Assembly (NCBI GenBank): GCA_007376385.1
Contig: VMGC01000002.1
Span: 128,001-192,000, forward strand
Source: Parcubacteria group bacterium Gr01-1014_8
GTDB lineage: Bacteria > Patescibacteriota > Minisyncoccia > Phycocordibacterales > UBA2100
DNA length: 64,000 bases
Direction: 5' to 3'
How positions within the stretch are numbered: the first letter of the stretch is position 1; every line of letters starts with the position of its first letter. Below are positions 1 through 64,000 of this stretch, in pieces. The notes under the pieces are model-generated. The model saw only the letters and a list, made by a program, of their open reading frames with translations, was not told where the DNA came from and did not search any database. Both the position numbers and the translations under genes were made by a program.

Positions 1-239
1 ATCAAAGCATTCAATAAGCAGGAGTGGTATGCCGCAGGGGGAGTACTCGCAGTCGTCATAGGTGCGTATCTGTCCATTGTCGGTTTTGGGATGATGTAAG
101 GACTTACGCAAACGGCGCATTTCGTCGTCGCACCGCAAAAAATGTCGCTCACGGTACTTTCATATGTACCGCTTACTCCATTTTTCTTGTGCTTCTAGAA
201 CTGCATCCATCTGCGTAAGTCCTATGGTACCAGAGACTG

Positions 240-587
240 CTACCTGCTCTTCCCATCGTACGGAGTGAGCGTGAGTTCGGAAAGTTCGACGCCATCCAAA
301 CATCGGACGTTGATCGAAACGGTAGGGCCGTTCTTGCCAGCTCCTTTTCCGAATGCCTGCACGCCGCAGGTCTTGCAGAAAAGGTGGTCTATCAATTTTT
401 TATTGAATCGGTAACTTTGCAATTTGTTTTCTCCAGAGATCAGCTTGAATTGCGTTGCGGGTGAGAAGGTCAAGAGCAGTCCTTTTTTCTGACAGTGGGT
501 GCAGTTGCACTCAATTACTTTCGTCAGATCTGCTTCAACTTCAAATTGCACTGCCTTGCAATGGCAAGCACCTTTGTATTTTTTCAT
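240..587 (-). CDS. Gfa/CENP-V family zinc-binding protein (glutathione-dependent formaldehyde-activating enzyme-like)
   Basis: CxC...CxxC...CxxC cysteine pattern (ACHCKAV..CNCTHCQKKG..CKTCG). ATG at 585-587; the track's TTG start at 635 is less likely. About 115 aa, typical for the family. Confidence 0.6.
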   Translation of the reverse strand: MKKYKGACHCKAVQFEVEADLTKVIECNCTHCQKKGLLLTFSPATQFKLISGENKLQSYRFNKKLIDHLFCKTCGVQAFGKGAGKNGPTVSINVRCLDGVELSELTLTPYDGKSR

Positions 588-596
588 GAACCTCAG

Positions 597-704
597 TATA
601 CCCCATGAGATAAAGCATTTATCGTATCTCTCCAAATAATTTCCAGGCTAAAAGTCTATTAATCGGCTGAAATTGTAGATTTTTTTTATCTCACGGGGTA
701 TACC
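597..704. repeat. Palindromic-arm element copy 1 (arms TATACCCCATGAGATAA / TTATCTCACGGGGTATACC) in a divergent intergenic region
   Basis: 19-nt inverted arms separated by an AT-rich spacer of about 70 bp. The same arms occur at 36203-36310 and 61348-61452. The left arm lies 10 nt from the Gfa ATG on the minus strand. Confidence 0.6.
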
Positions 705-776
705 AATATGACCGTTTTGCGTAAGGTTATCTGAAAAGAAGAGCACATGTACTAAGGGGTGTGTTACAGTACCCCA

Positions 777-1205
777 ATGAAGAAGACGCTGGTTGTCGGC
801 GGGGCGATGCTATTAGCGGGCTTCGGCTTTTATCTCCACGACATTTCGAAGATGACAGAGGCGGCTCCCATCGTTTCTGGCGATGTTATATGGGTTATTG
901 AAGCCGCTGGGGAAGATCCAGAGTCTGCGGCGCCCCTTTCATCTGTAGCCATTAAGAGAGGAGCAAAAACGTATGAACTTGGCACATATGCTGGCTCTTG
1001 CTTTGAAATAGATAATGTATCGTGGAAACTATACGAAGGAGAGCTCACTGGGGTAATTTGCTGGTTTGCGGGAGGCGGCGAGGAATTGGGAGTCTTTGGC
1101 GAGGGAAGCTGGCTTGTCGTCAAGAGAGGACAGCTTGATGAAGGTTCAGCAGAAACACCCGGCGTTCGCGGCAACTTCAAGCAGATTCTTGTTCTCGGCG
1201 AATAG
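777..1205 (+). CDS. Hypothetical membrane-anchored or secreted protein
   Basis: ATG at 777 gives MKKTLVVGGAMLLAGFGFYL, an N-terminal hydrophobic segment. No recognisable domain. Confidence 0.4.
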   Translation: MKKTLVVGGAMLLAGFGFYLHDISKMTEAAPIVSGDVIWVIEAAGEDPESAAPLSSVAIKRGAKTYELGTYAGSCFEIDNVSWKLYEGELTGVICWFAGGGEELGVFGEGSWLVVKRGQLDEGSAETPGVRGNFKQILVLGE

Positions 1206-1214
1206 CCCTACGTC

Positions 1215-1952
1215 ATGTCAGTCCTGAACGTTCAAAACCTCACGAAGGTCTACAAAGATGTGATTGCCGTCGATGGCATTTCTTTTTCAGTATCGAAAGG
1301 AGAGATAGTCGGGTTGCTTGGCCCAAATGGCGCGGGAAAAACATCGACCATCAGCATGATTCTCGGCGTTTTGGAGCCAAGCGGAGGAAATGTTTTTATT
1401 GACGGCAAAGACATTGTAAAAAAAAGAAGCGAAGCGTTAGTACGGACGAATTTTGCGGCCGTGTATGCGCAGCTGCCGGGCAATCTAAGCGTATATCAAA
1501 ATTTGATGTTCTTCGGACTTCTCTACGATGTGCATGGTATTCGCGCGAGGATAGAGACGATGTTGGAAAAATTCGATCTGAAGCATTATAAGAATTCGAA
1601 AGTCGGTTTTCTTTCGTCCGGGGAGCAGACCAGGGTCGGACTCGCGAAAGCGATGCTGAATTCACCCGGCTTGCTCCTATTGGATGAACCCACTGCATCT
1701 CTTGACCCATCGACAGCACGAACTACTCGCGAGTCTATCAAGGAGTATGCTGCGGAAGGCAAGGGCGGAGTAGTATGGACCTCGCATAACATGCAAGAAG
1801 TAGAAGCTGTCTGCGATAGGGTTCTTTTTCTCTCGCACGGCAAAATACTTTTGGAGGGCAATCCAAAAACACTTGCAGCGCAGCACGGAAAAAAAGATCT
1901 GGAGGAATTATTTATTACAGTGGCGCGCGAGCCGCTCTCGCTTGATATCTGA
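1215..1952 (+). CDS. ABC transporter ATP-binding protein
   Basis: Walker A (GPNGAGKTS), ABC signature (LSSGEQTRV) and Walker B (LLLLDEP). Followed by a permease gene. Confidence 0.85.
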   Translation: MSVLNVQNLTKVYKDVIAVDGISFSVSKGEIVGLLGPNGAGKTSTISMILGVLEPSGGNVFIDGKDIVKKRSEALVRTNFAAVYAQLPGNLSVYQNLMFFGLLYDVHGIRARIETMLEKFDLKHYKNSKVGFLSSGEQTRVGLAKAMLNSPGLLLLDEPTASLDPSTARTTRESIKEYAAEGKGGVVWTSHNMQEVEAVCDRVLFLSHGKILLEGNPKTLAAQHGKKDLEELFITVAREPLSLDI

Positions 1953-2015
1953 CCCGAACACACGAAGAGCACAGGCAACGAGCAATATGATGAGCACTAT
2001 GGACAAACACAGAAT

Positions 2016-2195
2016 GAAAGGTTTCAACCTCCGGGGCAAGCCCTGGACTCTGGGAAACGAGCACCGCTCGTTTCCCAAATTCCGCGGCCTGTCTGCGTGC
2101 ATCGCACAGGCAGGCAAGCCGCGGGGTTTTGAACCTTTGCTGTCTGTGTCGCTTCCTCAGGCAAATGTACCTTTTCAGAGGAAGCCCAACCAGGT
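2016..2195 (+). repeat. Stop-codon-associated structured repeat, long variant (copy E)
   Basis: Begins TGAAAGGTTTCAACC. Shares more than 60 nt at near identity with 29920-30010, and a 3' module (GCAAGCCGCGGGGTTTTGAACC..GCTTCCTC) related to copies at 17242, 30611, 38291 and 59684. Contains perfect hairpins, for example GAAACGAGC-ACC-GCTCGTTTC. Confidence 0.6.
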
Positions 2196-2926
2196 ACGTA
2201 CAGCTTTTCGTATGGATAACTGTTGATATTGTTCTTTGGGGGTTCATCACCAAATATTTCACCGAGTCAGTAGGCGCAGAGTTCAGTTTTGTGACGACGC
2301 TTCTTGGCGCAGTCATTTTGTGGGACATATTAAGCAGAGCGCATCAAGGTACGACGATGCCTTTTTTGGAGGATGTGTGGTCGAGGAATTTTCTGAACAT
2401 TTTTGCGACTCCTCTCAAACTTCCGGAGTACTTGCTCGGCTTCATCATGACATCGCTTTTTACGACGGGCCTCGTTGTCGTTGCCATCTCGCTTTTTGCC
2501 GCGGTTGTTTTTGATTATTCGCTATTTTCGCTTGGAATATATCTCGCTCCGTTTCTCGGTATCTTGTTTTTGTTTGGCGCTGCGCTTGGTATTTTGGGCA
2601 TCGGGCTCGTGCTTCGATTCGGTCCTCCGGCCGAGTGGTTCACCTGGCCCCTTGCAGCCGTCCTTAGTCCTTTTGCGGGGGTGTTCTACCCTATCTCTAC
2701 GTTGCCTGACTGGATGCAGACAGTGGCATATCTGTTGCCGCCTGCCTATGTCTTTGAAGGCATGCGGGGAGTCATCTTGACAGGCGTTATCTCCGGCGGG
2801 TCGCTTGTGAAGGGTTTTGTACTAGCGTGTGTATACGTACTCCTCATGTATGCACTCTTCACGTATATGTATAGAATAGCTATACGAAATGGGCTTATTG
2901 CTCGGTACAGCGCCGAAGGGCCATAG
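2165..2926 (+). CDS. ABC-2 family transporter permease
   Basis: Six predicted TM segments downstream of the ABC ATPase. The start is uncertain because the track ORF start at 2129 lies inside a repeat; ATG 2165 was taken. Confidence 0.65.
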   Translation: MYLFRGSPTRYVQLFVWITVDIVLWGFITKYFTESVGAEFSFVTTLLGAVILWDILSRAHQGTTMPFLEDVWSRNFLNIFATPLKLPEYLLGFIMTSLFTTGLVVVAISLFAAVVFDYSLFSLGIYLAPFLGILFLFGAALGILGIGLVLRFGPPAEWFTWPLAAVLSPFAGVFYPISTLPDWMQTVAYLLPPAYVFEGMRGVILTGVISGGSLVKGFVLACVYVLLMYALFTYMYRIAIRNGLIARYSAEGP

Positions 2927-2969
2927 TTTCGACTGTAATCTTTATATGTATTCATCCGTCACACTAAAC

Positions 2970-4181
2970 ATGAGCACATTGCGGCATTTTTTATCCGTAC
3001 CCCGTGTGGCATTTTTGCTGCTTTTCTTTCTGTATGTGTTTTTGCCTCACGCCGCCTCTGCCGCGGTGATATCAAAACCGTTTGAAATATCAGGATGGAT
3101 ACCGTACTGGCGCACCGCAACAGGTACTGCGGACACGCTTGTGCACCTTGAGACATTCACCGAAGTTAATCCATTCGTCTACACGGTCACGAATACCGGC
3201 CGTTTGAATGATGCGGGGAGTCTCCTCACCGACGCTTCTTGGATACAATTGAAGCAAGAGGCGAAGCTAAAAGGGGTGCGGTTTATTCCAACAGTGATGT
3301 GGTCCAACCCTGACGCGATGCATGCAGTACTCAGCGATACGGCCACGCGGCAGCTCTTGGTGAGAATGATAGTGGATGAGGCTGTCGTCAACGAATACGA
3401 CGGCATTGATATCGATTTTGAGGGCAAGTATGCGAAGACCCGCCCGTATTTCTCAAAATTTCTTCAGGAGTTGTATAAGGGAATGGGGAACAAGTGGGTG
3501 CAATGTACCATCGAATCGCGCACGCCTATCGCAGACCGATATTTCGGGACAGAACCGCCTTCTGACGCGGGCGAGTATGCGAACGATTTTGCGGTCATCA
3601 ACAAAAACTGTGACCGCGTACGCTTCATGACGTATGACCAGCAGAATGTCGACCAAAAGCTCGCGTCGGAGACGACAGAGCCATACGGCCCAGTCGCCGA
3701 TACAGACTGGGTCGAGAAAGCAATTCGCGAAGCAATGAAAACAATTCCCAAGCGAAAGATAGTGCTTGGCATTGCCACCTATGGCTACGAGTGGGATGTA
3801 CGGACGTATGCTAACAACGAGCATGTGTATGACCTCTTGTGGACGTTCAATCCGAAATACGGTTTGGAGCTCGCGTCGAAATACAACATTACGCCCGGAA
3901 GAAACGCAGGCGGAGAACTAGGTTTTACATATTTTCCAGAGGGGGCAGCGATTTCTCTCCCTCGTCCCAGCATTCCGTGGCCGTACAACCTTATTGCTTC
4001 CGCCGCTTCCGCTCTTACAACGGCTAACAATTCAAACATGTCGTACAGAATGGTCACATGGAGCGATGCGGAGGCGATAGGAGATAAAGTGGACTTGGCA
4101 AAACGGCTCGGCATTCGGGGGGTAGCCATCTTCAAAATAGACGGAGGCGAGGACCCCGGCATGTGGGAGGCGTTAAAATAA
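2970..4181 (+). CDS. Glycoside hydrolase family 18 (chitinase-like), secreted
   Basis: DGIDIDFEG catalytic motif (DxxDxDxE), YGYEW, and a signal-peptide-like N-terminus after ATG 2970. Confidence 0.75.
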   Translation: MSTLRHFLSVPRVAFLLLFFLYVFLPHAASAAVISKPFEISGWIPYWRTATGTADTLVHLETFTEVNPFVYTVTNTGRLNDAGSLLTDASWIQLKQEAKLKGVRFIPTVMWSNPDAMHAVLSDTATRQLLVRMIVDEAVVNEYDGIDIDFEGKYAKTRPYFSKFLQELYKGMGNKWVQCTIESRTPIADRYFGTEPPSDAGEYANDFAVINKNCDRVRFMTYDQQNVDQKLASETTEPYGPVADTDWVEKAIREAMKTIPKRKIVLGIATYGYEWDVRTYANNEHVYDLLWTFNPKYGLELASKYNITPGRNAGGELGFTYFPEGAAISLPRPSIPWPYNLIASAASALTTANNSNMSYRMVTWSDAEAIGDKVDLAKRLGIRGVAIFKIDGGEDPGMWEALK

Positions 4182-4406
4182 TCGAATGTGGTATGCATTT
4201 GCGGAATCTCTTAAAATGTGTCGGCCTTGTTCTTTTGACTGCCGATCTCAACGAGCTAAGAGAGGTGTGCGCTGCAGTGTCTCGCAGGCTGACGAGCAAA
4301 GAGGCAGCGCTGCCGCAGTAGCGGCGGACAGCGACGGCAGCGCGCACCTGTCTAGCGAGTACCTTTTTTTGACAGGTGCGCGCTCGCGTGGTAGCGTCGA
4401 ACTTCC

Positions 4407-6866
4407 ATGTCTAGCGTACGCGTGCTGAAATTCGGCGGTACTTCTGTTGGTTCGCCGGACGCGATACGGCACATCGTAAAAATAGTTCAACAACGCGGGA
4501 AAACCCGCATTGCCGCTATCGTTGTTTCTGCTTTTTCCGGCGTTACTGACGAACTCATCGCGATAGGCAAACTCGCGGCGAAAAAGGACCAGTCATATAA
4601 AGGGTTTCTCGCTGCGCTAGAAGCACGGCACATCGACGCTGTGAAGGAGCTCATCAGCCGAAAGAATCAGGATGCCTCCATTGCGCAGGTTAAAGTTTTG
4701 TTTAGATTCCTCGAGGGTGCGGTGCAGGGCGTGTCCCTTATTCACGAGTTATCGTCCGGCGCGCTGGACTACATTATGTGTTACGGAGAGCGCCTGTCTG
4801 CGCACATCGTTGCGGACGTACTGAGAGATAAAGGCATTCGTACGGAGTATTTGAATGCACGTAACATCATATTCACCGATGAGAATTTCGGTTCTGCATC
4901 AGTCGATTTTCCAGAGACGAATAAAGCGATAAACGCGTACTTTAAGAAGCATCATTCCGTGCAAGTTGTCACCGGTTTTATTGCCTCTACGCCGGATGGA
5001 AAGACGACGACGCTCGGGCGGGGAGGAAGCGACTATACGGCATCTATTCTAGGGGCAGCGCTTGACGTAGATGTCATCGAGATATGGACTGATGTGAGCG
5101 GTGTGATGACTGCAGATCCGCGTACAGTAAAAGAAGCGTTTCCCATCAAGGAAATGAGCTATACGGAAGCGATCGAGGTATCGTATTTCGGGGCAAAGGT
5201 CATTCATCCGCCGACGATGCAGCCGGCCAGAGAGAAGAATATCCCGATACTCATAAAAAATACGTTCGAACCGGAAGCGCCCGGCACCATCATTAGTTCG
5301 AAGTCAGCGGATAATGGCGCGCTTGCGAAAAGTATTACATCGATCGGAAATGTCGCGCTCTTGAGAGTGCAGGGAAACGACATGCCGAAAATTCGGGGCG
5401 TGCTTTCGCGCTTATTCGGCGCCCTTTCAAAGCACGCGATAAATGTCATTGTCATCACGCAAGCATCTTCGCAGCATTCCATCACGATTGCCGTCCTCGG
5501 CGCGGATGCGGATACCGCGCGAAAGGCGATAGACGAAGAGTTCGAACTCGAACGGCGGACCCACCGGATGGATAGGACGATAGTGGAAACGAAATTGGCA
5601 GTCATTGCACTCGTTGGCGAAGGTATGCGCAACAAGCCCGGAGTCGCGGGCAGGCTTTTCCAGACATTGGGACGCAACGGCATCAACATCGTCGCTCTCG
5701 CGCAAGGTTCTTCAGAATTGAATATTTCGTTCATTGTGCGCGAGAGCGACACGACGAAAGCCCTGAATGCTATCCACACGTCGTTCTTCTATCCGCGCCG
5801 GCGGGATATCAACGTCTTTCTAACAGGCACCGGTCTTATTGGAGGCATGCTCTTGCAACAACTTCTGAAACAGCAGGAATTTCTTGAACGTGAGCGCGGC
5901 GTTCGAATTCGCGTCGCCGGCATCGGAAACCAGCGCACGATGGATCTGGTACAGGACGGCATCTCGCTTTCAACGTGGAAAAAGGACCTCGTGTCTTCAA
6001 AGAAGCGCATGAATATTCGCGCGTTCATACACGAGATGAAGAAGATGGAGCTCCCGAACAAGGTGTTCGTGGATTGCACCGCGAGCGACGATATTGCAGC
6101 CGCATATGGAGACATATTAGCTTCCGGCATATGGGTAGTGACGCCGAACAAAAAAGCGAATTCGGGCACCTATAAGTATTATGAGGAATTACAGCAGTAC
6201 GCGGCATTTCCCGGCGTACAGTTCTTTTACGAGACGAATGTCGGCGCCGGATTGCCTATCGTCAACACGTTGAACGATCTCAGAGACAGCGGCGACAAAC
6301 TTCTTAAAGTGGAAGCCGTATTATCGGGGACACTGAGCTATATCTTCAATAATTTCGTAGAAGGAACGCGGTTCAGCGACATCGTGCGGCAGGCGAAGGA
6401 AAAAGGCTTCACGGAACCGGACCCACGGAACGACCTCTCCGGCGAAGATGTGGCGCGAAAGATACTCATTCTCGCGAGAGAAGCAGGATACAAGTTGGAA
6501 CTGAAAGATGTAGCCTTGAAGGGGCTTCTCGGAAAAAGATTCAGATCTGCCGATACTCCTAAAAAATTCTTTGCGCTTTTGGAAAAAGAAAATACCGCAT
6601 TCGAGAAAATTCGGGCGCATGCGGCAAAAAAAGGCCTTAGACTCCGATATATTGCACGCCTTGAAAAAGGACGTGCGAGCGTATCGCTCGAGGCAGTCCC
6701 GAGCACACATCCGTTCTATGAACTCGCAGAAAGTGATAACATTGTTTCATTCACGACAGAGCGATATAAACGCACCCCGCTCGTTGTGAAAGGTCCCGGC
6801 GCTGGTGCGGAAGTTACGGCGGGAGGCGTCCTCGCGGATATTTTACGGATAGGGATGACGATTTAA
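4407..6866 (+). CDS. thrA: Bifunctional aspartokinase / homoserine dehydrogenase
   Basis: N-terminal LKFGGTSVGS kinase motif, tandem ACT region, and a C-terminal NAD-binding homoserine dehydrogenase domain (FLTGTGLIGG). 819 aa. Confidence 0.85.
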   Translation: MSSVRVLKFGGTSVGSPDAIRHIVKIVQQRGKTRIAAIVVSAFSGVTDELIAIGKLAAKKDQSYKGFLAALEARHIDAVKELISRKNQDASIAQVKVLFRFLEGAVQGVSLIHELSSGALDYIMCYGERLSAHIVADVLRDKGIRTEYLNARNIIFTDENFGSASVDFPETNKAINAYFKKHHSVQVVTGFIASTPDGKTTTLGRGGSDYTASILGAALDVDVIEIWTDVSGVMTADPRTVKEAFPIKEMSYTEAIEVSYFGAKVIHPPTMQPAREKNIPILIKNTFEPEAPGTIISSKSADNGALAKSITSIGNVALLRVQGNDMPKIRGVLSRLFGALSKHAINVIVITQASSQHSITIAVLGADADTARKAIDEEFELERRTHRMDRTIVETKLAVIALVGEGMRNKPGVAGRLFQTLGRNGINIVALAQGSSELNISFIVRESDTTKALNAIHTSFFYPRRRDINVFLTGTGLIGGMLLQQLLKQQEFLERERGVRIRVAGIGNQRTMDLVQDGISLSTWKKDLVSSKKRMNIRAFIHEMKKMELPNKVFVDCTASDDIAAAYGDILASGIWVVTPNKKANSGTYKYYEELQQYAAFPGVQFFYETNVGAGLPIVNTLNDLRDSGDKLLKVEAVLSGTLSYIFNNFVEGTRFSDIVRQAKEKGFTEPDPRNDLSGEDVARKILILAREAGYKLELKDVALKGLLGKRFRSADTPKKFFALLEKENTAFEKIRAHAAKKGLRLRYIARLEKGRASVSLEAVPSTHPFYELAESDNIVSFTTERYKRTPLVVKGPGAGAEVTAGGVLADILRIGMTI

Positions 6867-6877
6867 CCACAGAAGCT

Positions 6878-7975
6878 ATGAATAAAAAGATCCCCGTAGG
6901 GATTTTGGGAGCGACAGGCATGGTCGGACAGCAGTACGTTCACCTGTTAGAGGATCATCCATGGTTCGAGGTGGCGTATGTTGCCGCGTCGCCGCAGTCG
7001 GCAGGACACACATACAAAGACGCCCTAAAGAATGGATGGCAAGTTCACGGCGACATCCCAAAGAACGTCGGGAGCATGGTCGTTGAAGATGTTGCAAGTA
7101 TCGAAAAGGCAGTAAAGAAATGTACACTTGTATTTTCGGCATTTGAAATGCCGGACAAGGACGCTATTCGAACATATGAAGAAGAATATGCAAAGGCAGG
7201 TATGCCCGTATTTTCTAATGCCTCCGCTCACCGTCACACCAACGACGTCCCTATGCTTATTCCAGAAATAAATGCACATCATTTGGCTATAATTCCCGCA
7301 CAGCAAAAAAAGCGCGGGTGGAAAAAGGGATTCATTGTTGTGAAGCCGAATTGCAGTTTGCAGAGCTACCTCGCGCCTATTGTTGCGCTGCAACATGGAG
7401 GATACGAAATATCTGATGTGCTCGTTACCACACTGCAAGCGGTTTCCGGCGCAGGATATCCGGGGGTTGCGTCGCTTGATGTCATTGACAATGTCATTCC
7501 GTTCATTCCGGGTGAGGAAGAAAAAACCGAAGTCGAGCCCATCAAGATCTTGGGACATATAAAAGGCGGCACATTCGCGAATTTTAAGGGAATCAATATT
7601 TCGGCGCAGTGCATGCGTGTACCGGTTTCCGACGGGCACATGGCGTGTGTAAGCGTCAAATTCAGAAGGCAGAGGCCAACCATAGAACAAGTTCGGAGCA
7701 CGTGGATAAATTTCAAGAGCGAGCCGCAAGAGTTGAAGCTTCCATTCGCGCCCGAACAACCGATCATCTATCGCGACGAGCCGAATCGCCCGCAGCCAAA
7801 GCGCGATCGCGACAACGGTAAAGGAATGGCTGTGACCGTTGGCCGTCTTCGTCCGTGCAGCGTCTTTGACTACAAATTCGTTGCCCTTAGCCACAATACT
7901 GTGCGAGGCGCGGCGGGAGGGGGCATTTTGAACGCGGAACTTGCGTATAAAAAAGGTTATCTACAGAATGTGTGA
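6878..7975 (+). CDS. asd: Aspartate-semialdehyde dehydrogenase
   Basis: GILGATGMVGQQ Rossmann motif and the active-site region KPNCSLQS. Immediately downstream of thrA. Confidence 0.85.
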   Translation: MNKKIPVGILGATGMVGQQYVHLLEDHPWFEVAYVAASPQSAGHTYKDALKNGWQVHGDIPKNVGSMVVEDVASIEKAVKKCTLVFSAFEMPDKDAIRTYEEEYAKAGMPVFSNASAHRHTNDVPMLIPEINAHHLAIIPAQQKKRGWKKGFIVVKPNCSLQSYLAPIVALQHGGYEISDVLVTTLQAVSGAGYPGVASLDVIDNVIPFIPGEEEKTEVEPIKILGHIKGGTFANFKGINISAQCMRVPVSDGHMACVSVKFRRQRPTIEQVRSTWINFKSEPQELKLPFAPEQPIIYRDEPNRPQPKRDRDNGKGMAVTVGRLRPCSVFDYKFVALSHNTVRGAAGGGILNAELAYKKGYLQNV

Positions 7976-8012
7976 GCCTGTGAATCATGGGAGTTGAGGT
8001 ATCATATCTACC

Positions 8013-9458
8013 GTGACCCCGGCTCCAGAGACGAACATTCCGACGATACTGGTGGCCCTCGGAGGTACTGGAGACTTAATGAGGCGGAAAGTGATACCCG
8101 CCTTTTTTTATCTCTACAAACAAGGGGCGCTTCCGGACAAATTTCGGCTCGTCGGTTTTTCGAGACGAGATATGACGGATGAGCAGTTCCGTGAATATGT
8201 AAAAGAGGTTATCGTGGCACACGCGGGGGAGCTCATTTTTCCCGAGATGATAGATTCTTTTTTGAAGCTTTTTAAGTTTCAAAAGGGAGAATTCAGCGAC
8301 AAAAAAAGTTACCGCGACCTTAAAAAGACGATTGATGAGTGCGATAAAGAGTGGGGCGTATGCTCAAATAAATTATTTTACCTGGCTGTTGCGCCGGAGT
8401 TTTACGAAACAATATTTAAAAACCTATCTGATTCGAAGTTGTCGGAGCCATGTGATGAAGATGGCGGCTGGACACGCCTTATCATTGAGAAGCCCTTCGG
8501 TGTTGATCTGAAGACGGCTAAAAGCATTGAGCGGCTCCTTACCAAGCTTTTTCTGCCGGAACAGATATATCGTATTGACCATTATCTGGCCAAAGAAATG
8601 TTACAGAATATTCTTACGTTCCGCTTCTCGAATAATTTATTCGAGAAACACTGGGGACGGGACTCAATAGAACGCATTTACATAAAATCGCTTGAGGAGA
8701 TAGGCGTTGAAAAGCGCGGTGCATTCTATGATCCGGTGGGCGCATTTCGCGACGTGGGCCAAAATCACTTTTTGGCGATGATGGCTCTGGTCACCATGGA
8801 ACATCCGATAAGTTTCGATGCAAAGGCGATCCAAAGGAAACGAGCGGATGTGCTAAAGAAATTGAAAATTATCAAAAAAAACGAAATACCGAAAGCCACA
8901 TTTCGTGCGCAGCACGAGGGCTACAGAACCATCGCTGGTGTTGCGAAAAATTCCGCGACGGAAACATACTTCAAAATAAAAGCGGAAGTTGCAACGAAGC
9001 GATGGAAGGGAGTACCGATAATTCTTGAAGGCGGCAAGCGATTGGGGGCGCCAGAGAAGGAAGTCATCATTACCTTCAAGCATCCAAAACAGTGTCTTTG
9101 CCCGAAAGACGGACCACATCACAAGAATGAGATAATCATCCGTTTTGAACCCAGGGAAGAGATTCTCATCGAATTCTGGTCCAAAAAACCCGGCTTCACG
9201 ATGGATACTGCGCCGCGCATGCTCCACTATATTCTAAGGGAACCAAAAGCGCATATTCCGTACATCGAGGAATACGCGAAGCTCCTTTTGGATTGCATTC
9301 GTGGGGATCAGATGCTGTTCGTCTCCACGTCCGAGATACAGGCGATGTGGCGCTTCACCGATCCCATCCTTGACGCATGGAAGAAGGGTTTGGTACCGTT
9401 GCATTCGTACAAACCGGATACAAAAGAAATACTACAAACATCTAACTATATACAATAG
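8013..9458 (+). CDS. zwf: Glucose-6-phosphate 1-dehydrogenase
   Basis: GGTGDLMRRK NADP motif and the signature RIDHYLAKE. GTG start. Confidence 0.85.
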   Translation: MTPAPETNIPTILVALGGTGDLMRRKVIPAFFYLYKQGALPDKFRLVGFSRRDMTDEQFREYVKEVIVAHAGELIFPEMIDSFLKLFKFQKGEFSDKKSYRDLKKTIDECDKEWGVCSNKLFYLAVAPEFYETIFKNLSDSKLSEPCDEDGGWTRLIIEKPFGVDLKTAKSIERLLTKLFLPEQIYRIDHYLAKEMLQNILTFRFSNNLFEKHWGRDSIERIYIKSLEEIGVEKRGAFYDPVGAFRDVGQNHFLAMMALVTMEHPISFDAKAIQRKRADVLKKLKIIKKNEIPKATFRAQHEGYRTIAGVAKNSATETYFKIKAEVATKRWKGVPIILEGGKRLGAPEKEVIITFKHPKQCLCPKDGPHHKNEIIIRFEPREEILIEFWSKKPGFTMDTAPRMLHYILREPKAHIPYIEEYAKLLLDCIRGDQMLFVSTSEIQAMWRFTDPILDAWKKGLVPLHSYKPDTKEILQTSNYIQ

Positions 9459-9460
9459 AT

Positions 9461-10450
9461 ATGCAAAAAGAGATAGGAATGATCGGACTTGGAAAAATGG
9501 GAGGGAACATGGCGCGACAGCTCGTGGAAAAAGGATGGAATGTGCACGGTATGGATGCGGACCCTGCGACAACACAAAAACTCGGAAAGGAGGGTATACA
9601 AGGAGCGTACTCGATACACGAACTTGTCTCGAAACTGAAAGCCCCGCGTGTGGTATGGCTCATGGTACCCGCAGGGAAACCGGAAGACGATCTGCTGTTT
9701 GGCAATGACCGACATCATGACCGACATCGTAAGTCGAACACATTGACCGACTTACGATATCGGTCACGGTCATCCGTAAAAGATGCGGGGCTTGTACGTT
9801 TACTTTCACGGGGCGACGTTATCATTGATGGGGGTAATTCTTATTACAAAGATTCAATATCGCGCGCGAAGAAAGTCGCAACATTCGGCATCAAATTCAT
9901 TGACGTTGGATTTTCTGGCGGCCCCGCGGGGGCTCGAAACGGAGGCTGTCTCATGATCGGCGGGGATGAAAGCTCGTTCAAGCGGCTCGAACCGTTGTTC
10001 AAAGACCTTGCGCGCGACAATGGGTATCAATTCTTCAAAGGTGTTGGAGCGGGCCATTTTGTAAAGATGGTCCACAACGGCATCGAATACGGCATGATGC
10101 AGGCGTTGGGGGAAGGTTTTGCGATGTTAAAAAAGACACCGTTCAAACTGGATCTCACGCGTGTTGCGGATATATACAATAATGGAAGCGTTATCGAGTC
10201 GCGCTTGGTAGGATGGATGAAGAAAGCGTTTCAAGAACATGGAGAAGACTTGAAGCAGGTCTCAGGTTCGGTTGGGCACACTGGCGAGGGCGAATGGACG
10301 GCAAAGACTGCGCGAGAAATGAAAATTCCGGCAAAAATAATTGGGGAATCGTACAAGTTTCGCGTTCAGTCAAAGAAAAAGCCGTCGTTTACCGGCAAAG
10401 TCGTGTCCGCATTGCGTGGACAGTTCGGAGGACATAATATTAAAGAGTAA
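9461..10450 (+). CDS. gnd: 6-phosphogluconate dehydrogenase (short YqeC/Gnd-like form) carrying an 81-nt in-frame insertion
   Basis: GMIGLGKMGGNMA, DGGNSYYKD and GAGHFVKMVHNGIEYG motifs. 27 extra residues (LLFGNDRHHDRHRKSNTLTDLRYRSRS) lie between KPEDD and SVKDAG, relative to homologs. Confidence 0.75.
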   Translation: MQKEIGMIGLGKMGGNMARQLVEKGWNVHGMDADPATTQKLGKEGIQGAYSIHELVSKLKAPRVVWLMVPAGKPEDDLLFGNDRHHDRHRKSNTLTDLRYRSRSSVKDAGLVRLLSRGDVIIDGGNSYYKDSISRAKKVATFGIKFIDVGFSGGPAGARNGGCLMIGGDESSFKRLEPLFKDLARDNGYQFFKGVGAGHFVKMVHNGIEYGMMQALGEGFAMLKKTPFKLDLTRVADIYNNGSVIESRLVGWMKKAFQEHGEDLKQVSGSVGHTGEGEWTAKTAREMKIPAKIIGESYKFRVQSKKKPSFTGKVVSALRGQFGGHNIKE

Positions 10451-10452
10451 CT

Positions 10453-11400
10453 ATGAACAGAAACCTAGCGCTTGAATTTGTGCGAGTGACCGAGGCTGCG
10501 GCATACGCTGCAGCGAAGTGGGTCGGGAAAGGCGACAAAATTGCTGCGGATGGTGCGGCGGTAGACGCGATGCGAGAGCGTTTCAACGAGATAGAGTTCA
10601 GCGGGACCATCGTCATTGGCGAGGGAAGCAAGGACGAGGCGCCAGAATTATATACAGGCGAAAAAGTAGGGAAAGGCAAAGGGCCGGTGATGGACCTTGC
10701 GGTGGACCCATTGGAGTGCACCGACAGCGTTGCCTTTGGACGCTTCAATGCTCTAAGCGTTATTTCAGCAGGAGCTAAGGGAAGCCTTCTTTCAGCGCCT
10801 GATACCTATATGGAAAAGATCGCTGCAGGCCCCGGCGCGGGTAAAGTAATCGATATAGATGCACCTGTCGCAACAAATATTAAAAAGGTGGCAAAGGCGC
10901 TCGGGAAGGATGTCGGGGAGATCACCGTGGTGATTTTAGACAGGGACAGGCATATCGAACTCATCAATGATGTTCGGAAGGCAGGAGCGCGTGTTCGATT
11001 GATAACAGATGGAGATGTGGCAGGAGGTATTGCGCCGTGCATGCCAGAGAGCGGCATTGACCTATTGATGGGCATTGGCGCTTCCGCCGAGGCGGTGCTC
11101 GCGGCGACTGCGATAAAGATTATGGGGGGAGAGCTTCTCTGCCGGTTCAAACCAAAAGACGAGAAACATGCGAAATTGGTTTCGGATCACGGGCACACCA
11201 CGAAGAGGATATTCAAGACGAGCGACCTCGCCAAGGGGAACGAGCTAACGTTCACCGCGACCGGTGTTATTGACGGGCCGCTTCTCCAAGGAGTGAGGAT
11301 TCTAAGGGACATCGCGATAACACATTCCCTCGTCATACAGGGCGTCTCGGGGACACTTCGCTACATAACGACCCATCACAAACTCCCTGCGTATAAATAG
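10453..11400 (+). CDS. glpX: Fructose-1,6-bisphosphatase class II
   Basis: N-terminal LALEFVRVTEAAA..AAKWVGKGDK and overall GlpX-family similarity. Confidence 0.85.
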   Translation: MNRNLALEFVRVTEAAAYAAAKWVGKGDKIAADGAAVDAMRERFNEIEFSGTIVIGEGSKDEAPELYTGEKVGKGKGPVMDLAVDPLECTDSVAFGRFNALSVISAGAKGSLLSAPDTYMEKIAAGPGAGKVIDIDAPVATNIKKVAKALGKDVGEITVVILDRDRHIELINDVRKAGARVRLITDGDVAGGIAPCMPESGIDLLMGIGASAEAVLAATAIKIMGGELLCRFKPKDEKHAKLVSDHGHTTKRIFKTSDLAKGNELTFTATGVIDGPLLQGVRILRDIAITHSLVIQGVSGTLRYITTHHKLPAYK

Positions 11401-11449
11401 ATCTGCTACACTGCAAAAGTGACACTAATTATTTTATTAATATATCTTT

Positions 11450-12445
11450 ATGTCTTTACAATCAATCGCAAAGCAGATGGTCGCAAAGGGAAAGGGCATC
11501 CTCGCAGCGGACGAAAGTTCGGGAACGATAGAGAGGAAGTTTGCGAAAGTCGGACTGACTTCGACAGAAGATAATCGGCGGGCGTATCGCGGAATGCTTT
11601 TTACCTCGCCAGGTATTGGAAACTATATTTCGGGAGCCATCCTTTTTGATGAAACGATAAAGCAAAAGGCGCCCGACGGCCGCACAATGGTCTCCATTCT
11701 GGAAGCGGAAGGAATCCTGCCGGGCATAAAAGTCGACCAAGGTACGAAGGATATGGAGGGTTCGCCGGGCGAGAAGATCACCAAAGGGCTCGACGGACTT
11801 GGCGAACGTCTAAAAGAATATGCAACGTTGGGAGCAAAATTTGCGAAGTGGAGATCGGTCATTACGATAGGAAACGGTATCCCGACCGATGCAAACATCA
11901 AACAGCAAACAAAAGATTTGGCTGCGTACGCGCTGGAGTGCCAGAAAGCCGGCATTGTTCCGATGGTTGAGCCGGAAGTACTCATGGATGGCGGCCACAC
12001 GATTGAAAGATGTGTTGAGGCAAGTGAAAAGACGCTCACTGCACTTTTTGAAGAGCTGAAGGCAGCAGGGGTAGATATATCGGGGACTATTCTCAAGACG
12101 AACATGATGGTTCCCGGCAAGGAGAGCGGTACGAGGGCAACACCAGAACAAGTGGCGGATGCGACTGTCGCCGTATTCAAGAAAGTTCTTCCAAATGATC
12201 TGCCAGGTCAGGCATTCCTATCTGGCGGGCAGGAAGATGTGGAAGCGACAGAGAATTTGAATGCCATCAACAAAAAGGGACCTTTCCCCTGGAATCTTTC
12301 ATTCTCATATGGCCGCGCACTTCAAGATTCGGCGCTCAAGGCATGGAACGGAAAATCAGAAAATATCATCGCTGCGCAACAGGTGTTTCTCAAGCGGGCA
12401 AAAATGAATTCACTTGCGACGGAAGGCAAATATAAAGGAGAGTAG
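11450..12445 (+). CDS. fba: Fructose-bisphosphate aldolase, class I (eukaryote-like type)
   Basis: GKGILAADESSGTIERKF, the hallmark of class I (Schiff-base) aldolases. 331 aa. Confidence 0.75.
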   Translation: MSLQSIAKQMVAKGKGILAADESSGTIERKFAKVGLTSTEDNRRAYRGMLFTSPGIGNYISGAILFDETIKQKAPDGRTMVSILEAEGILPGIKVDQGTKDMEGSPGEKITKGLDGLGERLKEYATLGAKFAKWRSVITIGNGIPTDANIKQQTKDLAAYALECQKAGIVPMVEPEVLMDGGHTIERCVEASEKTLTALFEELKAAGVDISGTILKTNMMVPGKESGTRATPEQVADATVAVFKKVLPNDLPGQAFLSGGQEDVEATENLNAINKKGPFPWNLSFSYGRALQDSALKAWNGKSENIIAAQQVFLKRAKMNSLATEGKYKGE

Positions 12446-12483
12446 TCGCATTTGAAACCTAATTTTTCAGCAATATCGCATGA

Positions 12484-12527
12484 TACCTTAGGTGTGCCGA
12501 CCGGCACACCTAAGGTATTCAGGTTTT
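12484..12527. terminator. Bidirectional intrinsic terminator between convergent fba and HAD genes
   Basis: Perfect 36-nt palindrome ATACCTTAGGTGTGCCGA|CCGGCACACCTAAGGTAT, followed by a T-run. Confidence 0.7.
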
Positions 12528-12534
12528 TGGCGGA

Positions 12535-13182
12535 CTACAATAAAGAATGCCCGTGAAGGACGATAGGAAGAATATCTTCGATTGTGTACACGATGTGGTC
12601 CGGTTCGTACGCGACGAGATCAGCGTGGGGTCCGTATGAAATACCAATAGTCCCGACACCGGCGGCTTTTCCCGCTTGGATGTCGACTGGCGTATCGCCG
12701 ACAAACCACGCGTCTTTCGCCTCTACATCTACCGCTCGGAGGGCTGCAGACACGTGTTCCGGGTCTGGCTTGGCTCGAGTGACATCATCTTGAGACAGCA
12801 AGGCATCAAACATGCTCACTATTTTTACGTGTTGCATGGTGGCGATGGACGATTTTCTCATACGATTTGTCACTGTTGCCAGCTTGATGCCCTTGTCTTT
12901 AAGCGTCTGCAGCGTTTCTTTTACGTTTGGAAATATCATTACTAACTGAAGATTTTTTTCTTGAAAATCGCGATGCGCTTGCATAAGCCGCAGGGCATCT
13001 TTTTCCGGGAACAGCATTTCATAGTTCTCTCTCAGCGTTTTACCCTGGCTTGCGAGAAGCACTGCAGTTGCCCGTGAAATAGGCGCTCCTTCTTCAGTGG
13101 TAACATGCTCGTAAGCACGAATAATGTACTCGTACGTATCAAGCAGAGTCCCATCGACATCAAAAAGTACTGCTTTTGTCAC
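12535..13182 (-). CDS. HAD-IA family hydrolase (phosphatase / beta-phosphoglucomutase-like)
   Basis: Motif I LFDVDGTLLDT, then downstream motif II and a GDT..D motif. GTG start. Confidence 0.7.
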   Translation of the reverse strand: MTKAVLFDVDGTLLDTYEYIIRAYEHVTTEEGAPISRATAVLLASQGKTLRENYEMLFPEKDALRLMQAHRDFQEKNLQLVMIFPNVKETLQTLKDKGIKLATVTNRMRKSSIATMQHVKIVSMFDALLSQDDVTRAKPDPEHVSAALRAVDVEAKDAWFVGDTPVDIQAGKAAGVGTIGISYGPHADLVAYEPDHIVYTIEDILPIVLHGHSLL

Positions 13183-13296
13183 TGGAAGATTATACCTAAC
13201 TTCAGGAGAACTCGTATTTCTCTCACTTTGACAGGAGTCATATATCTCCGTATGATGTTTTTTTCGCCCCTATAATAAGGCACACTTCCTAGGCAC

Positions 13297-15522
13297 ATGA
13301 GGCATATATTCTTAATCGTGCTTGCTGTCGCTTTTGCTGTATCTCTTGCAGCTTCAGTTTTTACGTTGATGCAAGTGAACAAAGAGACAGATGAGTTGTC
13401 GAAGAAGCTCAGGGAGAGGACGCTGCTTCTTGCGGATGGTCTTGCAGAGTCCGCGGCTCCTGCGTACGCGCGATATGCCACGAGTACGCTGGAAAAGTTG
13501 GCGAACACCTTTACGAATCGCGAGCGTCTCATCGGCCTTGCATTTTATGACACGCGCGGTAATAAAATTGCCGGTTCGAGCGGCGTCACAGATGAAATGC
13601 TGAAAAATGCGCCGATTCTCGATACATTCAATAGCACCGAGCCTGACGACGCTTTTGCAATTACCGAAGGGACGAGAAAATATTATTTCGCGCAACCACT
13701 CCACTCTGACGATGCCTATATTGGCTCGCTTGTACTTGTGCAGGATGCCAGTGATATCGATGTGGCAATGAGCAGGATATGGCGAGACACATTTCTGAAA
13801 CTTTTCGTATATTTTCTCCTTTTTGCCGTCGCCATCGCAGCCCTTGTCTACTTTGTGCTTTTCAAACCGCTATCGAATTTAGCTGAATCTATCCGCCAGG
13901 CGCGAATGAATAAAGATGCGCGTGCTCCTCAACCCTCGCACCACAATTTTTTTCTGCAACCTCTTGCGATGGAAGTCTCGAAACTTGCGTCTTCACTCGC
14001 GCAGGCACGAACTGCTGCAAGCGAAGAGGCGCGTATGCGCCTTGAAAAGATTGACACCCCTTGGACGGAGGAGAGGCTAAAGGAATTCATAAAGGCGTAT
14101 CTCAAGGATAGGCCTATCTATGTCGTTTCGAATCGAGAGCCCTACATACACTCCAAGGATCGCGGAGAGGTCACCTACTCGGTGCCTGCGAGCGGCATGG
14201 TGACAGCGCTTGAGTCTGTCATGGCGGCCTGCGGAGGGGAATGGCTCGCTCATGGCAGCGGAAATGCTGACAAAGAAATGGTCGATGCGGAGAGCAAGAT
14301 CCGTGTCCCACCAGATGAGCCGAAATATACCTTGAAGCGTATTTGGCTGAATCCAAAAGAGGTCAAGGGCTATTATGTCGGTTTCTCGAACGAGGCTCTG
14401 TGGCCGCTGTGTCATATAGCGCATACGAGGCCGACCTTCAGAAAGGAAGACTGGCTGATGTACAAGCGCGTGAACGGCAAGTTTGCTGAGGCGCTTCTTG
14501 CGGAATTAAAAGGCGTCGAGCGCCCCATAGTGTTGATACAAGATTTTCATCTTTCTCTTTTGCCGCGGATGATAAAGGAGTCGCGTCCGGACGCACAGGT
14601 CGGTCTTTTTTGGCACATACCCTGGCCGTCCGCAGAAGGCTTCAGTATCTGTCCTTGGAGAAAAGAGATACTGCAGGGAATGCTCGGCGCGGATATAATC
14701 GGTTTTCATACGCAGCAGTTCTGCAATAATTTCCTCGAAACTGTCGGAAAAGAGATCGAATCGCTTATCGATCTGGAGCAATTTGCTGTTACGAGCGATG
14801 AGCACACATCATTCATCAAGCCATTTCCTATAAGTATTTCGTTCACTGACGCAATGGAGGGAAAGACGTCGATAGCGCCTGATCGCGCTGCTCTTGAAGC
14901 GATGGACATTCGAACAGAGTTCGTCGGACTTGGCGTGGACAGGCTCGACTATACGAAGGGAATTCTTGAGCGATTCAGAGGGATCGAATTTTTTCTTGAC
15001 GCTCATCCGGATTTTTATAAACGATTTACGTTCTTGCAGGTCGCACCTCCGAGCCGCGAGGAATCGGAAAAGTATCGGGATTATGCAGTTGCCGTCGAGG
15101 CAGAAGCAGCCCGAGTGAATGCAAAATTCAGAAAGAATGGATGGCAGCCCATTCGTTTTGAAAAAAGGCATTTTTCGCACTCGGAACTTGTGCCGCTCTA
15201 CCAAACAGCGAACTTTTGTCTTGTGACATCTCTGCACGACGGCATGAACTTGGTCGCCAAAGAATACGTGGCAGCAAGAGATGATGAAGCAGGAGCCCTC
15301 ATCTTGAGCAAATTCACCGGCGCTTCTCGCGATTTCAATCGCGGTGCGCTTATCGTCAATCCCTATAGCGCCGAAGAGGTCTCGGAAGCTATCCACCGTG
15401 CTCTCGTCATGCCCGCCACTGAGCAGCATCGTAGAATGAGATCCATGCGAACATCAATACGAGACTACAATGTGTATCGCTGGGCGGCTGAATTTATAAA
15501 AGCAGTTGCAGCGCTCCGATAA
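13297..15522 (+). CDS. otsA: Membrane sensor-like domain fused to trehalose-6-phosphate synthase (GT20, OtsA)
   Basis: C-terminal ~480 aa is a typical OtsA (YVVSNREPY..., GGLVTAL-like and HIPWP motifs). N-terminal ~250 aa has TM1, a ~140-aa extracytoplasmic segment, TM2 and a coiled linker. Confidence 0.8.
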   Translation: MRHIFLIVLAVAFAVSLAASVFTLMQVNKETDELSKKLRERTLLLADGLAESAAPAYARYATSTLEKLANTFTNRERLIGLAFYDTRGNKIAGSSGVTDEMLKNAPILDTFNSTEPDDAFAITEGTRKYYFAQPLHSDDAYIGSLVLVQDASDIDVAMSRIWRDTFLKLFVYFLLFAVAIAALVYFVLFKPLSNLAESIRQARMNKDARAPQPSHHNFFLQPLAMEVSKLASSLAQARTAASEEARMRLEKIDTPWTEERLKEFIKAYLKDRPIYVVSNREPYIHSKDRGEVTYSVPASGMVTALESVMAACGGEWLAHGSGNADKEMVDAESKIRVPPDEPKYTLKRIWLNPKEVKGYYVGFSNEALWPLCHIAHTRPTFRKEDWLMYKRVNGKFAEALLAELKGVERPIVLIQDFHLSLLPRMIKESRPDAQVGLFWHIPWPSAEGFSICPWRKEILQGMLGADIIGFHTQQFCNNFLETVGKEIESLIDLEQFAVTSDEHTSFIKPFPISISFTDAMEGKTSIAPDRAALEAMDIRTEFVGLGVDRLDYTKGILERFRGIEFFLDAHPDFYKRFTFLQVAPPSREESEKYRDYAVAVEAEAARVNAKFRKNGWQPIRFEKRHFSHSELVPLYQTANFCLVTSLHDGMNLVAKEYVAARDDEAGALILSKFTGASRDFNRGALIVNPYSAEEVSEAIHRALVMPATEQHRRMRSMRTSIRDYNVYRWAAEFIKAVAALR

Positions 15523-15523
15523 T

Positions 15524-16300
15524 ATGAGGTATTCCGAGTCGGTGCTTCCGGTGATGAGGGCGATCAGAGACATGCTTCTCCCAGAGTGGGGCGTCGCGAA
15601 AGCCGTCCATCAAAAAACAGCGTCCTCATGGAGCGTCGTTACGGCGCTCGATATCGAAATAGAAAAATTTGTGAGCGCCGAATTGGCGCATCTCCACCCT
15701 GATATTGAATTTGTCGGAGAAGAGCAAGGGGGGAATAGAAGTGCGAAGAAATTCTGGTTGATGGACCCGATAGACGGAACGGCTCACTTTATCCGCGGCC
15801 TGCCGTTCTGCACGTCGATGCTTGCATTGGTCGACAGAGGGCATGTCGTTTTTTCTGCCATATACGATTTTATACACGACGAAATGTATTTTGCTGATAA
15901 GGGGAAAGGAGCGTTCTGCAACGAAAAGAAGCTTTCAGTGAGTTCGCGAACGTTAAAAGATTCTTTCGTCTCGTTCGAGACGGATATTGCAATCGAGAAG
16001 AATGCTAATTTGCGACAAAAAATGCTCTCGCAAACGAACGTAATGACGACATTTTGTGCAGGCTGGGAATTTGCAATGGTCGCATCAGGAAAAATTGATG
16101 CGCGAATATGTCTCGACCCGTTTGGCCAAGATTATGATTTCGCTCCTGGTACGCTATTGGTAATGGAAGCAGGAGGCGTCGTCACGAACCTTGATTCGCA
16201 CGAATTTGACTATACGAATTTGGATCTCATCGCAGCAAATCCGCTTGTGTATAAAGACCTTACGGAGGGAGAATCAGCATTATTCCCTCTCGGGCGCTAG
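15524..16300 (+). CDS. Inositol monophosphatase family phosphatase
   Basis: WLMDPIDGT motif and EE..G metal-binding residues. The start is 1 nt after the otsA stop. Confidence 0.7.
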   Translation: MRYSESVLPVMRAIRDMLLPEWGVAKAVHQKTASSWSVVTALDIEIEKFVSAELAHLHPDIEFVGEEQGGNRSAKKFWLMDPIDGTAHFIRGLPFCTSMLALVDRGHVVFSAIYDFIHDEMYFADKGKGAFCNEKKLSVSSRTLKDSFVSFETDIAIEKNANLRQKMLSQTNVMTTFCAGWEFAMVASGKIDARICLDPFGQDYDFAPGTLLVMEAGGVVTNLDSHEFDYTNLDLIAANPLVYKDLTEGESALFPLGR

Positions 16301-16394
16301 CTATAGAGGGATGTGGACAATTGATTAACTTCTCTGCCTGCAGGGGACTATACTTGCAGGAAGGGTCGATTATACATATTCACTCTATTTTTAT

Positions 16395-16613
16395 ATGAAG
16401 TGGTTACACATGGTCTCCTATATCCTCGTATTTGCTGGAAGCTTGAACTGGCTGCTTTTGGCGCTTACTGGATGGGAAATAGGCTCTCTGTTCGGAGGTA
16501 TGACAGCTCCAATATCGCAGGTGGTCTATGTGCTAGTTGGACTTGCAGCCATCTATCTCATCGCGACCCATAGGAAATACTGCAAAGAGTGCGCAGCAGG
16601 TGCGCCAATGTGA
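16395..16613 (+). CDS. DUF378 family small membrane protein
   Basis: GSLNWLLLALTGWEIGSLFGG resembles the DUF378 NWGLIG core. Two TM helices, 72 aa. Confidence 0.55.
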   Translation: MKWLHMVSYILVFAGSLNWLLLALTGWEIGSLFGGMTAPISQVVYVLVGLAAIYLIATHRKYCKECAAGAPM

Positions 16614-16808
16614 AGCTAGCCACCGCCGTTCGCGACGGTGTACTGGGGCTGGCTTGCTGATAACGTGTCTCTCTGCCGACTTGAGATCAATCTTTGCCAC
16701 CTCACCGTAGTTTGGCGGCAATTCCAGATTATGAAGAGCGTGCGCGGTGGGCCCAAACCAAAACGCTCGAGGAAACTCGGGCGTTTTGCATGCTAAAGTT
16801 TCAAGAAT

Positions 16809-17243
16809 ATGGAAGACAGGCCCTTTGTCGGTATTGGCGTAACGATACTTAAAGATGGAAAAATTCTCCTCGGCAAAAGAGTATCAACGTATGGGACCGG
16901 AGAATATCAAACGCCTGGCGGACATCTTGAGCCTAAAGAAGCTTTTGAGGCATGTGCGCGGCGAGAAACCTTGGAGGAGTGCGGACTCGAAATAGGCTCA
17001 ATCCGTTTTCAATTTGTAGCAAATGCCGTAGGGTATGGTCTCGTGCATTACGTTCATATTGGTTTGATAACGGAATGGAAGGCAGGTGAACCTAAAAATC
17101 TTGAACCTACAAAATGCGAAGGATGGGATTGGTACTCTCTTGACGCATTGCCGGAGCCTCTTTTTGTATACACGAAATGGTCTATAGAGGCACATCAAAC
17201 AGGACTCAATTATTTCGATAGTGAGGCCCGACCAGCGAAATAA
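16809..17243 (+). CDS. NUDIX hydrolase
   Basis: Nudix box GGHLEPKEAFEACARRETLEECGL. Confidence 0.8.
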   Translation: MEDRPFVGIGVTILKDGKILLGKRVSTYGTGEYQTPGGHLEPKEAFEACARRETLEECGLEIGSIRFQFVANAVGYGLVHYVHIGLITEWKAGEPKNLEPTKCEGWDWYSLDALPEPLFVYTKWSIEAHQTGLNYFDSEARPAK

Positions 17244-17397
17244 AGGTTCCTCGGAGCTTGCTCCGAGGTATTATGGAGCTCGCTTCGCTCGCGCAGTCTC
17301 GCAGCAGAGCTGCGAGGTATTGAACCTGTGTTTGCTCCTCGGCACGGAAATGCAACAGAGTACTTTTGCATTTCTCTCGCAATGCTCGCAAATAAAA
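17242..17397 (+). repeat. Stop-codon-associated structured repeat (copy A)
   Basis: Starts at the NUDIX stop codon (TAAAGGTTCC). Contains a CCTCGGAGC-TT-GCTCCGAGG hairpin, then GAACCTGTGTTTGCTCCTCGGCACGGAAATG, and a terminal GAAATGCAA..TTGCATTTC hairpin. Reverse-complement match to 30611-30690. Confidence 0.65.
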
Positions 17398-17447
17398 TGT
17401 GAAGGCATCTTGACTCGATTTCGTGCACGGGTAGAGTATGGGGGTTC

Positions 17448-17642
17448 ATGAACGTCTCAAATAATGTACAGAAATTGCGTATGAATCGTGATCTCACGCA
17501 AGAAGCGCTGGCGGATAAGGTTGGTGTTTCGCGCCAAACGATTATTTCTATAGAGAAGGGGAATTACACACCCTCAGTCTTGCTTGCTTTGAAGATCGCA
17601 CGCATATTTAAAGTGCCTGTTGAGGACGTCTTTTACCTATGA
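17448..17642 (+). CDS. XRE-family helix-turn-helix transcriptional regulator
   Basis: LTQEALADKVGVSRQTIISIEKG HTH motif. Upstream TTGACT-17-TAGAGT promoter at 17410-17438. Confidence 0.8.
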   Translation: MNVSNNVQKLRMNRDLTQEALADKVGVSRQTIISIEKGNYTPSVLLALKIARIFKVPVEDVFYL

Positions 17643-18001
17643 ATTCACTTTTCATTCAGGTTGGTGTTGCTGTCGTTTTCATCGGGCTCCTCGTTGGACT
17701 TACCGATCCTTTTATGTACTGGATGCCCGATATGGCGGCATTAGTGGTACTCGTCGTCGCAGCTGCTCTTTCGGCGACGTGGGTAGGATTTGTTGCTCTT
17801 GAACAGAGGGGAGACGAACGTGAGGCGGGTCACCGACAATTTGCAGGACGTGCGGCGTACCTCTCAGGTATCGCGATACTAACGATCGCGTTGGTTGTTC
17901 AAGGCTTAGCGCACGTTATTGACTCCTGGATTTCGATGGCACTTGGTGCAATGGTTGTTGTGAAGCTTGTAGCTCGCTGGTTTGCGGATCGTTTTTACTA
18001 A
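17639..18001 (+). CDS. Hypothetical membrane protein, translationally coupled to the XRE regulator
   Basis: ATGA overlap with the XRE stop. Four hydrophobic segments. Confidence 0.45.
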   Translation: MNSLFIQVGVAVVFIGLLVGLTDPFMYWMPDMAALVVLVVAAALSATWVGFVALEQRGDEREAGHRQFAGRAAYLSGIAILTIALVVQGLAHVIDSWISMALGAMVVVKLVARWFADRFY

Positions 18002-18109
18002 ATTGGACACCGCGGCTATCCACATGTGCAATGTTAAGTGCACTTTACATATCACGATTTGTATATACACTATTCGTAATTAATCGAAATTCAGAAATAA
18101 CGTAACGTT

Positions 18110-18679
18110 ATGCAATACGGAATTATTGGTCTCATTGTGCTGGCAGTTCTTGGGGGAGGTTTCTATGTTTTTCTAGGCTCATCGCAGGATACGGCAATGG
18201 TGGAGAAAGAAAAGATGGAGAAGGATGCAATGATGCAGCAAGAGGTAATGGAAATGGAAAAGAAAGCTACGATGGAAAAGGAAGCAATGGAAAAAGAAGT
18301 AATGATGAAGGAAGAGGCGATGAAAAAAGATGACTCGATGATGGAGAAAGGTGATGCAATGATGGCGCACGGAGGCACCTATGAGGCGTATGCTCCTGAA
18401 AAGATCTCATGGGCAAAAGATGGTGACGTTGTTCTATTTTTCCGCGCATCGTGGTGCCCAACCTGCAGGGCAGTTGATGCGGACATTCGCTCGCATCTCT
18501 CCTCAATACCTAAGGATCTAACCATTCTCGACGTGAATTACGATAACTCGTCAGCACTGAAACAAAAATACGGCGTGACCTACCAGCACACCTTTGTGCA
18601 AGTGGATGCTTCGGGAAATCAGATCACGAAATGGAGTGGAAGCCCAACTCTTGCGGCACTTGTTTCTAATGTAAAATAG
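18110..18679 (+). CDS. Thioredoxin-fold protein with N-terminal TM anchor and a Met/Glu/Lys-rich low-complexity linker
   Basis: WCPTC redox motif. About 60 aa of M-rich repeats (MEKEAMEKEVMMKEEAMKKDDSMMEKGDAMM). A 15-nt perfect palindrome ATAACGTAACGTTAT overlaps the ATG. Confidence 0.7.
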   Translation: MQYGIIGLIVLAVLGGGFYVFLGSSQDTAMVEKEKMEKDAMMQQEVMEMEKKATMEKEAMEKEVMMKEEAMKKDDSMMEKGDAMMAHGGTYEAYAPEKISWAKDGDVVLFFRASWCPTCRAVDADIRSHLSSIPKDLTILDVNYDNSSALKQKYGVTYQHTFVQVDASGNQITKWSGSPTLAALVSNVK

Positions 18680-18683
18680 AAAC

Positions 18684-20450
18684 ATGGTTTTGCTCATCCT
18701 CTCGTTCGTAGCAGGTGTACTAACAGTACTTGCACCTTGTATACTTCCGCTTCTGCCCGTCATCATTGGCGGCTCACTTGATCCGATGCGACACGTGCGT
18801 TTAAAGCATGCCACAACGGTTGTGCTTTCGCTCGGTGTTTCCGTTATTGTCTTTACGTTTCTTTTGAAAGTGAGCACTGCTCTTATATCTGTCCCGCCGC
18901 AGGTTTGGACGTATCTTTCGGGAGGCATTGTCTTTTTTTTCGGATTGACCTTACTTTTTCCCGGACTCTGGGAACATGTGCCGTTCATCGCAAAACTTAG
19001 CAGCCGTTCGAACCGGCTGGTTTCGACTGGCTATCAGAGGAAGAGTTTTTGGGGAGACATTTTGATAGGCGCAGCACTCGGACCGGTATTTGCGACGTGT
19101 TCTCCCACATATTTCATAGTTCTCGCGACAGTATTGCCGCAAAGTCCTGTCCTCGGCTTTGTGTATGTATTGGCGTACGTTCTCGGACTTTGTCTGATGT
19201 TGCTTCTTATCGGTATCGTCGGCCAGCGTCTTGCGGATAGCCTCGGATTTGCTTCTGATCCGCACGGAAGTTTCAAGCGCATACTTGGCGTCATATTCAT
19301 GATAGTCGGGCTCGTGATCATTATGGGCTTCGATAAGAAATTTCAGATCAAGCTATTGGAGTGGGGTATATTCGATATTACCAAAGTGGAGCAGCGGCTG
19401 TTGCAACTCACTGATCCGAATGCAAAAGGACTTGTTCCGAGCCAATCCATTGCCATTTTGGATGAAGAAATGCGCATCGCGCAGAAAGAGAGGCTGTACG
19501 AACGAGCGCCAGAAATTCAAAATCCCGCTGGCTATGTGAACACTGGCGGCAGACCTGTCACCATCGGTGAATTCCGCGGGAAAAAAGTCGTGCTTCTCGA
19601 CATTTGGACCTACAGCTGCATAAATTGCCAGAGAACCATTCCCTACCTTAAGGCATGGCACGAGACGTACAATGATCAAGGATTACAGATAATCGGTATA
19701 CATACGCCGGAATTTGCGTTCGAGAAGGACGCAAAGAATGTCGAATGGGCAGTTCGGCAATTCGGGATCACGTATCCAAGTGTTCTGGATAACGATTATG
19801 AGACGTGGAAAGCACTCGGTAATAATTACTGGCCGCGAAAATATCTCGTGGACATCGATGGGTTCATTGTATACGACCATATTGGTGAGGGAAATTACGA
19901 GGAAACTGAAGCAGCGATCCAGAGGGCTCTGCAGGAGAGGGCGATGGTGGTGGGTAGTGAAATGCCTGGTAAAAAGATCGTCGCGGAAGAGATCCCTCAA
20001 GCTGATCTATCGGGAGTGCGTTCGCCGGAAACGTATTTTGGAGCTTTGCGAAACGAGAGTTTAGCCAATGGTGATCCGCAGACCATCGGTGTTGAAACGT
20101 ATATACTGCCAGAAAATATCATAGGAAATGCGCTCTATCTGGAAGGGATATGGGATTTGACCCCGGAATACGCGGGATCGAAGGGAAGGACAAAGATAGT
20201 CTACAAATATAATTCGCGGGATGTATACCTTGTGGCGAGTAGCGACAAAGGAGTGAAAATAACTGTCCTTCGAGATGGGAAGCCCGTTGGCGAATTTGCG
20301 GGTGCAGATATTGACCAGACAACAAGCACCGGGACGATCAAAGAAAACAAGCTGTACAAATTGGTGCATGACGATGAGCCAGGACAACATCTACTTGAAA
20401 TAGTCATAGAAGGCGAGGGGGTAAAGGCGTACGCGTTCACATTCGGTTGA
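18684..20450 (+). CDS. DipZ-like disulfide reductase: CcdA/DsbD transmembrane domain, thioredoxin-like (TlpA/ResA) domain and a C-terminal beta-rich domain
   Basis: TM region with APC and ATCSP cysteines, then LLDIWTYSCINCQ (CxxC redoxin), then a ~190-aa C-terminal domain. Confidence 0.75.
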   Translation: MVLLILSFVAGVLTVLAPCILPLLPVIIGGSLDPMRHVRLKHATTVVLSLGVSVIVFTFLLKVSTALISVPPQVWTYLSGGIVFFFGLTLLFPGLWEHVPFIAKLSSRSNRLVSTGYQRKSFWGDILIGAALGPVFATCSPTYFIVLATVLPQSPVLGFVYVLAYVLGLCLMLLLIGIVGQRLADSLGFASDPHGSFKRILGVIFMIVGLVIIMGFDKKFQIKLLEWGIFDITKVEQRLLQLTDPNAKGLVPSQSIAILDEEMRIAQKERLYERAPEIQNPAGYVNTGGRPVTIGEFRGKKVVLLDIWTYSCINCQRTIPYLKAWHETYNDQGLQIIGIHTPEFAFEKDAKNVEWAVRQFGITYPSVLDNDYETWKALGNNYWPRKYLVDIDGFIVYDHIGEGNYEETEAAIQRALQERAMVVGSEMPGKKIVAEEIPQADLSGVRSPETYFGALRNESLANGDPQTIGVETYILPENIIGNALYLEGIWDLTPEYAGSKGRTKIVYKYNSRDVYLVASSDKGVKITVLRDGKPVGEFAGADIDQTTSTGTIKENKLYKLVHDDEPGQHLLEIVIEGEGVKAYAFTFG

Positions 20451-20508
20451 AAAAGTCTGCAGCGCGATCGAAAAAGTGTCTAGTTGAATATTGCTATAAT
20501 GAGTTCAC

Positions 20509-22464
20509 ATGGAATCCGCACGAGCCGAGAAAATACAAAAATCACAAGATGCCGATCTGTCAACTCAACCTGCAGCGGAACCTAAGTCAGTCGGAGATGA
20601 TCAATCTGGCATAGATACGGCTCGAAATGAGGAGGAAAGGAATCGTGAAGAACGAGTTCAGCGAGCCGAGACAATGTCCAAGATGTTGGATGTGTACGTG
20701 GCGAACAGAACTCCATCGTTAGTAGAGGAGGCCCTTAAAGGGATGCCAGAAACAGAGGTCGCTGTAAGAGAGGCGCGTGCGCAAGAAGTCAAAGAGCAGT
20801 CCGAAAGAATAAAGCAATTTTTCGTCAGTGTTGACGCTGGGAAAAGAGAGGAAACGCCGCTAACAAGAATGGCTCAAATTTATGAGTATCTTGATGCTCC
20901 GGAAAATCCTAGCGAACAAGCTGAATTTGAGACTGCGATGTCAGCTCATATGCAAGAATTAGTGGAACGTGCGTTTGATCAGCACCTAGACAACCCTGAG
21001 CAGTATGTGTCTCATGGATTCGATCATTCCCTCAACGTTGCCGATTATGCCAAAAATATAATTGATTTGAATGATGTAATTGTCGACCAGACCGCCCAGA
21101 AATACGGCATAAGTGCGAAGGAGGCAAAATTTATGCTGGAAAATGTTGCACTTTTTCACGACTGCGGCTACCCTCATGTTGGCGCAAAGGCAAAAGCTGT
21201 GCACGGCATTGCCGGTGCAGATCTTATCTCGACCCCGAAAATGCAGGGAATATTTCGGAATCTCATTAGGACCCCGGAGGCTAATTTGGACCTGCTTAGC
21301 CACGATCTGAGGGATTCAATACTTTTCCATTCAGCGGATAAAGTTGAGAATCAATTTTCAGCAAAAATACGGACTACACGCGGGACCTTTTTGTCGGAAG
21401 GTAGGGACGTGTATACGGTCATATCAACTTTTAATGATCCCTCGGAGAATCCGGTTGGAGTTGCGCGAGATATTTTGGAGATTGAGGTTGCTGATGAAGA
21501 AACAAAATTGGACATCGAAGCGCAACTTGCATTGGCGGCCGCTGATACAGCAAGAAAAACAGGTCTGCCACCCGAATCAATTCCGGTTACTGTAGGAGGC
21601 TCCCGATTTAAGGGCAGATACACAGATCTTGCGAGGGCGAAGGATAATCGTTTGGGTTTGGAGTACTCAGAAATCGATGCTTTGCAGACACCATTGCATG
21701 CGATCATTCGATTGGCAGACAATATGGACATGCGCCGCAATCGATTTTCTGCTGTACAGAGGGAGCCAGCGTTTCGTGCAACCTATCAAGCGTTTAGCGA
21801 TGGGGGACAGACGAGCAGAGCCCTTGTAACTTTAGAGGCCGAAAGTAAATTATTCAAAGGTCGCTTGGCAAGTGCGGGTTCAGAGACAGAAAAAGCTCAG
21901 CTTCTGGCAGACTCACCGCAGCTCGTTCAGTCGCAGTTTCAAGCGCTACTGGCGGAAAATCAAAACCTTGTAACAGTCACAACGGAAGAAATAGCGTCGT
22001 TGCAGCAACCTTCAGACGCGGAGAAACTTTGGAGAAAAGGCATAGCGGAACGGATCATCAACAGCGAAGATCAGGTGTTATCGCCGGAGAATAAAAGAAA
22101 AATAATGAGCATGGCTCTTGCGCAAGATTCACAGGGAATGCGGCATTTTGGCGGTTGCGAAGCGGTAACAGATGTCCGAATGGAACGTTTCGGTGAGCGC
22201 GGAGCTGAAGTTTCAATTGTCGTTGTTACAGCAGATAGGGGGCAATTTGAACAGCTCAATCGCACGCGTGTTCAGGATTCAAGCCTCGATAAAGAGGGGA
22301 ACGTCAGCACTGTCGAGCTTGGCATAGGTGAGTATCAAATTTGGCGCGCGCGTGAGGCTTACAAAAGTATCTCGGTTGGTGGGAAAAAGATCGGCATAAG
22401 GGTTCAGGACGAGAATGGCTTGGAACTCCAAACGACTTTTGAACAATTTAGAGAGGAGAAATAG
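20509..22464 (+). CDS. Hypothetical 651-aa protein with an HD-like motif series
   Basis: Acidic, disordered N-terminus, then SHGFDHS..LFHDCGYPH..AVHGIAG..FHSADK (an H...HD...H...H..D spacing). No TM segment. TATAAT lies 8 nt before the ATG, suggesting a near-leaderless transcript. Confidence 0.4.
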   Translation: MESARAEKIQKSQDADLSTQPAAEPKSVGDDQSGIDTARNEEERNREERVQRAETMSKMLDVYVANRTPSLVEEALKGMPETEVAVREARAQEVKEQSERIKQFFVSVDAGKREETPLTRMAQIYEYLDAPENPSEQAEFETAMSAHMQELVERAFDQHLDNPEQYVSHGFDHSLNVADYAKNIIDLNDVIVDQTAQKYGISAKEAKFMLENVALFHDCGYPHVGAKAKAVHGIAGADLISTPKMQGIFRNLIRTPEANLDLLSHDLRDSILFHSADKVENQFSAKIRTTRGTFLSEGRDVYTVISTFNDPSENPVGVARDILEIEVADEETKLDIEAQLALAAADTARKTGLPPESIPVTVGGSRFKGRYTDLARAKDNRLGLEYSEIDALQTPLHAIIRLADNMDMRRNRFSAVQREPAFRATYQAFSDGGQTSRALVTLEAESKLFKGRLASAGSETEKAQLLADSPQLVQSQFQALLAENQNLVTVTTEEIASLQQPSDAEKLWRKGIAERIINSEDQVLSPENKRKIMSMALAQDSQGMRHFGGCEAVTDVRMERFGERGAEVSIVVVTADRGQFEQLNRTRVQDSSLDKEGNVSTVELGIGEYQIWRAREAYKSISVGGKKIGIRVQDENGLELQTTFEQFREEK

Positions 22465-22479
22465 CGTACGCATAAAAGC

Positions 22480-23184
22480 ATGACCAACGAAGCAGATCAA
22501 AGTGGAAAGCATCACATGTCGGAGACGCCTGATTCTGTGCGTTGGAAACAAAGTCTCGCAGGCAAATTGTGTTCACGATTGGAAAAAATTGCAAAAGACA
22601 CAGGTAAAACATTCCGAATGCTCGGGGCAGGGTCATCTGTCGAGGTGTTTGAGTTTGGCGGGGAACGAGCGGAGTTAGTAAAGCACATGGAGAACAGTAC
22701 TGTTGGGGACGTAGGCGGTTCTATACGAAATTACGTAGAATCGTGGGACTACAAACGATTGCCTTGGTGGCGAGACGCACTCATGAGTGAACAGGCACCG
22801 TATGAGTTACTCGACATTCCCGTATCTCGCGCGGCGAGAGATGCCGGGGTTGAGAGGTGGCGAGAGCTTTTTATTCCCGCACAAGTTGTCAATACCTTTG
22901 ATCTTGTTACGCCTGACAATTGGAGAGAAGTGGAGGCAATGAAGGAATGGGTTCGATCTTCGATTACGAACATTCTAGGTCGTATCGTTCGTCCTGATTA
23001 CTCCGTCACATTCTTTGAGAACTCTTTGAGACTCGCGCCTCTCACAGAGGGGGCAATTCTAAGTAAAACAGTCGATAATGAAACATATAGCAGTTTGCTA
23101 AAAAAGATCGAGATCATCGCACCCGCGTTCGAACTGGAATATGCGCGTAAACGTGACAAGCGAAGCAAAACATCTACATCTTGA
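22480..23184 (+). CDS. Hypothetical protein, co-oriented with the HD-like protein
   Basis: ORF with a 15-nt gap after the upstream gene. No recognisable motifs. Confidence 0.4.
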   Translation: MTNEADQSGKHHMSETPDSVRWKQSLAGKLCSRLEKIAKDTGKTFRMLGAGSSVEVFEFGGERAELVKHMENSTVGDVGGSIRNYVESWDYKRLPWWRDALMSEQAPYELLDIPVSRAARDAGVERWRELFIPAQVVNTFDLVTPDNWREVEAMKEWVRSSITNILGRIVRPDYSVTFFENSLRLAPLTEGAILSKTVDNETYSSLLKKIEIIAPAFELEYARKRDKRSKTSTS

Positions 23185-23336
23185 ATGGCAAAAGATCCTA
23201 CGTTCTGTCCGAGTTTGCCGTTGCGTAAAAAAAGTCGGCGTGTTAGCTTGGTGCAATGACGCACATAACAGTCTCAGCACGCCGTCGCGCTGCTTCTACC
23301 TTGAGGCTGTTTGTCAGCGCTTAAACCTTAAACACT

Positions 23337-23372
23337 GACACGCGGCCTTAAGGAAAAGGTCGCGTGTTTTTT
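23337..23372 (+). terminator. Rho-independent terminator
   Basis: ACACGCGGCC..GGTCGCGTGT stem, followed by TTTTTTAAT. Confidence 0.7.
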
Positions 23373-23403
23373 AATTTAATTAATAATTTTTACAATAATT
23401 GCC

Positions 23404-24675
23404 ATGAAAACAGATAATACGTATAAAAAGATCTCATCATATGAGATAGAGCCTGGCGACGTTGATACCGTGCTTCTCCTCTATTCAGGGGGACTTGATA
23501 CGTCGGTGATGTTGAAATGGATACAAGACCACTACAAAGCAGATCTTGTGACTCTTACCCTGGATATCGGCCAGCAAAAGGACGATCTTGAAGCGATACG
23601 AAAGAAAGCACTGCGCCTGGGCGCAAAAAAGGCGATTGTTCTCGATGCGAAAAAAGAATTTGCAGATGAATTTATCGCTAAAGGGATCAAGGCGAATGCG
23701 TCGTATCAGGGCGAGTATCATCTTTCAACTCCTATCGGCAGAGCCGTAACCGCAAAAAAGGGTGTGGAAGTCGCAAAGAAATTGGGGATTACGTGCATTG
23801 CGCATGGGTGCACCGGAAAAGGCAACGATCAAGTCCGGTTTGAAGGATACATCTTAGCCCACGACCCGAATATGAAGGTCATTGCACCGGTCAGAGAGTG
23901 GAACATGGATAGGAACGAGGAGATAGAATACGCGCGAAAAAATAATATCCCTGTCCCGGCCAAAAAAGATTTTCCTTACTCCGTGGATGACAACATGTGG
24001 GGCATGACATGGGAAGGCGGAGAAGTCGAAGATCCTGCATCAGTGCCGAAAGTCGAGAAATTCCTTACCACGTACACATTGCCTGAAAAGGCGCCAAGCA
24101 CTCCGGAAAAGATAACGCTTGCCTTCAAGAATGGTTTGCCGACAAAACTGAACGGCAAGGCCATGCGCTTGTCAGACCTCATCATTAAACTCAATTCCAT
24201 CGGAGGCAGGCACGGTGTCGGAATTGCGTACATGATCGAGGACAGAATGGTCGGCGTGAAAGACAGGGGCGTCTATGAGCAGCCGGGCGGGCACCTGATT
24301 ATCGAGGCCCACAAAGCACTTGAAAGGTACGTATCAACACGCGACTTGAACGAACTCAAGTCGTCGCTCGACATCAAGTGGGGGTACCTTTGCTATGGCG
24401 CAAAATGGTATGACCCTTCCATGGATGCTATCAACGCGTTCAATGATTCGGTGAATGAAAAAGTTGAAGGCACAGTGACCTTAAAGTTACATAAGGGTTC
24501 CGTAACCGTTATCGCACTCACCTCGCCGTTCGGTCTAAAACACGCGTCGTTCAACAACACAGAAGGGTACAACTTCAATGTGAATGCGAGTGCAGGCTTC
24601 ACGGAAATATATACATTGCAAATGAAGATCGCTAATGACTTGGCAAGAAAACATGCAAGTAAGAAAAAGAAGTAG
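23404..24675 (+). CDS. argG: Argininosuccinate synthase
   Basis: VLLLYSGGLDTSV PP-loop and overall ArgG architecture. Confidence 0.9.
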   Translation: MKTDNTYKKISSYEIEPGDVDTVLLLYSGGLDTSVMLKWIQDHYKADLVTLTLDIGQQKDDLEAIRKKALRLGAKKAIVLDAKKEFADEFIAKGIKANASYQGEYHLSTPIGRAVTAKKGVEVAKKLGITCIAHGCTGKGNDQVRFEGYILAHDPNMKVIAPVREWNMDRNEEIEYARKNNIPVPAKKDFPYSVDDNMWGMTWEGGEVEDPASVPKVEKFLTTYTLPEKAPSTPEKITLAFKNGLPTKLNGKAMRLSDLIIKLNSIGGRHGVGIAYMIEDRMVGVKDRGVYEQPGGHLIIEAHKALERYVSTRDLNELKSSLDIKWGYLCYGAKWYDPSMDAINAFNDSVNEKVEGTVTLKLHKGSVTVIALTSPFGLKHASFNNTEGYNFNVNASAGFTEIYTLQMKIANDLARKHASKKKK

Positions 24676-24677
24676 GT

Positions 24678-25967
24678 ATGGCAAAGTTATGGCAAAAATC
24701 CGGTAAAAAACTGCATCCACTTGTAGAGAAATATACTGTCGCAACCGACGATGTATTCGATGTGCTGTTGATGCCGTTCGATATCACGGTGTGCAAGACG
24801 CATGCAAAAGGATTGAAACAGATAGGCATTTTGACAGCGAGGGAGCTTAAAAGTCTGCTTGATGCACTCGCTCAACTCGAGCAAGATTGCAAAGAAGGCG
24901 CAGTGCGGATCACGAAAGCGGACGAAGACAGCCATACAGTCATTGAGAATTATCTTGTGAAGAAGCTCGGCGCCGTGGGGAAGAAGATCCATACAGGACG
25001 GAGCCGGAACGAAGTTATTGTCGCAATGCGGTTGTATATGAAGGATGCGCTTGGTCAGTCGAGAAAGCAGTGTCTCCATCTTGCAAGGGAATTTCTTGAC
25101 ATGGCGGATGAACACAAAAACATTCCTATGGCAGGATATTCGCACACGCAGCAGGCGATGCTTTCAAGTATCGGTCATTATTTTTCCGCTTTTGCGGAAA
25201 GTATGTTGGATGATTCAGACGTGCTTCATCTCGCGAAAATGCACCTCGATAAAAGTCCGCTTGGTTCGGCTGCCGGATTCGGTGTTTCTTTGCCGCTTGA
25301 TCGCGTCTATACGGCAAAAGAGCTAGGCTTTGGCAGTATCCAGATAAATTCACTGTATTGCCAAAACTCGCGCGGCAAGTTCGAGAGCCTGTACATGGAA
25401 GCTCTGGCGCAGGTCATGCTTACATTGGGAAGATTTGCAAACGATATGCTGCTCTTTACCTCGCAGGAATTCGATTTTTTCTTGATAGATGACTCGCTTG
25501 TGACAGGCTCAAGCATCATGCCGCATAAGCGAAATCTAGATGCCATGGAAATACTGCGAGGAAATGTGAGCGTGGTCATTGCAAATCAGCTCATGGTAAA
25601 AGATATCGCAAAAAACTTGCTATCCGGATACAACCGGGACGGACAGCTCATGAAAAAACCGATCTTTGAGTCAACACAGATAGTCTTGGACTCACTAAAG
25701 ATCGTAGAGCTCATATTGAAGGGGCTTACCCCAAAGACGGATCGTATCATCGCCAATATCCGCATGGGTATCTTTACCGCGGATATTGCGAATGACCTGG
25801 TTTCAAAAAAGGGTGTCCCATTTCGAGACGCGTATAGACAAGCTGCAGATACAGATGTCGGAAACATAAACCTCATGGCGAACATCGCCTCAAAAAAGAG
25901 CCTAGGTGCTCCAGGCAATCTTGGATTGAAACTGCTTCGAAAGCGAGTTAGTAAGTTATCGATATGA
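24678..25967 (+). CDS. argH: Argininosuccinate lyase
   Basis: Fumarate-lyase signature GSSIMPHKRNLD. Confidence 0.9.
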   Translation: MAKLWQKSGKKLHPLVEKYTVATDDVFDVLLMPFDITVCKTHAKGLKQIGILTARELKSLLDALAQLEQDCKEGAVRITKADEDSHTVIENYLVKKLGAVGKKIHTGRSRNEVIVAMRLYMKDALGQSRKQCLHLAREFLDMADEHKNIPMAGYSHTQQAMLSSIGHYFSAFAESMLDDSDVLHLAKMHLDKSPLGSAAGFGVSLPLDRVYTAKELGFGSIQINSLYCQNSRGKFESLYMEALAQVMLTLGRFANDMLLFTSQEFDFFLIDDSLVTGSSIMPHKRNLDAMEILRGNVSVVIANQLMVKDIAKNLLSGYNRDGQLMKKPIFESTQIVLDSLKIVELILKGLTPKTDRIIANIRMGIFTADIANDLVSKKGVPFRDAYRQAADTDVGNINLMANIASKKSLGAPGNLGLKLLRKRVSKLSI

Positions 25968-26890
25968 AGCACGTACTTTCAATTGCAGATCTAACATCCA
26001 AGGAAATTACAGAAATACTGAACCTCGCAAAGAAATTGAAGTCAGAGTTGAAGAAAAAGGGAGCAAATTCACCTCTGTTCAAGAATAAAACACTGGTCAT
26101 GATCTTCGAGAAGCCAAGTCTTCGTACACGGCTTTCGTTCGAGATAGGTATGACACAGCTGGGCGGGCATGCTGTCTATCTGGCTCCGAGCGATATCGGG
26201 CTAGGAAAACGCGAATCGATCGCCGATGCGTCGAAAGTCATATCTCGGATGGGTGACATCATCATGGCGCGTGTATTTTCGCATGAGAACGTGAGGGAAA
26301 TGGCCGCGCACTCCTCTGTGCCTGTGATAAACGCACTGTCTGACCTTGAACATCCATGCCAATCTCTCGCGGACGTAATGACGATGTGGGAACACAAGCG
26401 TTACCTCAAGGGGCTGAAAGTCGCATTCATCGGGGATGGTGAGAACAACGTCACGCACTCGCTGGCGCTCATCTCGGGGCTTCTTGGGATGCATTTTGTA
26501 ACCGCATCGCCCAAAGGGTATTGGATGAACAAGGGCATCGTTGCTCAGGCAAAAAAGTTTGCAGCAAAAAGTGGAGGTTCTATTTCTGAAACCACCAAGC
26601 CTGAAGTCGCAGCCAAAAATGCAGATGTGGTCTACACGGATACATGGGTGAGCATGGGAGACGAGGCAGGAAAGGAACAAAGACTTAAGATCTTTCGCCC
26701 ATATCGAGTGACTAAAAGGCTTATGAGTCTGGCAAAGAAGGATGCCCTCTTTATGCACGACCTCCCCGCGTACCGTGACAATGAAGTTGAGGCGGACGTT
26801 ATCGATGGTCCGAAGTCAGTTGTGTTCCAACAAGCGGAAAATAGGTTGCACGTCCAAAAGGCTATACTAGTGCGTTCATTGCAGAAATGA
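25964..26890 (+). CDS. argF: Ornithine carbamoyltransferase
   Basis: SLRTRLSFE carbamoyl-phosphate motif, HPCQSLAD, and a DxxxSMG-like region. Confidence 0.85.
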   Translation: MKHVLSIADLTSKEITEILNLAKKLKSELKKKGANSPLFKNKTLVMIFEKPSLRTRLSFEIGMTQLGGHAVYLAPSDIGLGKRESIADASKVISRMGDIIMARVFSHENVREMAAHSSVPVINALSDLEHPCQSLADVMTMWEHKRYLKGLKVAFIGDGENNVTHSLALISGLLGMHFVTASPKGYWMNKGIVAQAKKFAAKSGGSISETTKPEVAAKNADVVYTDTWVSMGDEAGKEQRLKIFRPYRVTKRLMSLAKKDALFMHDLPAYRDNEVEADVIDGPKSVVFQQAENRLHVQKAILVRSLQK

Positions 26891-26925
26891 CGCTTTGTCG
26901 TAATGCGCGATGATAGAATATCGGT

Positions 26926-27348
26926 ATGTCGAGCCAAGAAAAATCGCTTCGCGTTCAAAATATAGAGATCAGAAAAGAGTGGCTAGAAGATCCAAAAAAT
27001 CTTGCTACCCTACTGCAACGATGGCACAAAAAAGCGCTATCGGATGGCAATGAGGAGATGAAACGAGAACTTGAGCAAATACTCACAGTTATAAATGACA
27101 TGAAAAATCCCAGTTCGCACAACTACCCCATGTTTAGGCGATGGGAAGGCTGGGTGGGCGGGAAGCTTGGCATAGATGCTGATCCTGCAAGTCCGGCTGC
27201 TTTCATCGCAGCGGTGAAAGCGGCTGATGGCCGCCAACCCAACGCTTGGTCGTATATACCTGGTTTTGTTACTTCCACTCGAACTCTTTTGCAATCTATT
27301 TTCGAGCAAGAAGGCCTTCTCAACGCAAAGATTGATCTTAGAAAGTGA
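26926..27348 (+). CDS. Hypothetical protein
   Basis: ORF with no recognisable motifs. Confidence 0.3.
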   Translation: MSSQEKSLRVQNIEIRKEWLEDPKNLATLLQRWHKKALSDGNEEMKRELEQILTVINDMKNPSSHNYPMFRRWEGWVGGKLGIDADPASPAAFIAAVKAADGRQPNAWSYIPGFVTSTRTLLQSIFEQEGLLNAKIDLRK

Positions 27349-27388
27349 GTATTTGGAATGATCGAATGAGAGCCTCTCGACAAAAAAG

Positions 27389-28651
27389 GTGTTCACGGGT
27401 ACGCTAGCTCTCATGTCATACACACCGAACGGTACGATTCTCAAAAAATACGCGGACGTGATGGTCAATTTCGCGCTCGGCAAAGGAAAGGGGATCAAGA
27501 AAGGAGATGTGGTACGGCTCTCCGGCAGCGAATCGTGCAAGCCTCTCTTTATCGCGATACACAATGCCATCATTGATGCAGGCGGGCATGTCATTTCGCA
27601 TTACGGTCCTGATGAAGAAAAAGGCGACAGACGCCGCAACATCAATTTCAGCCGATATTTCTACGAGCACGCGACTGACGAACAGCTGAAGTTTTTTCCG
27701 AAGAATTATCTCAAAGGTGTTGTTGACGACATGGATCACTCGCTGTTCATTTTGGCGGAGAAAGACCCGCACGCGATGGACGGAGTAGACCCAAAGAAGA
27801 TACTGCTCCGCGGGAAGACGATGAAGCCGTTCATGGATTGGCGTCACGAGAAAGAATATAAAGGCAAATTGACCTGGTCCATCTGCATGTACGGAACTGC
27901 TGCGATGGCAAAGGAGGCAGGTCTATCGGAAAAAGAATATTGGAACCAGATAATCAAAGCGTGTTACCTCGATAAGAAAAACCCAATTGCAGTCTGGAAA
28001 AAATTATATCGGGAAATTGAGAGTTACCGGCGAAAACTCTCCGCGCTATCGCCGAAGATCGACCGCCTGCACGTTAAGGGGGTTGACGCTGACCTCTGGA
28101 TACGTTTGGGCGAAAAGCGCCAGTGGCTTGCCGGGCGAGGCTACAACATGCCGTCATTCGAGATATTCACGTCACCCGACTGGCGCGGAACGAACGGATG
28201 GATCCGCTTCAATCAGCCTTTGTATCGTTATGGAACAAAAATGACCGGCATTCAGTTATGGTTCAAAGATGGTCGGGTTATAAAAAGCAAAGCGAAGACG
28301 AACGAAAAATTCTTGAAGCAGATGATAGCCACAGAAAATGCCGATAAGATAGGCGAATACTCCTTGACGGACAGCCGCCACTCTCGCATCACAAAATTCA
28401 TGGCAGAGACTCTGTATGATGAGAACGTCGGTGGACCGCAAGGGAACACACACCTAGCGGTGGGTATGAGCTATCGCGACACATATTCGGGGAATGTTGC
28501 GAAGCTTACTGATGCACAGGCGAAGAAACTCGGATTCAACGATTCTTCTGTACACACGGACATCATCTCCACGACTCGCCGAATTGTAACGGCGCACCTA
28601 AGGAACGGCACACAAAAAGTCATCTACGAAGACGGGAAGTTCGTTTTATAG
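27389..28651 (+). CDS. M29-family aminopeptidase (AmpS/PepS-like)
   Basis: N-terminal LKKYADVMVNFAL..GKGIKKGDVVRL..AIHNAIIDAGGHV pattern and length. GTG start; alternative ATG at 27413. Confidence 0.5.
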   Translation: MFTGTLALMSYTPNGTILKKYADVMVNFALGKGKGIKKGDVVRLSGSESCKPLFIAIHNAIIDAGGHVISHYGPDEEKGDRRRNINFSRYFYEHATDEQLKFFPKNYLKGVVDDMDHSLFILAEKDPHAMDGVDPKKILLRGKTMKPFMDWRHEKEYKGKLTWSICMYGTAAMAKEAGLSEKEYWNQIIKACYLDKKNPIAVWKKLYREIESYRRKLSALSPKIDRLHVKGVDADLWIRLGEKRQWLAGRGYNMPSFEIFTSPDWRGTNGWIRFNQPLYRYGTKMTGIQLWFKDGRVIKSKAKTNEKFLKQMIATENADKIGEYSLTDSRHSRITKFMAETLYDENVGGPQGNTHLAVGMSYRDTYSGNVAKLTDAQAKKLGFNDSSVHTDIISTTRRIVTAHLRNGTQKVIYEDGKFVL

Positions 28652-28703
28652 AAGCTATGGTGGTACCAATGAGGAGCGAAAAACCATGAGATACTAGATC
28701 CTC

Positions 28704-29357
28704 ATGAAAACGATTTATTTTGTGAGGCACGGTGAGACTGAAGGGAATAAAGGTCATTTTTTTCAAGGACCGGATACTCCGCTTACTGATAAAGGCCGCG
28801 CGCAAGCGGCGTTTATTGCCGAACGCGTCTCGAAGCTTCCCATAGAGGTGATATTGTCGAGCGAAATGGAGCGTGCCAAAGATACAGCGGAACATATTTC
28901 CCGCAGCACTGGAAAGTTAGTCGAATTTTCCAAGTTTCTGTTTGAACGAAGAATTCCAAGTGTGCAGGTTGGATCACGGCATAATTCGGAAGAAATGAGG
29001 CATGTCTCGCGCGAGGTCATTGCAAATTTTGGGAAACCAGGCGGACGATATTCGGATGAAGAAAATTTTGACGATCTCAAAGAACGTGCCCGGGATGCTC
29101 TCAATGAACTCGCAGAGCGACCGGAGAACCATATTGTTGCCGTTACTCACGGATTTTTTCTCCGTGTCATTCTAGCGTATGCGCTTTTCGATGAGAAATT
29201 GACACCCGAAATATGCGTCGCATTCTTAAAGGGCGGGCGTGTTGCCAATACGGGACTTACCATTCTTAGATACAAGCATGAAGACCACGAATACTTTGGA
29301 AACTCAGAGAACGGATGGGAGTTTTGGGTCTGGAACGACCATGCGCATTTGGGATAA
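28704..29357 (+). CDS. Histidine phosphatase family protein (phosphoglycerate mutase-like)
   Basis: RHGETEGN motif at the N-terminus and a downstream H in VTHGFF. Confidence 0.7.
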   Translation: MKTIYFVRHGETEGNKGHFFQGPDTPLTDKGRAQAAFIAERVSKLPIEVILSSEMERAKDTAEHISRSTGKLVEFSKFLFERRIPSVQVGSRHNSEEMRHVSREVIANFGKPGGRYSDEENFDDLKERARDALNELAERPENHIVAVTHGFFLRVILAYALFDEKLTPEICVAFLKGGRVANTGLTILRYKHEDHEYFGNSENGWEFWVWNDHAHLG

Positions 29358-29390
29358 ATTGTATGCAAAAGTGTGCGATGATGAGCATGA

Positions 29391-29921
29391 ATGCGTCCTG
29401 ATACTATGGTTGTAGAAAAATACAGAGACGTCATGAAGCTTCCGCACGATATAGAAGCCGAGCTGGACGGTGCGCCTCTGTTTGAAAATTTGGAAGCTGC
29501 AATGGGGACACTTGAGCTCGAGCATAAACGCCGTCGCAACCTTTTAGAGCACGCTGGGAAGGCAGAACGTCTCAACTACCCTGATAAGGCAACTGCGATA
29601 AAAGCAGCGATAATGAATGGAAGGTCAGCAGCAAAAGAAACAGCTGCGTGGGAGGATTTTACGCAGTCGAATCCTTCTGCAGAACAGGCGGCAATAGTTC
29701 TAGCGCACGTCTCTCATTTTAGGTCCGCGAAACCGACGCTGCTCGATATGGCAATTGATTTCTTTCTTCTTCGTATTCAGGAGGTTACTGATGCGAAAAA
29801 ATCAAGAGAGATAGTGGCTCTCGCTGCAAATGCCATTCGCAGCAGGCATCTGGACGATCCCGAAAAAAAAGGATATTTACGGAGACTGCAACTCTTAAAT
29901 GGAGTGGGCGAGGAAAAATGA
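29391..29921 (+). CDS. Hypothetical protein
   Basis: ORF. Its stop is embedded at the start of repeat copy F. Confidence 0.35.
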   Translation: MRPDTMVVEKYRDVMKLPHDIEAELDGAPLFENLEAAMGTLELEHKRRRNLLEHAGKAERLNYPDKATAIKAAIMNGRSAAKETAAWEDFTQSNPSAEQAAIVLAHVSHFRSAKPTLLDMAIDFFLLRIQEVTDAKKSREIVALAANAIRSRHLDDPEKKGYLRRLQLLNGVGEEK

Positions 29922-30058
29922 AAGGTTTCAACCCCCAAGGCAAGCCCTGGACTCTGGAAAACGAGCACCGCTCGTTTCCCAAATTCCGCGGCCTGTCTGC
30001 GTGCATCGCACAGGTACACATATATCGGCGGCATTCACCGTGGTACACTGGCACTCCC
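29920..30058 (+). repeat. Stop-codon-associated structured repeat, long variant, truncated (copy F)
   Basis: TGAAAGGTTTCAACC..GCAAGCCCTGGACTCTGG..AAACGAGCACCGCTCGTTTCCCAAATTCCGCGGCCTGTCTGCGTGCATCGCACAGG, near-identical to 2016-2110. Confidence 0.6.
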
Positions 30059-30610
30059 ATGAACACAACGATTACGACAGGGTGGCTGAAGTTTGTCATA
30101 GGATGGACAGCTGTGTTCCTATTCCGCTTGATACCATTCAGACCGCCGAATTTTGAGCCAATGTTGGCGACGATCATGCCGTTCTCAAAGCGATACGGCG
30201 TTGTGGGGAGCTTTTTGTTCGGATTCCTCGGAATTGTTCTCTACGATGCAGTAACGTCCGGCTGGGGGATATGGACACTTGTAACGTCCGTCTGCTACGG
30301 CCTGTTGGGTGTCGGAGCATATTTTTTCTTTAAGAATCGTGAGGCAACGGCAACACATTTTGTGATGTTCGGCGTCCCGAGTACGGTATTGTACGACGCT
30401 GTAACGATGATGATAGGACCCCTCTTCAATGGACAATCTTTTGCTGCGGCGCTCATAGGGCAAATTCCATTCACCGTCATGCATCTTCTTGGAACCATTG
30501 TATTTGCAACACTTCTCAGTCCCGCTTTATACCGCTGGGTCGTTCAAAATGATGTTTTGGAATTTTCTGTTCTATGGATGCAGGTTCGCTCGTTGATCGG
30601 CACTCGTTGA
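30059..30610 (+). CDS. Small polytopic membrane protein, possibly an ECF/S-component-like transporter subunit
   Basis: Five hydrophobic helices, 183 aa. ATG at 30059 taken because the upstream part of the track ORF is repeat sequence. Confidence 0.4.
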   Translation: MNTTITTGWLKFVIGWTAVFLFRLIPFRPPNFEPMLATIMPFSKRYGVVGSFLFGFLGIVLYDAVTSGWGIWTLVTSVCYGLLGVGAYFFFKNREATATHFVMFGVPSTVLYDAVTMMIGPLFNGQSFAAALIGQIPFTVMHLLGTIVFATLLSPALYRWVVQNDVLEFSVLWMQVRSLIGTR

Positions 30611-30690
30611 AATTACTCCTGCTTTATTTCCGAGCCGAGGAGCAAACACAGGTTCAATACCTCGGAGCTTGCTCCGAAGAACCTTTATCT
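30611..30690 (-). repeat. Stop-codon-associated structured repeat (copy B, inverted)
   Basis: Reverse complement reads AAAGGTTCTTCGGAGCAAGCTCCGAGGTATTGAACCTGTGTTTGCTCCTCGGCTCGGAAAT. Confidence 0.65.
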
Positions 30691-31262
30691 TTGCGAGGGC
30701 GAATAAATACAAATATATCATTCGCCGAGTAGGTGTCATCGGAATTTGCTCGAAGCTCGAGTTGACGTTGTCCCGGAAGAAGAAATCGCATGGGACCAGC
30801 GATAGAAGAAAGTCCAAAAACATGAGACGTATGGGCGCTGACTGGAATAGCTTGCATACCAAGTACCAGGTGTTCGCCAGGAGGTTGATTACGATATTGG
30901 ATACGAAGCAATGGGCCTACTTGAGGTGGACATAATTCGAGCCCATGTGCCACAGCAATTTCACAAATATATTTGTAGAGTCCCGTGCCATGCTTTATTT
31001 TGTCGTAATCGAAACCCAGGCTTCGTGCTGACAGTGTCACTAATTCTACTTCTCTGCTTTTTGGCGCGTCTTGAAATGATGCGGTTTCAAGGAGTTGATG
31101 CGCGTCTTGAGTGATGTAACATCCAGCATCATTGAGCTTCTTCCGGAAAGACGATGCGGATTCCGAATGGGCAGGAAGCATGAGGCGCATGAGAACTGGC
31201 AATTTCTCTATTGATGTATCAGCATGAGCCGTATCCGTATTGGACTTGGGATAGTTTTTCAT
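30654..31262 (-). CDS. Hypothetical protein
   Basis: ORF with an ATG start. Contains Cys, His and Asp candidates but no confident family assignment. Confidence 0.35.
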   Translation of the reverse strand: MKNYPKSNTDTAHADTSIEKLPVLMRLMLPAHSESASSFRKKLNDAGCYITQDAHQLLETASFQDAPKSREVELVTLSARSLGFDYDKIKHGTGLYKYICEIAVAHGLELCPPQVGPLLRIQYRNQPPGEHLVLGMQAIPVSAHTSHVFGLSSIAGPMRFLLPGQRQLELRANSDDTYSANDIFVFIRPRKDKGSSEQAPRY

Positions 31263-31379
31263 TGTGCAAGTGTAAAGCTCCGTATACTTCGTGTCGACTG
31301 CCAGTTATGCTGAGACAGGACGTTGCGCTGGTTTCAACTTGATATATACTTCATTTTTAATGCTCCAACATCTCATCGA

Positions 31380-31437
31380 CCCCAGTACCACAAGCCCTTC
31401 GGGCTTGGCTACGGGGCGAGGTTCATTGCATGAATAT
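31380..31437 (+). promoter_or_regulatory. Conserved 5'-leader hairpin with UUCG tetraloop upstream of pyrB
   Basis: CCCCAGTACCACAAGCCCTTCGGGCTTGGCTACGGGG followed by CGAGGTTCATTGCAT. Near-identical to 61463-61544 upstream of uvrA. Confidence 0.5.
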
Positions 31438-31475
31438 ACTTGCGCGGGCGTGCAGTCCGTGGAGAAAATAATGTT

Positions 31476-32387
31476 ATGCAACATCTGATCGAAACCCAGC
31501 AGTTCGATAGAGAAGCTCTTAGCAAATTGTTTGCGCTTGCGACCACTCTTGAGGGGAAGCGCGAAGAATCACTCAAAGGCAAGATACTTGCCTCTCTTTT
31601 TTACGCACCGTCCACTCGAACGCGGCTTTCATTCGAATCAGCGATGATGCGGCTCGGAGGCAATGTTCTTTCGATGGAAAATGCAAGCGAATCATCGTCG
31701 GCAACAAAAGGCGAGACAATCGAAGACACGATACGCATCGTGGATGATTATGCCGACATTATCGTCCTCAGACACACGGAAGTCGGGACTGCGGCGAAGG
31801 CGGCAGCTGTCTCGGAAGTTCCCATTATCAATGCAGGAGATGGCATTGGACAACACCCGACGCAAGCGTTTCTCGATCTGTATACAATAGAGCGCGAAAT
31901 AGGGCGCACAGACGACTTCCACATTGCATTTGTGGGTAATCTTGCGTATTACCGGACCGCGCGTTCGCTTGCGTATCTTTTGGGAAAATACAATAAAGTA
32001 AAAATGACGTTTGTTTCTGCGCCGGAGCTCCGGATGAAAGATGATGTCAAGGATTATTTGAAGGAAAAAAATGTGCATTTTGAAGAAACGGAAGACTTGG
32101 AAAGCACGATGAAAGTAGCAGATGTGGTGTATCAAACGCGGGTAGCGGAAGAATGGATACCGAACGAGGAGGATTACAAAAAACTTCGCGACAAATACGT
32201 CATCACGCGCCCAATGACCGACGTAATGAAAGAGGGGGCCATCCTCATTCATCCTCTGCCCCGTGCCGGAGAAATAGCACCTGAAGTCGACGATTCGCCT
32301 CACGCTGTCTACTTCAAACAAGCGGGGTATGGTGTGCTTGTGCGCATGGCGCTATTGAAGCTCTTAGCCAATGGCGAGAAGGTGTAA
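31476..32387 (+). CDS. pyrB: Aspartate carbamoyltransferase catalytic subunit
   Basis: STRTRLSFE and HPTQAFLD motifs. GGAG lies 11 nt upstream of ATG 31476. Confidence 0.85.
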   Translation: MQHLIETQQFDREALSKLFALATTLEGKREESLKGKILASLFYAPSTRTRLSFESAMMRLGGNVLSMENASESSSATKGETIEDTIRIVDDYADIIVLRHTEVGTAAKAAAVSEVPIINAGDGIGQHPTQAFLDLYTIEREIGRTDDFHIAFVGNLAYYRTARSLAYLLGKYNKVKMTFVSAPELRMKDDVKDYLKEKNVHFEETEDLESTMKVADVVYQTRVAEEWIPNEEDYKKLRDKYVITRPMTDVMKEGAILIHPLPRAGEIAPEVDDSPHAVYFKQAGYGVLVRMALLKLLANGEKV

Positions 32388-32394
32388 TGCGCGT

Positions 32395-32802
32395 ATGCTT
32401 CGGACCGAAGAAGACTGGCAAAAAAAGCTGACTCCCGAGCAATATAAGATCTTACGCGAAAAGGGGACGGAAATGCCGTTCTCCGGAAAATTGCTGCATG
32501 AAGACCGCGACGGCATCTTTAAGTGTGCCGCTTGCGGCAATGCGCTCTTTGCCTCGGACGCAAAATTTGATTCAGGCACAGGCTGGCCAAGTTTTGACCA
32601 AGCGTTGCCTGGTGCTATCGAGCAGGTTCGCGATACGGCGCATCGGATGGAACGGACCGAGGTCGTATGCGCCCATTGCAAATCTCACTTGGGTCACGTA
32701 TTTGATGATGGTCCCACTAAAACGGGCAAACGGTATTGTTTGAACTCTGTGTGTCTGGGATTCGATACTACAGAAGCTCCATCAAACGGGGAACAAAAAT
32801 AA
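32395..32802 (+). CDS. msrB: Peptide-methionine (R)-S-oxide reductase
   Basis: Two CxxC pairs (CAACGN, CAHCKSH) and the catalytic RTEVVCAHC region. Typical MsrB start MLRTEEDWQKKLTPEQY. Confidence 0.85.
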   Translation: MLRTEEDWQKKLTPEQYKILREKGTEMPFSGKLLHEDRDGIFKCAACGNALFASDAKFDSGTGWPSFDQALPGAIEQVRDTAHRMERTEVVCAHCKSHLGHVFDDGPTKTGKRYCLNSVCLGFDTTEAPSNGEQK

Positions 32803-33178
32803 TTCCAAGAACGACTATCGCGCCGAGCCCGATGAGAGAAGCAGATGCCGCGCCGAGGTCTTTAATGAGACCTATCAAAGGGTCGTTAGACTTCTCGAAC
32901 ATATTGCCGATGCGTTCTATCGCTGTATTGATAAGTTCGACAGAGAGGACCCCCGACAGTGCGAGAATGAGCAGGGCCCACTCGATGGGCGAAATGCTCA
33001 CGTACAGTGCAAGACCAAGAAAAATGATAGAAACAGACACGTGGACGCGGAAGCTGGGCTCCTCATTCCACGTTATGTTGATCGCCTTTAAGGCGCATTT
33101 GAGGTTACGCAGTTTGCGCTCGAAAATCATGTTGGCATTATAGGGTAGGATACGTACTTCTGTTACTATACTGTTCAT
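32768..33178 (-). CDS. dgkA: Diacylglycerol kinase (prokaryotic DgkA family)
   Basis: Three TM helices and a conserved E..NTAIE motif. 136 aa. Confidence 0.7.
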   Translation of the reverse strand: MNSIVTEVRILPYNANMIFERKLRNLKCALKAINITWNEEPSFRVHVSVSIIFLGLALYVSISPIEWALLILALSGVLSVELINTAIERIGNMFEKSNDPLIGLIKDLGAASASLIGLGAIVVLGIIFVPRLMELL

Positions 33179-33302
33179 GCTTCAGCGAATGCCAGTAACG
33201 ATACTCGTAGTTGCGGTATTCACAACACTATTGTTTGGTTCCTTCCAACAGTTGTCTTGGTCTGCGGATAATGGCATAGTCGATGATCGCTATTGAATAG
33301 AT

Positions 33303-33872
33303 ATGCTCATCCTTACTCGCATGTTCTTCCTAGCTCCGCTTTTTGCTCTAACGTTGCTTCTTTTGCCCAGCGCGGTTTTAGCGCACGGCGGCGAATCGCT
33401 CACATTTACCAGCACGACGACAGAAGGATACGTTGTCGACGTTGACATTGAAGATGGATATCTTGAGGCTGACTCTTTTACCCGCATTGATTTCGGGCTC
33501 TTTAAGGATGCCGCGCGCTCCAAAAGCGCAGATTTCACTGATATGTGGGTTCGCATCGTGAAAAAAGACGGGAGCAAAGCCGGCCAGACGCTCTTTGCGG
33601 GCGCAATTGCTAAACAGCAGATCGGGGGCAACGGTTTCTCGTTCGTATTTCCAGAAGGAGGAGTCTATGCGCTCAGCGTTCGGTATAATGATGCAAGCAA
33701 GGAGAAGTATGGTGATATTGTTGGGGAGGCGGAATTCGAGTTTGAAGTTTTGCGCAGCCCTGACGAGAACGCATTCAATGTTGGCATGGAGTTTTGGGTC
33801 GGATTGATGATCGGGGCTTTTGCACTTGCAACCCTCTGTGTACCGCTGTTTCTCAGAAGGAAAGTACCCTGA
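33303..33872 (+). CDS. Secreted protein with C-terminal membrane anchor; possible YcnI/DUF1775-like copper-binding protein
   Basis: Signal peptide predicted to leave an N-terminal His (..AVLA|HGGES). Beta-rich body and a C-terminal TM, an architecture like YcnI. Confidence 0.3.
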   Translation: MLILTRMFFLAPLFALTLLLLPSAVLAHGGESLTFTSTTTEGYVVDVDIEDGYLEADSFTRIDFGLFKDAARSKSADFTDMWVRIVKKDGSKAGQTLFAGAIAKQQIGGNGFSFVFPEGGVYALSVRYNDASKEKYGDIVGEAEFEFEVLRSPDENAFNVGMEFWVGLMIGAFALATLCVPLFLRRKVP

Positions 33873-33931
33873 TCGCAGGCGAGGATGCTTCTTTCTGGTG
33901 CTCTTATCTGCCGTTTTCTGCACATAAACAT

Positions 33932-34360
33932 ATGCTGATCGAGCTGTTCGGACAGAGCATTCTTTGGGGAACGCTTCTGCTGTTCACGCTTGTGTGGAGA
34001 CCGATACATATGGTGGCCGTATGGGATGAGACCTCTGTAAAGAACATCGAACGAATATATTCGTTGCTTATATTTTTCGGCGTCACTACCGGCATACTTG
34101 GAAGTATCGCGACAGTGTCCTGGGGTGTGTTTCTGTTCTCACGTGAAAAAGGGTTTCCGTTCTACGAGGTTTTTGCACAATTCTTAAAGACTGACCTTGC
34201 CTCTATGGCAGTGTATCGCGCGCTTCTTCTTGCACTCCTATTCAGTATATTTATCGTCGGTTGGAAACATATTTTTGGAGCAAAGATCTTCTCTGTGTTT
34301 GAAGCATTGTTATTCGCATGTCTCTTTGCGTCGAGCTATGCGCTCTGGCTTTATTGGTAA
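33932..34360 (+). CDS. Small 4-TM membrane protein (CopD-like?)
   Basis: Hydrophobicity profile and genomic pairing with the upstream secreted protein. No confident family assignment. Confidence 0.3.
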   Translation: MLIELFGQSILWGTLLLFTLVWRPIHMVAVWDETSVKNIERIYSLLIFFGVTTGILGSIATVSWGVFLFSREKGFPFYEVFAQFLKTDLASMAVYRALLLALLFSIFIVGWKHIFGAKIFSVFEALLFACLFASSYALWLYW

Positions 34361-34375
34361 GCAAAGCGAGCTTGC

Positions 34376-35143
34376 CTAGAAGACAAAGAATAGAAAGATC
34401 AGCCCGAGTGCGATGCGATAGATACCGAACGAGATGAATGAGTGACTCTGCACGAAACGAAGGAGCCACATGATACTGGCGGCTGCAACAACAAACGACA
34501 GAACGAATCCGATGGAGAGAGACATTGCTTGGTCGCTCGAGAATGTAGAATAATTTTTCAGCAGGTCGAGGCCCGTTGCGGCAAGCATCGTAGGGACCGC
34601 AAGCAAGAATGAGAATTCGACGATGGTTTTCCGCTTAAGTCCCAGCGCGAGTCCTCCGATGATAGTCGCACCTGAGCGAGAAATGCCCGGGATCATTGCG
34701 ATAGATTGAAACAGGCCTATGAGAACTGACTGTGTGTAGGAAATTGCAGAAACGGCGCCTGTCGCGCTATCAGTTTCATGGTGGAAGTATTCAAACGCAA
34801 TGAGCGCAATACCGCCGAGAAGCAACGTCCACACAACTAACTGTTCGCTGCCCAAGAGATACGTTTTTATTGTGGAATACAGAAGGAGCCCAATAACTGC
34901 AGTCGGAATGAACGCGACAACAAGTCGTTTTAGTATCTCGACATCAAAAAATGACTTCCAATACAATGCGATAACTGCGGCAATTGCTCCCGACTGAATG
35001 ATTATTTCGAAACTTTTTAGAAATTCACTGTCAGGAAGGCCAAGAAGCGAGCTTGCCAGTATCAAGTGTCCGGTAGATGAAATTGGCAAGAACTCAGTCA
35101 GCCCCTCGACGACAGAGAGAATGACCGCATCAAATACGTTCAT
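34376..35143 (-). CDS. uppP: Undecaprenyl-diphosphate phosphatase
   Basis: MNVFDAVILSVVEGLTEFLPISSTGHL (BacA/UppP signature). ATG at 35143. Confidence 0.85.
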   Translation of the reverse strand: MNVFDAVILSVVEGLTEFLPISSTGHLILASSLLGLPDSEFLKSFEIIIQSGAIAAVIALYWKSFFDVEILKRLVVAFIPTAVIGLLLYSTIKTYLLGSEQLVVWTLLLGGIALIAFEYFHHETDSATGAVSAISYTQSVLIGLFQSIAMIPGISRSGATIIGGLALGLKRKTIVEFSFLLAVPTMLAATGLDLLKNYSTFSSDQAMSLSIGFVLSFVVAAASIMWLLRFVQSHSFISFGIYRIALGLIFLFFVF

Positions 35144-35159
35144 GGTAGTGATTCTATCA

Positions 35160-36191
35160 CTACCGCGCTCGCGGGATGCCTCCAGTGTCAACAGACTGCC
35201 CGTCAGTGGATAGAGCAGGCTCTGATACCGATGGTTCGCTCGCCGGCGTTCCGCCGGTTCCTTCTGCGCTGGTCGTCGTTGCTTCGACTATCGAAGGAGT
35301 ACCCACGGTAGAATTTGTGGATCGGTTTGCTTTTGGTGCAGCCTTTGAGGGCGCACTTGGCACTAGAGGCTCATTTATTTCAGGTAATTGCTCTGTCTCC
35401 TCCATCACACGGGATGGATCCATGGGCTCTTCCTCTGGGAGAGCAGTCTGGATGCCGAGCATCAGACCAGCACCGACGAGACCGGCAAGAATGTGCATAT
35501 ATGTGCCTCCGTTGCTCCGAACTGACGCGAGCGCGTGGGGCAAGAGGTCATGCAAGACAACAGACATAAATCCTCCGGCGGCTATACCAGAAAATAGTGC
35601 GACGATCCAAGTCACTGATGACAGTGTGCTTGCAAGGAAAAAGCCGATGAGAATGGTGGAGGAAACGAGAAAACTCCGGGTCAGGGCTCCTTTATTGGAA
35701 TATCCAGCCCCGCGTAGCACAAAGTACTCTGAGACCTCCTGCACCGTCTCATGGAGAACGACGCCGAGCGTTGCTGCAAGGCCGATGTACCAATTCGTCT
35801 CAAAAGCACCCACAAGCAGAATACCGTCCCCAATGTTATGCAGAGCGTCGCTAAAGAGCACGCTACGACCCTCTATGGGAGTGTGAGTGTGACTATTGTC
35901 AACGTCGTGGTGGTGGTGCTTTGTTGGAAAAATATAGTGAATTCCTTCCATAAGCGTTGCACCGATAAGTACCGATATGACAGCGACCACCCAGCCGCCT
36001 GCGCGTACGGCCTCCGATGCAAGGTCAAATGCGACAAGAACAAACACGCCAGCAGAAAAGGTTGCCAAATAGGTCAGATATCGTTGCATCCACTGTCCCA
36101 GTTTTCCTGCGGAAAAGATGACCCCAATAAGAGATATCAGCATGACAAGAAGCGATGCGAGAAAAGCAGCGCTCGCAGCTGAAAAGTCCAT
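35160..36191 (-). CDS. ZIP family metal (zinc) transporter with a long S/T/A/P-rich C-terminal tail
   Basis: His-rich loop HHHHDVDNSHTH and a HNIGDG..E motif in the TM core. About 90 aa of low-complexity C-terminal extension. Confidence 0.7.
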   Translation of the reverse strand: MDFSAASAAFLASLLVMLISLIGVIFSAGKLGQWMQRYLTYLATFSAGVFVLVAFDLASEAVRAGGWVVAVISVLIGATLMEGIHYIFPTKHHHHDVDNSHTHTPIEGRSVLFSDALHNIGDGILLVGAFETNWYIGLAATLGVVLHETVQEVSEYFVLRGAGYSNKGALTRSFLVSSTILIGFFLASTLSSVTWIVALFSGIAAGGFMSVVLHDLLPHALASVRSNGGTYMHILAGLVGAGLMLGIQTALPEEEPMDPSRVMEETEQLPEINEPLVPSAPSKAAPKANRSTNSTVGTPSIVEATTTSAEGTGGTPASEPSVSEPALSTDGQSVDTGGIPRAR

Positions 36192-36202
36192 AATGGGTGT
36201 GA

Positions 36203-36346
36203 GTGTACCCCATGAGATAAGGACCCGCTATAGGCTATTCACAGGAAGCTACTTTTTGAAAGAAGAATTACTCTAGCGAACGCCACCCGGTCTATCTCAC
36301 GGGGTGTACCCCAGAGAGTAAAGACTCGCTACCGGCTATTCACAGA
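36203..36346. repeat. Palindromic-arm element copy 2, with an internal 44-nt direct duplication
   Basis: Arms GTGTACCCCATGAGATAA (36203-36220) and TATCTCACGGGGTGTAC (36293-36309). The unit GTGTACCCCATGAGATAAGGACCCGCTATAGGCTATTCACAGGAAG is repeated at 36303-36346. The left arm lies 13 nt from the ZIP ATG. Confidence 0.6.
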
Positions 36347-36717
36347 AGATATGCTGACAACAAAGTATGCACATCATGCGGACCGTTTGCCTCTATCTAC
36401 TATTGACACAGGGCCGGGTATGTATCCGAGTATTTTCCTTAAAACTTGACGGAACAAGTGAAATGTCCGATAGGAATGTCCATGAGGATGTCTGATGGGA
36501 CAGGTTGATGATCAGAGCTGCCTTAGTAAGGGACAGACCGACAGAATGGACTGGATATAGGACGTCATGTATGCCGGAATTGACAGTCAGTAAAATTGTG
36601 TTGTTTCGGACATTTTATCGTCAACTTTCGTTGACAGGGATTGTACCGCGCGTACTGTTACGGACAGCGCTCTTTTAATTTACGCTATTACTAAAGATTA
36701 ATTATAAATACGAGCAT

Positions 36718-37977
36718 ATGACGTTGTTACGTTTGGCACGTGTGGGAGGTGTTGCGGCTTTTGCTGTTCTCTTGTTCACACTCGTTTCGTTTGTGGGAAA
36801 CCAGCGTCTTGCTTACGCAGATGAGGTGCCCGTTTCGGGCTCTGACATTGTGTGCGACACGTATCGTCAACTGCAGGAACAGGGATTGCCGATCCCTCCA
36901 GGACTCGATGTGAGCGGTTGTGAAGGAGGTGGGGGAGGCGGCGGTGGTGGCGAACCGCCACTACCAACGGTTACAGAGTGCATAGACGGTATTGATAACG
37001 ACGGAGATGGACGTACCGATTTTCTTCCGATATACGGCGACCCCGATTGTGATAACTTCTCTGATGATAGCGAGGCGGCGAGCGGAGGAGGCGGCGGTGG
37101 CGGTTCTACTCCAGCATGTGCCGATGGCATTGATAACGACGGCGATGGGCTCGTAGATAGTGTTGACCCGGGCTGCTCAGACACTTCCGATACTGACGAG
37201 GCCGATCCTACGGGGGGCGGCGTAGGAGGTGGTGGAGGTGGCGGAGGCGGAGGCCCCGCAGCGGCGTGCGAGGACAGCATAGACAATGACCTCGATGGTC
37301 TTAAAGACATGCAAGACCCAGGGTGTGAAAATGCTTCTGACAACGACGAAACCAACGGTTCTGGTGGAGGAGGAGGCGGCGGGGGAGGTGGCGAGGCAGC
37401 GACGACAACGGCACCAACTCCAGAAATTCTCGGCGCATCAACGCCAGCACAGGAACTTTCGTGCGACTCCTACCTGACGGCATTCATTCGCTTCGGCGGA
37501 AAGAATGATGCAGACCAGGTTATGCGCCTCCAGAAAGTACTCAAAGATTACGAGAAGGCGGATGTGAATGAAAATGGTACCTACGATGCTGCAACTCTCA
37601 AGGCAGTACATGCATTCCAAACAAAGTATGCCGATGAAATTCTTACACCATGGGGTATCAAGAGCTCGACAGGCTATGTGTATCTCACGACGCGAAAGAA
37701 AGTGAATGAAATTCGGTGCGAGAATAAGAAGACATTTCCGCTTTCGGAAGAAGAACAGAAGAAAGTCGAGGAAACACGGGTTTCTGCGGCAGTCAGGGAC
37801 ATCGGCACAGACGCATCTCCCGCAAAACCAGCGGAGCCAGCAAAACCTGCAGTAGTAAAAGCTAAAGATGTAACGGACAGGACCGCCGATTCATCGTCAA
37901 AAGACGAGACAGTGCAGGTGAGCGGATTGAAGAGGGTGTGGGATTTCCTCGGCAGAATGTTCAACAGAGCGCGCTAA
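36718..37977 (+). CDS. Secreted protein with poly-Gly spacers, three Ca-binding-like Cys-DxDNDGDG repeats and a C-terminal peptidoglycan-binding-like domain
   Basis: Signal peptide. Repeats CIDGIDNDGDGRTD..DPDC, CADGIDNDGDGLVD..DPGC and CEDSIDNDLDGLKD..DPGC. C-terminal LQKVL..NGTYDAATLKAVHAFQ resembles PG_binding_1. Confidence 0.5.
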   Translation: MTLLRLARVGGVAAFAVLLFTLVSFVGNQRLAYADEVPVSGSDIVCDTYRQLQEQGLPIPPGLDVSGCEGGGGGGGGGEPPLPTVTECIDGIDNDGDGRTDFLPIYGDPDCDNFSDDSEAASGGGGGGGSTPACADGIDNDGDGLVDSVDPGCSDTSDTDEADPTGGGVGGGGGGGGGGPAAACEDSIDNDLDGLKDMQDPGCENASDNDETNGSGGGGGGGGGGEAATTTAPTPEILGASTPAQELSCDSYLTAFIRFGGKNDADQVMRLQKVLKDYEKADVNENGTYDAATLKAVHAFQTKYADEILTPWGIKSSTGYVYLTTRKKVNEIRCENKKTFPLSEEEQKKVEETRVSAAVRDIGTDASPAKPAEPAKPAVVKAKDVTDRTADSSSKDETVQVSGLKRVWDFLGRMFNRAR

Positions 37978-38290
37978 ACGAAATCAAATCGTACAGAAAC
38001 GACGCCATATTCTGGCGTCTTTTTTGTCCTATACCAACTATGACACTCTGTCCTTAGTGGTGCGCATAGATTCTGCAGCGTTGACAATAATGGACGGACT
38101 TTGTACGATGCGCGCCGTTAGAGACAAACATCTCCCGTTCCTTGTCATTTTTTGTAGGAGGTCAGGGCGGGCCCAAAGCCGACAGCTTTCACGCTGGTTT
38201 CCCTAGGTTTTGGGCCCACCCAGGATTCCTACATGATCACGTAAAATATTATACAGGGAAGATAAAAAAGGCCGCGTTGAGCGGTTTTTT

Positions 38291-38404
38291 TATTGGCGAC
38301 GTAGAGCGAGTGAAATGAACGTGTACTCATGTTCATTTCCGAGCCGAGGAGCCAACATAGGGTCGAATGCCCCGCGGCTTGCCCGCGGAATGAATACCCT
38401 TTAT
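38291..38404 (-). repeat. Stop-codon-associated structured repeat (copy D, inverted, not gene-adjacent)
   Basis: Reverse complement reads AAAGGGTATTCATTCCGCGGGCAAGCCGCGGGGCATTCGACCCTATGTTGGCTCCTCGGCTCGGAAATGAAC..GTTCATTTCACTCGCTCTACGTCGCCAATAA. The tail matches copy C (CACTCGCTCTACGTCGC). Confidence 0.65.
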
Positions 38405-38829
38405 TGCAACTCATTATAAAAAAATATCAATGGTGTTTGACAACAAGCATGAATACGTATCGAAATACTTTTCCACATGGCTAATTCATTGACACTCCAC
38501 GAGAACGCGCGATAATTCGCCTACGTTTCGTCGCGTGCGCAAAATGCGATAAAGCGAGGGGAACCAGCGGACAATATGTCCGTTGAGAACATTTTTTTTA
38601 CTCACAGCTGTCTTTTTGAAATGAAGAGACGAGGCATCGCTGACCGTGATGCGTCGTTTTTTATTATGCAAATGGACGACTGAAGTCCATGGAGCGGCTT
38701 ATTTCCATGAAATGAGCCGCTCCGTGAACTGCAAGGTTCATGAGAAAGGTCGAGTTCTGCATTGCGCCGTCCGTACGGAGGCACAATGTCAGGTTTATCA
38801 AAACTTATCAACATGAAAAATTCAAAGAT

Positions 38830-39726
38830 ATGACTAAGACTATGAAAATCGGTGCAGTTCTTGCAACAAGCGCGATGGTTTTGTCGCAGTTCGCAGCAAT
38901 TCCTGCATACGCATGTGAGGACTGGTGCTGGGGCGAAGGAAGCTCTGACGACAACAGCGTCTACATAAAGGTTTCGAACTCAGGCACAATCTACAACGAA
39001 ACTAAAGCTAAGGCAGACACTGGCGACAACGATGCCGGCGGAAGCTACGGCGGCGACGGCGGCTCTGCTGGAGACGGTGGCGACGGCGGCGAAGCTGATG
39101 TGGAAGGCGGTGTTAATTGGTGCGGAGAGTGCAGCGACGGATCGGACAGCGAAGCAAACGGAGGCGACGGCGGCAACGGCGGCGACTCGAACGGCGGCGA
39201 TGCAGGTCCGGGTGGGCTCGTAGACACTGGGGATGCTGACGCAAACGCAGGAACAGTCAACACACTCAACACGACCGATATCGCAGTTGAGGGATGTGGC
39301 TGTGAGGATGACCAGGATGAGTGCGGATGCATTCCTCCATGGCTCCGACGCGACGTTGACAACAGCGTCCGCGTGAAGGTCCACAACGACGGCACGATCA
39401 ACAACGAAACTAAAGCTAAGGCAGACACTGGCGACAACGATGCCGGCGGAAGCTACGGCGGCGATGGTGGCGGCGATTGTCACTGTGACGGCGGTGGCGA
39501 CGGTGGCGACGGCGGTGACGCTGAAGTTGGCGACGACGAAGAGGGCTGTGGTTGTGAATGGGACATCGGTGGCGGCGGCACAGCAAACGGCGGCGACGGC
39601 GGCGACGGCGGAGACGCTGACGGCGGCGACGGCGACGTAGGAGGCACGATCCGAACGGGCGACGCTCGATCGGACGCTGGCACTGTGAACGTGATGAACA
39701 CGACTCTTGTTCGTGTAACTCGCTAG
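38830..39726 (+). CDS. Secreted Gly/Asp-rich repeat protein
   Basis: Signal peptide MTKTMKIGAVLATSAMVLSQFAAIPAYA. Two near-identical ~20-aa repeats (NETKAKADTGDNDAGGSYGGDGG) encoded by exact 60-bp DNA repeats. TGDADANAGTVN motifs shared with the next gene. Confidence 0.45.
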   Translation: MTKTMKIGAVLATSAMVLSQFAAIPAYACEDWCWGEGSSDDNSVYIKVSNSGTIYNETKAKADTGDNDAGGSYGGDGGSAGDGGDGGEADVEGGVNWCGECSDGSDSEANGGDGGNGGDSNGGDAGPGGLVDTGDADANAGTVNTLNTTDIAVEGCGCEDDQDECGCIPPWLRRDVDNSVRVKVHNDGTINNETKAKADTGDNDAGGSYGGDGGGDCHCDGGGDGGDGGDAEVGDDEEGCGCEWDIGGGGTANGGDGGDGGDADGGDGDVGGTIRTGDARSDAGTVNVMNTTLVRVTR

Positions 39727-39787
39727 TTCACGCATCTCTGGAGAGAGAACCTCTGTTCTCTCTCTGGGGTGGGTGGGAGGGAAGTCA

Positions 39788-42634
39788 ATGCTTCCCCCCT
39801 CTCATGAGATCTTGCAATTTAGCCGAGGTCTCATTAGGAGGGAACTAAAGCGTGGCTCTATGTATACATATAAAGATGTTGGAATAGTGTGGGTGACCGC
39901 GTTCGTACTTGCGGGCGTGATTATTTTAACTGGCGGAATGCCTGGAGTGTTGGCATTTGCACAGGAGGCGGAAGCACCGCCTGCATACGCAGAGGCGGCG
40001 TACTACGCCGAAGCGAGCTACTATGCGGAGGCCGCGTATGAGCCAGCGCCCGAGCCTACTCCGGAGGTGCAGGCGCAAACTCAAGAAACAATTAATCCTA
40101 ATGAGAACACAGGCTCGGAAGGAACTGATGGGCAGCCGGATGCTGCACCTCCTCAAGATGGGGAGAACGGCGACGATAGTACGCCGACAGATCCAGCGAC
40201 CGACGGAGAGCCAGGCCAGGACAACAATGCACCAGTGGATCCACCGGCAGCTGATGGAACGCCGACAACAATTAATACGGGTGATGCGTCTGCGGATTCA
40301 ACATCAACGGATGCAGGGAACCTGACAAACATAGACACACCTGCTCCGGACCCGAACACCTATCCGTATGGAAAACCACCAGCATGGTTCATCGCTGCAT
40401 GTGAAAAATATCCGCAACCCAAGTGCGAGAAATACATCGTTAAACCTCCTCCGACAACGGTTGTAGTGAGCGACGATATCGTGCTTGAGAATGGGGGGGA
40501 AGCAGTCGCAGAGACTGGAGAAAATACAGCAGTGGACCCTGAAGGCGTCTCTATCACGACAGGAAATTCTGATGCGTTCGGCTACCTCATCTCGCTCTTT
40601 AACGTTGTTGTGACGAATTCAACCGGCTCGATACTCTTCCTCAAGAACCCGCTTTCGAGCGCCCTCGACTTCACGCAGCGTATCATGGACATTTTCAACA
40701 ATCTTGCCGGAGGAGACGGCGACTGTACGCTCCTTGGCTGCTCAATTTCTGACGCGGTCTTCAATCTCATCACTGATGATACGGCGACAGTCTCGAATGA
40801 GCTTATTGTTCGAGCGGGGACCGGAGCGAACGCCGCGACGTCTACCGACGGCGTAGCAAGCATCGACACGGGAAATGCGAACGCGTTCGGAGGTATCGTG
40901 AACTTCGGCAACCTTCAGATAGTCGATTCGCGCTACATGATAATCCTCATGACCAACCAGGGCGACCTGTCAGGGAACATCGTTCTTCCTGAAGCTGAAT
41001 TTTTCAGGCAGCTCTCCACGGGAGCGAAATTCGGAAGCGCGAGCTCGTTCGATACGACGAACGGCGCTGATGTGACGAACGATGGAACGGCGAATGCGGA
41101 TACGGGAGACAACGCCGCAGTTGCATCCTCAACTGAGGAGATAGCGCAGATACACACCGGAGAGGCGGATGCTGATGCCTCCACGATAAACTTTGTGAAC
41201 CAGATAGGCGCTCCTATCTGCTTTATCGTGAACGTAGGCGGCAGGTGGCGCGGAGATGTAAAGCGTCTCCCAGAAGGCTTCTCTCGCGAGCAGACTGAAT
41301 TCGGCGAGATAATCTGTGGAGCGGGAACAAACACAGATAGACCTGGCGCGCGTGACAACTTCCACGCGACAACGACAAACTATGCAAAAGTATTGAACAA
41401 GGCGATCGTCGAAGCAACGACAGGGGCGAATGCAGCAGCAGGCGCGGCGGCGCGGATCAACACAGGCGACGCTGATGCGTTCGTGCAGATCCTCAACGTC
41501 TTGAACCAGAGCATCATCGGACAAGACTGGATATTCGCTCTTTTCACCGTAACAGGCGATTGGAACGGCAACCTCATATTCGGCGCAGACCCGGCAGTGC
41601 CTGGCAGCGGCGGCGGGGATGTCCTCACGCAGATCGCAGCATCAATGCTCGCAGGCGCAGGCGGCGGCCTGCCTGGTGGATACACATCTGACCCGAAATT
41701 GTCTGTCACAAAAACAGCGAATGTAACGAGCGCAAAGGCTCCTGCGAAAGTCGATTACACGGTCGTGGTGAAGAATGACAAGGGGGGAGGCGCAGCATAC
41801 CGCGCAGTGCTCTCGGATATTCTCGTTGAACCTTCGAAGGGCTCACGGATCTCTACACGCTGGTGGAATCTTGGAACCGTGAAAGAGGGCGAGGAAATAA
41901 CGCTCACCTACACCATCGAGTACAACGAAGAGATACCGTACGGTGTGTATGAAAACACTGCGACTGTCTCGGGCTACAAAAACAGCTCGATCTATGTCGC
42001 GCCAAATCCATTCGACCAAATTTCTGCGACGGCAAGCGTCGAGATAAGCGGAGGAGAGATATTGGGAGTGCAGACAACGAACTCGTGCAAACCTCTTCTC
42101 AAGGGCTTTGTCAAGGTTGGGCAGAAGAATTCTCCTGAGGATGTGCGTAACCTGCAGACATTCCTCTTGGTTTCTGAAGGCGACCAGATAGGGGCTTCGG
42201 GTGTGTACGACCAGAAAACAATAAATGCCGTAAAAAAGTTCCAGCAGAAATATGCCGAGTACATCTTGACGCCATGGGGAGTAACAGAGCCGACAGGAAA
42301 TGTGTACTACACGACACAACACACCATCAACAATATGTACTGCCGAGGTTCGGGCGCGTTCTCGCTCTCCGCGGATCAAGTGAGTGAAATAAACGGGTTC
42401 AAGGCAAAGTACACGAATCCGCTTCCGAATGTTCCTAAGCCGGACCCTATCATCGAGGGAGTGGGACAAATACAGAAAAAGATGAAGCCTCCGGTGACAC
42501 TCGAGCTCCCGAAAATAGTCCCCGCGTCGGCGCTCCTAAAGTCGTTCGCTCCGACTTCTAATGCAGGAAGATCGAATGGGCTTGGCAAGTGGATGAAATC
42601 AATGATGCCGTTCGTCGAGGCGGGAGAAGAATAG
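39788..42634 (+). CDS. Large (about 950 aa) secreted/cell-surface repeat protein with a DUF11-like domain and a C-terminal peptidoglycan-binding-like domain
   Basis: GGGAGG lies 7 nt before ATG 39788 (alternative ATG 39860). N-terminal TM/signal. Repeated I-x-TG-[DN]-A-x-A ... N..N motifs. TVVVKNDKGGGAAYRAVLSD..EGEEITLTYTIEY (DUF11-like). C-terminal LQTFL..GVYDQKTINAVKKFQQKYAEYILTPWG matches the tail of the 36718 protein. Confidence 0.5.
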   Translation: MLPPSHEILQFSRGLIRRELKRGSMYTYKDVGIVWVTAFVLAGVIILTGGMPGVLAFAQEAEAPPAYAEAAYYAEASYYAEAAYEPAPEPTPEVQAQTQETINPNENTGSEGTDGQPDAAPPQDGENGDDSTPTDPATDGEPGQDNNAPVDPPAADGTPTTINTGDASADSTSTDAGNLTNIDTPAPDPNTYPYGKPPAWFIAACEKYPQPKCEKYIVKPPPTTVVVSDDIVLENGGEAVAETGENTAVDPEGVSITTGNSDAFGYLISLFNVVVTNSTGSILFLKNPLSSALDFTQRIMDIFNNLAGGDGDCTLLGCSISDAVFNLITDDTATVSNELIVRAGTGANAATSTDGVASIDTGNANAFGGIVNFGNLQIVDSRYMIILMTNQGDLSGNIVLPEAEFFRQLSTGAKFGSASSFDTTNGADVTNDGTANADTGDNAAVASSTEEIAQIHTGEADADASTINFVNQIGAPICFIVNVGGRWRGDVKRLPEGFSREQTEFGEIICGAGTNTDRPGARDNFHATTTNYAKVLNKAIVEATTGANAAAGAAARINTGDADAFVQILNVLNQSIIGQDWIFALFTVTGDWNGNLIFGADPAVPGSGGGDVLTQIAASMLAGAGGGLPGGYTSDPKLSVTKTANVTSAKAPAKVDYTVVVKNDKGGGAAYRAVLSDILVEPSKGSRISTRWWNLGTVKEGEEITLTYTIEYNEEIPYGVYENTATVSGYKNSSIYVAPNPFDQISATASVEISGGEILGVQTTNSCKPLLKGFVKVGQKNSPEDVRNLQTFLLVSEGDQIGASGVYDQKTINAVKKFQQKYAEYILTPWGVTEPTGNVYYTTQHTINNMYCRGSGAFSLSADQVSEINGFKAKYTNPLPNVPKPDPIIEGVGQIQKKMKPPVTLELPKIVPASALLKSFAPTSNAGRSNGLGKWMKSMMPFVEAGEE

Positions 42635-42670
42635 AGCACCGAGGCGCTTTCAGCGCCCAGTTGTAGTAGA

Positions 42671-43318
42671 ATGCCACCCTATATGAAGTATGTTCTCACA
42701 TCCCTCGTTCTACTCCTCGTTCCAGGCGTCTCGTTTGGGGCGGGGCTTGCGGCGAGTACCGATGGCATCATCTACAGGCAGGCGAGCGTTACTGTCTCCA
42801 ATAGCCTGCCTGCCGCGTCGAGTGCGGCGCAGGCAGGCGGCTCCATCAATAGCAACACAAGTTCGTCGGCATCGAGCGGGGGAAATTCAGTAGGAAGCGG
42901 CCTGCCCGGCCAGGGTGGCTCTGTAACCACCGGAAATGCAAGCGCATCTGCTTCGACTGAAGTTACCAGCGATGGCAGCGGTGGCAGTGTAAAAGTGAAA
43001 GTGGAGACAGACAGTGGAGATGGGAAAAAAGTCGAGGAGTATCAGAAAGACCTAAAGGCTGGGGAATCAATTGATGTAAGCGTCGAAGCGACGTCGAAAA
43101 GCGGAGGAGGGACGTCCGAAAGCAGTGTCAAAGTAACAGCGAACGGCTCCGAGGTCGCAACGTCAAGCGCAACGTCCACTGATGCCGCAACTCCCATGGC
43201 GGAGGCTGTCGCAATGGAAGCTTCGGCCTCGTCCAGTCTAGGTAAGATAACATTCACCAACATATTTGCAGGTATTAAGAGCGCATTCCACGGATTCTTG
43301 AACTTCTTTGGTTTCTAA
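42671..43318 (+). CDS. Secreted Ser/Gly-rich low-complexity protein
   Basis: Signal peptide (MKYVLTSLVLLLVPGVSFGA), then S/G/T-rich sequence. Confidence 0.4.
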   Translation: MPPYMKYVLTSLVLLLVPGVSFGAGLAASTDGIIYRQASVTVSNSLPAASSAAQAGGSINSNTSSSASSGGNSVGSGLPGQGGSVTTGNASASASTEVTSDGSGGSVKVKVETDSGDGKKVEEYQKDLKAGESIDVSVEATSKSGGGTSESSVKVTANGSEVATSSATSTDAATPMAEAVAMEASASSSLGKITFTNIFAGIKSAFHGFLNFFGF

Positions 43319-43337
43319 GCAGGTTACAATAGGGTAC

Positions 43338-44330
43338 ATGGCGCGACCGAGCGTTGAGCGAGGAAGTACTGAGCGTAGCAACGCGAATGTGCGCCCAAAG
43401 CGCAAGAGCCGAAATAAGATATCGCATGTGATCTTGCCGTTGCCGGAAAACGGCCACCATCCGCATCTTCTTCGCGGCCCCACCGTGATGACGGTGCTGG
43501 CCGTTGTGAGCGTTCTCCAAATAGGGTTCTTCGCTTACCAATTCACATTCCTTTCATCGAGCGTGAACATAGCGAGCGTGCTACCGGGGGCCATCGCACT
43601 TCTCTCAAATACTGCGCGTGCAGAAGCAGATAGTTTGCCTCTCGAGATCAGTCCCGTTTTAGCCGGAGCTGCGCAAAAAAAAGCCGAGGATATGGCGCAA
43701 AAAGGCTATTTTGCACACAAAGAGCCCAATGGCGACATGCCATGGCATTGGTTCACAGAGGCCGGATACAACTATGTATACGCAGGCGAGAACTTGGCGG
43801 TGAATTTTTCTGACACGAAACAGCTTGTTGATGCATGGCTAGCGTCTCCGGCGCATCGCGACAATATTTTGAAACCGCAATACACCGAGATAGGCATCGG
43901 CATGGCGACTGGTACATACAAGGGAAAAGAAGCAATATTCGTAGTCCAATTTTTTGGAGCAGAACAAGATTCACGTTATGCAGTTTCAAATACAGATACA
44001 GTTGAAGACGTGGCAAAAATAGATGCCGCAACTTCATCCGTTCTCGGGGAACAGGTCAGCAACGCGAGCTCTGCTGGTTCGCTTTTGGACAATGTGAGAA
44101 TTTCTCCGCGGACGTATGCCATCCGCACGCTGATGTCGCTTATCGCGCTGTTCGCAGCGTTGCTCGCGTTCAGTCTGATGCCCGCGTTCCGTGCGCATCC
44201 TCGGGCGGTTATGAATGGTTTCCTGGTCATTACGGTCCTTGTTTTCTTTTACGCATTCCAAGACGGATTTTTTGGAAGGACAGTGCTCTCGGATGAGGCG
44301 CAAGCAGCAACGGTAGCGTCAGTGTTATGA
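43338..44330 (+). CDS. CAP/SCP (PR-1-like) domain membrane protein
   Basis: YFAHKEPNGDMPWHWFTEAGYNYVYAGENLAVNF..WLASPAHRDNIL (CAP signature). Flanking TM helices. ATG at 43338, after the stop of the Ser-rich gene. Confidence 0.65.
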   Translation: MARPSVERGSTERSNANVRPKRKSRNKISHVILPLPENGHHPHLLRGPTVMTVLAVVSVLQIGFFAYQFTFLSSSVNIASVLPGAIALLSNTARAEADSLPLEISPVLAGAAQKKAEDMAQKGYFAHKEPNGDMPWHWFTEAGYNYVYAGENLAVNFSDTKQLVDAWLASPAHRDNILKPQYTEIGIGMATGTYKGKEAIFVVQFFGAEQDSRYAVSNTDTVEDVAKIDAATSSVLGEQVSNASSAGSLLDNVRISPRTYAIRTLMSLIALFAALLAFSLMPAFRAHPRAVMNGFLVITVLVFFYAFQDGFFGRTVLSDEAQAATVASVL

Positions 44331-45823
44331 TGACCGGCATGAGAGATGAGGGCTTATCGAGCGGCGAGTCTATCCGTGCGGAGCGATTGAAAAAGTTGCA
44401 GGTTCTAAAGGAGACAGGGATGGATGCGTATCCGTCGCATAGTTCGCGCGATACATCGATAGCAGAGTTCGCGGCTGGCTTTGAGGAGAGAATGAAAAGC
44501 GGGAAAGCAGCGACAGTTGCAGGCCGCCTCATGTCGCTTCGCGGGCAAGGGGGCATTATGTTCGCGGATATCTTTGACGGTACAGCTCGCACACAGATAG
44601 TTCTTCAGAAAGCTGAGATGGATGGATCTCTGTTCGATCTATTTGCTGAGACCGTTGACGTGGGCGATTTTGTAGAAGCGACTGGCGTTGCATTCAAAAC
44701 AAAACGAGGCGAGAACTCACTTAAAGTTTCGAAATGGAGAATGCTTGCGAAGTCGTTGATGCCGATACCGAGCGAATGGTACGGAGTAAAGGATGAAGAA
44801 TTGAAGTTGCGCCAGAGATATCTCGACATACTACTGAATGAAGATATCCGCGCGATGTTTGAGCGTCGTGCCAAATTTTGGAAGGCCGCGAGGGATTTTT
44901 ATCTGTCGCGAGGATTCTTGGAAGTCGAGACACCGGTACTCGAGACAACTCCGGGGGGCGCAGACGCGCGTCCATTCATCACGCACCACAATGCGCTCAA
45001 TATGGATGTGTATCTGCGCATCTCATGCGGCGAGTTGTGGCAAAAGAAACTTCTCATGGCCGGATATCCGAAGGTTTTTGAAATAGGCAGGATATTTCGA
45101 AATGAAGGCCAGTCGCGCGAACACTTGCAGGATTACACTCAACTGGAATCGTACGAGGCATATGCTGATGCGGCGTCGGGCATGAAATTTGTTCAGGAGC
45201 TGTATCGGCATGTTGTGAAAGAAACGTACGGACAATACACATTCACGATTGGCGAACACACAGTTGATTTTGCGGAAGTCTGGCCGACAGTGGATTTTTC
45301 AGACGCGATACAAAACAAATTTGGTATCAATCCAATTGCCTGCTCCGACGCCGAAGCGATACACACCGCGCGGAGTGCAGGAATCCAATTCAACATTGTG
45401 GAATCGCCAAACAAAGCGAGGGCGGTAGACCACTTGTGGAAGCTTGTGCGAAAAAGTATCTCTGGGCCGGCATTTTTGGTGGGTGTACCGGTCTTTCTTG
45501 AGCCGCTTGCAAAGAGAAAGTCAGATAATATGGATGTGGTTGACCGCATACAGGTATTGATAGCAGGCAGCGAGATAGGGAAAGGATACAGCGAGCTCAA
45601 TGATCCCTTGGACCAGTACTCACGATTCGAAGAGCAGCAGAAAATGCGCGATGCGGGAGACCCTGAAGCACAGCGGCTGGACAAAGAATACGTCCAAGCT
45701 ATGGAGTACGGCATGCCGCCCGCGTTCGGTTTCGGCGTGTCGGAGCGCCTCTTTGCGTTCCTTGAGAATAGACCAGCGCATGAGACGCAATTGTTTCCAT
45801 TGTTAAGACCGAAGGTAGATTAA
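44327..45823 (+). CDS. lysS: Lysine--tRNA ligase (class II)
   Basis: N-terminal OB anticodon-binding region and class II motifs (FRNEG, GMPPAFGFGVSERL). 498 aa. Confidence 0.9.
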   Translation: MMTGMRDEGLSSGESIRAERLKKLQVLKETGMDAYPSHSSRDTSIAEFAAGFEERMKSGKAATVAGRLMSLRGQGGIMFADIFDGTARTQIVLQKAEMDGSLFDLFAETVDVGDFVEATGVAFKTKRGENSLKVSKWRMLAKSLMPIPSEWYGVKDEELKLRQRYLDILLNEDIRAMFERRAKFWKAARDFYLSRGFLEVETPVLETTPGGADARPFITHHNALNMDVYLRISCGELWQKKLLMAGYPKVFEIGRIFRNEGQSREHLQDYTQLESYEAYADAASGMKFVQELYRHVVKETYGQYTFTIGEHTVDFAEVWPTVDFSDAIQNKFGINPIACSDAEAIHTARSAGIQFNIVESPNKARAVDHLWKLVRKSISGPAFLVGVPVFLEPLAKRKSDNMDVVDRIQVLIAGSEIGKGYSELNDPLDQYSRFEEQQKMRDAGDPEAQRLDKEYVQAMEYGMPPAFGFGVSERLFAFLENRPAHETQLFPLLRPKVD

Positions 45824-45894
45824 TGCATGCAATTTTTTGTCCTGTTCTGACATTCGTCGCCATATAGTGCAGGAGAGAACATTTGCTATACTGT

Positions 45895-46068
45895 CACCAC
45901 TCCTTCGGGGTTGGGTGAAAGTCCCAATCGGCGGTATAGCCCGCGAGTTCTTAGGGACACGATTTGGTGAGATTCCAAAGCCGACCGTACAGTCGGGATG
46001 AAAGAAGGAAGCGAGGCACCCTTGTTGGATGCTTGCGTGGTAACCCCGATGGATCGGGGTTTTTTATT
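45895..46068 (+). ncRNA. FMN riboswitch (RFN element) with an SD-sequestering/terminator hairpin
   Basis: TCCTTCGGGGTTGGGTGAAAGTCCCAATCGGCGGTATAGCCCGCGAG...GGTGAGATTCCAAAGCCGACCGTACAGTCGGGATGAAAGAAGG matches the RFN core. Followed by CCCCGATGGATCGGGGTTTTTT, directly upstream of ribE. Confidence 0.85.
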
Positions 46069-46071
46069 TAT

Positions 46072-46659
46072 ATGTTTACAGGAATTATCACACATACCGG
46101 GACTATCTCTCGTACATCTCCATCAAAGATTGCGATTCGTGCAGATCGCGATTTTGTGCAAAAGTTGGGTTACGGCACCAGCGTTAGTGTGGGCGGAGTA
46201 TGTCTCACCGTTATCTCAAAAAATAGCGATTCGTTTTCGGCGGACATTATGCCGGAAACCGCACGGCGTACTACCTTGGGAAGTCTTCATCGCGGTGACT
46301 TGGTAAATTTAGAGCATCCGGCAACCCCCTTGTCGTTCCTTTCGGGTCACATAGTGCAAGGTCATATCGATGGTATAGGGACATTACGGCAGATCCGTGC
46401 GCACAAGATGGGTTGGATCGTGTCGATCGCCTCTCCGGCAGCTCTCCTGCGCTACATCGTCGCGAAGGGATCGATAGCGGTAAATGGCATTTCACTTACG
46501 GTCATCGGAAGGGGCCGCTCATACTTCACGGTAGGTATAATCCCTCACACATGGAAAACCACGACGTTCCATGAACTCGCGCAGGGGAGCAGTGTCAACA
46601 TTGAAGTGGATGTCCTCGCAAAGTATGTCGAGACATTTGTTCGGGATCGCCGCATATGA
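46072..46659 (+). CDS. ribE: Riboflavin synthase alpha subunit
   Basis: MFTGIITHTGTI N-terminus and an internal repeat of the lumazine-binding half. Confidence 0.85.
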   Translation: MFTGIITHTGTISRTSPSKIAIRADRDFVQKLGYGTSVSVGGVCLTVISKNSDSFSADIMPETARRTTLGSLHRGDLVNLEHPATPLSFLSGHIVQGHIDGIGTLRQIRAHKMGWIVSIASPAALLRYIVAKGSIAVNGISLTVIGRGRSYFTVGIIPHTWKTTTFHELAQGSSVNIEVDVLAKYVETFVRDRRI

Positions 46660-47099
46660 AAAAGATCGGCGATATACGGATCGGCATCATCGGAAGCTCT
46701 TTCCGAGAGAATATCACTGCAGAACTTGAAAAACGTTGCGTGAAAACACTTCGAGTACGAGGGATATCAAAAGAACACATTCACCTTGTACGTGTTCCTG
46801 GTGCCTTCGAGATACCGCTTGTTGCAAAAAAAATGGCAATGCAGAGAACATACGACGCGCTCATAACATTTGGTGCGATCCTTAAAGGAAAAACGTACCA
46901 CTTCGAACAAATAGCGAATGAGTGTGCGCGCGGCTGTGCCGAGGTGTCGCGTGCGTACGATATTCCTATTATCTTCGAGGTGCTCGCGGTCTACGATCTG
47001 AGGGATGCGCTCGAACGCGCAACACGACCACATGAAAACAAAGGCGTCGAAGCGGCTGAATCTGCTTTAGCCATGATCAAGCTCATGTCGTCGCTATGA
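46656..47099 (+). CDS. ribH: 6,7-dimethyl-8-ribityllumazine synthase
   Basis: IGIIGSSFRE..VPGAFEIP..GAILKG motifs. Confidence 0.85.
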   Translation: MKKIGDIRIGIIGSSFRENITAELEKRCVKTLRVRGISKEHIHLVRVPGAFEIPLVAKKMAMQRTYDALITFGAILKGKTYHFEQIANECARGCAEVSRAYDIPIIFEVLAVYDLRDALERATRPHENKGVEAAESALAMIKLMSSL

Positions 47100-48322
47100 A
47101 TCACTTTTCCACCATACCGGAGGCGATCGCTGAAATAAAGAAAGGAAAGCTCCTCATCGTTGCTGATAGTCCAAAGCGGGAGAATGAAGCCGATTTTTTT
47201 ATTCCAGCTGGGGGAGTAACGCCCACAGCCATCACAACCATGGTTACGTACGGCGGCGGCCTTGTCTGTGTTGCTATTACGAGCGCACAAGCCAGGCGTT
47301 TGCACGTACCTCTCATGGTTTCGCCCGGCGAGAATACTGAAAAAACGGGCGTAAATTTTACGGTGTCGGTCAATGCAAGACGAGGTATCACAACGGGAAT
47401 TTCTGCATTCGATCGAGCGAAAACGATCCGCATTCTCGCTGATCCGCACTCGAATGAACAGGACATAGTAAAGCCTGGGCATGTCTTCGGTCTCGTTGCT
47501 CGTGACGGCGGTGTGCTCGAACGGGAGGGACATACTGAAGCTGCAGTCGATCTCTCGCGCCTTGCGGGGAAAATGTCTGCCGGCGTCTTGTGCGAAATTG
47601 TTGGAAGAAACGGACACATGGCGAAACGAGACGAACTCATCCGGCTGTCGCGGAAGCTTGATATAAAGATGATAACAATACGCGACCTTGCGCGCTACCT
47701 TCGTGCACATCCTCTGCCGTTGCTCCCCAAACATCATGGTCTCGTGCGCGTCTCCTCTGCCGCGCTGCCGACCGCATACGGCACGTTTACTGTCGTCGCT
47801 TACAGATCTATTTTGGATAATCGAGAGCATGCAGCTCTCATTCTTGGGGAACCGCGGGGAAACGCCTTGGTGCGCATTCATTCCGGATGTCTTACGGGTG
47901 ATGCTCTGTTTTCACTCCGTTGCGACTGCGGCTCGCAGCTGGCGAAAGCCATGCGAATGGTGCAAAAAGCGAAGCAAGGTGTCATTGTGTATCTAAATCA
48001 GGAAGGCAGGGGGATCGGTCTTGGGAACAAGATCAAAGCATACGCGCTGCAGGATGAGGGATACGATACGGTAGAGGCGAATCACAAGCTGGGGCTGCCT
48101 GCCGATCCGCGCAGCTATGAGGCGGCGGCGGATATTCTCAAAGATCTCGGCATACGCGATGTGCGCCTTCTCACGAATAACCCCGAAAAGGAGAAGCAGC
48201 TTTCACATTTCGGCATAAGAATTACGCAGCGCATTCCGCTCGAGATCCCGCCGAATGGTGTGAATGCAGCATATCTCAAGACGAAGAAGCAGAAACTAGG
48301 GCATACGCTCTCCAATGTGTAG
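47096..48322 (+). CDS. ribBA: Bifunctional 3,4-dihydroxy-2-butanone-4-phosphate synthase / GTP cyclohydrolase II
   Basis: RENEADFF (RibB) in the N-terminus and CDCGSQL..GRGIGL (RibA) in the C-terminus. Confidence 0.9.
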   Translation: MNHFSTIPEAIAEIKKGKLLIVADSPKRENEADFFIPAGGVTPTAITTMVTYGGGLVCVAITSAQARRLHVPLMVSPGENTEKTGVNFTVSVNARRGITTGISAFDRAKTIRILADPHSNEQDIVKPGHVFGLVARDGGVLEREGHTEAAVDLSRLAGKMSAGVLCEIVGRNGHMAKRDELIRLSRKLDIKMITIRDLARYLRAHPLPLLPKHHGLVRVSSAALPTAYGTFTVVAYRSILDNREHAALILGEPRGNALVRIHSGCLTGDALFSLRCDCGSQLAKAMRMVQKAKQGVIVYLNQEGRGIGLGNKIKAYALQDEGYDTVEANHKLGLPADPRSYEAAADILKDLGIRDVRLLTNNPEKEKQLSHFGIRITQRIPLEIPPNGVNAAYLKTKKQKLGHTLSNV

Positions 48323-48325
48323 CGT

Positions 48326-49417
48326 ATGCGCACATCCTCTACCGACTCTACCGACGAACGATTTATGCGCGAGACATTTCGACTCGCAAAGAAAGGCGTC
48401 GGTTGGACAAACCCCAATCCGATGGTTGGCGCCGTGATTGTGAAGAATAGGAAAATAGTAGGAAAGGGTTACCACAGAAAGCTCGGTTTGCCGCATGCAG
48501 AAGTCGAAGCCTTGAGTGACGCGGGTACGGCGGCAAGGGGCGCCGTGCTCTATACGAATCTTGAACCGTGCAGTCATTTTGGCAGAACACCGCCGTGTGC
48601 GAACGCGATCATTCAAGCGGGCATCCGTCGGGTCGTTTGTGCCACGCGGGATCCGAATGCGTTCGCTCGCGGCGGTGTCGAGAAATTGCGGCAAGCTGGT
48701 ATTAAGGTCTCGACTGGTATTCTTGAGAAAGAGGCGCGTGACCTAAATGAGGCATTTTTCACATTCCATGAAAAGCAGCGACCATTCGTGGCTCTCAAAT
48801 TTGCAGCAAGTCTTGACGGAAAATTGGCGACACGGAGAGGAGATTCGAAATGGATCACAAATGAACGTGCTCGCGCGCATGCTCGACGCTTGCGCGGTGC
48901 GTATCAAGCCGTTCTTATCGGGATCGAGACAGTTATTGCGGACGACCCGCATCTTGGTGTACGCACGAGAGGTCTGAGAGATCCGCTTCGTATTGTTCTT
49001 GATTCGGATCTTCGAATTTCACTTTCTGCGCGCGTGCTGCGTGATTCGCATGTCGTCATTGCAACAACAAAGAATGCCTCGGCGCGAAAAAGGAAACAAC
49101 TTACGCATCGTGGCATCCGCGTGCTGACATTCAGCGGCGGCCGCATTTCACCCGAGGCGCTTTTCGCGGCGCTCCGGAAGATGAACGTTATTAGCGTGCT
49201 CGTCGAAGGTGGCGGCGCAGTGTTGGGGAGCATTATTGACGCCGATAGTGCAGACAGGATTTATGTCTTTTATGCTCCTATCCTCATTGGTGGAAAACGC
49301 GCCGTCGTGATCGGCGGGCGGGGAGCTGACCGCATTTCGAATGCGCTTCGCGTTGCACAGGTCTCTGTCCATCATTTTGGTGACAATATTCTCGTGACGG
49401 GGTCTACCCGGTCTTGA
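48326..49417 (+). CDS. ribD: Riboflavin biosynthesis deaminase/reductase
   Basis: HAEVEAL..PCSHFGRTPPCA zinc deaminase motif and a C-terminal reductase domain. Confidence 0.85.
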   Translation: MRTSSTDSTDERFMRETFRLAKKGVGWTNPNPMVGAVIVKNRKIVGKGYHRKLGLPHAEVEALSDAGTAARGAVLYTNLEPCSHFGRTPPCANAIIQAGIRRVVCATRDPNAFARGGVEKLRQAGIKVSTGILEKEARDLNEAFFTFHEKQRPFVALKFAASLDGKLATRRGDSKWITNERARAHARRLRGAYQAVLIGIETVIADDPHLGVRTRGLRDPLRIVLDSDLRISLSARVLRDSHVVIATTKNASARKRKQLTHRGIRVLTFSGGRISPEALFAALRKMNVISVLVEGGGAVLGSIIDADSADRIYVFYAPILIGGKRAVVIGGRGADRISNALRVAQVSVHHFGDNILVTGSTRS

Positions 49418-49448
49418 ATCGCTCGTCGGATCCAATCTAGTCGGAATA

Positions 49449-49946
49449 TTACGGCGTAACTGTAAACGTACCCTTCATTCCCATTGCGCGGTGGTTGCCG
49501 ACGGAGCAGTAGAATTCAAAGGTGCCTTCTTTGTCCGCTGTGAATTCGATCGATTGGGACATGCCGTTTTGCAATACCTCTGTGCCGATGTTGTAGACCT
49601 CGATACGGAAATCGTGCGTGCCGCCTCCGTTTTTGAAGGTTATCTTTACTTTGTCGCCCTTTTTGACGGATATATTTTTTGGGTTGAACGTAAATCCCTG
49701 ATTTGTGACGTTGAACTCCTTCACCACGGCTACGTCGCCGCCGGCTTGGACTCCGATGTTAACAGTTGCGCCGGGCGATGCAGTGCCATTCGTTGACGTG
49801 TTGGCGGCCGGCTCTTCTGGCGGAATAAGGCCGTCTGTTTGAGTTGGATCCGCCCCAAGCATGTTGTTGCTCGAATTCTTGCTCCAATACATATACCCTC
49901 CGCCGATAAGGACGAGAGCGATGAGAATGATAAGTAGTGTTCGCAT
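49449..49946 (-). CDS. Membrane-anchored cupredoxin (type-1 blue copper protein)
   Basis: N-terminal TM. C-terminal ligand set H..C..H..M in THDFRIE..YCSVGNHRAMGM. Confidence 0.65.
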   Translation of the reverse strand: MRTLLIILIALVLIGGGYMYWSKNSSNNMLGADPTQTDGLIPPEEPAANTSTNGTASPGATVNIGVQAGGDVAVVKEFNVTNQGFTFNPKNISVKKGDKVKITFKNGGGTHDFRIEVYNIGTEVLQNGMSQSIEFTADKEGTFEFYCSVGNHRAMGMKGTFTVTP

Positions 49947-50196
49947 GTGTGATAAATGTTAACTCTTATAACGAAGCATTAGGATACCATATGCGAAAGG
50001 GGAAATTGTGAAGAAGTATAGCAACGTTGACAGATTATTCAGAATCTGTTAAAGTGCAGCCATCAACCTTCTCTTTGGTTTTTTGTCTTGAGAGCTTCTC
50101 GGGGCCCGCATGTAGGGATTTGTGCGGAAAACACTCTCGAGACGCGTTGACTTAATAAAAGCCGGAGGGAATCTCTCTGTTTTCAACTTGTCCTGC

Positions 50197-51480
50197 ATGT
50201 ATAGTCGAAACCCACACACATCACGTTCTTCGTCGCATTCCGGACCTTCGCGGTCAGGACAGCGCTCTTCGAGCAGACGACCTTTTCGCAGTTCGTATGG
50301 CCGCTCCTCTCACGGCTACGGAGGCAATCGTCGCGTTTCAAGCGGACGAACTTCACAGGCGGATCGCGGGCGCGGTGCTCACATCCCGCATTCAAAGTTC
50401 ATCAGTAAGGCCGTAGAACCGGAGTCGGTGGAAGTATTTGTGCCGAAGCACACATTTGCTAACTTCGCTATCGATGAACGATTGAAAAAGAACATCGTCA
50501 AGAAAGGATACACGACGCCAACACCAATTCAGGATGCAGCAATTCCTCTTGCCTTGCACGGCCGCGATGTCGTCGGGCTTGCAGAAACAGGGACCGGTAA
50601 AACTGGTGCATTCCTCATTCCTCTTATCGACAAAGTGCTTAAGAATGACAGCGAAAGCGTCCTCATCATGGCGCCGACGCGCGAACTTGCGGTGCAAATA
50701 GACGAGGAATTCCGGGGCTTTGCATCAGGGCTTCCGCTTCGCTCCGCGCTCGTCATAGGCGGCGCCAACATCAATTCGCAAATTCGAAGCCTACGCTACG
50801 GTCCGCAATTCGTCATCGGAACTCCCGGCCGCATCATGGACCTAATGGGCCAGAATGAACTCCGGCTTGCGAAATGCGCAAACGTCGTACTCGATGAGGC
50901 TGATCGTATGCTCGACATGGGGTTCATCGAGAGCGTAAAAAAGATCCTCGCCACAATGCCTGCAAAAAGGCACACGTTGTTTTTTTCTGCGACGCTGGGG
51001 CGGGAGATAGAGCAACTTATTGGTGACTTCCTTACTGAACCTGAACGTATATCCGTCAAAACACAAGACACATCAAAAAATGTTGACCAGGATATTGTAC
51101 GGATTCAGTCTGGAAGGACAAAACTCGACCATCTCTCGGAACTTCTTAAAGACAACAATTTTACAAAAGTGCTCGTCTTTGGACGCACAAAGCACGGCGT
51201 GGAGAAGCTTTCAAAACTTTTGAAACAGACTGGATTCAGCGTCGAATCGATCCATGGGAATAAATCGCACAGCCAGCGCCAGCGGGCACTCCAACTTTTC
51301 AAAGATGAAAAAGTGCAGGTTCTTGTAGCGACGGATGTCGCGGCGCGCGGTTTGGACATTCCGAAGGTATCGCATGTCATCAACTTCGATGTTCCGGGAA
51401 CGTATGACGACTACGTGCACCGCATAGGGCGAACGGGCCGGGCAGGAGAAAGAGGGAAGGCGCTGACGTTTATTGAATAA
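50197..51480 (+). CDS. DEAD-box ATP-dependent RNA helicase with an Arg/Ser-rich N-terminal extension
   Basis: Q motif (TPTPIQ), AETGTGKT, DEAD, SAT and HRIGRTGRAG. The track start is GTG 50122; the first in-frame ATG is 50197. Confidence 0.85.
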   Translation: MYSRNPHTSRSSSHSGPSRSGQRSSSRRPFRSSYGRSSHGYGGNRRVSSGRTSQADRGRGAHIPHSKFISKAVEPESVEVFVPKHTFANFAIDERLKKNIVKKGYTTPTPIQDAAIPLALHGRDVVGLAETGTGKTGAFLIPLIDKVLKNDSESVLIMAPTRELAVQIDEEFRGFASGLPLRSALVIGGANINSQIRSLRYGPQFVIGTPGRIMDLMGQNELRLAKCANVVLDEADRMLDMGFIESVKKILATMPAKRHTLFFSATLGREIEQLIGDFLTEPERISVKTQDTSKNVDQDIVRIQSGRTKLDHLSELLKDNNFTKVLVFGRTKHGVEKLSKLLKQTGFSVESIHGNKSHSQRQRALQLFKDEKVQVLVATDVAARGLDIPKVSHVINFDVPGTYDDYVHRIGRTGRAGERGKALTFIE

Positions 51481-51482
51481 TA

Positions 51483-51644
51483 TGGCAAAAGAAGCGAATA
51501 AAACATCGGTAAGGACAACACCACGAGGCGTGTATGTCTACAAACCGATCAAGAGTGTCATCGTACTCTGCGAGTGCGGCAATAAATACGTCAAAACGCG
51601 GTTGAGACAGGTTGTGTGTATCCGCTGTATCAACGATCGGTAAA
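51483..51644 (+). CDS. Small zinc-ribbon protein (53 aa), absent from the ORF track
   Basis: ATG..TAA ORF MAKEANKTSVRTTPRGVYVYKPIKSVIVLCECGNKYVKTRLRQVVCIRCINDR with CxC...CxxC. Begins 3 nt after the helicase stop. Confidence 0.3.
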
Positions 51645-51770
51645 AACGGGTTTTCCGTCGATCCCCGATGCACGCATCGGGGCATTCTCGGCGTCCGCCC
51701 AGTAAAATACCAACACACTTTGAGTACTCTGGCAAGTTGCGCATAAAACGACTGGAGGTACCATGGGGGC

Positions 51771-52559
51771 ATGAAAACTGCCTTGAGAGTGGGCTTATTG
51801 GTAGCTGCAGGTGTACTGTTTTTTGGCTCATTTGCAGAGGCAGACCATGCATGGGCACCGTATCACTGGGCACGTACAGCGAACCCATTTACGATCCAGT
51901 TGGGCGATAACCTCACATCTGCATGGGATCCATACCTCGTTACCGCGGCCTCTGATTGGAGTATTTCATCGGTTCTCGATGTGACGATTGTCGCGAGTGG
52001 AAAGAACCCTAAGACGTGCCGGCCGACTGCAGGCCGTGGTGAAGTGTGCAACGCGAAATACGGTTCAAACGGCTGGCTCGGTATCGCGCAAATTTGGATA
52101 ATGGGCGACCATATCACGCAGGGCGTCGTCAAATTGAACGATACGTACTTTACGAGGGCAACGTACAATACTGCCGCATGGAAAAATCTCGTCATGTGCC
52201 AAGAGGTTGGTCACGTGTTCGGCCTTGACCACCAAGACGAAAATATGACGAATCCGAACCTGGATACATGCATGGATTACACCAATAACCCTGAATCTAA
52301 TCAGCACCCGAATGCGCACGACTACGAAATGCTTGAAACTATTTATGCACATCTCGATCCAACAACGACGTTAAGCCAATCGGCAGCAGCGAAAGCGCAG
52401 GCGCCCGAGAGTGTGGATGAAGTTCGAGAATGGGGCCGTGAGATACGACGTTCTGCAGACGGTCGCGCATCGCTTTTCGAGCGCGACTTTGGAGGACAGA
52501 AAGTGTTCACGCACGTGTTCTGGGCGGAAGAGGATGGCCGCTTTACGCGCGAACGCTAG
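51771..52559 (+). CDS. Secreted metzincin-like protein with a degenerate zinc motif
   Basis: Signal peptide. QEVGHVFGLDH carries Q in place of the first His of the metzincin motif HExxHxxGxxH. GGAGGT RBS. Confidence 0.45.
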   Translation: MKTALRVGLLVAAGVLFFGSFAEADHAWAPYHWARTANPFTIQLGDNLTSAWDPYLVTAASDWSISSVLDVTIVASGKNPKTCRPTAGRGEVCNAKYGSNGWLGIAQIWIMGDHITQGVVKLNDTYFTRATYNTAAWKNLVMCQEVGHVFGLDHQDENMTNPNLDTCMDYTNNPESNQHPNAHDYEMLETIYAHLDPTTTLSQSAAAKAQAPESVDEVREWGREIRRSADGRASLFERDFGGQKVFTHVFWAEEDGRFTRER

Positions 52560-52567
52560 AGTCGCAC

Positions 52568-52909
52568 ATGACCATTAGTTACGAGGATTTTACGAAAGTC
52601 GATATTCGTGTCGGCAAGATACTAGAAGTATCTGATTTTCCTGAAGCCAGAAAGCCAGCGTTCAAGCTGAAGATAGACTTCGGATTTGAAATCGGCATTA
52701 AGCAATCAAGCGTGCAGGCAGTGGGCGCTCACACGAAAGAGGAACTGCTAGGAATGCTCGTATGCTGTGTTGTGAATTTTCCTCCGAAAAAAGTCGCTGA
52801 CTTTACATCAGAAGTACTGACGCTCGGATTCAAGAATACGGCGGATATCGGCTGGGTTCTCATTACGCCGGGGAAAGACAGCGTGGAGTTAGGGAGTAAA
52901 CTTGCATAG
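52568..52909 (+). CDS. csaA: tRNA-binding (CsaA / EMAP-like OB-fold) protein
   Basis: FTKVDIRVGKILEV..FKLKIDFG pattern typical of the Myf/CsaA tRNA-binding domain. 113 aa. Confidence 0.65.
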   Translation: MTISYEDFTKVDIRVGKILEVSDFPEARKPAFKLKIDFGFEIGIKQSSVQAVGAHTKEELLGMLVCCVVNFPPKKVADFTSEVLTLGFKNTADIGWVLITPGKDSVELGSKLA

Positions 52910-52988
52910 GCAGAGGTTGGATTTTTGACGATTTTGATATACTATGGTGCAACTTGCCTCGCAAGCGAGGCATTTTTCATTCAAGCCT

Positions 52989-54788
52989 ATGGAAATCCGT
53001 AATATCGCAATTATTGCCCATGTTGACCACGGGAAAACGACTCTGACGGATGCAATTTTGCGTCAGACTGGAGCGGCGGAAGCCGGTGTTTCGATGGACT
53101 CCAACAAACTCGAACAGGAGCGAGGTATCACCATCTATGCAAAAAATGCTTCTGTTCAATACAAAGGAACAAAGATAAACATCGTCGATACTCCTGGGCA
53201 CGCGGATTTCGGCTCTGAGGTCGAGCGCGTGCTTCGTTCTATTGATTCGGTCTTGCTCGTCGTTGATGCGCAAGAAGGCCCGATGCCTCAAACCCGATTC
53301 GTTTTGAAAAAGTCTCTTGAACTCGGCCTCAGACCAATAGTCGTCATCAATAAGATAGACAAGCCTGCGGCAGACCCGGCAAAAGCGGAGGAGGGTGTTT
53401 TAGAGCTTTTCCTTGAACTCGGTGCATCTGATGAGCAATCGAATTTTCCCGTCGTCTACGCGATCGGCAAGCAGGGAAGGGCAATGTTGAAATTGGGTGA
53501 TAATTCGACCGATTTAAGGCCGCTTCTGGATGTCATCCTGGAAAAGGTGCCTGTTGCGTCAAATGTTGATGCAAGCAAGCCCCTTCGCGCCCAACCGTTC
53601 AATCTTGCGTATGACAATTTTCTCGGACGTATGGGTATCGCGCGTGTGTATGAAGGGTCACTCAGGGCGGGCTCAAATGTGTTCATAAAGACTCCAACCG
53701 GGGAATCGCGACAAGGAAAAATAACGAAGATGTTCACATTCAACGGCTTGAAGCGTGTCGAAGCTACAGAAGTAGGAGCCGGGGACATCGTGCTCATTGC
53801 TGGTATTCCCGACATCGAAATTGGAGAAACAATTTCGACAAGCGTTGATGTGGATGCACTTCCGGCAATAGCCGTTGATGAGCCTACGATCTCATTGAAT
53901 TTCTTGGTGAACAATTCACCAGTCGGAGGACGCGAAGGAAAGTTTGTCACGTCACGCCAACTTCGAGAGCGGCTCGAACGTGAGCTCGAAGTGAATGTCG
54001 GTCTCCGCGTCGAATTCTCATACGAGGGTGGAGCAGAAGGCATGTTCAAAGTGTCAGGTCGCGGCGAGCTTCACATTGCGATACTTCTCGAGAATATGCG
54101 GCGCGAAGGGTACGAAATGCAGGTATCGCAGCCGAGCGTCATTGTGCATGAGGAGAACGGCGTGAAAACGGAACCGTTCGAAGAGGTTGTGATAGACACG
54201 CCAACAATATACCAGGGCGCCATTATCGAACGCTTAGGGCAGCGCGGATTCGTGATGACGAACCTGCTTCCGCACAGCGAGAGCGTACGCCTGATTTTTG
54301 AAGGTCCGACGAGAGGACTTCTCGGATACCGCAATCAATTTGTGATAGATACAAAAGGCGAGGGTATCATAGCAGCACGGGTGATAGGCTTCAGGCATTT
54401 TGGAGGAGAAATTCGAAAGCGTACGACCGGTTCGATGATATCGATGGCGTCCGGCAAGGCGCTCGGATATTCGCTGTGGAATTTGCAGGATAGGGGAACG
54501 CTGTACATAGGACCAGGAACAGAAGTGTACGAAGGCATGGTGCTTGGCGATACATCCAAAGGCGAAGAAATGGAAGTGAACCCGACGAAGAACAAGAATC
54601 TTACGAACGTGCGTGCTTCGGCTTTGGATGAGGCAATTAACCTTGTGCCGCCGTACACACTCACGATTGAGCGCGGGCTCGAAGTTATGGCGAAGGATGA
54701 ATATTTGGAAGTGACCCCACAGAATGTGCGCCTCCGAAAACAGAAACTTTTGGCGAGTGAGCGTTCCAAAGTGCGGCGGCAGAACTAA
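52989..54788 (+). CDS. typA: Translational GTPase TypA/BipA
   Basis: [18 protein letters not shown]1 motif, [12 protein letters not shown] and EF-G-like C-terminal domains. Confidence 0.9.
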
Positions 54789-54863
54789 AGGGTAATGGCT
54801 CTCCTCCAGCCGGCGGATAGCGCTATGTGAGCTGTTGAATGGTTCAAATGCTATTATTCCGGC

Positions 54864-55400
54864 ATGAAAACGGCTGTGTTTGGCGGCGGATGCTTTTGGT
54901 GCACTGAAGCGGTATTTCAAATGCTGAAGGGGGTAAACAAAGTCGAATCAGGCTATGCGGGTGGGTCAGTCGCGAACCCCTCGTACGAACGGGTTTCAAT
55001 GGGGAATACGGGCCATGCCGAGGTCATACGAGTAACCTATGACCCGGCTGTCATCACGTACGAGGACCTTCTGACGGTTTTTTTCGGTTCGCATGACCCG
55101 ACAACGCCGAATCGGCAGGGGAATGACGTTGGTGAGCAGTATCGTTCAGTGATTTTGTACCAAACGGACGACGAGAAAAATGTCGCAGAACGAGTTGCAA
55201 AAGAAATACAGGAGTCCTTGAAAGATAGTACGCGAGTCATTACGCAAATCAGTCCGCTGAAAGAATTTTATCCTGCGGAGGAATATCACAAGAATTACTA
55301 CAAACAAAATTCCTCCGCGCCGTATTGCATGCTCATCATCGAGCCGAAAGTCGAGAAAGTCCGGAAGCGATTTGCGCAGCTAGTTAACCCAGGCGCATAA
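54864..55400 (+). CDS. msrA: Peptide methionine sulfoxide reductase
   Basis: GGGCFWC active-site motif. Confidence 0.9.
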   Translation: MKTAVFGGGCFWCTEAVFQMLKGVNKVESGYAGGSVANPSYERVSMGNTGHAEVIRVTYDPAVITYEDLLTVFFGSHDPTTPNRQGNDVGEQYRSVILYQTDDEKNVAERVAKEIQESLKDSTRVITQISPLKEFYPAEEYHKNYYKQNSSAPYCMLIIEPKVEKVRKRFAQLVNPGA

Positions 55401-55810
55401 TGCCAGCGATGAAAAGAGAAGACTTTGAAAAATTGGCCGGAGAAGGGTTCGAGCGCCTGCCTGAATGGGTGCGGTTGAAAATTAAGAATGTAGCGCTCTT
55501 GGTGGAAGATGAGCCATCTGACGAGGTGAGAGCGCGAGAAGGACTCTCGCATGAGGAAACACTTCTCGGGTATTACCAGGGGATTCCTCTCTCTGTGAGA
55601 GGCGAAAACTACGGTGTTGGTGCAACAATGCCGGACACGATCACGTTGTACCAGCATCCTATCGAAGATGCTGCAGTCGAAGATGGAATGGACGTTCGCG
55701 ATGTTGTTGCGGATACAATATGGCACGAATTCGCACATCATTTTGGAATGGATGAGCACGAAGTGCGAGAGAGGGAAAAGAATAGAACTGAATCCCATCC
55801 TACGGATTGA
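55400..55810 (+). CDS. Zincin-like metallopeptidase-family protein (DUF1025-like)
   Basis: WHEFAHHFG HExxH-type motif in a ~135-aa protein. ATAATG overlap with msrA. Confidence 0.55.
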   Translation: MPAMKREDFEKLAGEGFERLPEWVRLKIKNVALLVEDEPSDEVRAREGLSHEETLLGYYQGIPLSVRGENYGVGATMPDTITLYQHPIEDAAVEDGMDVRDVVADTIWHEFAHHFGMDEHEVREREKNRTESHPTD

Positions 55811-55882
55811 TCAATAAAAAATGGATTGCAGCCTCTACTTGGTCTGATACACTCACCCTATTAATCCCAACTCAATTGAAAT

Positions 55883-56107
55883 ATGGGCACATTTGGCAAA
55901 GGAGAAGCACCTTCCGATGAAAGTAAATGGTCTCAAGGAATGTTAGATGAGTTCGAAAAGGAATATTGGATTCTATTAGGGAAGGGGCAAAAAAATGAGC
56001 TAAATGACGTAGATGCTAGGCGAAGGGATTATCTGTACGATCAATTTGGGGAAAAAGAGCGAAGAAAAAGAGAGATACCGACTCGAGTCATCAAGCCAAG
56101 AGGGTGA
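55883..56107 (+). CDS. Hypothetical small charged protein
   Basis: ORF only. Confidence 0.3.
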   Translation: MGTFGKGEAPSDESKWSQGMLDEFEKEYWILLGKGQKNELNDVDARRRDYLYDQFGEKERRKREIPTRVIKPRG

Positions 56108-56173
56108 TTTGCAGTCCCAGAAAGGATTAAACGGGAACCGTGAATGATGCACATTTTGTGCTATATTTTTCGT

Positions 56174-57433
56174 ATGACATCGCTTTCAGAAACGCTCCGC
56201 GAACGAGGATATGTATACCAACACTCGTCCGAAAAGCTTGAGGAAATAACTGATGATGATGCAAAGCGCACGCTGTATCTCGGCGTAGACCCGACGGCTG
56301 ATTCGATGCATGTCGGACAGTTGCAAGGAATGTTGGTGTTGCGCAGATTCGTAGAGAACGGCCACAAACTCATCATAATTGTCGGAGGAGGTACAGGCAT
56401 GATAGGAGACCCGGGAGGCAGAAGCGCTGAAAGGAATTTGCTGGACGATGCGACAATAGACAAAAATACTGAAGCGCTTCGCAAGCAATTTAAACAGCTT
56501 CTCGGTGGTGTGGATTTCAAGATGGTCAACAATGCGGAATGGCTTCGCGAACTGAACTTGATGGAATTTTTGCGCGACGTGGGGAAGCATTTTACCGTGA
56601 ACGAAATGATAAAACGTGACAGCGTAAAGCCTCGACTCGAGACGCCCGACGCGAGCATCTCATTTACAGAATTCTCGTACATGCTTCTTCAGGCATACGA
56701 CTATTTGCAATTGCACAAAAAGTATAACTGTGATTTGCAGGTCGGCGGCTCTGACCAGTGGGGAAATATTCTCTCCGGCGTAGAACTTATTCGACGAACG
56801 ACGGGTGATACAGTCTATGCATTTTCGTGGCCGCTTCTCGTTGATAAAGCGACGGGCAAAAAATTCGGCAAAAGCGAAGGGGGTGCAGTGTGGCTGGATG
56901 CAGAGAAGACGTCGCCGTTCAAATTCTACCAATTCTGGCTCAATACGAGCGATGAAGCTGTGGAAGAGTTGTTTTTAAAAATGACGCTTTTACCCAAGGC
57001 GGAAATCAATAAGTGGATGAAAGACCACAAAACGCATCCAGAACAGCGGAATGCTCAACGCGCTCTCGCACATCATGTTACAGAATTGGTACATGGATTG
57101 GAGACTGCGGTCAAAGTCGGGAAAATTTCATCAGTTTTGTTTGTAGGCACTGACAATGCTTTAAAGGAATTAAGTGAAGCGGATACAACACTTTTAAAAC
57201 AGGAAGCTCCTTCATGCTCGGTTTCTTCGGGCACCGCTATTGTAGATGCACTCGTTGGCTCTGGGCTTGCCAGTTCAAAACGAGAAGCCAAGCAGTTTCT
57301 TGCGGACGGCGCTGTGCAATTGAACGGGCAAAGTGTGGATGAAAACAAGGTTGTCGAGAACACAGACTTTTCGAATGGTATTGCGCTCTTAAAACGAGGT
57401 AAAAGAAATGTTTCGGTTATGATACTCTCATAG
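56174..57433 (+). CDS. tyrS: Tyrosine--tRNA ligase
   Basis: Class I HIGH-like region (DPTADSMHVGQL), KFGKSEG (KMSKS) and a C-terminal S4-like domain. Confidence 0.9.
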   Translation: MTSLSETLRERGYVYQHSSEKLEEITDDDAKRTLYLGVDPTADSMHVGQLQGMLVLRRFVENGHKLIIIVGGGTGMIGDPGGRSAERNLLDDATIDKNTEALRKQFKQLLGGVDFKMVNNAEWLRELNLMEFLRDVGKHFTVNEMIKRDSVKPRLETPDASISFTEFSYMLLQAYDYLQLHKKYNCDLQVGGSDQWGNILSGVELIRRTTGDTVYAFSWPLLVDKATGKKFGKSEGGAVWLDAEKTSPFKFYQFWLNTSDEAVEELFLKMTLLPKAEINKWMKDHKTHPEQRNAQRALAHHVTELVHGLETAVKVGKISSVLFVGTDNALKELSEADTTLLKQEAPSCSVSSGTAIVDALVGSGLASSKREAKQFLADGAVQLNGQSVDENKVVENTDFSNGIALLKRGKRNVSVMILS

Positions 57434-57669
57434 GTATGGATAAGCCGGAACAAAAAGGGGGGATTGGCGGATATCCGCATACGAGGGGAACGCCGCCTCG
57501 AGTTCCTGCTCGCATGGAAGGAAAGGTTCGACAAAAAGGGATACGGCCAGTGAAAAAGAAGAAAAGAGACAATAAAGGGTAACCGGAAATACGCTGCCCT
57601 TCTGAGCCATCCAGTCGGCGGGTGTTTCCTTTGGATGGCAGTAACAGTGTATATTGTAGTTTCTTAAGT

Positions 57670-59685
57670 ATGGCAACATTCAAACTCGAATCATCATATA
57701 AGCCTGCTGGGGACCAACCGCAGGCAATACAAGCCCTGTACGATGGGCTGAAAAAAGGTAAGCGGGATCAGACGCTTCTTGGCGTAACTGGGTCCGGCAA
57801 GACGTATACGATGGCGAGTATCATCGAAAAAATCGGCAAGCCAACGCTTGTCATTGCGCACAATAAGACGCTTGCGGCGCAGCTCGCATCCGAATATCGC
57901 GAGTTCTTTCCCACGCATGCGGTCCACTATTTCGTCTCATACTACGACTTCTATCAGCCGGAAGCATATGTGGCAGTTTCCGATACGTACATAGAGAAGG
58001 AAGCGCAGGTAAACGAGGATATCGAACGTTTGCGCCATGCTGCTACGCAGGCACTCTTAACGCGAAAGGACGTTATCGTCGTCGCTTCTGTTTCTTGCAT
58101 TTACGGTCTTGGAAGCCCCATTGAATATGAAAAAGTTAATTTGAAATTGCAGAAGGGAGAAACAATGACGCGGACAGGACTTACAAGAAAACTCGTATCA
58201 ATGCATTTTGAGCGAACCCCTGGGGATCTGTCTCCGGGAACATTTCGGCCACTCGGAGCAGCCGTTGAGATAATGCCGGCGAATGAGCGAGTCATTTATC
58301 GCATCGGCCTCTCGAGCGGAAAAATCGCGAACATCGAGGACATTGACCCGATTACACGTGTTATTAAAGGCGAAGAAGAAGCTGTATTTATTTTTCCCGC
58401 ACGCCACTATGTTACGCCGGAGAATGTCGTGGAAGCGGCGCTTGCGGACATTGAGGCTGAACTCGAGGCACAATTGAAGCATTTGAACGACGGCGGAAAA
58501 ATACTTGAAGCGGAACGTTTGAAGCGGCGCACACGGCAAGATCTCACGATGATACGAGAGTTTGGATTTTGCAGCGGCATCGAGAACTACTCGCGTCATT
58601 TTGATAGGCGAAAACCAGGAGAGCCACCTTACACGTTGCTTTCGTACTTCCCGAAAAAGGCGGACGGTACTCCGGATTTTCTTACGGTCATAGACGAGTC
58701 GCACGTGACGGTGCCGCAGATAGGAGCGATGTATGCAGGGGATAGGGCGAGAAAATTGACCCTTATCGAGCATGGGTTCAGACTTCCCAGCGCAGTAGAT
58801 AATCGTCCGCTTAAATTCGAGGAGTTTTTGGAAAATACCGGACAGACGCTGTATACGAGCGCTACGCCATCTCTGTATGAATTGAATAAAAGCGGGAAGC
58901 CAGTCGAAATGATAGTAAGACCGACTGGCCTCTTGGACCCAGAGATACTAGTGAGACCGATAATAGGGAGAGGAGACTACGAAGGCCAAGTCCGCGATTT
59001 CATCAAAGAAGCAGAGGCGGTAACAAAACGAGGCGCGCGGTCGCTAGTGACCGTCCTCACCAAGAAAATGGCAGAAGACCTTGCGCAATTTCTCGTAGAA
59101 CGCGGAATAAAAGCGCGCTATGTGCATAGCGACGTCCTTACTATCGAGCGCATTGAGATTCTCACAGATTTTAGGAAAGGTGTGTTCGACGTCTTGGTAG
59201 GTGTGAACTTGCTTCGTGAAGGATTGGACCTCCCTGAAGTTGAGCTGGTGGGAATTTTAGATGCTGATAAAGAAGGATTTCTTCGCTCGGAAACCTCACT
59301 TATACAGACCATGGGTCGCGCCGCACGAAATGTGAATGGACGTGTGCTTCTATACGCAGACAATATTACTGGCTCAATGGAGCGGGCAATAGGCGAGACG
59401 AATCGCCGCAGAGGGGTACAGGCAGAGTACAACAAAAAACACGGCATTACGCCGAAAACGATAGAAAAAAAGATACGAGATATCACGGGCGATATTGCGA
59501 GGGTGCGAGAACGCGCAATTAAGGAGCTAGCGGACATGGATACTGCTGCGTACGGCGGCGATAAGAGGAAAATGATAAAGGATAAACGCCGCCAGATGCA
59601 TGAAGCGGCCGATAGATTGGATTTCGAGACGGCGGCACTGCTGCGCGATGAGATACGCATCCTTGAACACGGCGTTTCAAAATAA
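57670..59685 (+). CDS. uvrB: Excinuclease ABC subunit B
   Basis: GVTGSGKT, helicase motifs, beta-hairpin region and a C-terminal UVR domain (DFETAALLRDEI). Confidence 0.95.
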   Translation: MATFKLESSYKPAGDQPQAIQALYDGLKKGKRDQTLLGVTGSGKTYTMASIIEKIGKPTLVIAHNKTLAAQLASEYREFFPTHAVHYFVSYYDFYQPEAYVAVSDTYIEKEAQVNEDIERLRHAATQALLTRKDVIVVASVSCIYGLGSPIEYEKVNLKLQKGETMTRTGLTRKLVSMHFERTPGDLSPGTFRPLGAAVEIMPANERVIYRIGLSSGKIANIEDIDPITRVIKGEEEAVFIFPARHYVTPENVVEAALADIEAELEAQLKHLNDGGKILEAERLKRRTRQDLTMIREFGFCSGIENYSRHFDRRKPGEPPYTLLSYFPKKADGTPDFLTVIDESHVTVPQIGAMYAGDRARKLTLIEHGFRLPSAVDNRPLKFEEFLENTGQTLYTSATPSLYELNKSGKPVEMIVRPTGLLDPEILVRPIIGRGDYEGQVRDFIKEAEAVTKRGARSLVTVLTKKMAEDLAQFLVERGIKARYVHSDVLTIERIEILTDFRKGVFDVLVGVNLLREGLDLPEVELVGILDADKEGFLRSETSLIQTMGRAARNVNGRVLLYADNITGSMERAIGETNRRRGVQAEYNKKHGITPKTIEKKIRDITGDIARVRERAIKELADMDTAAYGGDKRKMIKDKRRQMHEAADRLDFETAALLRDEIRILEHGVSK

Positions 59686-59790
59686 AGGTTCCTTGAAGCA
59701 AGCTCCGAGAGCTCGAACTCGTGTTTGTTCCTCGGCTCGGACATGCATATAAGTACACATGCATATCACTCGCTCTACGTCGCAAATAAG
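59684..59790 (+). repeat. Stop-codon-associated structured repeat (copy C)
   Basis: The uvrB TAA is embedded in TAAAGGTTCCTTGAAGCAAGCTCCGAGAGCTCGAACTCGTGTTTGTTCCTCGGCTCGGACATG..CACTCGCTCTACGTCGCAAATAA. Confidence 0.65.
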
Positions 59791-59821
59791 GCATAATGAA
59801 AAGCAATTTAATACTGGTGCC

Positions 59822-60745
59822 ATGCTTACGATAAAAGAAAACGTGCCGCTCGCCGAACTCTCGACATTCGAGATAGGTGGAAAGGCGAGGTATTTTGTGT
59901 CAGTGAAGACGGAAGAAGATATCAAAGAAGCGCTAGGGTGGGCGAGGGAACATGGCCACCGTTTTATCGTTATGGCCGGTGGGAGCAACGTTGTTGTGCC
60001 GGACGAAGGGCTTGATGCACTCATTATTAAGATATCTGGCGTGAATTTCAGCATCATCGATTCAACCATTGAAATAGACGCTGGCTGTGTTCTTTTACAT
60101 GTGATAAAAGCGGCGGCTGACGAAGGCTTAGGCGGTTGGGAAAAGTTGGCCGGGATACCGGGCACGGTTGGCGGTGCAGTTCGCGGCAACGCTGGTGCTT
60201 TTGGCAACGAAATAAAAGATGTCATCACATGGGTGAGAGCCATCAACACAAAAACGGGAGAAGGCCATGAGTTCGCGAACCCGGAATGTGAATTCGCATA
60301 TCGTATGAGCTATTTTAAGAAGAATCCAGAGTGGATAATCACACGTGTTCATATTTCCCTACAAAAAACCGATGCAATCGAAAGCCAAAGACTGATAACC
60401 GAAACAATAAAGGAGCGCGAAAGGCGGCACATTCAAGACGTTCGCGCAGCCGGCTCATATTTTATAAATCCCGTCGCACCTACTGATATTCGCGAGATGT
60501 ATGAGAAAGAAAAGAAAGCTCAGTCACGCGAGGGAAGAGTACCCGCGGGGTGGCTTATTGAAAAAGCGGGACTGAAGGGCAGGCGCGTCGGCGGCGCAGA
60601 AGCCAGCATGCAACATCCGAATTATATTGTGAATACAGGGAACGCGACCGCATCCGATGTTCGGAGATTAGCCGAACTCATAAAGCGCATCGTGAAGGAA
60701 AAATTTGGAGTTGAACTGCAAGAAGAGGCGGTGGTTTGGAAATGA
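59822..60745 (+). CDS. murB: UDP-N-acetylenolpyruvoylglucosamine reductase
   Basis: FAD-binding N-terminus (LSTFEIGGKARYF..MAGGSNVV) and a MurB C-terminal domain. Confidence 0.85.
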   Translation: MLTIKENVPLAELSTFEIGGKARYFVSVKTEEDIKEALGWAREHGHRFIVMAGGSNVVVPDEGLDALIIKISGVNFSIIDSTIEIDAGCVLLHVIKAAADEGLGGWEKLAGIPGTVGGAVRGNAGAFGNEIKDVITWVRAINTKTGEGHEFANPECEFAYRMSYFKKNPEWIITRVHISLQKTDAIESQRLITETIKERERRHIQDVRAAGSYFINPVAPTDIREMYEKEKKAQSREGRVPAGWLIEKAGLKGRRVGGAEASMQHPNYIVNTGNATASDVRRLAELIKRIVKEKFGVELQEEAVVWK

Positions 60746-60763
60746 GTCAGCGATTGGAGTGAT

Positions 60764-60955
60764 CTACTCCCGGTCAAAGACCCACACGTACAGTACAAAC
60801 CAGCCGATGATGGTCCATGCGATGGCAAGATTGGTAAATATGACGCCGCCAGCGTTCGGATGGCGCCGTATCAAAGCCAGTATTCCGGGGAAAAAATACA
60901 CGTATGTAGCCATAGCCACGTAGAGATAAACCATGAAATGCAAAAAAAGCAACAT
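60764..60955 (-). CDS. Superinfection-immunity-like small membrane protein (Imm_superinfect family), paralog 1
   Basis: YFFPGILALIRRHPNAGGVIFTNLAIAWTIIGWFVLYVWVF matches the YxLPxIIAxxRxH...N...GWTxIGW pattern. Confidence 0.55.
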   Translation of the reverse strand: MLLFLHFMVYLYVAMATYVYFFPGILALIRRHPNAGGVIFTNLAIAWTIIGWFVLYVWVFDRE

Positions 60956-61080
60956 GTTAACGAGTGCCCTGTTCCACGTAGGTCAATGAGGGCAAACGAA
61001 CGTGTTACTGATCTGTAAGCGGATTCTACCAGTCCACCCGGGCAAAGGCAATTTTTTCGGTTGCCCATGAAAAAAATCGG

Positions 61081-61260
61081 CTAATTAGTACTTTGTCTGT
61101 CAAATACCCACGCGAACAAGACAAACCATCCAATGATGGTCCAGCCGATGGCGATGTTCGTAAAGAAAATACCGCCGGGACTAGAATGGCGCAGAATGAC
61201 AGCCAATATTGTGGGGAAGAAATACACGAACAACCCTCCCGCAACGTATGCGTATATCAT
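61081..61260 (-). CDS. Superinfection-immunity-like small membrane protein, paralog 2 (tandem duplicate)
   Basis: YFFPTILAVILRHSSPGGIFFTNIAIGWTIIGWFVLFAWVF. DNA is about 75% identical to paralog 1. Confidence 0.55.
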   Translation of the reverse strand: MIYAYVAGGLFVYFFPTILAVILRHSSPGGIFFTNIAIGWTIIGWFVLFAWVFDRQSTN

Positions 61261-61347
61261 GAGCAATTGTAACCACAAAGTCGAAGGTATCAAATAGACC
61301 ACTGTGAATTAGGGCGAATGGTTGGCTCTTTCGGCAGATACGAGAAA

Positions 61348-61452
61348 TGGTATACCCCGTGAGATAAAAAGGTCTCAAAATTATGCGGCAAGCGCACATG
61401 TACTCAAAATTCCTTTTTTTGCCTATAGTCACGGGCTATCTCATGGGGTATA
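61348..61452. repeat. Palindromic-arm element copy 3
   Basis: Arms GGTATACCCCGTGAGATAAAAAG and CTATCTCATGGGGTATAC flank a ~65-bp spacer. Lies between divergent immunity-like and uvrA genes. Confidence 0.6.
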
Positions 61453-61462
61453 CTCGTCCGTG

Positions 61463-61544
61463 TCCCCGGTACCACAAGTCCTTCGGACTTGACTACGGGG
61501 CAGGTAACCCCTCGGACAAGACGAGGGGCGAGGCTATTTGCATC
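61463..61544 (+). promoter_or_regulatory. Conserved 5'-leader hairpin with UUCG tetraloop upstream of uvrA
   Basis: CCCCGGTACCACAAGTCCTTCGGACTTGACTACGGGG, an extra CCCCTCG..CGAGGGG hairpin, then CGAGGCTATTTGCAT. Paralogous to 31380-31437. Confidence 0.5.
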
Positions 61545-64000
61545 ATGATAGAATCATCAAAAAATTCAGAAGGGCCAGGCAAGATCATCGTAAAGGGGGC
61601 GAGGACGCATAACTTAAAAAATATCAGCGTCGAGATACCTCGTAATAAAATGGTCGTCTTTACGGGGCTCTCGGGAAGCGGGAAATCGTCGCTGGCATTC
61701 GACACAATTTTTGCTGAAGGCCAGCGTAAGTACGTGGAATCGCTTTCCGCTTACGCGAGGCAGTTCTTACGTCAAATGCAAAAGCCCGATGTTGACGAGA
61801 TCAGCGGTCTTTCTCCTGCCATCTCTATCGACCAAAAAAGCCGCTCAAATAATCCGCGCTCTACCGTTGCGACGATAACGGAAATTTACGATTACCTGCG
61901 CGTACTGTACTCGCGTGTCGGACATCCCCACTGTCCCGTCTGCGGCCGAATAGTAAAAAAAATGTCGAATGAGGAAATTCTTGAGACCGTTTTGAAGGTA
62001 GTCGATGCAGCAAAAGCTTCAAAAAATGTCCCCAAGGGTAAGCACACGAAGGGAGTAACGGACGCAAAGGTACGCATAACCGCTCCGGTTGTCGTCGGAC
62101 GAAAGGGTGAATATTACCAGCTTCTGTACGACATGTTGAACAAGGGTTTTGAGAAAGTCATCATCGATGGTGAGGAGAAATCACTACGTGAGCGCATTGA
62201 GCTAAAAAAACATTTCAAGCACGATATAGATGTCGTTGTTGATGAGATATTCGTGAGCGAGTTCAAGGATGATGCGAAAGGCTCTCGCGAACGAGCAAGT
62301 GAATCCATCGAGCGCGCGCTCCATGAAGCCGAGGGTCTCGTAAAAATAATCGATCCTGAGGGCGGTGCGCATATCGTATCCGCAAAATTCATGTGTCCGT
62401 ATGATGGCTTTTCATTTCCCGAAGTTGAACCTCGGCTTTTTTCGTTCAATTCTCCATACGGAGCCTGTCCCACGTGCAATGGCTTAGGAACCAAATATTT
62501 TTTTGGAGATGAGCAGTGCGATACATGTCAGGGCGCACGTCTCCGAAGCGAAGCGTTGCATGTGTTTCTTGGGAGCGAAAAAAAGGAAGGCGCGCGGCAG
62601 AATATCGTGCAAGTAACAAGCATGTCTATAGCGAATGCTCGTAAATTCTTCGACGAGCTGGTATTAACGGAAAAGGAAAAAGAAATATCAAAAGTCGTCA
62701 TAAAAGAAATAGTAAACCGGCTCCAATTCATGCTTGACGTCGGTATCGAATATCTGACGCTTGATAGACGGGCAAATACACTCTCTGGCGGCGAAGCGCA
62801 ACGGATCCGCCTTGCTTCACAGCTTGGGAGCGGGCTTGTGGGTGCGCTCTATGTCCTCGATGAGCCGACCATCGGTCTTCACCAAAAAGATAACGACAGG
62901 CTTATTGAGACGCTTAAACATCTCCGCGAACTGGGAAATACTGTGCTTGTCGTAGAACATGACGAGGATACGATATTTGCCGCCGATTACATTGTTGATC
63001 TGGGACCCGGCGCCGGCACGCACGGCGGGGAAATAGTCGTAGCAGGCTGGCTTGAAGAACTCTTGACCGCCAAGACGAATAAGTCGGGCTCTAGGACCTT
63101 GGCGTATCTTCGCGACGAAACTCGGATCGAAATGCCGGAAAAACGACGTACGAACGACAAGGGAAAAATAAAAATTCGCGGAGCATCAAAATTCAATCTT
63201 GAAAAAGTGAATGTAGACGTGCCGCTTGGAAAATTAGTTGTTATCACCGGCGTTTCCGGTAGCGGGAAATCAACTTTTTTGTACGAAATCATGCATCGGA
63301 ATTTACTCGCCAGATTCGATAAACGATTTCGAAATGCAAAAACCTACAACGCAGCAGAGTTTACTGGAACGGAATACCTGGGCCGTTCGATACTCATTGA
63401 CCAGTCGCCGATAGGCAGGACGCCGCGCTCAAATCCCGCGACCTATACGGGGGCGTTCACGCATATTCGAGACATGTTCGCGATGAGCGAAGAGGCGCGT
63501 GCGCGCGGATGGGGGCCAGGCAGGTTCAGTTTTAACCGCAAGGGCGGGCGATGCGAAGCGTGCGAAGGGAACGGCATGGTCGCCGTTGAGATGCACTTTT
63601 TGCCGACGGTGTATGTCACGTGCGATGTGTGCGCAGGAAGACGTTTTATGAAGGAAACGCTTGAGGTGAAATTCAAGAAAAAAAGCATACACGATATTTT
63701 GAAGATGACCGTCGAGGAAGCGCTTACGTTTTTTACTGACATTCCAGCCATATCAGACCGCCTTAAAACGTTGAGCAATGTTGGACTTGGTTATCTTCAA
63801 TTGGGGCAGAGCGCAACGACACTCTCCGGCGGCGAAGCGCAACGCGTAAAAATAGCGTCGGAGTTGTATCGTCCGCATCAGACAAAAACGATGTACCTCT
63901 TGGACGAACCAACCGTCGGACTTCACTATGACGATGTGCAGAAGCTCATCGAAATTCTCCAACGACTCGTTGAGAGAGGGAACTCGGTAGTCGTTATCGA
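61545..64000 (+). CDS. uvrA: Excinuclease ABC subunit A (5' part; continues beyond the window)
   Basis: GLSGSGKSSLAFDTIFAEGQRKYVESLSAYARQFL, zinc-finger CxxC pairs and a second ABC module (GVSGSGKST). No stop before the window end. Confidence 0.95.
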   Translation, partial: MIESSKNSEGPGKIIVKGARTHNLKNISVEIPRNKMVVFTGLSGSGKSSLAFDTIFAEGQRKYVESLSAYARQFLRQMQKPDVDEISGLSPAISIDQKSRSNNPRSTVATITEIYDYLRVLYSRVGHPHCPVCGRIVKKMSNEEILETVLKVVDAAKASKNVPKGKHTKGVTDAKVRITAPVVVGRKGEYYQLLYDMLNKGFEKVIIDGEEKSLRERIELKKHFKHDIDVVVDEIFVSEFKDDAKGSRERASESIERALHEAEGLVKIIDPEGGAHIVSAKFMCPYDGFSFPEVEPRLFSFNSPYGACPTCNGLGTKYFFGDEQCDTCQGARLRSEALHVFLGSEKKEGARQNIVQVTSMSIANARKFFDELVLTEKEKEISKVVIKEIVNRLQFMLDVGIEYLTLDRRANTLSGGEAQRIRLASQLGSGLVGALYVLDEPTIGLHQKDNDRLIETLKHLRELGNTVLVVEHDEDTIFAADYIVDLGPGAGTHGGEIVVAGWLEELLTAKTNKSGSRTLAYLRDETRIEMPEKRRTNDKGKIKIRGASKFNLEKVNVDVPLGKLVVITGVSGSGKSTFLYEIMHRNLLARFDKRFRNAKTYNAAEFTGTEYLGRSILIDQSPIGRTPRSNPATYTGAFTHIRDMFAMSEEARARGWGPGRFSFNRKGGRCEACEGNGMVAVEMHFLPTVYVTCDVCAGRRFMKETLEVKFKKKSIHDILKMTVEEALTFFTDIPAISDRLKTLSNVGLGYLQLGQSATTLSGGEAQRVKIASELYRPHQTKTMYLLDEPTVGLHYDDVQKLIEILQRLVERGNSVVVI

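Follow-up and report, generated by a model that had tools for sequence, protein, structure and literature searches.

The REP elements mobilised by RAYT (HUH/Y1) are imperfect palindromes of 20-40 nt with conserved unpaired bases and a GTAG or CGTC tag beside the stem-loop; they are scattered near gene ends, are extragenic and high in copy number, and often form inverted pairs. attC sites have an outer stem that is constant, one arm with fixed extrahelical bases and a terminal stem-loop of free sequence; they are recombined as folded single-stranded DNA by an Xer-related tyrosine recombinase. At e14 and phage 21 in E. coli icd, and in tRNA-gene integration, the end of the gene occurs twice, one copy joined to the gene and one displaced, with mostly synonymous differences between them. 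Palindromes inside coding sequence are represented by the Rickettsia palindromic elements (RPEs), by MITEs in ORFs and by mitochondrial byp elements, which are short, mobile and GC-rich; in T4 gene 60 and byp, a stable hairpin directly follows a codon that recurs downstream. Genomes of the CPR/Patescibacteria are tiny and are usually thought to be repeat-poor, and a conserved palindrome at the termini of their essential genes (those for ribosomal proteins, tsaD, gyrB, dnaG, uvrA/B and pyrB) may be a mobile, recombination or control element specific to this radiation.

We analysed a window of 64 kb, the whole stretch of DNA at hand, in which an earlier note had reported a hairpin shared by the leaders of pyrB and uvrA. 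The pattern given in that note was scanned on the window and on 100 shuffled sequences. It matched the window twice, both times on the + strand (31385-31416 and 61469-61500), and matched none of the 100 shuffles (chance expectation 0), so the shared sequence is real, as is the second hairpin described as inserted at uvrA. With the full CCCC...GGGG clamp included, the hairpins end 59 nt before the pyrB ATG (31476) and 44 nt before the uvrA ATG (61545), and the two loci share a 3' tail. The features of the two loci are as follows.

31345..31350, + strand: -10-like hexamer TATACT, 9 nt before the displaced ATG; probable position of the native pyrB promoter
31360..31380, + strand: displaced repeat of the start of pyrB, ATGCTCCAACATCTCATCGAC (MLQHLID), directly against the hairpin's 5' foot
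31360..31488, + strand: uORF of 42 codons, from the displaced ATG through the hairpin to a stop 10 nt into pyrB
31380..31416, + strand: palindromic element, copy 1, CCCC-A-GTA-C-C-A-C / 6-bp stem / UUC / stem / GG-C-TAC-GGGG (66.4 bits, E 4e-14)
31417..31431, + strand: conserved 3' tail CGAGGTTCATTGCAT, of the type C-G-R-G-R-Y...TGCAT, common to the uvrA copy and the pyrB-linked copies in L019 and L052/L107
31432..31475, + strand: spacer, apparently a decayed copy of a ribU-like gene's 3' end, joined to the second ATG (modest support)
31476..32387, + strand: pyrB (Pfam OTCace_N, OTCace), functional start at 31476-31495
61426..61454, + strand: promoter-like TAGTCA-17-TATACT, a weak match to the consensus only (9 of 12 positions)
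61464..61500, + strand: palindromic element, copy 2, with a C.A mismatch at 61473/61492 (56.5 bits, E 1e-11)
61506..61528, + strand: second hairpin AACCCC-TCG-GACAAGA-CGA-GGGG (model match of 9.5 bits, clamp and tail only)
61529..61544, + strand: tail CGAGGCTATTTGCATC, of the same type as the pyrB tail
61545..64000, + strand: uvrA (Pfam UvrA_inter, ABC_tran), running off the window

Both copies were more stable than shuffled sequence (-27.3 kcal/mol, z -3.9, and -38.2 kcal/mol, z -2.7). The covariance model of the family found nothing besides these two copies above 10 bits in the 64 kb. The second hairpin at uvrA looks like a gutted second copy that has retained the outer clamp.

The window hairpins are members of a previously undescribed family of palindromic repeats of the CPR/Patescibacteria. 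Copies were located at about 60 loci in MAGs of Kaiserbacteria, Paceibacterota and other Patescibacteria. In pattern scans, GTDB CPR genomes contributed about 33 loci (36-nt core) and metagenomes 28 (37-nt core, the only variant that the metagenome pattern covered). Every one of these loci scored 46-70 bits with the covariance model (R1), with orthologous loci counting as non-independent data points. Copy number was low, with two copies in the window and only three more in 386 kb of flanks (R1), and at all loci searched with R1 the units were solitary and formed no arrays. Rfam 15 at the gathering threshold gave no match to the element, its sole match in the window being an FMN riboswitch at 45897-46013; at E<=10, the two hairpin regions gave nothing or noise (a serC leader at 13 bits vs a gathering score of 35). 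A protein search with the three-frame translations of the core had no match at E<=10, and a literature search found no description of this element. Three matches in viral contigs lacked both the clamp and the hairpin and were set aside as chance. The 37-nt metagenome variant also showed that loop length varies.

The element consists of a 36-37-nt palindromic core and a tail of 5-16 nt. The core forms 15 pairs with two bulges and one mismatch, and its constant arms are CCCC-R-GTACCAC / GGCTACGGGG (written in full, CCCCRGTACCAC and GGCTACGGGG); their invariance is partly by construction, because the search patterns fixed the arms. The earlier note had taken the four stem differences between the pyrB and uvrA copies as covariation. 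Only one of the four is a compensatory pair (C31395-G31403 vs T61479-A61487), while A31384/G61468 is a bulged base without a pair and the change from G31408 to A61492 disrupts a C-G pair, so that the two copies alone carry no statistical covariation. Covariation did emerge with the relatives: among 56 copies 98.3% of cells were paired and all six inner pairs of the 6-bp stem covaried, with 115 double changes in the inner stem vs 27.4 +/- 5.7 after shuffling (0 of 500 shuffles as high). As a register control, pairing fell below 50% once the partner was slid by at least one column. These results support the hairpin as a selected structure. The cUUCGg tetraloop that had been proposed, on the other hand, was not borne out. 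Inside the 6-bp stem AAGYCC/GGRCTT there is room for only three loop nucleotides, UUC, with a closing C-G pair, and the loops of the relatives are UUC, UGC, UAC, GAA, AGA or 4 nt long; since both sequence and length vary, the loop is not a UUCG tetraloop.

The few mismatches in the stem bear on which nucleic acid is folded. On the sense strand, seven of the non-Watson-Crick stem pairs were A.C and two were G.U (only nine mismatches in all), which is the opposite of what is expected if RNA transcribed from this strand were the folded molecule. There is a hint in this pattern that it is the bottom strand that folds. The fold under selection would probably be one of DNA rather than RNA. On the bottom strand the tetranucleotide GTAG is invariant (CCCC-GTAG-CC-stem), 2 nt from the variable stem, where it pairs with TAC and is enclosed by the CCCC/GGGG clamp.

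The element resembles REPs in its size, its imperfect palindrome with conserved unpaired bases and its scatter near gene ends. Its GTAG beside the stem-loop may correspond to the REP tag, though here it is paired inside the clamp. The element differs from REPs in that it occurs as single units in low copy number, many of which overlap coding sequence, and in that about half of the copies carry duplications of 20-75 nt of a gene terminus. REPs within genes for replication and repair are also on record, as are REPs that provide a stop codon (PMC3733652); the term 'duplication' is absent from that paper. The element's low copy number is unlike that of typical REP or MITE families. As in a MITE, the arms are inverted repeats, but the flanking repeats measure 0 or about 20-75 nt, where a MITE would have a short target-site duplication of fixed length, and no parent IS is known. 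The layout is similar to that of attC sites (outer stem, extrahelical bases and terminal stem-loop); the arms, however, contain no RYYYAAC/GTTRRRY boxes, arrays, attI and intI are all missing, and the 'cargo' would be only 40-75 nt of a gene end. A CRISPR repeat would fit in length (36-37 nt), but the copies are single and not in an array.

More than 25 unrelated genes, with identities confirmed by Pfam, adjoin copies of the element. They include translation-related genes (rplX, rpmB, rplT, rpmI, tuf, infB, efp, lepA, smpB and tsaD) and genes of replication and repair (dnaG, gyrB, uvrA, uvrB, xerC/D and comEC). The element lies directly 3' of a ...GAC-like site, and the gene body was on its 3' side in every identified case. 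It is oriented sense at gene starts and antisense at gene ends, the latter at the 3' ends of secF, hppA, lepA, gyrB, xerC/D, ndk and efp; about one-third of the copies are antisense to the sole adjacent gene, and the mRNA there has the complementary loops and bulges. Orientation relative to GC skew was positive at 32 of 46 loci, a figure confounded by gene orientation. All three sense frames of the element are open, and it is translated in different frames at different loci. Inside dnaG, uvrA and LamG genes it is in frame, a likeness to RPEs and MITEs in ORFs; RPEs, however, are 100-150 bp long, belong to a different phylum and lack terminal gene duplications. At uvrA in the window, the frame of the hairpin is open and in frame with uvrA from an ATG at 61443.

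At about 25 loci, roughly half, the 5' foot of the element has next to it the end of a repeat, no more than 3 nt away, which recurs 0-80 nt past the core. The repeated segment is about 20-75 nt long and contains the start codon of the gene at rplX, rpmB, rplT, rpmI, tsaD, pyrB and ATR, or the stop codon at secF, hppA, lepA, gyrB and xerC/D. The distance from the end of the core to the end of the repeat clusters at 41-45 nt and 77-80 nt, and the two repeat ends lie 77-115 nt apart, with only the hairpin and a spacer between them. At the LamG loci, where the flanking repeat is 0 nt, the in-frame insertions have no duplication at all, so duplication is not an obligatory product of insertion. A left flank co-mobilised after a cut at an upstream GAC was considered and rejected, no GAC being present at the left repeat borders. 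A 'guide plus seed' arrangement, with the best match next to the hairpin, was also rejected (identity 0.75-0.89 at all distances).

The displaced copies are conserved as coding sequence. Among 21 repeat pairs, the displaced and working copies differed by 83 synonymous and 15 non-synonymous codon changes, distributed over the three codon positions as 19, 8 and 97. The non-synonymous fraction was 0.15, vs 0.64 (minimum 0.46) in a simulated neutral displaced copy. At xerC/D all 16 aligned amino acids were identical despite 11 synonymous changes, and at gyrB all 14 were identical despite 10. The peptides encoded by the two copies do differ at some loci, for example at tsaD in L012 (MKILGIE and MKVLGIE) and at rplX in L007 (MKLKKGD and MKIKKGD). 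At gyrB and two xer loci the frame of the displaced copy is closed by a TAG within the reverse-complemented core, and in-place translation therefore cannot explain the conservation there. Gene conversion does occur (33 of 33 nt identical at locus L092), but as the sole cause it cannot yield saturated synonymous divergence beside almost no non-synonymous change. This duplicated terminus with mostly synonymous differences and an intact gene is what is seen for the surrogate gene ends of e14 and phage 21, where the repeats flank a multi-kb integrase-encoding element; here they flank 77-115 nt of hairpin and spacer only. What produces the duplication, and what preserves the coding sequence of the displaced copy, may be new biology. 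The intact displaced copies also pose a testable choice between a DNA module that cycles in and out and an interruption that is skipped in expression.

Whether the displaced copy continues past the element was also examined. Over all loci the continuation was not significant (5.3 vs 5.0). It was significant in the CAGGC-tail class only, at a fixed offset (4.7 vs 2.8 of 8), a value that comes from orthologous sets with some sequences typed by hand.

The pyrB locus shows the patchy presence of the element among relatives. PyrB of the window is 100% identical to that of the NCBI entry 'Parcubacteria group bacterium Gr01-1014'. The element is present upstream of pyrB in the window, L019 and L052/L107, and absent in L100/101, in L105 and L106 (87% PyrB identity to the window) and in L102, L103, L104 and L108; the closest sampled relatives of the window thus have clean empty pyrB sites. 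The three occupied alleles have a pyrB-specific tail and spacer end in common. In the window, the displaced start ATGCTCCAACATCTCATCGAC aligns to the real pyrB start ATGCAACATCTGATCGAA, with one extra codon and 1 nt short at the junction, and the sequence upstream of it corresponds to the native context in L103, an empty relative. The hexamer at 31345..31350 was not among the calls of the consensus promoter scan, and the arrangement TAYACT-N8-9-ATG also occurs in eight relatives without the element. The spacer aligned to the ribU 3' end of L103 with a score of 27 vs a null maximum of 26 to 28 (p ~0.003 to 0.005).

A position at the ends of housekeeping genes, often beside spare terminal codons, makes the element look like small mobile DNA and not like a regulator of pyrB and uvrA. 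We consider it somewhat probable that the element is REP- or attC-like DNA, mobile or recombinogenic, with the RNA hairpin as a by-product. A transposase or recombinase would presumably recognise the constant arms with their fixed bulges, either on single-stranded DNA in its folded form or on a cruciform, while in the inner stem pairing alone would be needed. Insertion at a point within the first or last codons would give two copies of the terminal segment. The gene would stay intact because one copy, with the start or stop codon, lies on the 3' side, and the displaced terminal copy would remain against the 5' foot. Hairpin, spacer and surrogate gene end could then exit and re-enter by recombination at the 5' foot, and a module that leaves and re-enters like a miniature of the e14/phage 21 surrogate icd end would explain the intact displaced copy. 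In the annotated flanks no Y1/HUH transposase gene was seen and no transposase or recombinase was linked to the element; nor was any excision product, circle junction or population with both empty and occupied alleles seen. Genomes whose gene bodies were only about 63-68% identical (DNA) had orthologous insertions in common, a pattern that suits a feature under stable inheritance, possibly of use to the host, better than an active parasite.

Translation has adapted to the insertion, to judge by the uORF stops near the real start at the sense loci and the fixed spacing at tsaD (both given below). At pyrB, the native promoter and start would drive the 42-codon uORF through the hairpin; this uORF ends at the real pyrB start, so pyrB is probably translated by termination-reinitiation. 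At uvrA, the hairpin followed by the gutted second copy would form the 5' end of the transcript, which is predicted from the promoter consensus match to start 2-4 nt before the hairpin. The uORF coupled to pyrB and the 5'-terminal hairpin on the uvrA transcript are likely side effects at the RNA level, and neither is probably the reason for the element's existence.

More tentatively, the element might represent a new class of miniature integrative cassette in CPR, about 80-115 nt long, in which a spacer would join a folded recombination site to a surrogate for the first or last segment of an essential gene. Recombination at the foot of the hairpin, possibly through an Xer-type recombinase or an HUH enzyme, would carry such a cassette into and out of the ends of housekeeping genes, and both the native and the surrogate gene end would be under selection at the protein level.

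The best-surviving alternative, which we judge rather unlikely, is a cis-acting RNA element of the host that is bound by a common factor or acts as a 5' or 3' stabiliser or processing site and, together with the uORF, sets translation of the downstream housekeeping gene. The strongly conserved hairpin structure, the many translation-related neighbours and the orthologous positions kept over deep divergence are all consistent with such an element, and so is the layout of the sense loci. There the hairpin is part of a uORF that stops close to the real start; in each of the 20 sense loci examined, the stop falls at -35 to +11 relative to the real ATG. At tsaD the overlap is ATGA in four of four loci, and core and spacer compensate each other in length to a fixed 80 nt (36+44 or 37+43). 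The uORF design and the fixed spacing point to selection at the level of translation, which leaves room for a role in RNA. The predicted start of the uvrA transcript just before the hairpin would also suit an RNA element.

Of the functional RNA hairpin proposed in the earlier note, then, the selected structure stood, but the RNA leader did not fare well. The copies that are antisense to their only adjacent gene, the translation of the element in three different frames and also inside ORFs, and the excess of A.C over G.U among nine mismatches all argue against it. The element is also missing from the pyrB leader of the closest relatives with no sign of a replacement, and an RNA element leaves the displaced copies at 3' ends and their coding-type conservation unexplained. 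The note had already thought a PyrR-type attenuator unlikely, and this was upheld by the more than 25 unrelated neighbours and by the lack of any Rfam match (RF00515 included) at E<=10 in 31300-31520. An intrinsic terminator was rejected, as there were no terminator-like sites in either region and the hairpin is followed by CGAGG or CAGGT.

It is less probable still that the element is a fixed, non-mobile DNA site of the host, for example a site where a replication, repair or recombination protein binds or is loaded, which is inherited vertically and occasionally lost by deletion between the flanking repeats. The low copy number, the deep conservation of orthologous positions and the replication and repair genes among the neighbours would suit such a site, and recombination between the repeats would restore clean native sites like those of the relatives. 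One constant core at more than 25 unrelated genes, and in frame in coding sequence, nevertheless points to spread by copying, and a fixed site gives no reason for the terminal duplications, the polarity or the coding conservation of the displaced copies.

We give little weight to an interruption that is skipped in expression, either by a ribosome hop between the copy ends or by removal of the intervening RNA, so that the displaced copy encodes part of the protein; if true, it would be equally new. Both copies are under protein-type constraint. At sense loci, the codon directly ahead of the hairpin repeats the one that ends the functional copy or is synonymous with it, and the stable hairpin sets in immediately afterwards, as in the layout of gene 60. 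The functional copy, however, carries a start or stop of its own and yields a whole protein unaided. The gap is 77-115 nt, longer than the 50 nt of gene 60, the putative take-off codon is not followed by a stop, and at tsaD there are Asp codons within the gap. The same geometry at 3' ends has the hairpin reversed, on the landing side, and unlike in gene 60 and byp, whole gene termini are duplicated with their start or stop codons, in both orientations. At pyrB in the window, a frameshift would result if the displaced start, with its extra codon and missing nucleotide, were joined to the gene body. Chance similarity, or a recent leader duplication private to this genome, could be entertained only from the two copies in the window and is refuted by the chance expectation of zero matches and the roughly 60 related copies in other genomes and metagenomes.

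The element also has consequences for annotation. It creates false or extended ORF calls and uORFs, gives rise to apparent N- or C-terminal duplications in CPR gene models and adds 12-14 residues to conserved proteins. Its core is a simple marker for these CPR lineages.

The pattern from which a leader shared by pyrB and uvrA had been proposed matched the window exactly twice, both times on the + strand, and gave no match in shuffled sequences. The hairpins at the two genes are as follows.

31380-31416, + strand, hairpin of the pyrB copy, 37 nt
61464-61500, + strand, hairpin of the uvrA copy, 37 nt
61506-61528, + strand, second hairpin at uvrA, after the core and CAGGT

In both copies the 5' arm runs CCCC, a bulged A/G, GTA, C, C, a bulged A and C, the centre is a 6-bp stem (AAGYCC/GGRCTT) around a 3-nt loop, and the 3' arm is GG, C, TAC and GGGG. 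Both folded better than shuffled sequence. The inserted hairpin that the earlier note had reported at uvrA was present 3' of CAGGT, and the tail said to be common to both loci, CGAGGYT.TTTGCAT, was borne out. The UUCG tetraloop had to be abandoned, as cUUCGg is out of register with the 6-bp stem, which closes a 3-nt loop. The four stem differences that had been read as covariation included only one compensatory pair (31395/31403 versus 61479/61487); one of them was bulged and one was pair-breaking. No Rfam family matched the hairpins and the test for a PyrR site failed, in agreement with the view that a PyrR-type attenuator is unlikely; no terminator-like T run was found at the hairpins. Elsewhere in the window, an FMN riboswitch (RF00050, 104 bits) was detected at 45897-46013 (+), upstream of an ORF starting near 45964.

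A scan of GTDB with one genome per species, in which the pattern specified the arms but allowed any base at the inner 17 nt, returned 66 places. About half were chance matches to Actinomycetota coding sequence and formed no hairpin. At these matches (among the retrieved loci, which carry L-numbers, L014, L026, L032-L034 and others) a conserved coding motif, ...(R)YHK..LPNYGVFDE, fits the arm pattern by chance, a warning against searching by pattern alone. The remaining 33 places lay in Kaiserbacteria, Paceibacterota and 'Saccharibacteria'-labelled MAGs, with a stem possible in all. The metagenome scan used a pattern one N longer, so that only a 4-nt-loop variant was recoverable, and gave 28 loci with that variant. 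With 33 GTDB and 28 metagenome loci elsewhere, a recent leader duplication limited to two copies is untenable. Across 56 non-redundant copies, all six pairs of the inner stem covaried, with 115 cells of double-sided change against 27.4 +/- 5.7 in column shuffles (0/500 shuffles reached 115), which supports the covariation claimed for the stem. Paired cells amounted to 98.3% and fell below 50% once the 3' partner was slid by at least one column; the outer nine pairs were invariant, but they are fixed by the search patterns. R1, a covariance model built from the copies, scored the two hairpins at 66.4 and 56.5 bits and found no others in the window apart from a faint match on the second uvrA hairpin, to clamp and tail only; 386 kb of flanks yielded three more, including a 5-bp-stem variant and one in front of rpmI. 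The family thus has a conserved sequence and few copies, and it occurs widely in the CPR/Patescibacteria radiation. At L090 (4134-4170), L091 (1351-1387) and L095 (1905-1942) the core lies within longer conserved flanks (left TCGCAGA..ACGCAGACTTMAC, right CACGGCGCAGAAGGTCGCAGAA); these may be composite elements or a larger form.

Neighbouring genes were identified by Pfam as dnaG, rplX, lepA, tsaD, a PduO-type adenosyltransferase, H+-pyrophosphatase, smpB, uvrB, secF, a XerC/D-type recombinase, comEC, msrA, gyrB, folD, pyruvate kinase, tuf, infB, ndk, efp, uvrA and pyrB, and by sequence as rpmB, rplT and rpmI. The element was found in three settings: in sense orientation just upstream of or within a gene's 5' end, antisense 12-24 nt past the stop codon, or in frame within dnaG, uvrA and LamG-type genes. 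In LamG-type proteins (L072, L073, L075, L080/82/83/89 and L094) it forms an in-frame insertion between ...GLID and (E)VRVYNRAL, most clearly at L094, where a clean 42 nt is inserted with no flanking repeat. The core is open in all three sense frames, and since different frames are used at different loci, no peptide is conserved. Mismatches in the variable stem, read on the sense strand, were A.C seven times and G.U twice. An RNA folding from the sense strand should give more G.U than A.C, so the A.C excess, small as the mismatch numbers are, and the antisense copies point to a DNA-level feature. The functional RNA hairpin favoured by the earlier note, and with it the rival reading of a host RNA element, retains the conserved, covarying pairing but is opposed by the mismatch bias and the antisense copies.

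At about 25 loci, the sequence adjoining the 5' foot of the element (...GAC|CCCC) recurs downstream. The repeat contains the downstream gene's start codon where the element is sense and the stop codon where it is antisense, and wherever the gene was identified, its body is on the 3' side of the element. The displaced copy, the duplicate gene end, is thus always at the 5' foot and the functional copy is joined to the gene body; no mirrored duplications were found among low-scoring loci. Under permissive scoring, several loci have a second copy that starts 0-10 nt past the core, and repeats are up to 40-42 nt or 63-75 nt long. Measured from the end of the core to the end of the repeat, distances fall into two clusters, 41-45 nt and 77-80 nt. 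At L024, rpmI and rplT of the same operon each carry an element and a duplicated start (55-98 and 382-423, both -). In the window, the displaced copy at pyrB is ATGCTCCAACATCTCATCGAC (31360-31380), with the real start, ATGCAACATCTGATCGAA, at 31476. No clear repeat was found at the window uvrA; at L074 the uvrA repeat is present and in frame (KIIIKGARTH, core, KIIVKGARTHNLKN). Window 61384-61420 (+) encodes AASAHVLKIP, with a faint likeness (alignment score 15) to UvrA GARTHNLKNI 100 nt downstream, and may be the decayed remnant of a displaced uvrA start.

Displaced and functional copies were compared in 21 repeat pairs comprising 191 codons. Codon differences were synonymous in 83 cases and non-synonymous in 15 (61 and 7 with one locus per gene), and nucleotide differences at codon positions 1, 2 and 3 numbered 19, 8 and 97. 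The non-synonymous share was 15%, compared with 64% for a simulated neutral displaced copy (minimum 46% in 2000 runs). The displaced copies of xerC/D (16/16 amino acids identical, 18/18 read to the stop; 11 synonymous changes, AGA/CGT Arg twice), gyrB (14/14; 10 synonymous changes) and secF (14/14; 7 synonymous changes) were unchanged in protein sequence. Between orthologous loci the displaced copy was 76-89% identical, matching the conservation of the functional copy, whereas gene bodies were only 62-68% identical and spacers near random. The displaced copy does not show the decay of junk sequence. Gene conversion, seen at L092 (33/33 nucleotides identical), was rejected as the only cause, as it cannot saturate synonymous sites with changes and leave non-synonymous sites almost untouched. 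A TAG within the reverse-complemented core closes the displaced copy's frame at gyrB and two xer loci, so translation in place is not the general reason for conservation. Nor is coding conservation universal, since in the window the displaced pyrB copy contains one additional codon, CTC, and lacks 1 nt at the junction.

The window PyrB is identical to the protein of an NCBI MAG, 'Parcubacteria group bacterium Gr01-1014', and occurs on two metagenome contigs; its nearest relatives are Kaiserbacteria and Paceibacterota, which places the window in a CPR/Patescibacteria genome. Nine further pyrB loci from relatives were searched with R1, filters off. The element was present in the window, L019 and L052/L107, and absent from L100/101, L105 and L106 (each 87% identical to the window in PyrB) and from L102, L103, L104 and L108; its distribution is patchy because occupied loci share only 67-77% PyrB identity. 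The ribU-like gene of the empty L100/101, L103 and L106 ends 5-17 nt before the pyrB ATG, so the 202-aa ORF without a Pfam match that lies between these genes in the window (30654-31262, -) was inserted there. TAYACT stands 7-9 nt before the pyrB ATG at 7/8 empty loci (not L102) and in the window (31345-31350), and TATACT-N9 precedes the uvrA hairpin (61449-61454); this spacing suggests leaderless or near-leaderless mRNAs. The window displaced start is in its native context (TATACTTCATTTTTA-ATG, compared with TACACTTCATTTTTA-ATG in L103). The three occupied alleles have a common pyrB-specific tail, CGRGRYTCATTGCA, and a spacer ending GAAAAGTRAT beside the second ATG. The end of this spacer aligns, with modest statistics, to the sequence around the ribU stop in empty relatives, but their promoter-bearing intergenic segment is missing from it. 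Both one old insertion with several precise losses through recombination between repeats, and movement of a module (hairpin, spacer and surrogate start) between lineages, fit this pattern.

On the best-supported reading, this is a palindromic DNA element resembling REP and attC sequences, and a protein recognises its arms when the DNA is folded. The element would sit 3' of a GAC-like site and have spread to many gene ends, and a gene would recombine at the 5' foot with a small module carrying a surrogate gene end. Recombination there would produce the polarity of the duplications, which a symmetric target-site duplication would not, and a surrogate-end module would account for two copies that both remain coding-intact as well as for the patchiness. 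Neither an enzyme nor a circle or polymorphism was seen, and the fixed lengths, the module's origin and the repeat-free insertions would fall outside this explanation. The other rivals to such a module are a bypass during expression and a host DNA site that is fixed. The e14 element and phage 21 carry a surrogate icd end, of which the proposed module would be a miniature version. Less likely than not, but a serious possibility, is that the duplicated gene ends reflect an as yet undescribed mechanism. The XerC/D-type tyrosine recombinase gene itself carries an antisense element at its 3' end with displaced C-terminal codons (L077, L078/L085, L084 and L088), with at least two different junctions; the recombinase may be the cognate enzyme or merely a favoured target, a lead rather than evidence.

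As an attC site, MITE, CRISPR repeat, PyrR site, terminator or UUCG tetraloop, the element failed each defining test, and literature searches, including with the sequence itself, found no published description of it. Among known elements, GTAG-tagged REPs come closest. A published survey (PMC3733652) reports REPs within replication and repair genes and REPs supplying stop codons but mentions no duplications, whereas gene ends are duplicated here. We filed the element as a palindromic repeat element in kind.

At all 20 sense loci examined, an ORF from the displaced ATG reads through the hairpin, and its stop lies from -35 to +11 relative to the real ATG. The window example is as follows.

31360-31488, + strand, uORF from the displaced ATG at pyrB

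At tsaD the uORF forms an ATGA overlap in 4/4 genomes, and core and spacer together always measure 80 nt (36+44 or 37+43). This geometry indicates selection for translational coupling, with reinitiation after the uORF, and fits adaptation of the host to the insertion. The promoter-like TAGTCA-17-TATACT at uvrA places the predicted transcript start 2-4 nt before the hairpin. Both RNA-level effects are regarded as secondary. Between murB and uvrA lie tandem paralogous small membrane-protein ORFs of 63 and 73 aa (60764-60955 and 61081-61302, both -), both ending ...NxAIxWTIIGWFVLxxWVFDR.

Follow-up and report, generated by a model that had tools for sequence, protein, structure and literature searches.

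A conserved Patescibacteria gene cluster with a possible wall-anchored surface assembly and a hairpin RNA complementary to a gene leader

The window analysed here, 64,000 nucleotides from Parcubacteria group bacterium Gr01-1014_8 (an ultra-small bacterium of the CPR/Patescibacteria), contains five consecutive genes, g1 to g5, that an earlier note had read as a dedicated and regulated cell-surface structure. Nearly all observations of that note were borne out. Cryo-EM of CPR cells reveals an S-layer. How their envelope forms was described as unclear in PMC5220378. What might these five genes build, and how might its production be controlled? Our leading interpretation, which we hold tentatively and, taken as one joint proposal, at slightly under even confidence, is a wall-anchored surface assembly with g3 as anchor and g2 as major subunit, placed under RNA-RNA control and encoded by a Patescibacteria-specific, vertically conserved module. 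Coordinates are positions in the window, and all features lie on its + strand.

A conserved module of predicted exported and membrane proteins

Gene starts were refined via homologues and gene calls. The order g1-g5 is identical in at least six other Patescibacteria genomes (L003, L005, L007, L012, L015 and L016), two of which (L005 and L007) keep the five-gene set next to different flanking genes. More distant genomes (L008, L009, L141, L142, L144 and L145) retain the g2 and g3 core. Because several Patescibacteria lineages keep this order even where the flanking genes differ, we regard g1-g5 as the dedicated module that had been proposed.

All five products had been described as signal-peptide proteins. 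Judged from hydrophobicity and AxA sites, this holds for g1-g4, which begin with signal-like segments (putative cleavage sites AYA↓DE in g1, AYA↓CE in g2, AFA↓QE in g3 and SFG↓AG in g4), but g5 (43338-44330) is a polytopic membrane protein. It combines a basic tail of ~45 aa with one internal and two C-terminal TM segments. Its extracytoplasmic CAP/SCP domain, which had been recognised earlier, is YkwD-like and is supported by an E value of 1e-19. The stop codon of g5 overlaps the start of lysS. Sequence features support export or membrane binding for all five products.

Proposed anchors, a stalk domain and a common repeat unit

The 953-aa ORF of g3 (39860-42634), the proposed wall anchor and nucleator, starts with a signal/anchor segment and an acidic, Pro-rich disordered region. 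A beta domain of ~380 aa follows (aa 225-610, nt 40445-41602), predicted with pLDDT ~90 over residues 228-610 to form four repeats of long hairpins. It has no match in Pfam or the PDB, and its fold is previously undescribed. Its family comprises 1,114 representatives of 50%-identity clusters at E <= 1e-3; none of the members checked carries a functional name, and in the sampled members a CLIPPER/DUF11 domain always follows the N-domain (9/9), with PG_binding_1 as well in six of the nine.

The DUF11-like module of g3 (nt 41699-41974) scores above the Pfam cutoff for PF01345 (E 1.4e-7, 32.2 bits vs 24.6), as the earlier note had supposed. K647, D682 and N728, invariant among 19 homologues, match the Lys/Asp/Asn triad of the CLIPPER domain (PMC12617251), and by this sequence match the domain probably carries an isopeptide cross-link. 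Whereas CLIPPER stalks are long tandem arrays (DUF11, PF01345; PMC12617251; PDB 9IFR), g3 has a single such domain, with a putative isopeptide bond, set between the undescribed four-repeat domain on its N-terminal side and a PG-binding domain on its C-terminal side.

This last domain (nt 42086-42343 in g3) recurs at aa ~245-345 of g1, where an orthologue alignment was also made. The two copies share 39% identity over 115 aa (E 1e-20), bearing out the common, PG_binding_1-like C-terminal domain seen earlier, with a Pfam PG_binding_1 score exactly at the cutoff for g3 (23.0 bits) and under it for g1 (20.3 bits). Compared with PG_binding_1 examples (PF01471; the SleB N-terminal domain, 6TCI, and the phage endolysin AP3gp15, 5NM7), the g1 and g3 domains thus score at or below the cutoff, are bracketed by a conserved Cys pair, bear an ILTPWG…TG.VY.TT extension and are attached to structural repeat proteins instead of a hydrolase. 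The rest of g1 (36718-37977) consists of poly-Gly linkers, a basic amphipathic C-terminal tail and three acidic double-disulfide repeats; these Cys/DNDGDG repeats, already noticed, correspond to NCBIfam NF033662 acid_disulf_rpt (61.2 bits vs a cutoff of 41) and probably bind Ca2+.

The secreted Gly/Asp/Asn-rich protein g2 (38830-39726) consists of two ~135-aa units (N.T.A.A.TG.N.A … GG.V.TGDA.A…N..N) with CxC/CxxxC pairs. The exact 60-bp repeats reported for this gene proved to be an exact 64-nt repeat (38993-39056 = 39401-39464) within a 148-nt duplication of 81% identity. As had been suggested, the TG[DN]A repeats are common to g2 and g3 (hhalign probability 97.7%, E 2.4e-12), and alignment adds one unit in g4 (42683-43318), a secreted Ser/Gly-rich protein that also has a beta-rich segment and ends in a hydrophobic tail with aromatic residues. 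The copy number is therefore graded, with four units in g3, two in g2 and one in g4. Since the AlphaFold monomer model of g2 is poor (pLDDT 42.8), a common fold of g2 and g3 is suggested by profile similarity only. Overall, two of the proteins have a common peptidoglycan-binding-fold domain and three have one common repeat unit; apart from the modular CLIPPER, PG-binding and CAP domains, none was assigned to a well-known unrelated family.

We interpret this as an assembly that would use a single new beta-hairpin repeat unit as its building block and be fixed at the cell wall. The PG_binding_1-fold domain would hold g3 non-covalently on peptidoglycan, and the CLIPPER stalk domain would keep it off the wall, displaying its four repeat units. 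With two units and no anchor, g2 could be a secreted subunit made in abundance, associating with g3 or polymerising on it, and g4, with one unit, a minor or terminal subunit. A second wall-bound component may be provided by g1, and g5 may be a membrane-bound factor whose CAP domain serves assembly or processing.

The logic resembles that of several known systems. Streptomyces chaplins combine long wall-anchored ChpA-C with short secreted ChpD-H, and here, as in chaplins, B. subtilis TapA/TasA and E. coli CsgB/CsgA, paralogues that have one repeat or domain in common, at graded copy number, are encoded together, with a larger member tethered to the wall or membrane (g3, by its PG anchor) and smaller unanchored secreted ones (g2 and g4). 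However, neither sequence nor Pfam matches relate g1-g5 to chaplin, TasA/Peptidase_M73 or curlin repeats, anchoring uses a PG_binding_1-fold domain instead of a sortase or an outer-membrane nucleator, and genes for a signal peptidase (SipW) or Csg-type secretion are absent. Polymerisation as in the chaplin, TasA and curli systems is putative here.

The same domains could belong to adhesins by which an epibiotic or parasitic cell attaches to its host, with g3 as a fibrillar adhesin whose N-domain binds a ligand on the host surface and with the g1 and g3 PG domains binding peptidoglycan of the host instead of the cell's own. CLIPPER is a typical stalk domain of fibrillar adhesins (PMC12617251), and PG-binding-domain proteins are among the top-expressed secreted proteins of three cultured Paceibacteria, where host attachment was proposed for them (PMC10936435). 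However, the hosts of those Paceibacteria are archaea and so have no peptidoglycan, and homology of those proteins to g1 and g3 is not established. Moreover, g3 has one CLIPPER domain and no long tandem stalk, and attachment would leave the unanchored paralogues g2 and g4, with their common repeat unit, unexplained. We consider adhesins unlikely.

Promoter and leader of g2

A promoter for g2 matches TTGACA-16-GATAAT at 11/12 positions (38489-38516), and the TTGAC-N17-19-GATAAT pattern is conserved in 10 loci. It is followed by a structured leader of ~300 nt. The earlier note had placed a leader at 38405-38829, but the conserved promoter lies at 38489-38516. A longer g2 ORF, from 38740, was rejected because it would cross this conserved non-coding leader.

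Within the leader, a terminator-like hairpin with U6 (38634-38662), a possible attenuator, has equivalents with a U-run in L003, L005, L007 and L018. The predicted folds keep this terminator whether the target site described below is blocked or free, so no attenuation logic can be derived from them. The Block C hairpin (38680-38734) is 99% paired with compensatory changes in 7/22 pairs (8 loci), and the palindrome that had been spotted at 38688-38732 is part of it. Block D (38744-38788) joins an invariant GAAAGGUCGA to a hairpin, CAUUGCGCCGUCCGUACGGAGGCACAAUG (38760-38788); as it is invariant, covariation offers it no support, and no conserved peptide starts at its embedded GGAGG-AUG. Downstream, the structured g2-g3 spacer (39727-39859) contains a conserved hairpin (39796-39842; z -5.4) with compensatory changes in 5/17 pairs (6 loci) and no U-tract after it. 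Transcription of g2-g5 would run from the strong sigma-70-type promoter through the ~300-nt leader with its terminator-like hairpin, and the spacer probably sets a high g2:g3 ratio.

S-layer genes typically combine strong promoters with long, structured 5' leaders, and both features are present here. In this the g2 leader is like those of S-layer and outer-membrane protein mRNAs such as slpA and ompA, where several hundred nt with stable conserved hairpins precede an abundant surface-protein gene, but it also has a terminator-like hairpin and an antisense-partner site, and a stabilising role is putative. Could g3 itself be an S-layer protein, forming a wall-anchored 2-D lattice with g1, g2 and g4 as accessory or lattice-modifying proteins and not as subunits of a fibre? 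Its size (~95 kDa), acidity, signal peptide and non-covalent wall-binding domain are all found in one chain. However, none of the domains known to anchor S-layers or to form their lattice, such as SLH or CWB2, came up in domain searches, the promoter and leader precede g2 and not g3, and the structured spacer suggests that more g2 is made than g3. Three paralogues that differ stepwise in size and have repeat units in common fit an anchor with subunits better, and we judge an S-layer role of g3 improbable.

A covarying hairpin RNA and its putative target in the g2 leader

The most informative element of the locus is Block A (38152-38234), a 31-bp RNA hairpin in the 850-bp g1-g2 spacer. Its outer helix has 27 bp and its inner helix 4 bp, and an invariant 3' bulge contains the seed CGCUGGUUUCCC (38192-38203). 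In the alignment 91% of cells are paired and 19/31 pairs carry compensatory changes; slid controls give 28-47%. G·U pairs favour the + strand, and a covariance model finds matches 5' of g2-like genes in 15 loci. Rfam has no family matching Block A, the literature searched yielded no described base-pairing sRNA in Patescibacteria, and this small RNA hairpin is previously undescribed. Block A sits 5' of the interval that the earlier note called the leader, and had been missed there.

In the 5' leader of g2, GGGAAACCAGCG is the complement of the seed CGCUGGUUUCCC, and the target site AGGGGAACCAGCG (38557-38569) can form 13 bp with the seed, one of them G·U. Ungapped complementarity of 12-15 bp occurs in each of 12 loci, a length that at most 1.3% of shuffles reach in each locus; in L008 and L009 it is just 7-8 bp, in a hairpin loop and a bulge. 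The target has 1-3 copies, 245-450 nt 5' of the start codon. Across 21 duplexes from 16 loci we counted 248 Watson-Crick pairs, 14 G·U pairs and one other mismatch, a count flattered by picking duplex ends to maximise pairing. Seed and target co-vary: GUUUCCC:GGGAAAC is replaced by GUCUUCUCG:CGAGAAGAU in L017, and in L018 a C-G pair becomes U-A, with one extra C:G pair. A small hairpin over the target 3' end (38566-38584; GCGGACA-AUA-UGUCCGU) is kept elsewhere with other sequence (GCGAG..CUCGC, GCGCAC..GUGCGC, GCGCU..AGCGC).

Seed and target could alternatively be inverted DNA repeats around the g2 promoter, serving as an invertible phase-variation switch or as operators of a DNA-looping repressor. 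A 12-15-bp inverted repeat brackets a 220-350-bp promoter-bearing segment in every locus, formally an inverton architecture, and paired changes would likewise keep inverted-repeat identity. However, of the 15 internal positions that are not Watson-Crick, 14 read as G·U on the + strand, where DNA would have G·T or A·C mismatches, and the left repeat lies inside the 27-bp covarying helix with its own G·U pairs. The repeat shrinks to the short loop and bulge match in L008 and L009, the orientation is the same in three pairs of independent assemblies, and no recombinase gene occurs within ~7 kb upstream or 17 kb downstream. Such a DNA role is very improbable.

More weight, if still little, goes to a single transcript starting 5' of Block A, in which seed and target would form a long-range intramolecular helix of a ~700-nt cis-regulatory g2 leader. 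The promoter-like site 5' of Block A (38081-38109; TTGACA-17-TACGAT) has a comparable counterpart in only 5/15 loci, so the pairing could be intramolecular in a long transcript. Block A is always on the same strand, 220-350 nt 5' of the target, and in L005, L016 and L017 it begins ~10-55 nt after the stop codon of co-directional g1. Yet Block A and the target are separated by the conserved near-consensus -35/-10 pair and, in most loci, also by a hairpin with a U-tract. The U-tract occurs at the Block A hairpin or within ~60 nt in most loci; it directly follows the hairpin in L005, L008, L009 and L017, where Block A itself is terminator-like. In the window a short GC hairpin with U7 (38270-38296) is a possible 3' end of the RNA. 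We consider the single transcript unlikely and favour a separately encoded Block A, which would pair through its bulge with the site near the leader 5' end and may modulate g2 mRNA stability or read-through.

Block A so read resembles base-pairing sRNAs of model bacteria that are encoded beside their target, or derived from terminator hairpins or 3' UTRs, in presenting a short, conserved, single-stranded seed on a stable hairpin, ending at a U-tract, being complementary to an mRNA 5' leader and having a seed and target that co-evolve. It differs from them in that the seed occupies a bulge inside a 31-bp hairpin and the target is away from the ribosome-binding site.

Boxes upstream of g1

The g1 upstream region (36338-36717) contains GGACR/YGTCC (TAAMGGACA-like) boxes. 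Four TTGAC-type boxes had been listed for 36340-36717 and can be read directly (TTGACA three times, TTGACG once). The GGACAG/TGTCC repeats listed with them form part of an enrichment: seven GGACR/YGTCC occur in 380 nt vs 1.35 expected, the densest in the window, and 33 vs 7.1 expected lie 5' of g1 in seven orthologous loci, with a T-A-A-[AC] flank bias. A promoter-like site consists of a -35 TTGACA (36631-36636) and TACTGT (36653-36658), then TACGGACAG; the pattern TTGACA-N16/17-TACTNT-TACGGAC recurs in L003 and L012, and by these matches we assign it as a candidate promoter. A TAAMGGACA-binding factor may control g1. Together with the conserved g2 promoter, the structured leader, its terminator-like hairpin and the covarying RNA hairpin complementary to it, the TAAMGGACA-like box supports regulation more strongly than the evidence first given for it. 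A terminator-like hairpin with a T-run (38001-38028) follows g1.

The g1-g5 cluster and its conservation

Five consecutive plus-strand genes, g1 (36718-37977), g2 (38830-39726), g3 (39860-42634), g4 (42683-43318) and g5 (43338-44330), are flanked by a divergent ZIP transporter gene on one side and lysS on the other; their starts were refined with orthologues and gene calls. Housekeeping functions surround the cluster: uppP/BacA, DAGK, OTCase and lysS, together with a rib operon headed by an FMN riboswitch. The g3 product is 100% identical to the hypothetical protein G01um10148_567 of Gr01-1014_8, and the ENA assembly ERZ27284378 holds the identical 21.5 kb with 0 mismatches.

We searched for the cluster elsewhere by exact-protein look-ups and by a scan of GTDB representative genomes with a 19-sequence alignment as the query. 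The five-gene order is identical in the homologous loci L003/L011, L005, L007, L012, L015 and L016, from Kaiserbacteria and other Patescibacteria MAGs, and the copies in L010 and L140 are partial owing to contig ends. L005 and L007 have flanks that differ from those in the window (DsbB and FAD oxidase genes upstream; an SNase-domain gene, not lysS, after g5), so the gene order is more than inherited local synteny. More distant genomes (L008, L009, L141, L142, L144 and L145) have a g2-like gene immediately 5' of the g3-like one, in some cases with a small gene in between. All of the loci recovered by the genome scan (10/10) are from Patescibacteria. The g1-g5 cluster is a conserved Patescibacteria module.

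Several assemblies break within the locus. MAG GCA_021731295 splits between g2 and g3 (contig L140 ends at 6952, and contig L013 starts there), and L010, L018 and L019 also terminate inside it. The Gly/Asp-codon repeats probably fragment assemblies, and the module is therefore likely under-counted in MAG surveys. The TPA MAGs of L010, L012, L015, L018 and L019 are titled 'uncultured Candidatus Saccharibacteria', yet they carry close orthologues of the Parcubacteria/Kaiserbacteria-type module; this label seems to be a catch-all for CPR genomes and not a true placement. The stop codon of g5 overlaps the start codon of lysS in the window (ATGA, 44327-44330), so the surface-protein operon and lysS may share a transcript, both in this lineage and in L003. 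In L141 (1-5418), a distant genome, the unit of g2, g3 and the upstream Block A hairpin (described below) comes straight after genes for an LTD-domain protein and two SpaA_2 (isopeptide pilin-like) proteins, a different surface-protein set that takes the place of g1.

Domain architecture of the encoded proteins

At the core of the module stands a large protein family, so far uncharacterised, whose repeat domain is unmatched. The predicted structure of g3 has a pLDDT of ~90 over residues 228-610, which form four repeats, each of one ~20-residue strand and two shorter strands, followed by a beta sandwich (640-760) and a helical domain (785-880). No Pfam or NCBIfam model matches the four-repeat domain, and it has no solved relative in the structure libraries searched. 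Sequence searches of the PDB with g3, its CLIPPER region and the PG-binding region of g1 returned nothing significant. Using phmmer against 1.84 billion representatives, we found 1,114 family members at E <= 1e-3; 688 of them remain at E <= 1e-10, and almost all are 800-1,200 aa long. CLIPPER/DUF11 follows the four-repeat domain in each of nine sampled members (9/9), joined by PG_binding_1 in six of them. None of ten representatives that we looked up has a functional name.

The DUF11-like module that an earlier note recognised in g3 is indeed DUF11, now named CLIPPER (PF01345; residues 643-734, 32.2 bits against a gathering threshold of 24.6, E 1.4e-7). Homologues of g3 likewise match DUF11/DUF7507, and the region has a CnaA-like beta-sandwich fold. 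K647, D682 and N728 are invariant in 19 g3 homologues, with a spacing that resembles K715/D748/N806 of CLIPPER 9IFR. A Lys/Asp/Asn isopeptide triad was shown for CLIPPER (PMC12617251), and the g3 residues, judged by sequence, would fit this triad.

As proposed earlier, g1 and g3 end in a common domain (39% identity over 115 residues, E 1e-20). Against PG_binding_1 (PF01471) the g3 copy scores 23.0 bits at a cutoff of 23, and the g1 copy scores 20.3 bits, under the same Pfam cutoff; the domain has the three-helix PG-binding fold. The Cys/DNDGDG repeats noticed in g1 correspond to three stretches of the acidic double-disulfide repeat NF033662 (61.2 bits against a cutoff of 41). They may bind Ca2+, as their DxDxDG-like pattern suggests.

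The g2 protein consists of two ~135-aa units, each with an N.T.A.A.TG.N.A strand, a Gly/Asp-rich loop and a GG.V.TGDA.A…N..N hairpin, and with conserved CxC pairs. In the DNA, the exact repeats of the earlier note extend to a 64-nt exact repeat inside a 148-nt duplication. The sharing of TGDA-type repeats between g2 and g3 is borne out by profile comparison (hhalign 97.7%, E 2.4e-12), and g4 carries one copy of the same unit. The AlphaFold monomer of g2 was poor (pLDDT 42.8 with 25 homologues) and was left out of the fold search; a shallow alignment or a partner-dependent fold may account for this. Conserved cysteines recur in g1, g2 and g3, as double-disulfide repeats, CxC pairs and a Cys-bracketed PG-binding domain. 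Genes for disulfide-bond formation occur near the module in three genomes (DsbB in L005 at 2773-3306 and L007 at 2483-3019; DsbA in L003 at 16152-16865), which fits these many Cys pairs.

The CAP domain assigned to g5 is well supported (CAP/SCP/YkwD, PF00188, 72 bits against 21.1, E 1e-19); the score against the YkwD model TIGR02909, 95.7 bits, is under the equivalog cutoff of 171. With a basic N-terminal tail, one TM segment in the interior and two more at the C-terminus, g5 is predicted to be a membrane protein with an external CAP domain. Signal peptides had been claimed for all five proteins. For g1-g4, which are acidic secreted proteins, this stands by a heuristic (a hydrophobic stretch at the N-terminus with an AxA-type site after it); g5 is instead the membrane protein.

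No C-terminus of g1-g5 has an LPXTG signal with a hydrophobic tail, and Pfam detected no sortase domain among the five proteins. Pfam and NCBIfam searches at E <= 0.1 revealed no SLH, CWB2 or other recognised S-layer anchoring or lattice domain in them. At the same threshold, no Pfam match to the curlin repeat, Peptidase_M73 (TasA) or the chaplin domain was found. The operon logic, with a tethered paralogue and its secreted paralogues encoded together, is like that of the chaplins, TapA/TasA and CsgB/CsgA; because none of their defining domains is present, we treat the resemblance as an analogy, short of membership. In three cultured Paceibacteria, PG-binding-domain proteins whose predicted structure is similar rank among the top-expressed secreted proteins (PMC10936435). 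As possible homologues of g1 and g3, they are only a lead. Neither the g3 family nor the acidic double-disulfide repeat is described in the literature that we searched, and no sRNA from CPR bacteria turned up there.

A hairpin RNA and its complementary site in the g2 leader

The 850-bp g1-g2 spacer is conserved in DNA between genomes whose proteins are only ~45% identical. Within it, we identified a covarying hairpin, Block A (38152-38234). Across ten loci, 91% of its cells are paired, against 28-47% in slid controls, and compensatory changes occur at 19 of the 31 pairs; its G·U pairs favour the plus strand. With a covariance model we detected five more loci in which a divergent copy precedes a g2-like gene. 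Block A accompanies g2 and not g1: L141, L145 and L008 have it although the gene upstream there is unrelated or on the opposite strand. Scanning metagenomes with the 14-mer CGCTGGTTTCCCTA gave 120 matches, 119 of them chance and only one, L139, real.

The invariant inner arm and bulge of Block A, CGCUGGUUUCCC (38192-38203), hereafter the seed, is the exact complement of GGGAAACCAGCG. This target lies in the g2 leader, 22-99 nt downstream of a conserved TTGAC-N17-19-GATAAT promoter. In the window, the promoter is at 38489-38516 and the target at 38557-38569 (both plus strand), and the target pairs with the seed with one G·U. We measured complementarity as the longest ungapped run, in place of RNAduplex, which yields long spurious duplexes on whole leaders. 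Each of 12 loci has a seed-target run of 12-15 bp, a length reached by <= 1.3% of shuffles. Several genomes hold two or three copies of the target in the leader (L005 6727-6754, L007 6694-6721, L012 5459-5617, L016 4680-4760, L145 2769-2795, and L017 4763-4777 and 4929-4940), in tandem in some loci.

Changes in the seed are matched by changes in the target. In L018, the seed AUGCUGGUUUCCCC is found with the target GGGGAAACCGGCA, and the L017 seed AAGCUGGUCUUCUCGA pairs with both CGAGAAGAUCUGCUU and UCGAGAAGAUUA. Of the pairs in the 21 seed-target duplexes, 248 are Watson-Crick and 14 are G·U; a single other mismatch occurs. Such a relation might in principle reflect copies of a protein-binding DNA site or recombination repeats. 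On the plus strand, the only target changes that preserve RNA pairing are A-to-G and C-to-U, and exactly those are seen, which argues for RNA-RNA pairing over paired DNA sites. Inverted repeats do flank the g2 promoter in an arrangement that is formally that of an inverton. Inversion was not seen, the orientation being the same in three pairs of independent assemblies; there is no recombinase among the neighbouring genes, and the mismatches are of the G·U type. Pairing very probably takes place at the RNA level.

A terminator-like 3' end follows Block A in most loci, and a promoter-like site precedes it in 5 of 15. We favour pairing in trans over pairing in cis. The conserved seed, the complementary conserved mRNA site and their co-variation are as expected of a trans-acting base-pairing sRNA, and the pair would act like one encoded next to its target. 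It belongs to no curated family: Rfam 15 gave no match in 36100-38900 at E <= 1, and none at the gathering threshold in the regulatory region. Block A and its target are a new, well-supported candidate for an RNA-RNA regulatory pair. The leaders of L008, L009 and L016 have an internal sequence of their own that resembles the seed (GUUUCCCC, GGUUUCCCU or CUGGUUUUUUU) and might bind the target in competition with Block A.

Beyond the target, the leader holds a small covarying hairpin and a terminator-like hairpin with a U-run (38634-38662, plus strand), the latter with equivalents in L003, L005, L007 and L018. We tried an attenuation model on MFE folds and rejected it: the terminator forms with or without the target blocked, so that these folds give no direction for the effect of pairing. 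The near-perfect palindrome of the earlier note turned out to be a covarying hairpin, Block C (38680-38734, plus strand). Next comes Block D (38744-38788), an invariant GAAAGGUCGA with the hairpin CAUUGCGCCGUCCGUACGGAGGCACAAUG on its 3' side (38760-38788, plus strand). The hairpin includes a conserved GGAGG and AUG (38776-38788), 35-66 nt upstream of the g2 start and at the same position in L003, L005, L007, L010, L012, L015, L016 and L139. A leader peptide was rejected here, as the ORF is unconserved, being either 3-15 codons long or joined to g2, in frame or out of it; in the window its stop overlaps the g2 ATG (ATGA). The g2 gene itself has no Shine-Dalgarno sequence, only an A-rich stretch.

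The g2-g3 spacer (39727-39859) folds far better than shuffled sequences (z -5.4). Its hairpin at 39796-39842, CCUCUCAUGAG…CUCAUUAGGAGGG, is found in six loci, with 5 of 17 pairs compensatory; no U-tract follows. Its role may lie in processing or stability, giving a high g2:g3 ratio.

DNA boxes upstream of g1 and a model of the module

The GGACAG/TGTCC repeats described earlier upstream of g1 form the densest spot of GGACR/YGTCC in the 64 kb (7 against 1.35 expected). In seven orthologous loci there are 33 against 7.1 (Poisson P ~1e-12, for a motif chosen post hoc). The flanks support the motif independently, because positions -4 to -1 are biased among 78 sites (T in 46, A in 46, A in 54 and A/C in 64). 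A long form, TAAMGGACA, is not enriched in the window alone and gains its support only across loci. Several loci have box palindromes such as ATGTCCTTTATAAAGGACAT; boxes also occur in the spacers of the promoter-like sites that precede Block A, and the g2 promoter of L140 has one as well. The pattern fits a dedicated DNA-binding regulator. We also looked for a fur/yibEF remnant upstream of g1 and found none.

The cluster pointed out in the earlier note is real and its interpretation as a surface structure stands; the biological role of the assembly is what we infer. Domains, common unit, synteny, RNA structures and seed-target co-evolution are observed, and the following model is built around them. 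The g3 protein would be tethered to the peptidoglycan of the producer and present four repeat units, on which g2 would assemble as the major subunit; g2 is unanchored and lies behind a strong promoter and upstream of the probable processing or stability hairpin. As a minor subunit, g4 might join the assembly, with g1 as a putative wall-bound Ca2+-binding partner and g5 possibly aiding assembly at the membrane. The Block A RNA would pair with the 5' part of the g2-g5 mRNA and alter its stability or read-through of the leader terminator. We consider it likely that these proteins are an exported, wall-associated set. An anchor-plus-subunit polymer specifically is a more tentative proposal. Boldest, and on present evidence unlikely, is that the TG-hairpin repeat proteins g2, g3 and g4, with a fold that has no solved relative, are the building blocks of the surface layer or sheath of Paceibacteria-type CPR cells, and that a dedicated antisense sRNA gates their synthesis.

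How CPR/Patescibacteria build their envelopes and attach to other cells is largely unknown, and few of their abundant 'hypothetical' secreted proteins have so far been grouped into systems. This locus offers a testable conserved module of anchor, subunits and accessory proteins, with a core family of >1,100 clusters at 50% identity. It also offers a compact RNA-RNA pair whose natural variation acts as a compensatory-mutation experiment, and a candidate DNA box for a putative regulator. Under the boldest reading, the sRNA would be the first of the base-pairing regulators to be defined in the Candidate Phyla Radiation; the RNA pair would also bring this type of regulation to a radiation of tiny genomes without well-studied RNA chaperones. 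Cultured relatives, of which there are few, or heterologous systems would allow direct tests of the module, the RNA pair and the DNA box.

Two further elements lie on either side of the cluster. A pair of 42-nt direct repeats, GTGTACCCCAnGAGATAAGGACCCGCTAnnGGCTATTCACAG (36203-36244 and 36304-36345, 79% identity, 101 nt apart), is located directly upstream of the divergent ZIP metal-transporter gene (start 36191, minus strand), and may represent regulatory sites or a 5' UTR element of that gene. On the other side, the only Rfam match in the whole window is the FMN riboswitch (RF00050, 104 bits) at 45897-46013, ahead of a ribE-ribH-ribBA-ribD operon. A complete riboflavin pathway is uncommon among CPR genomes.
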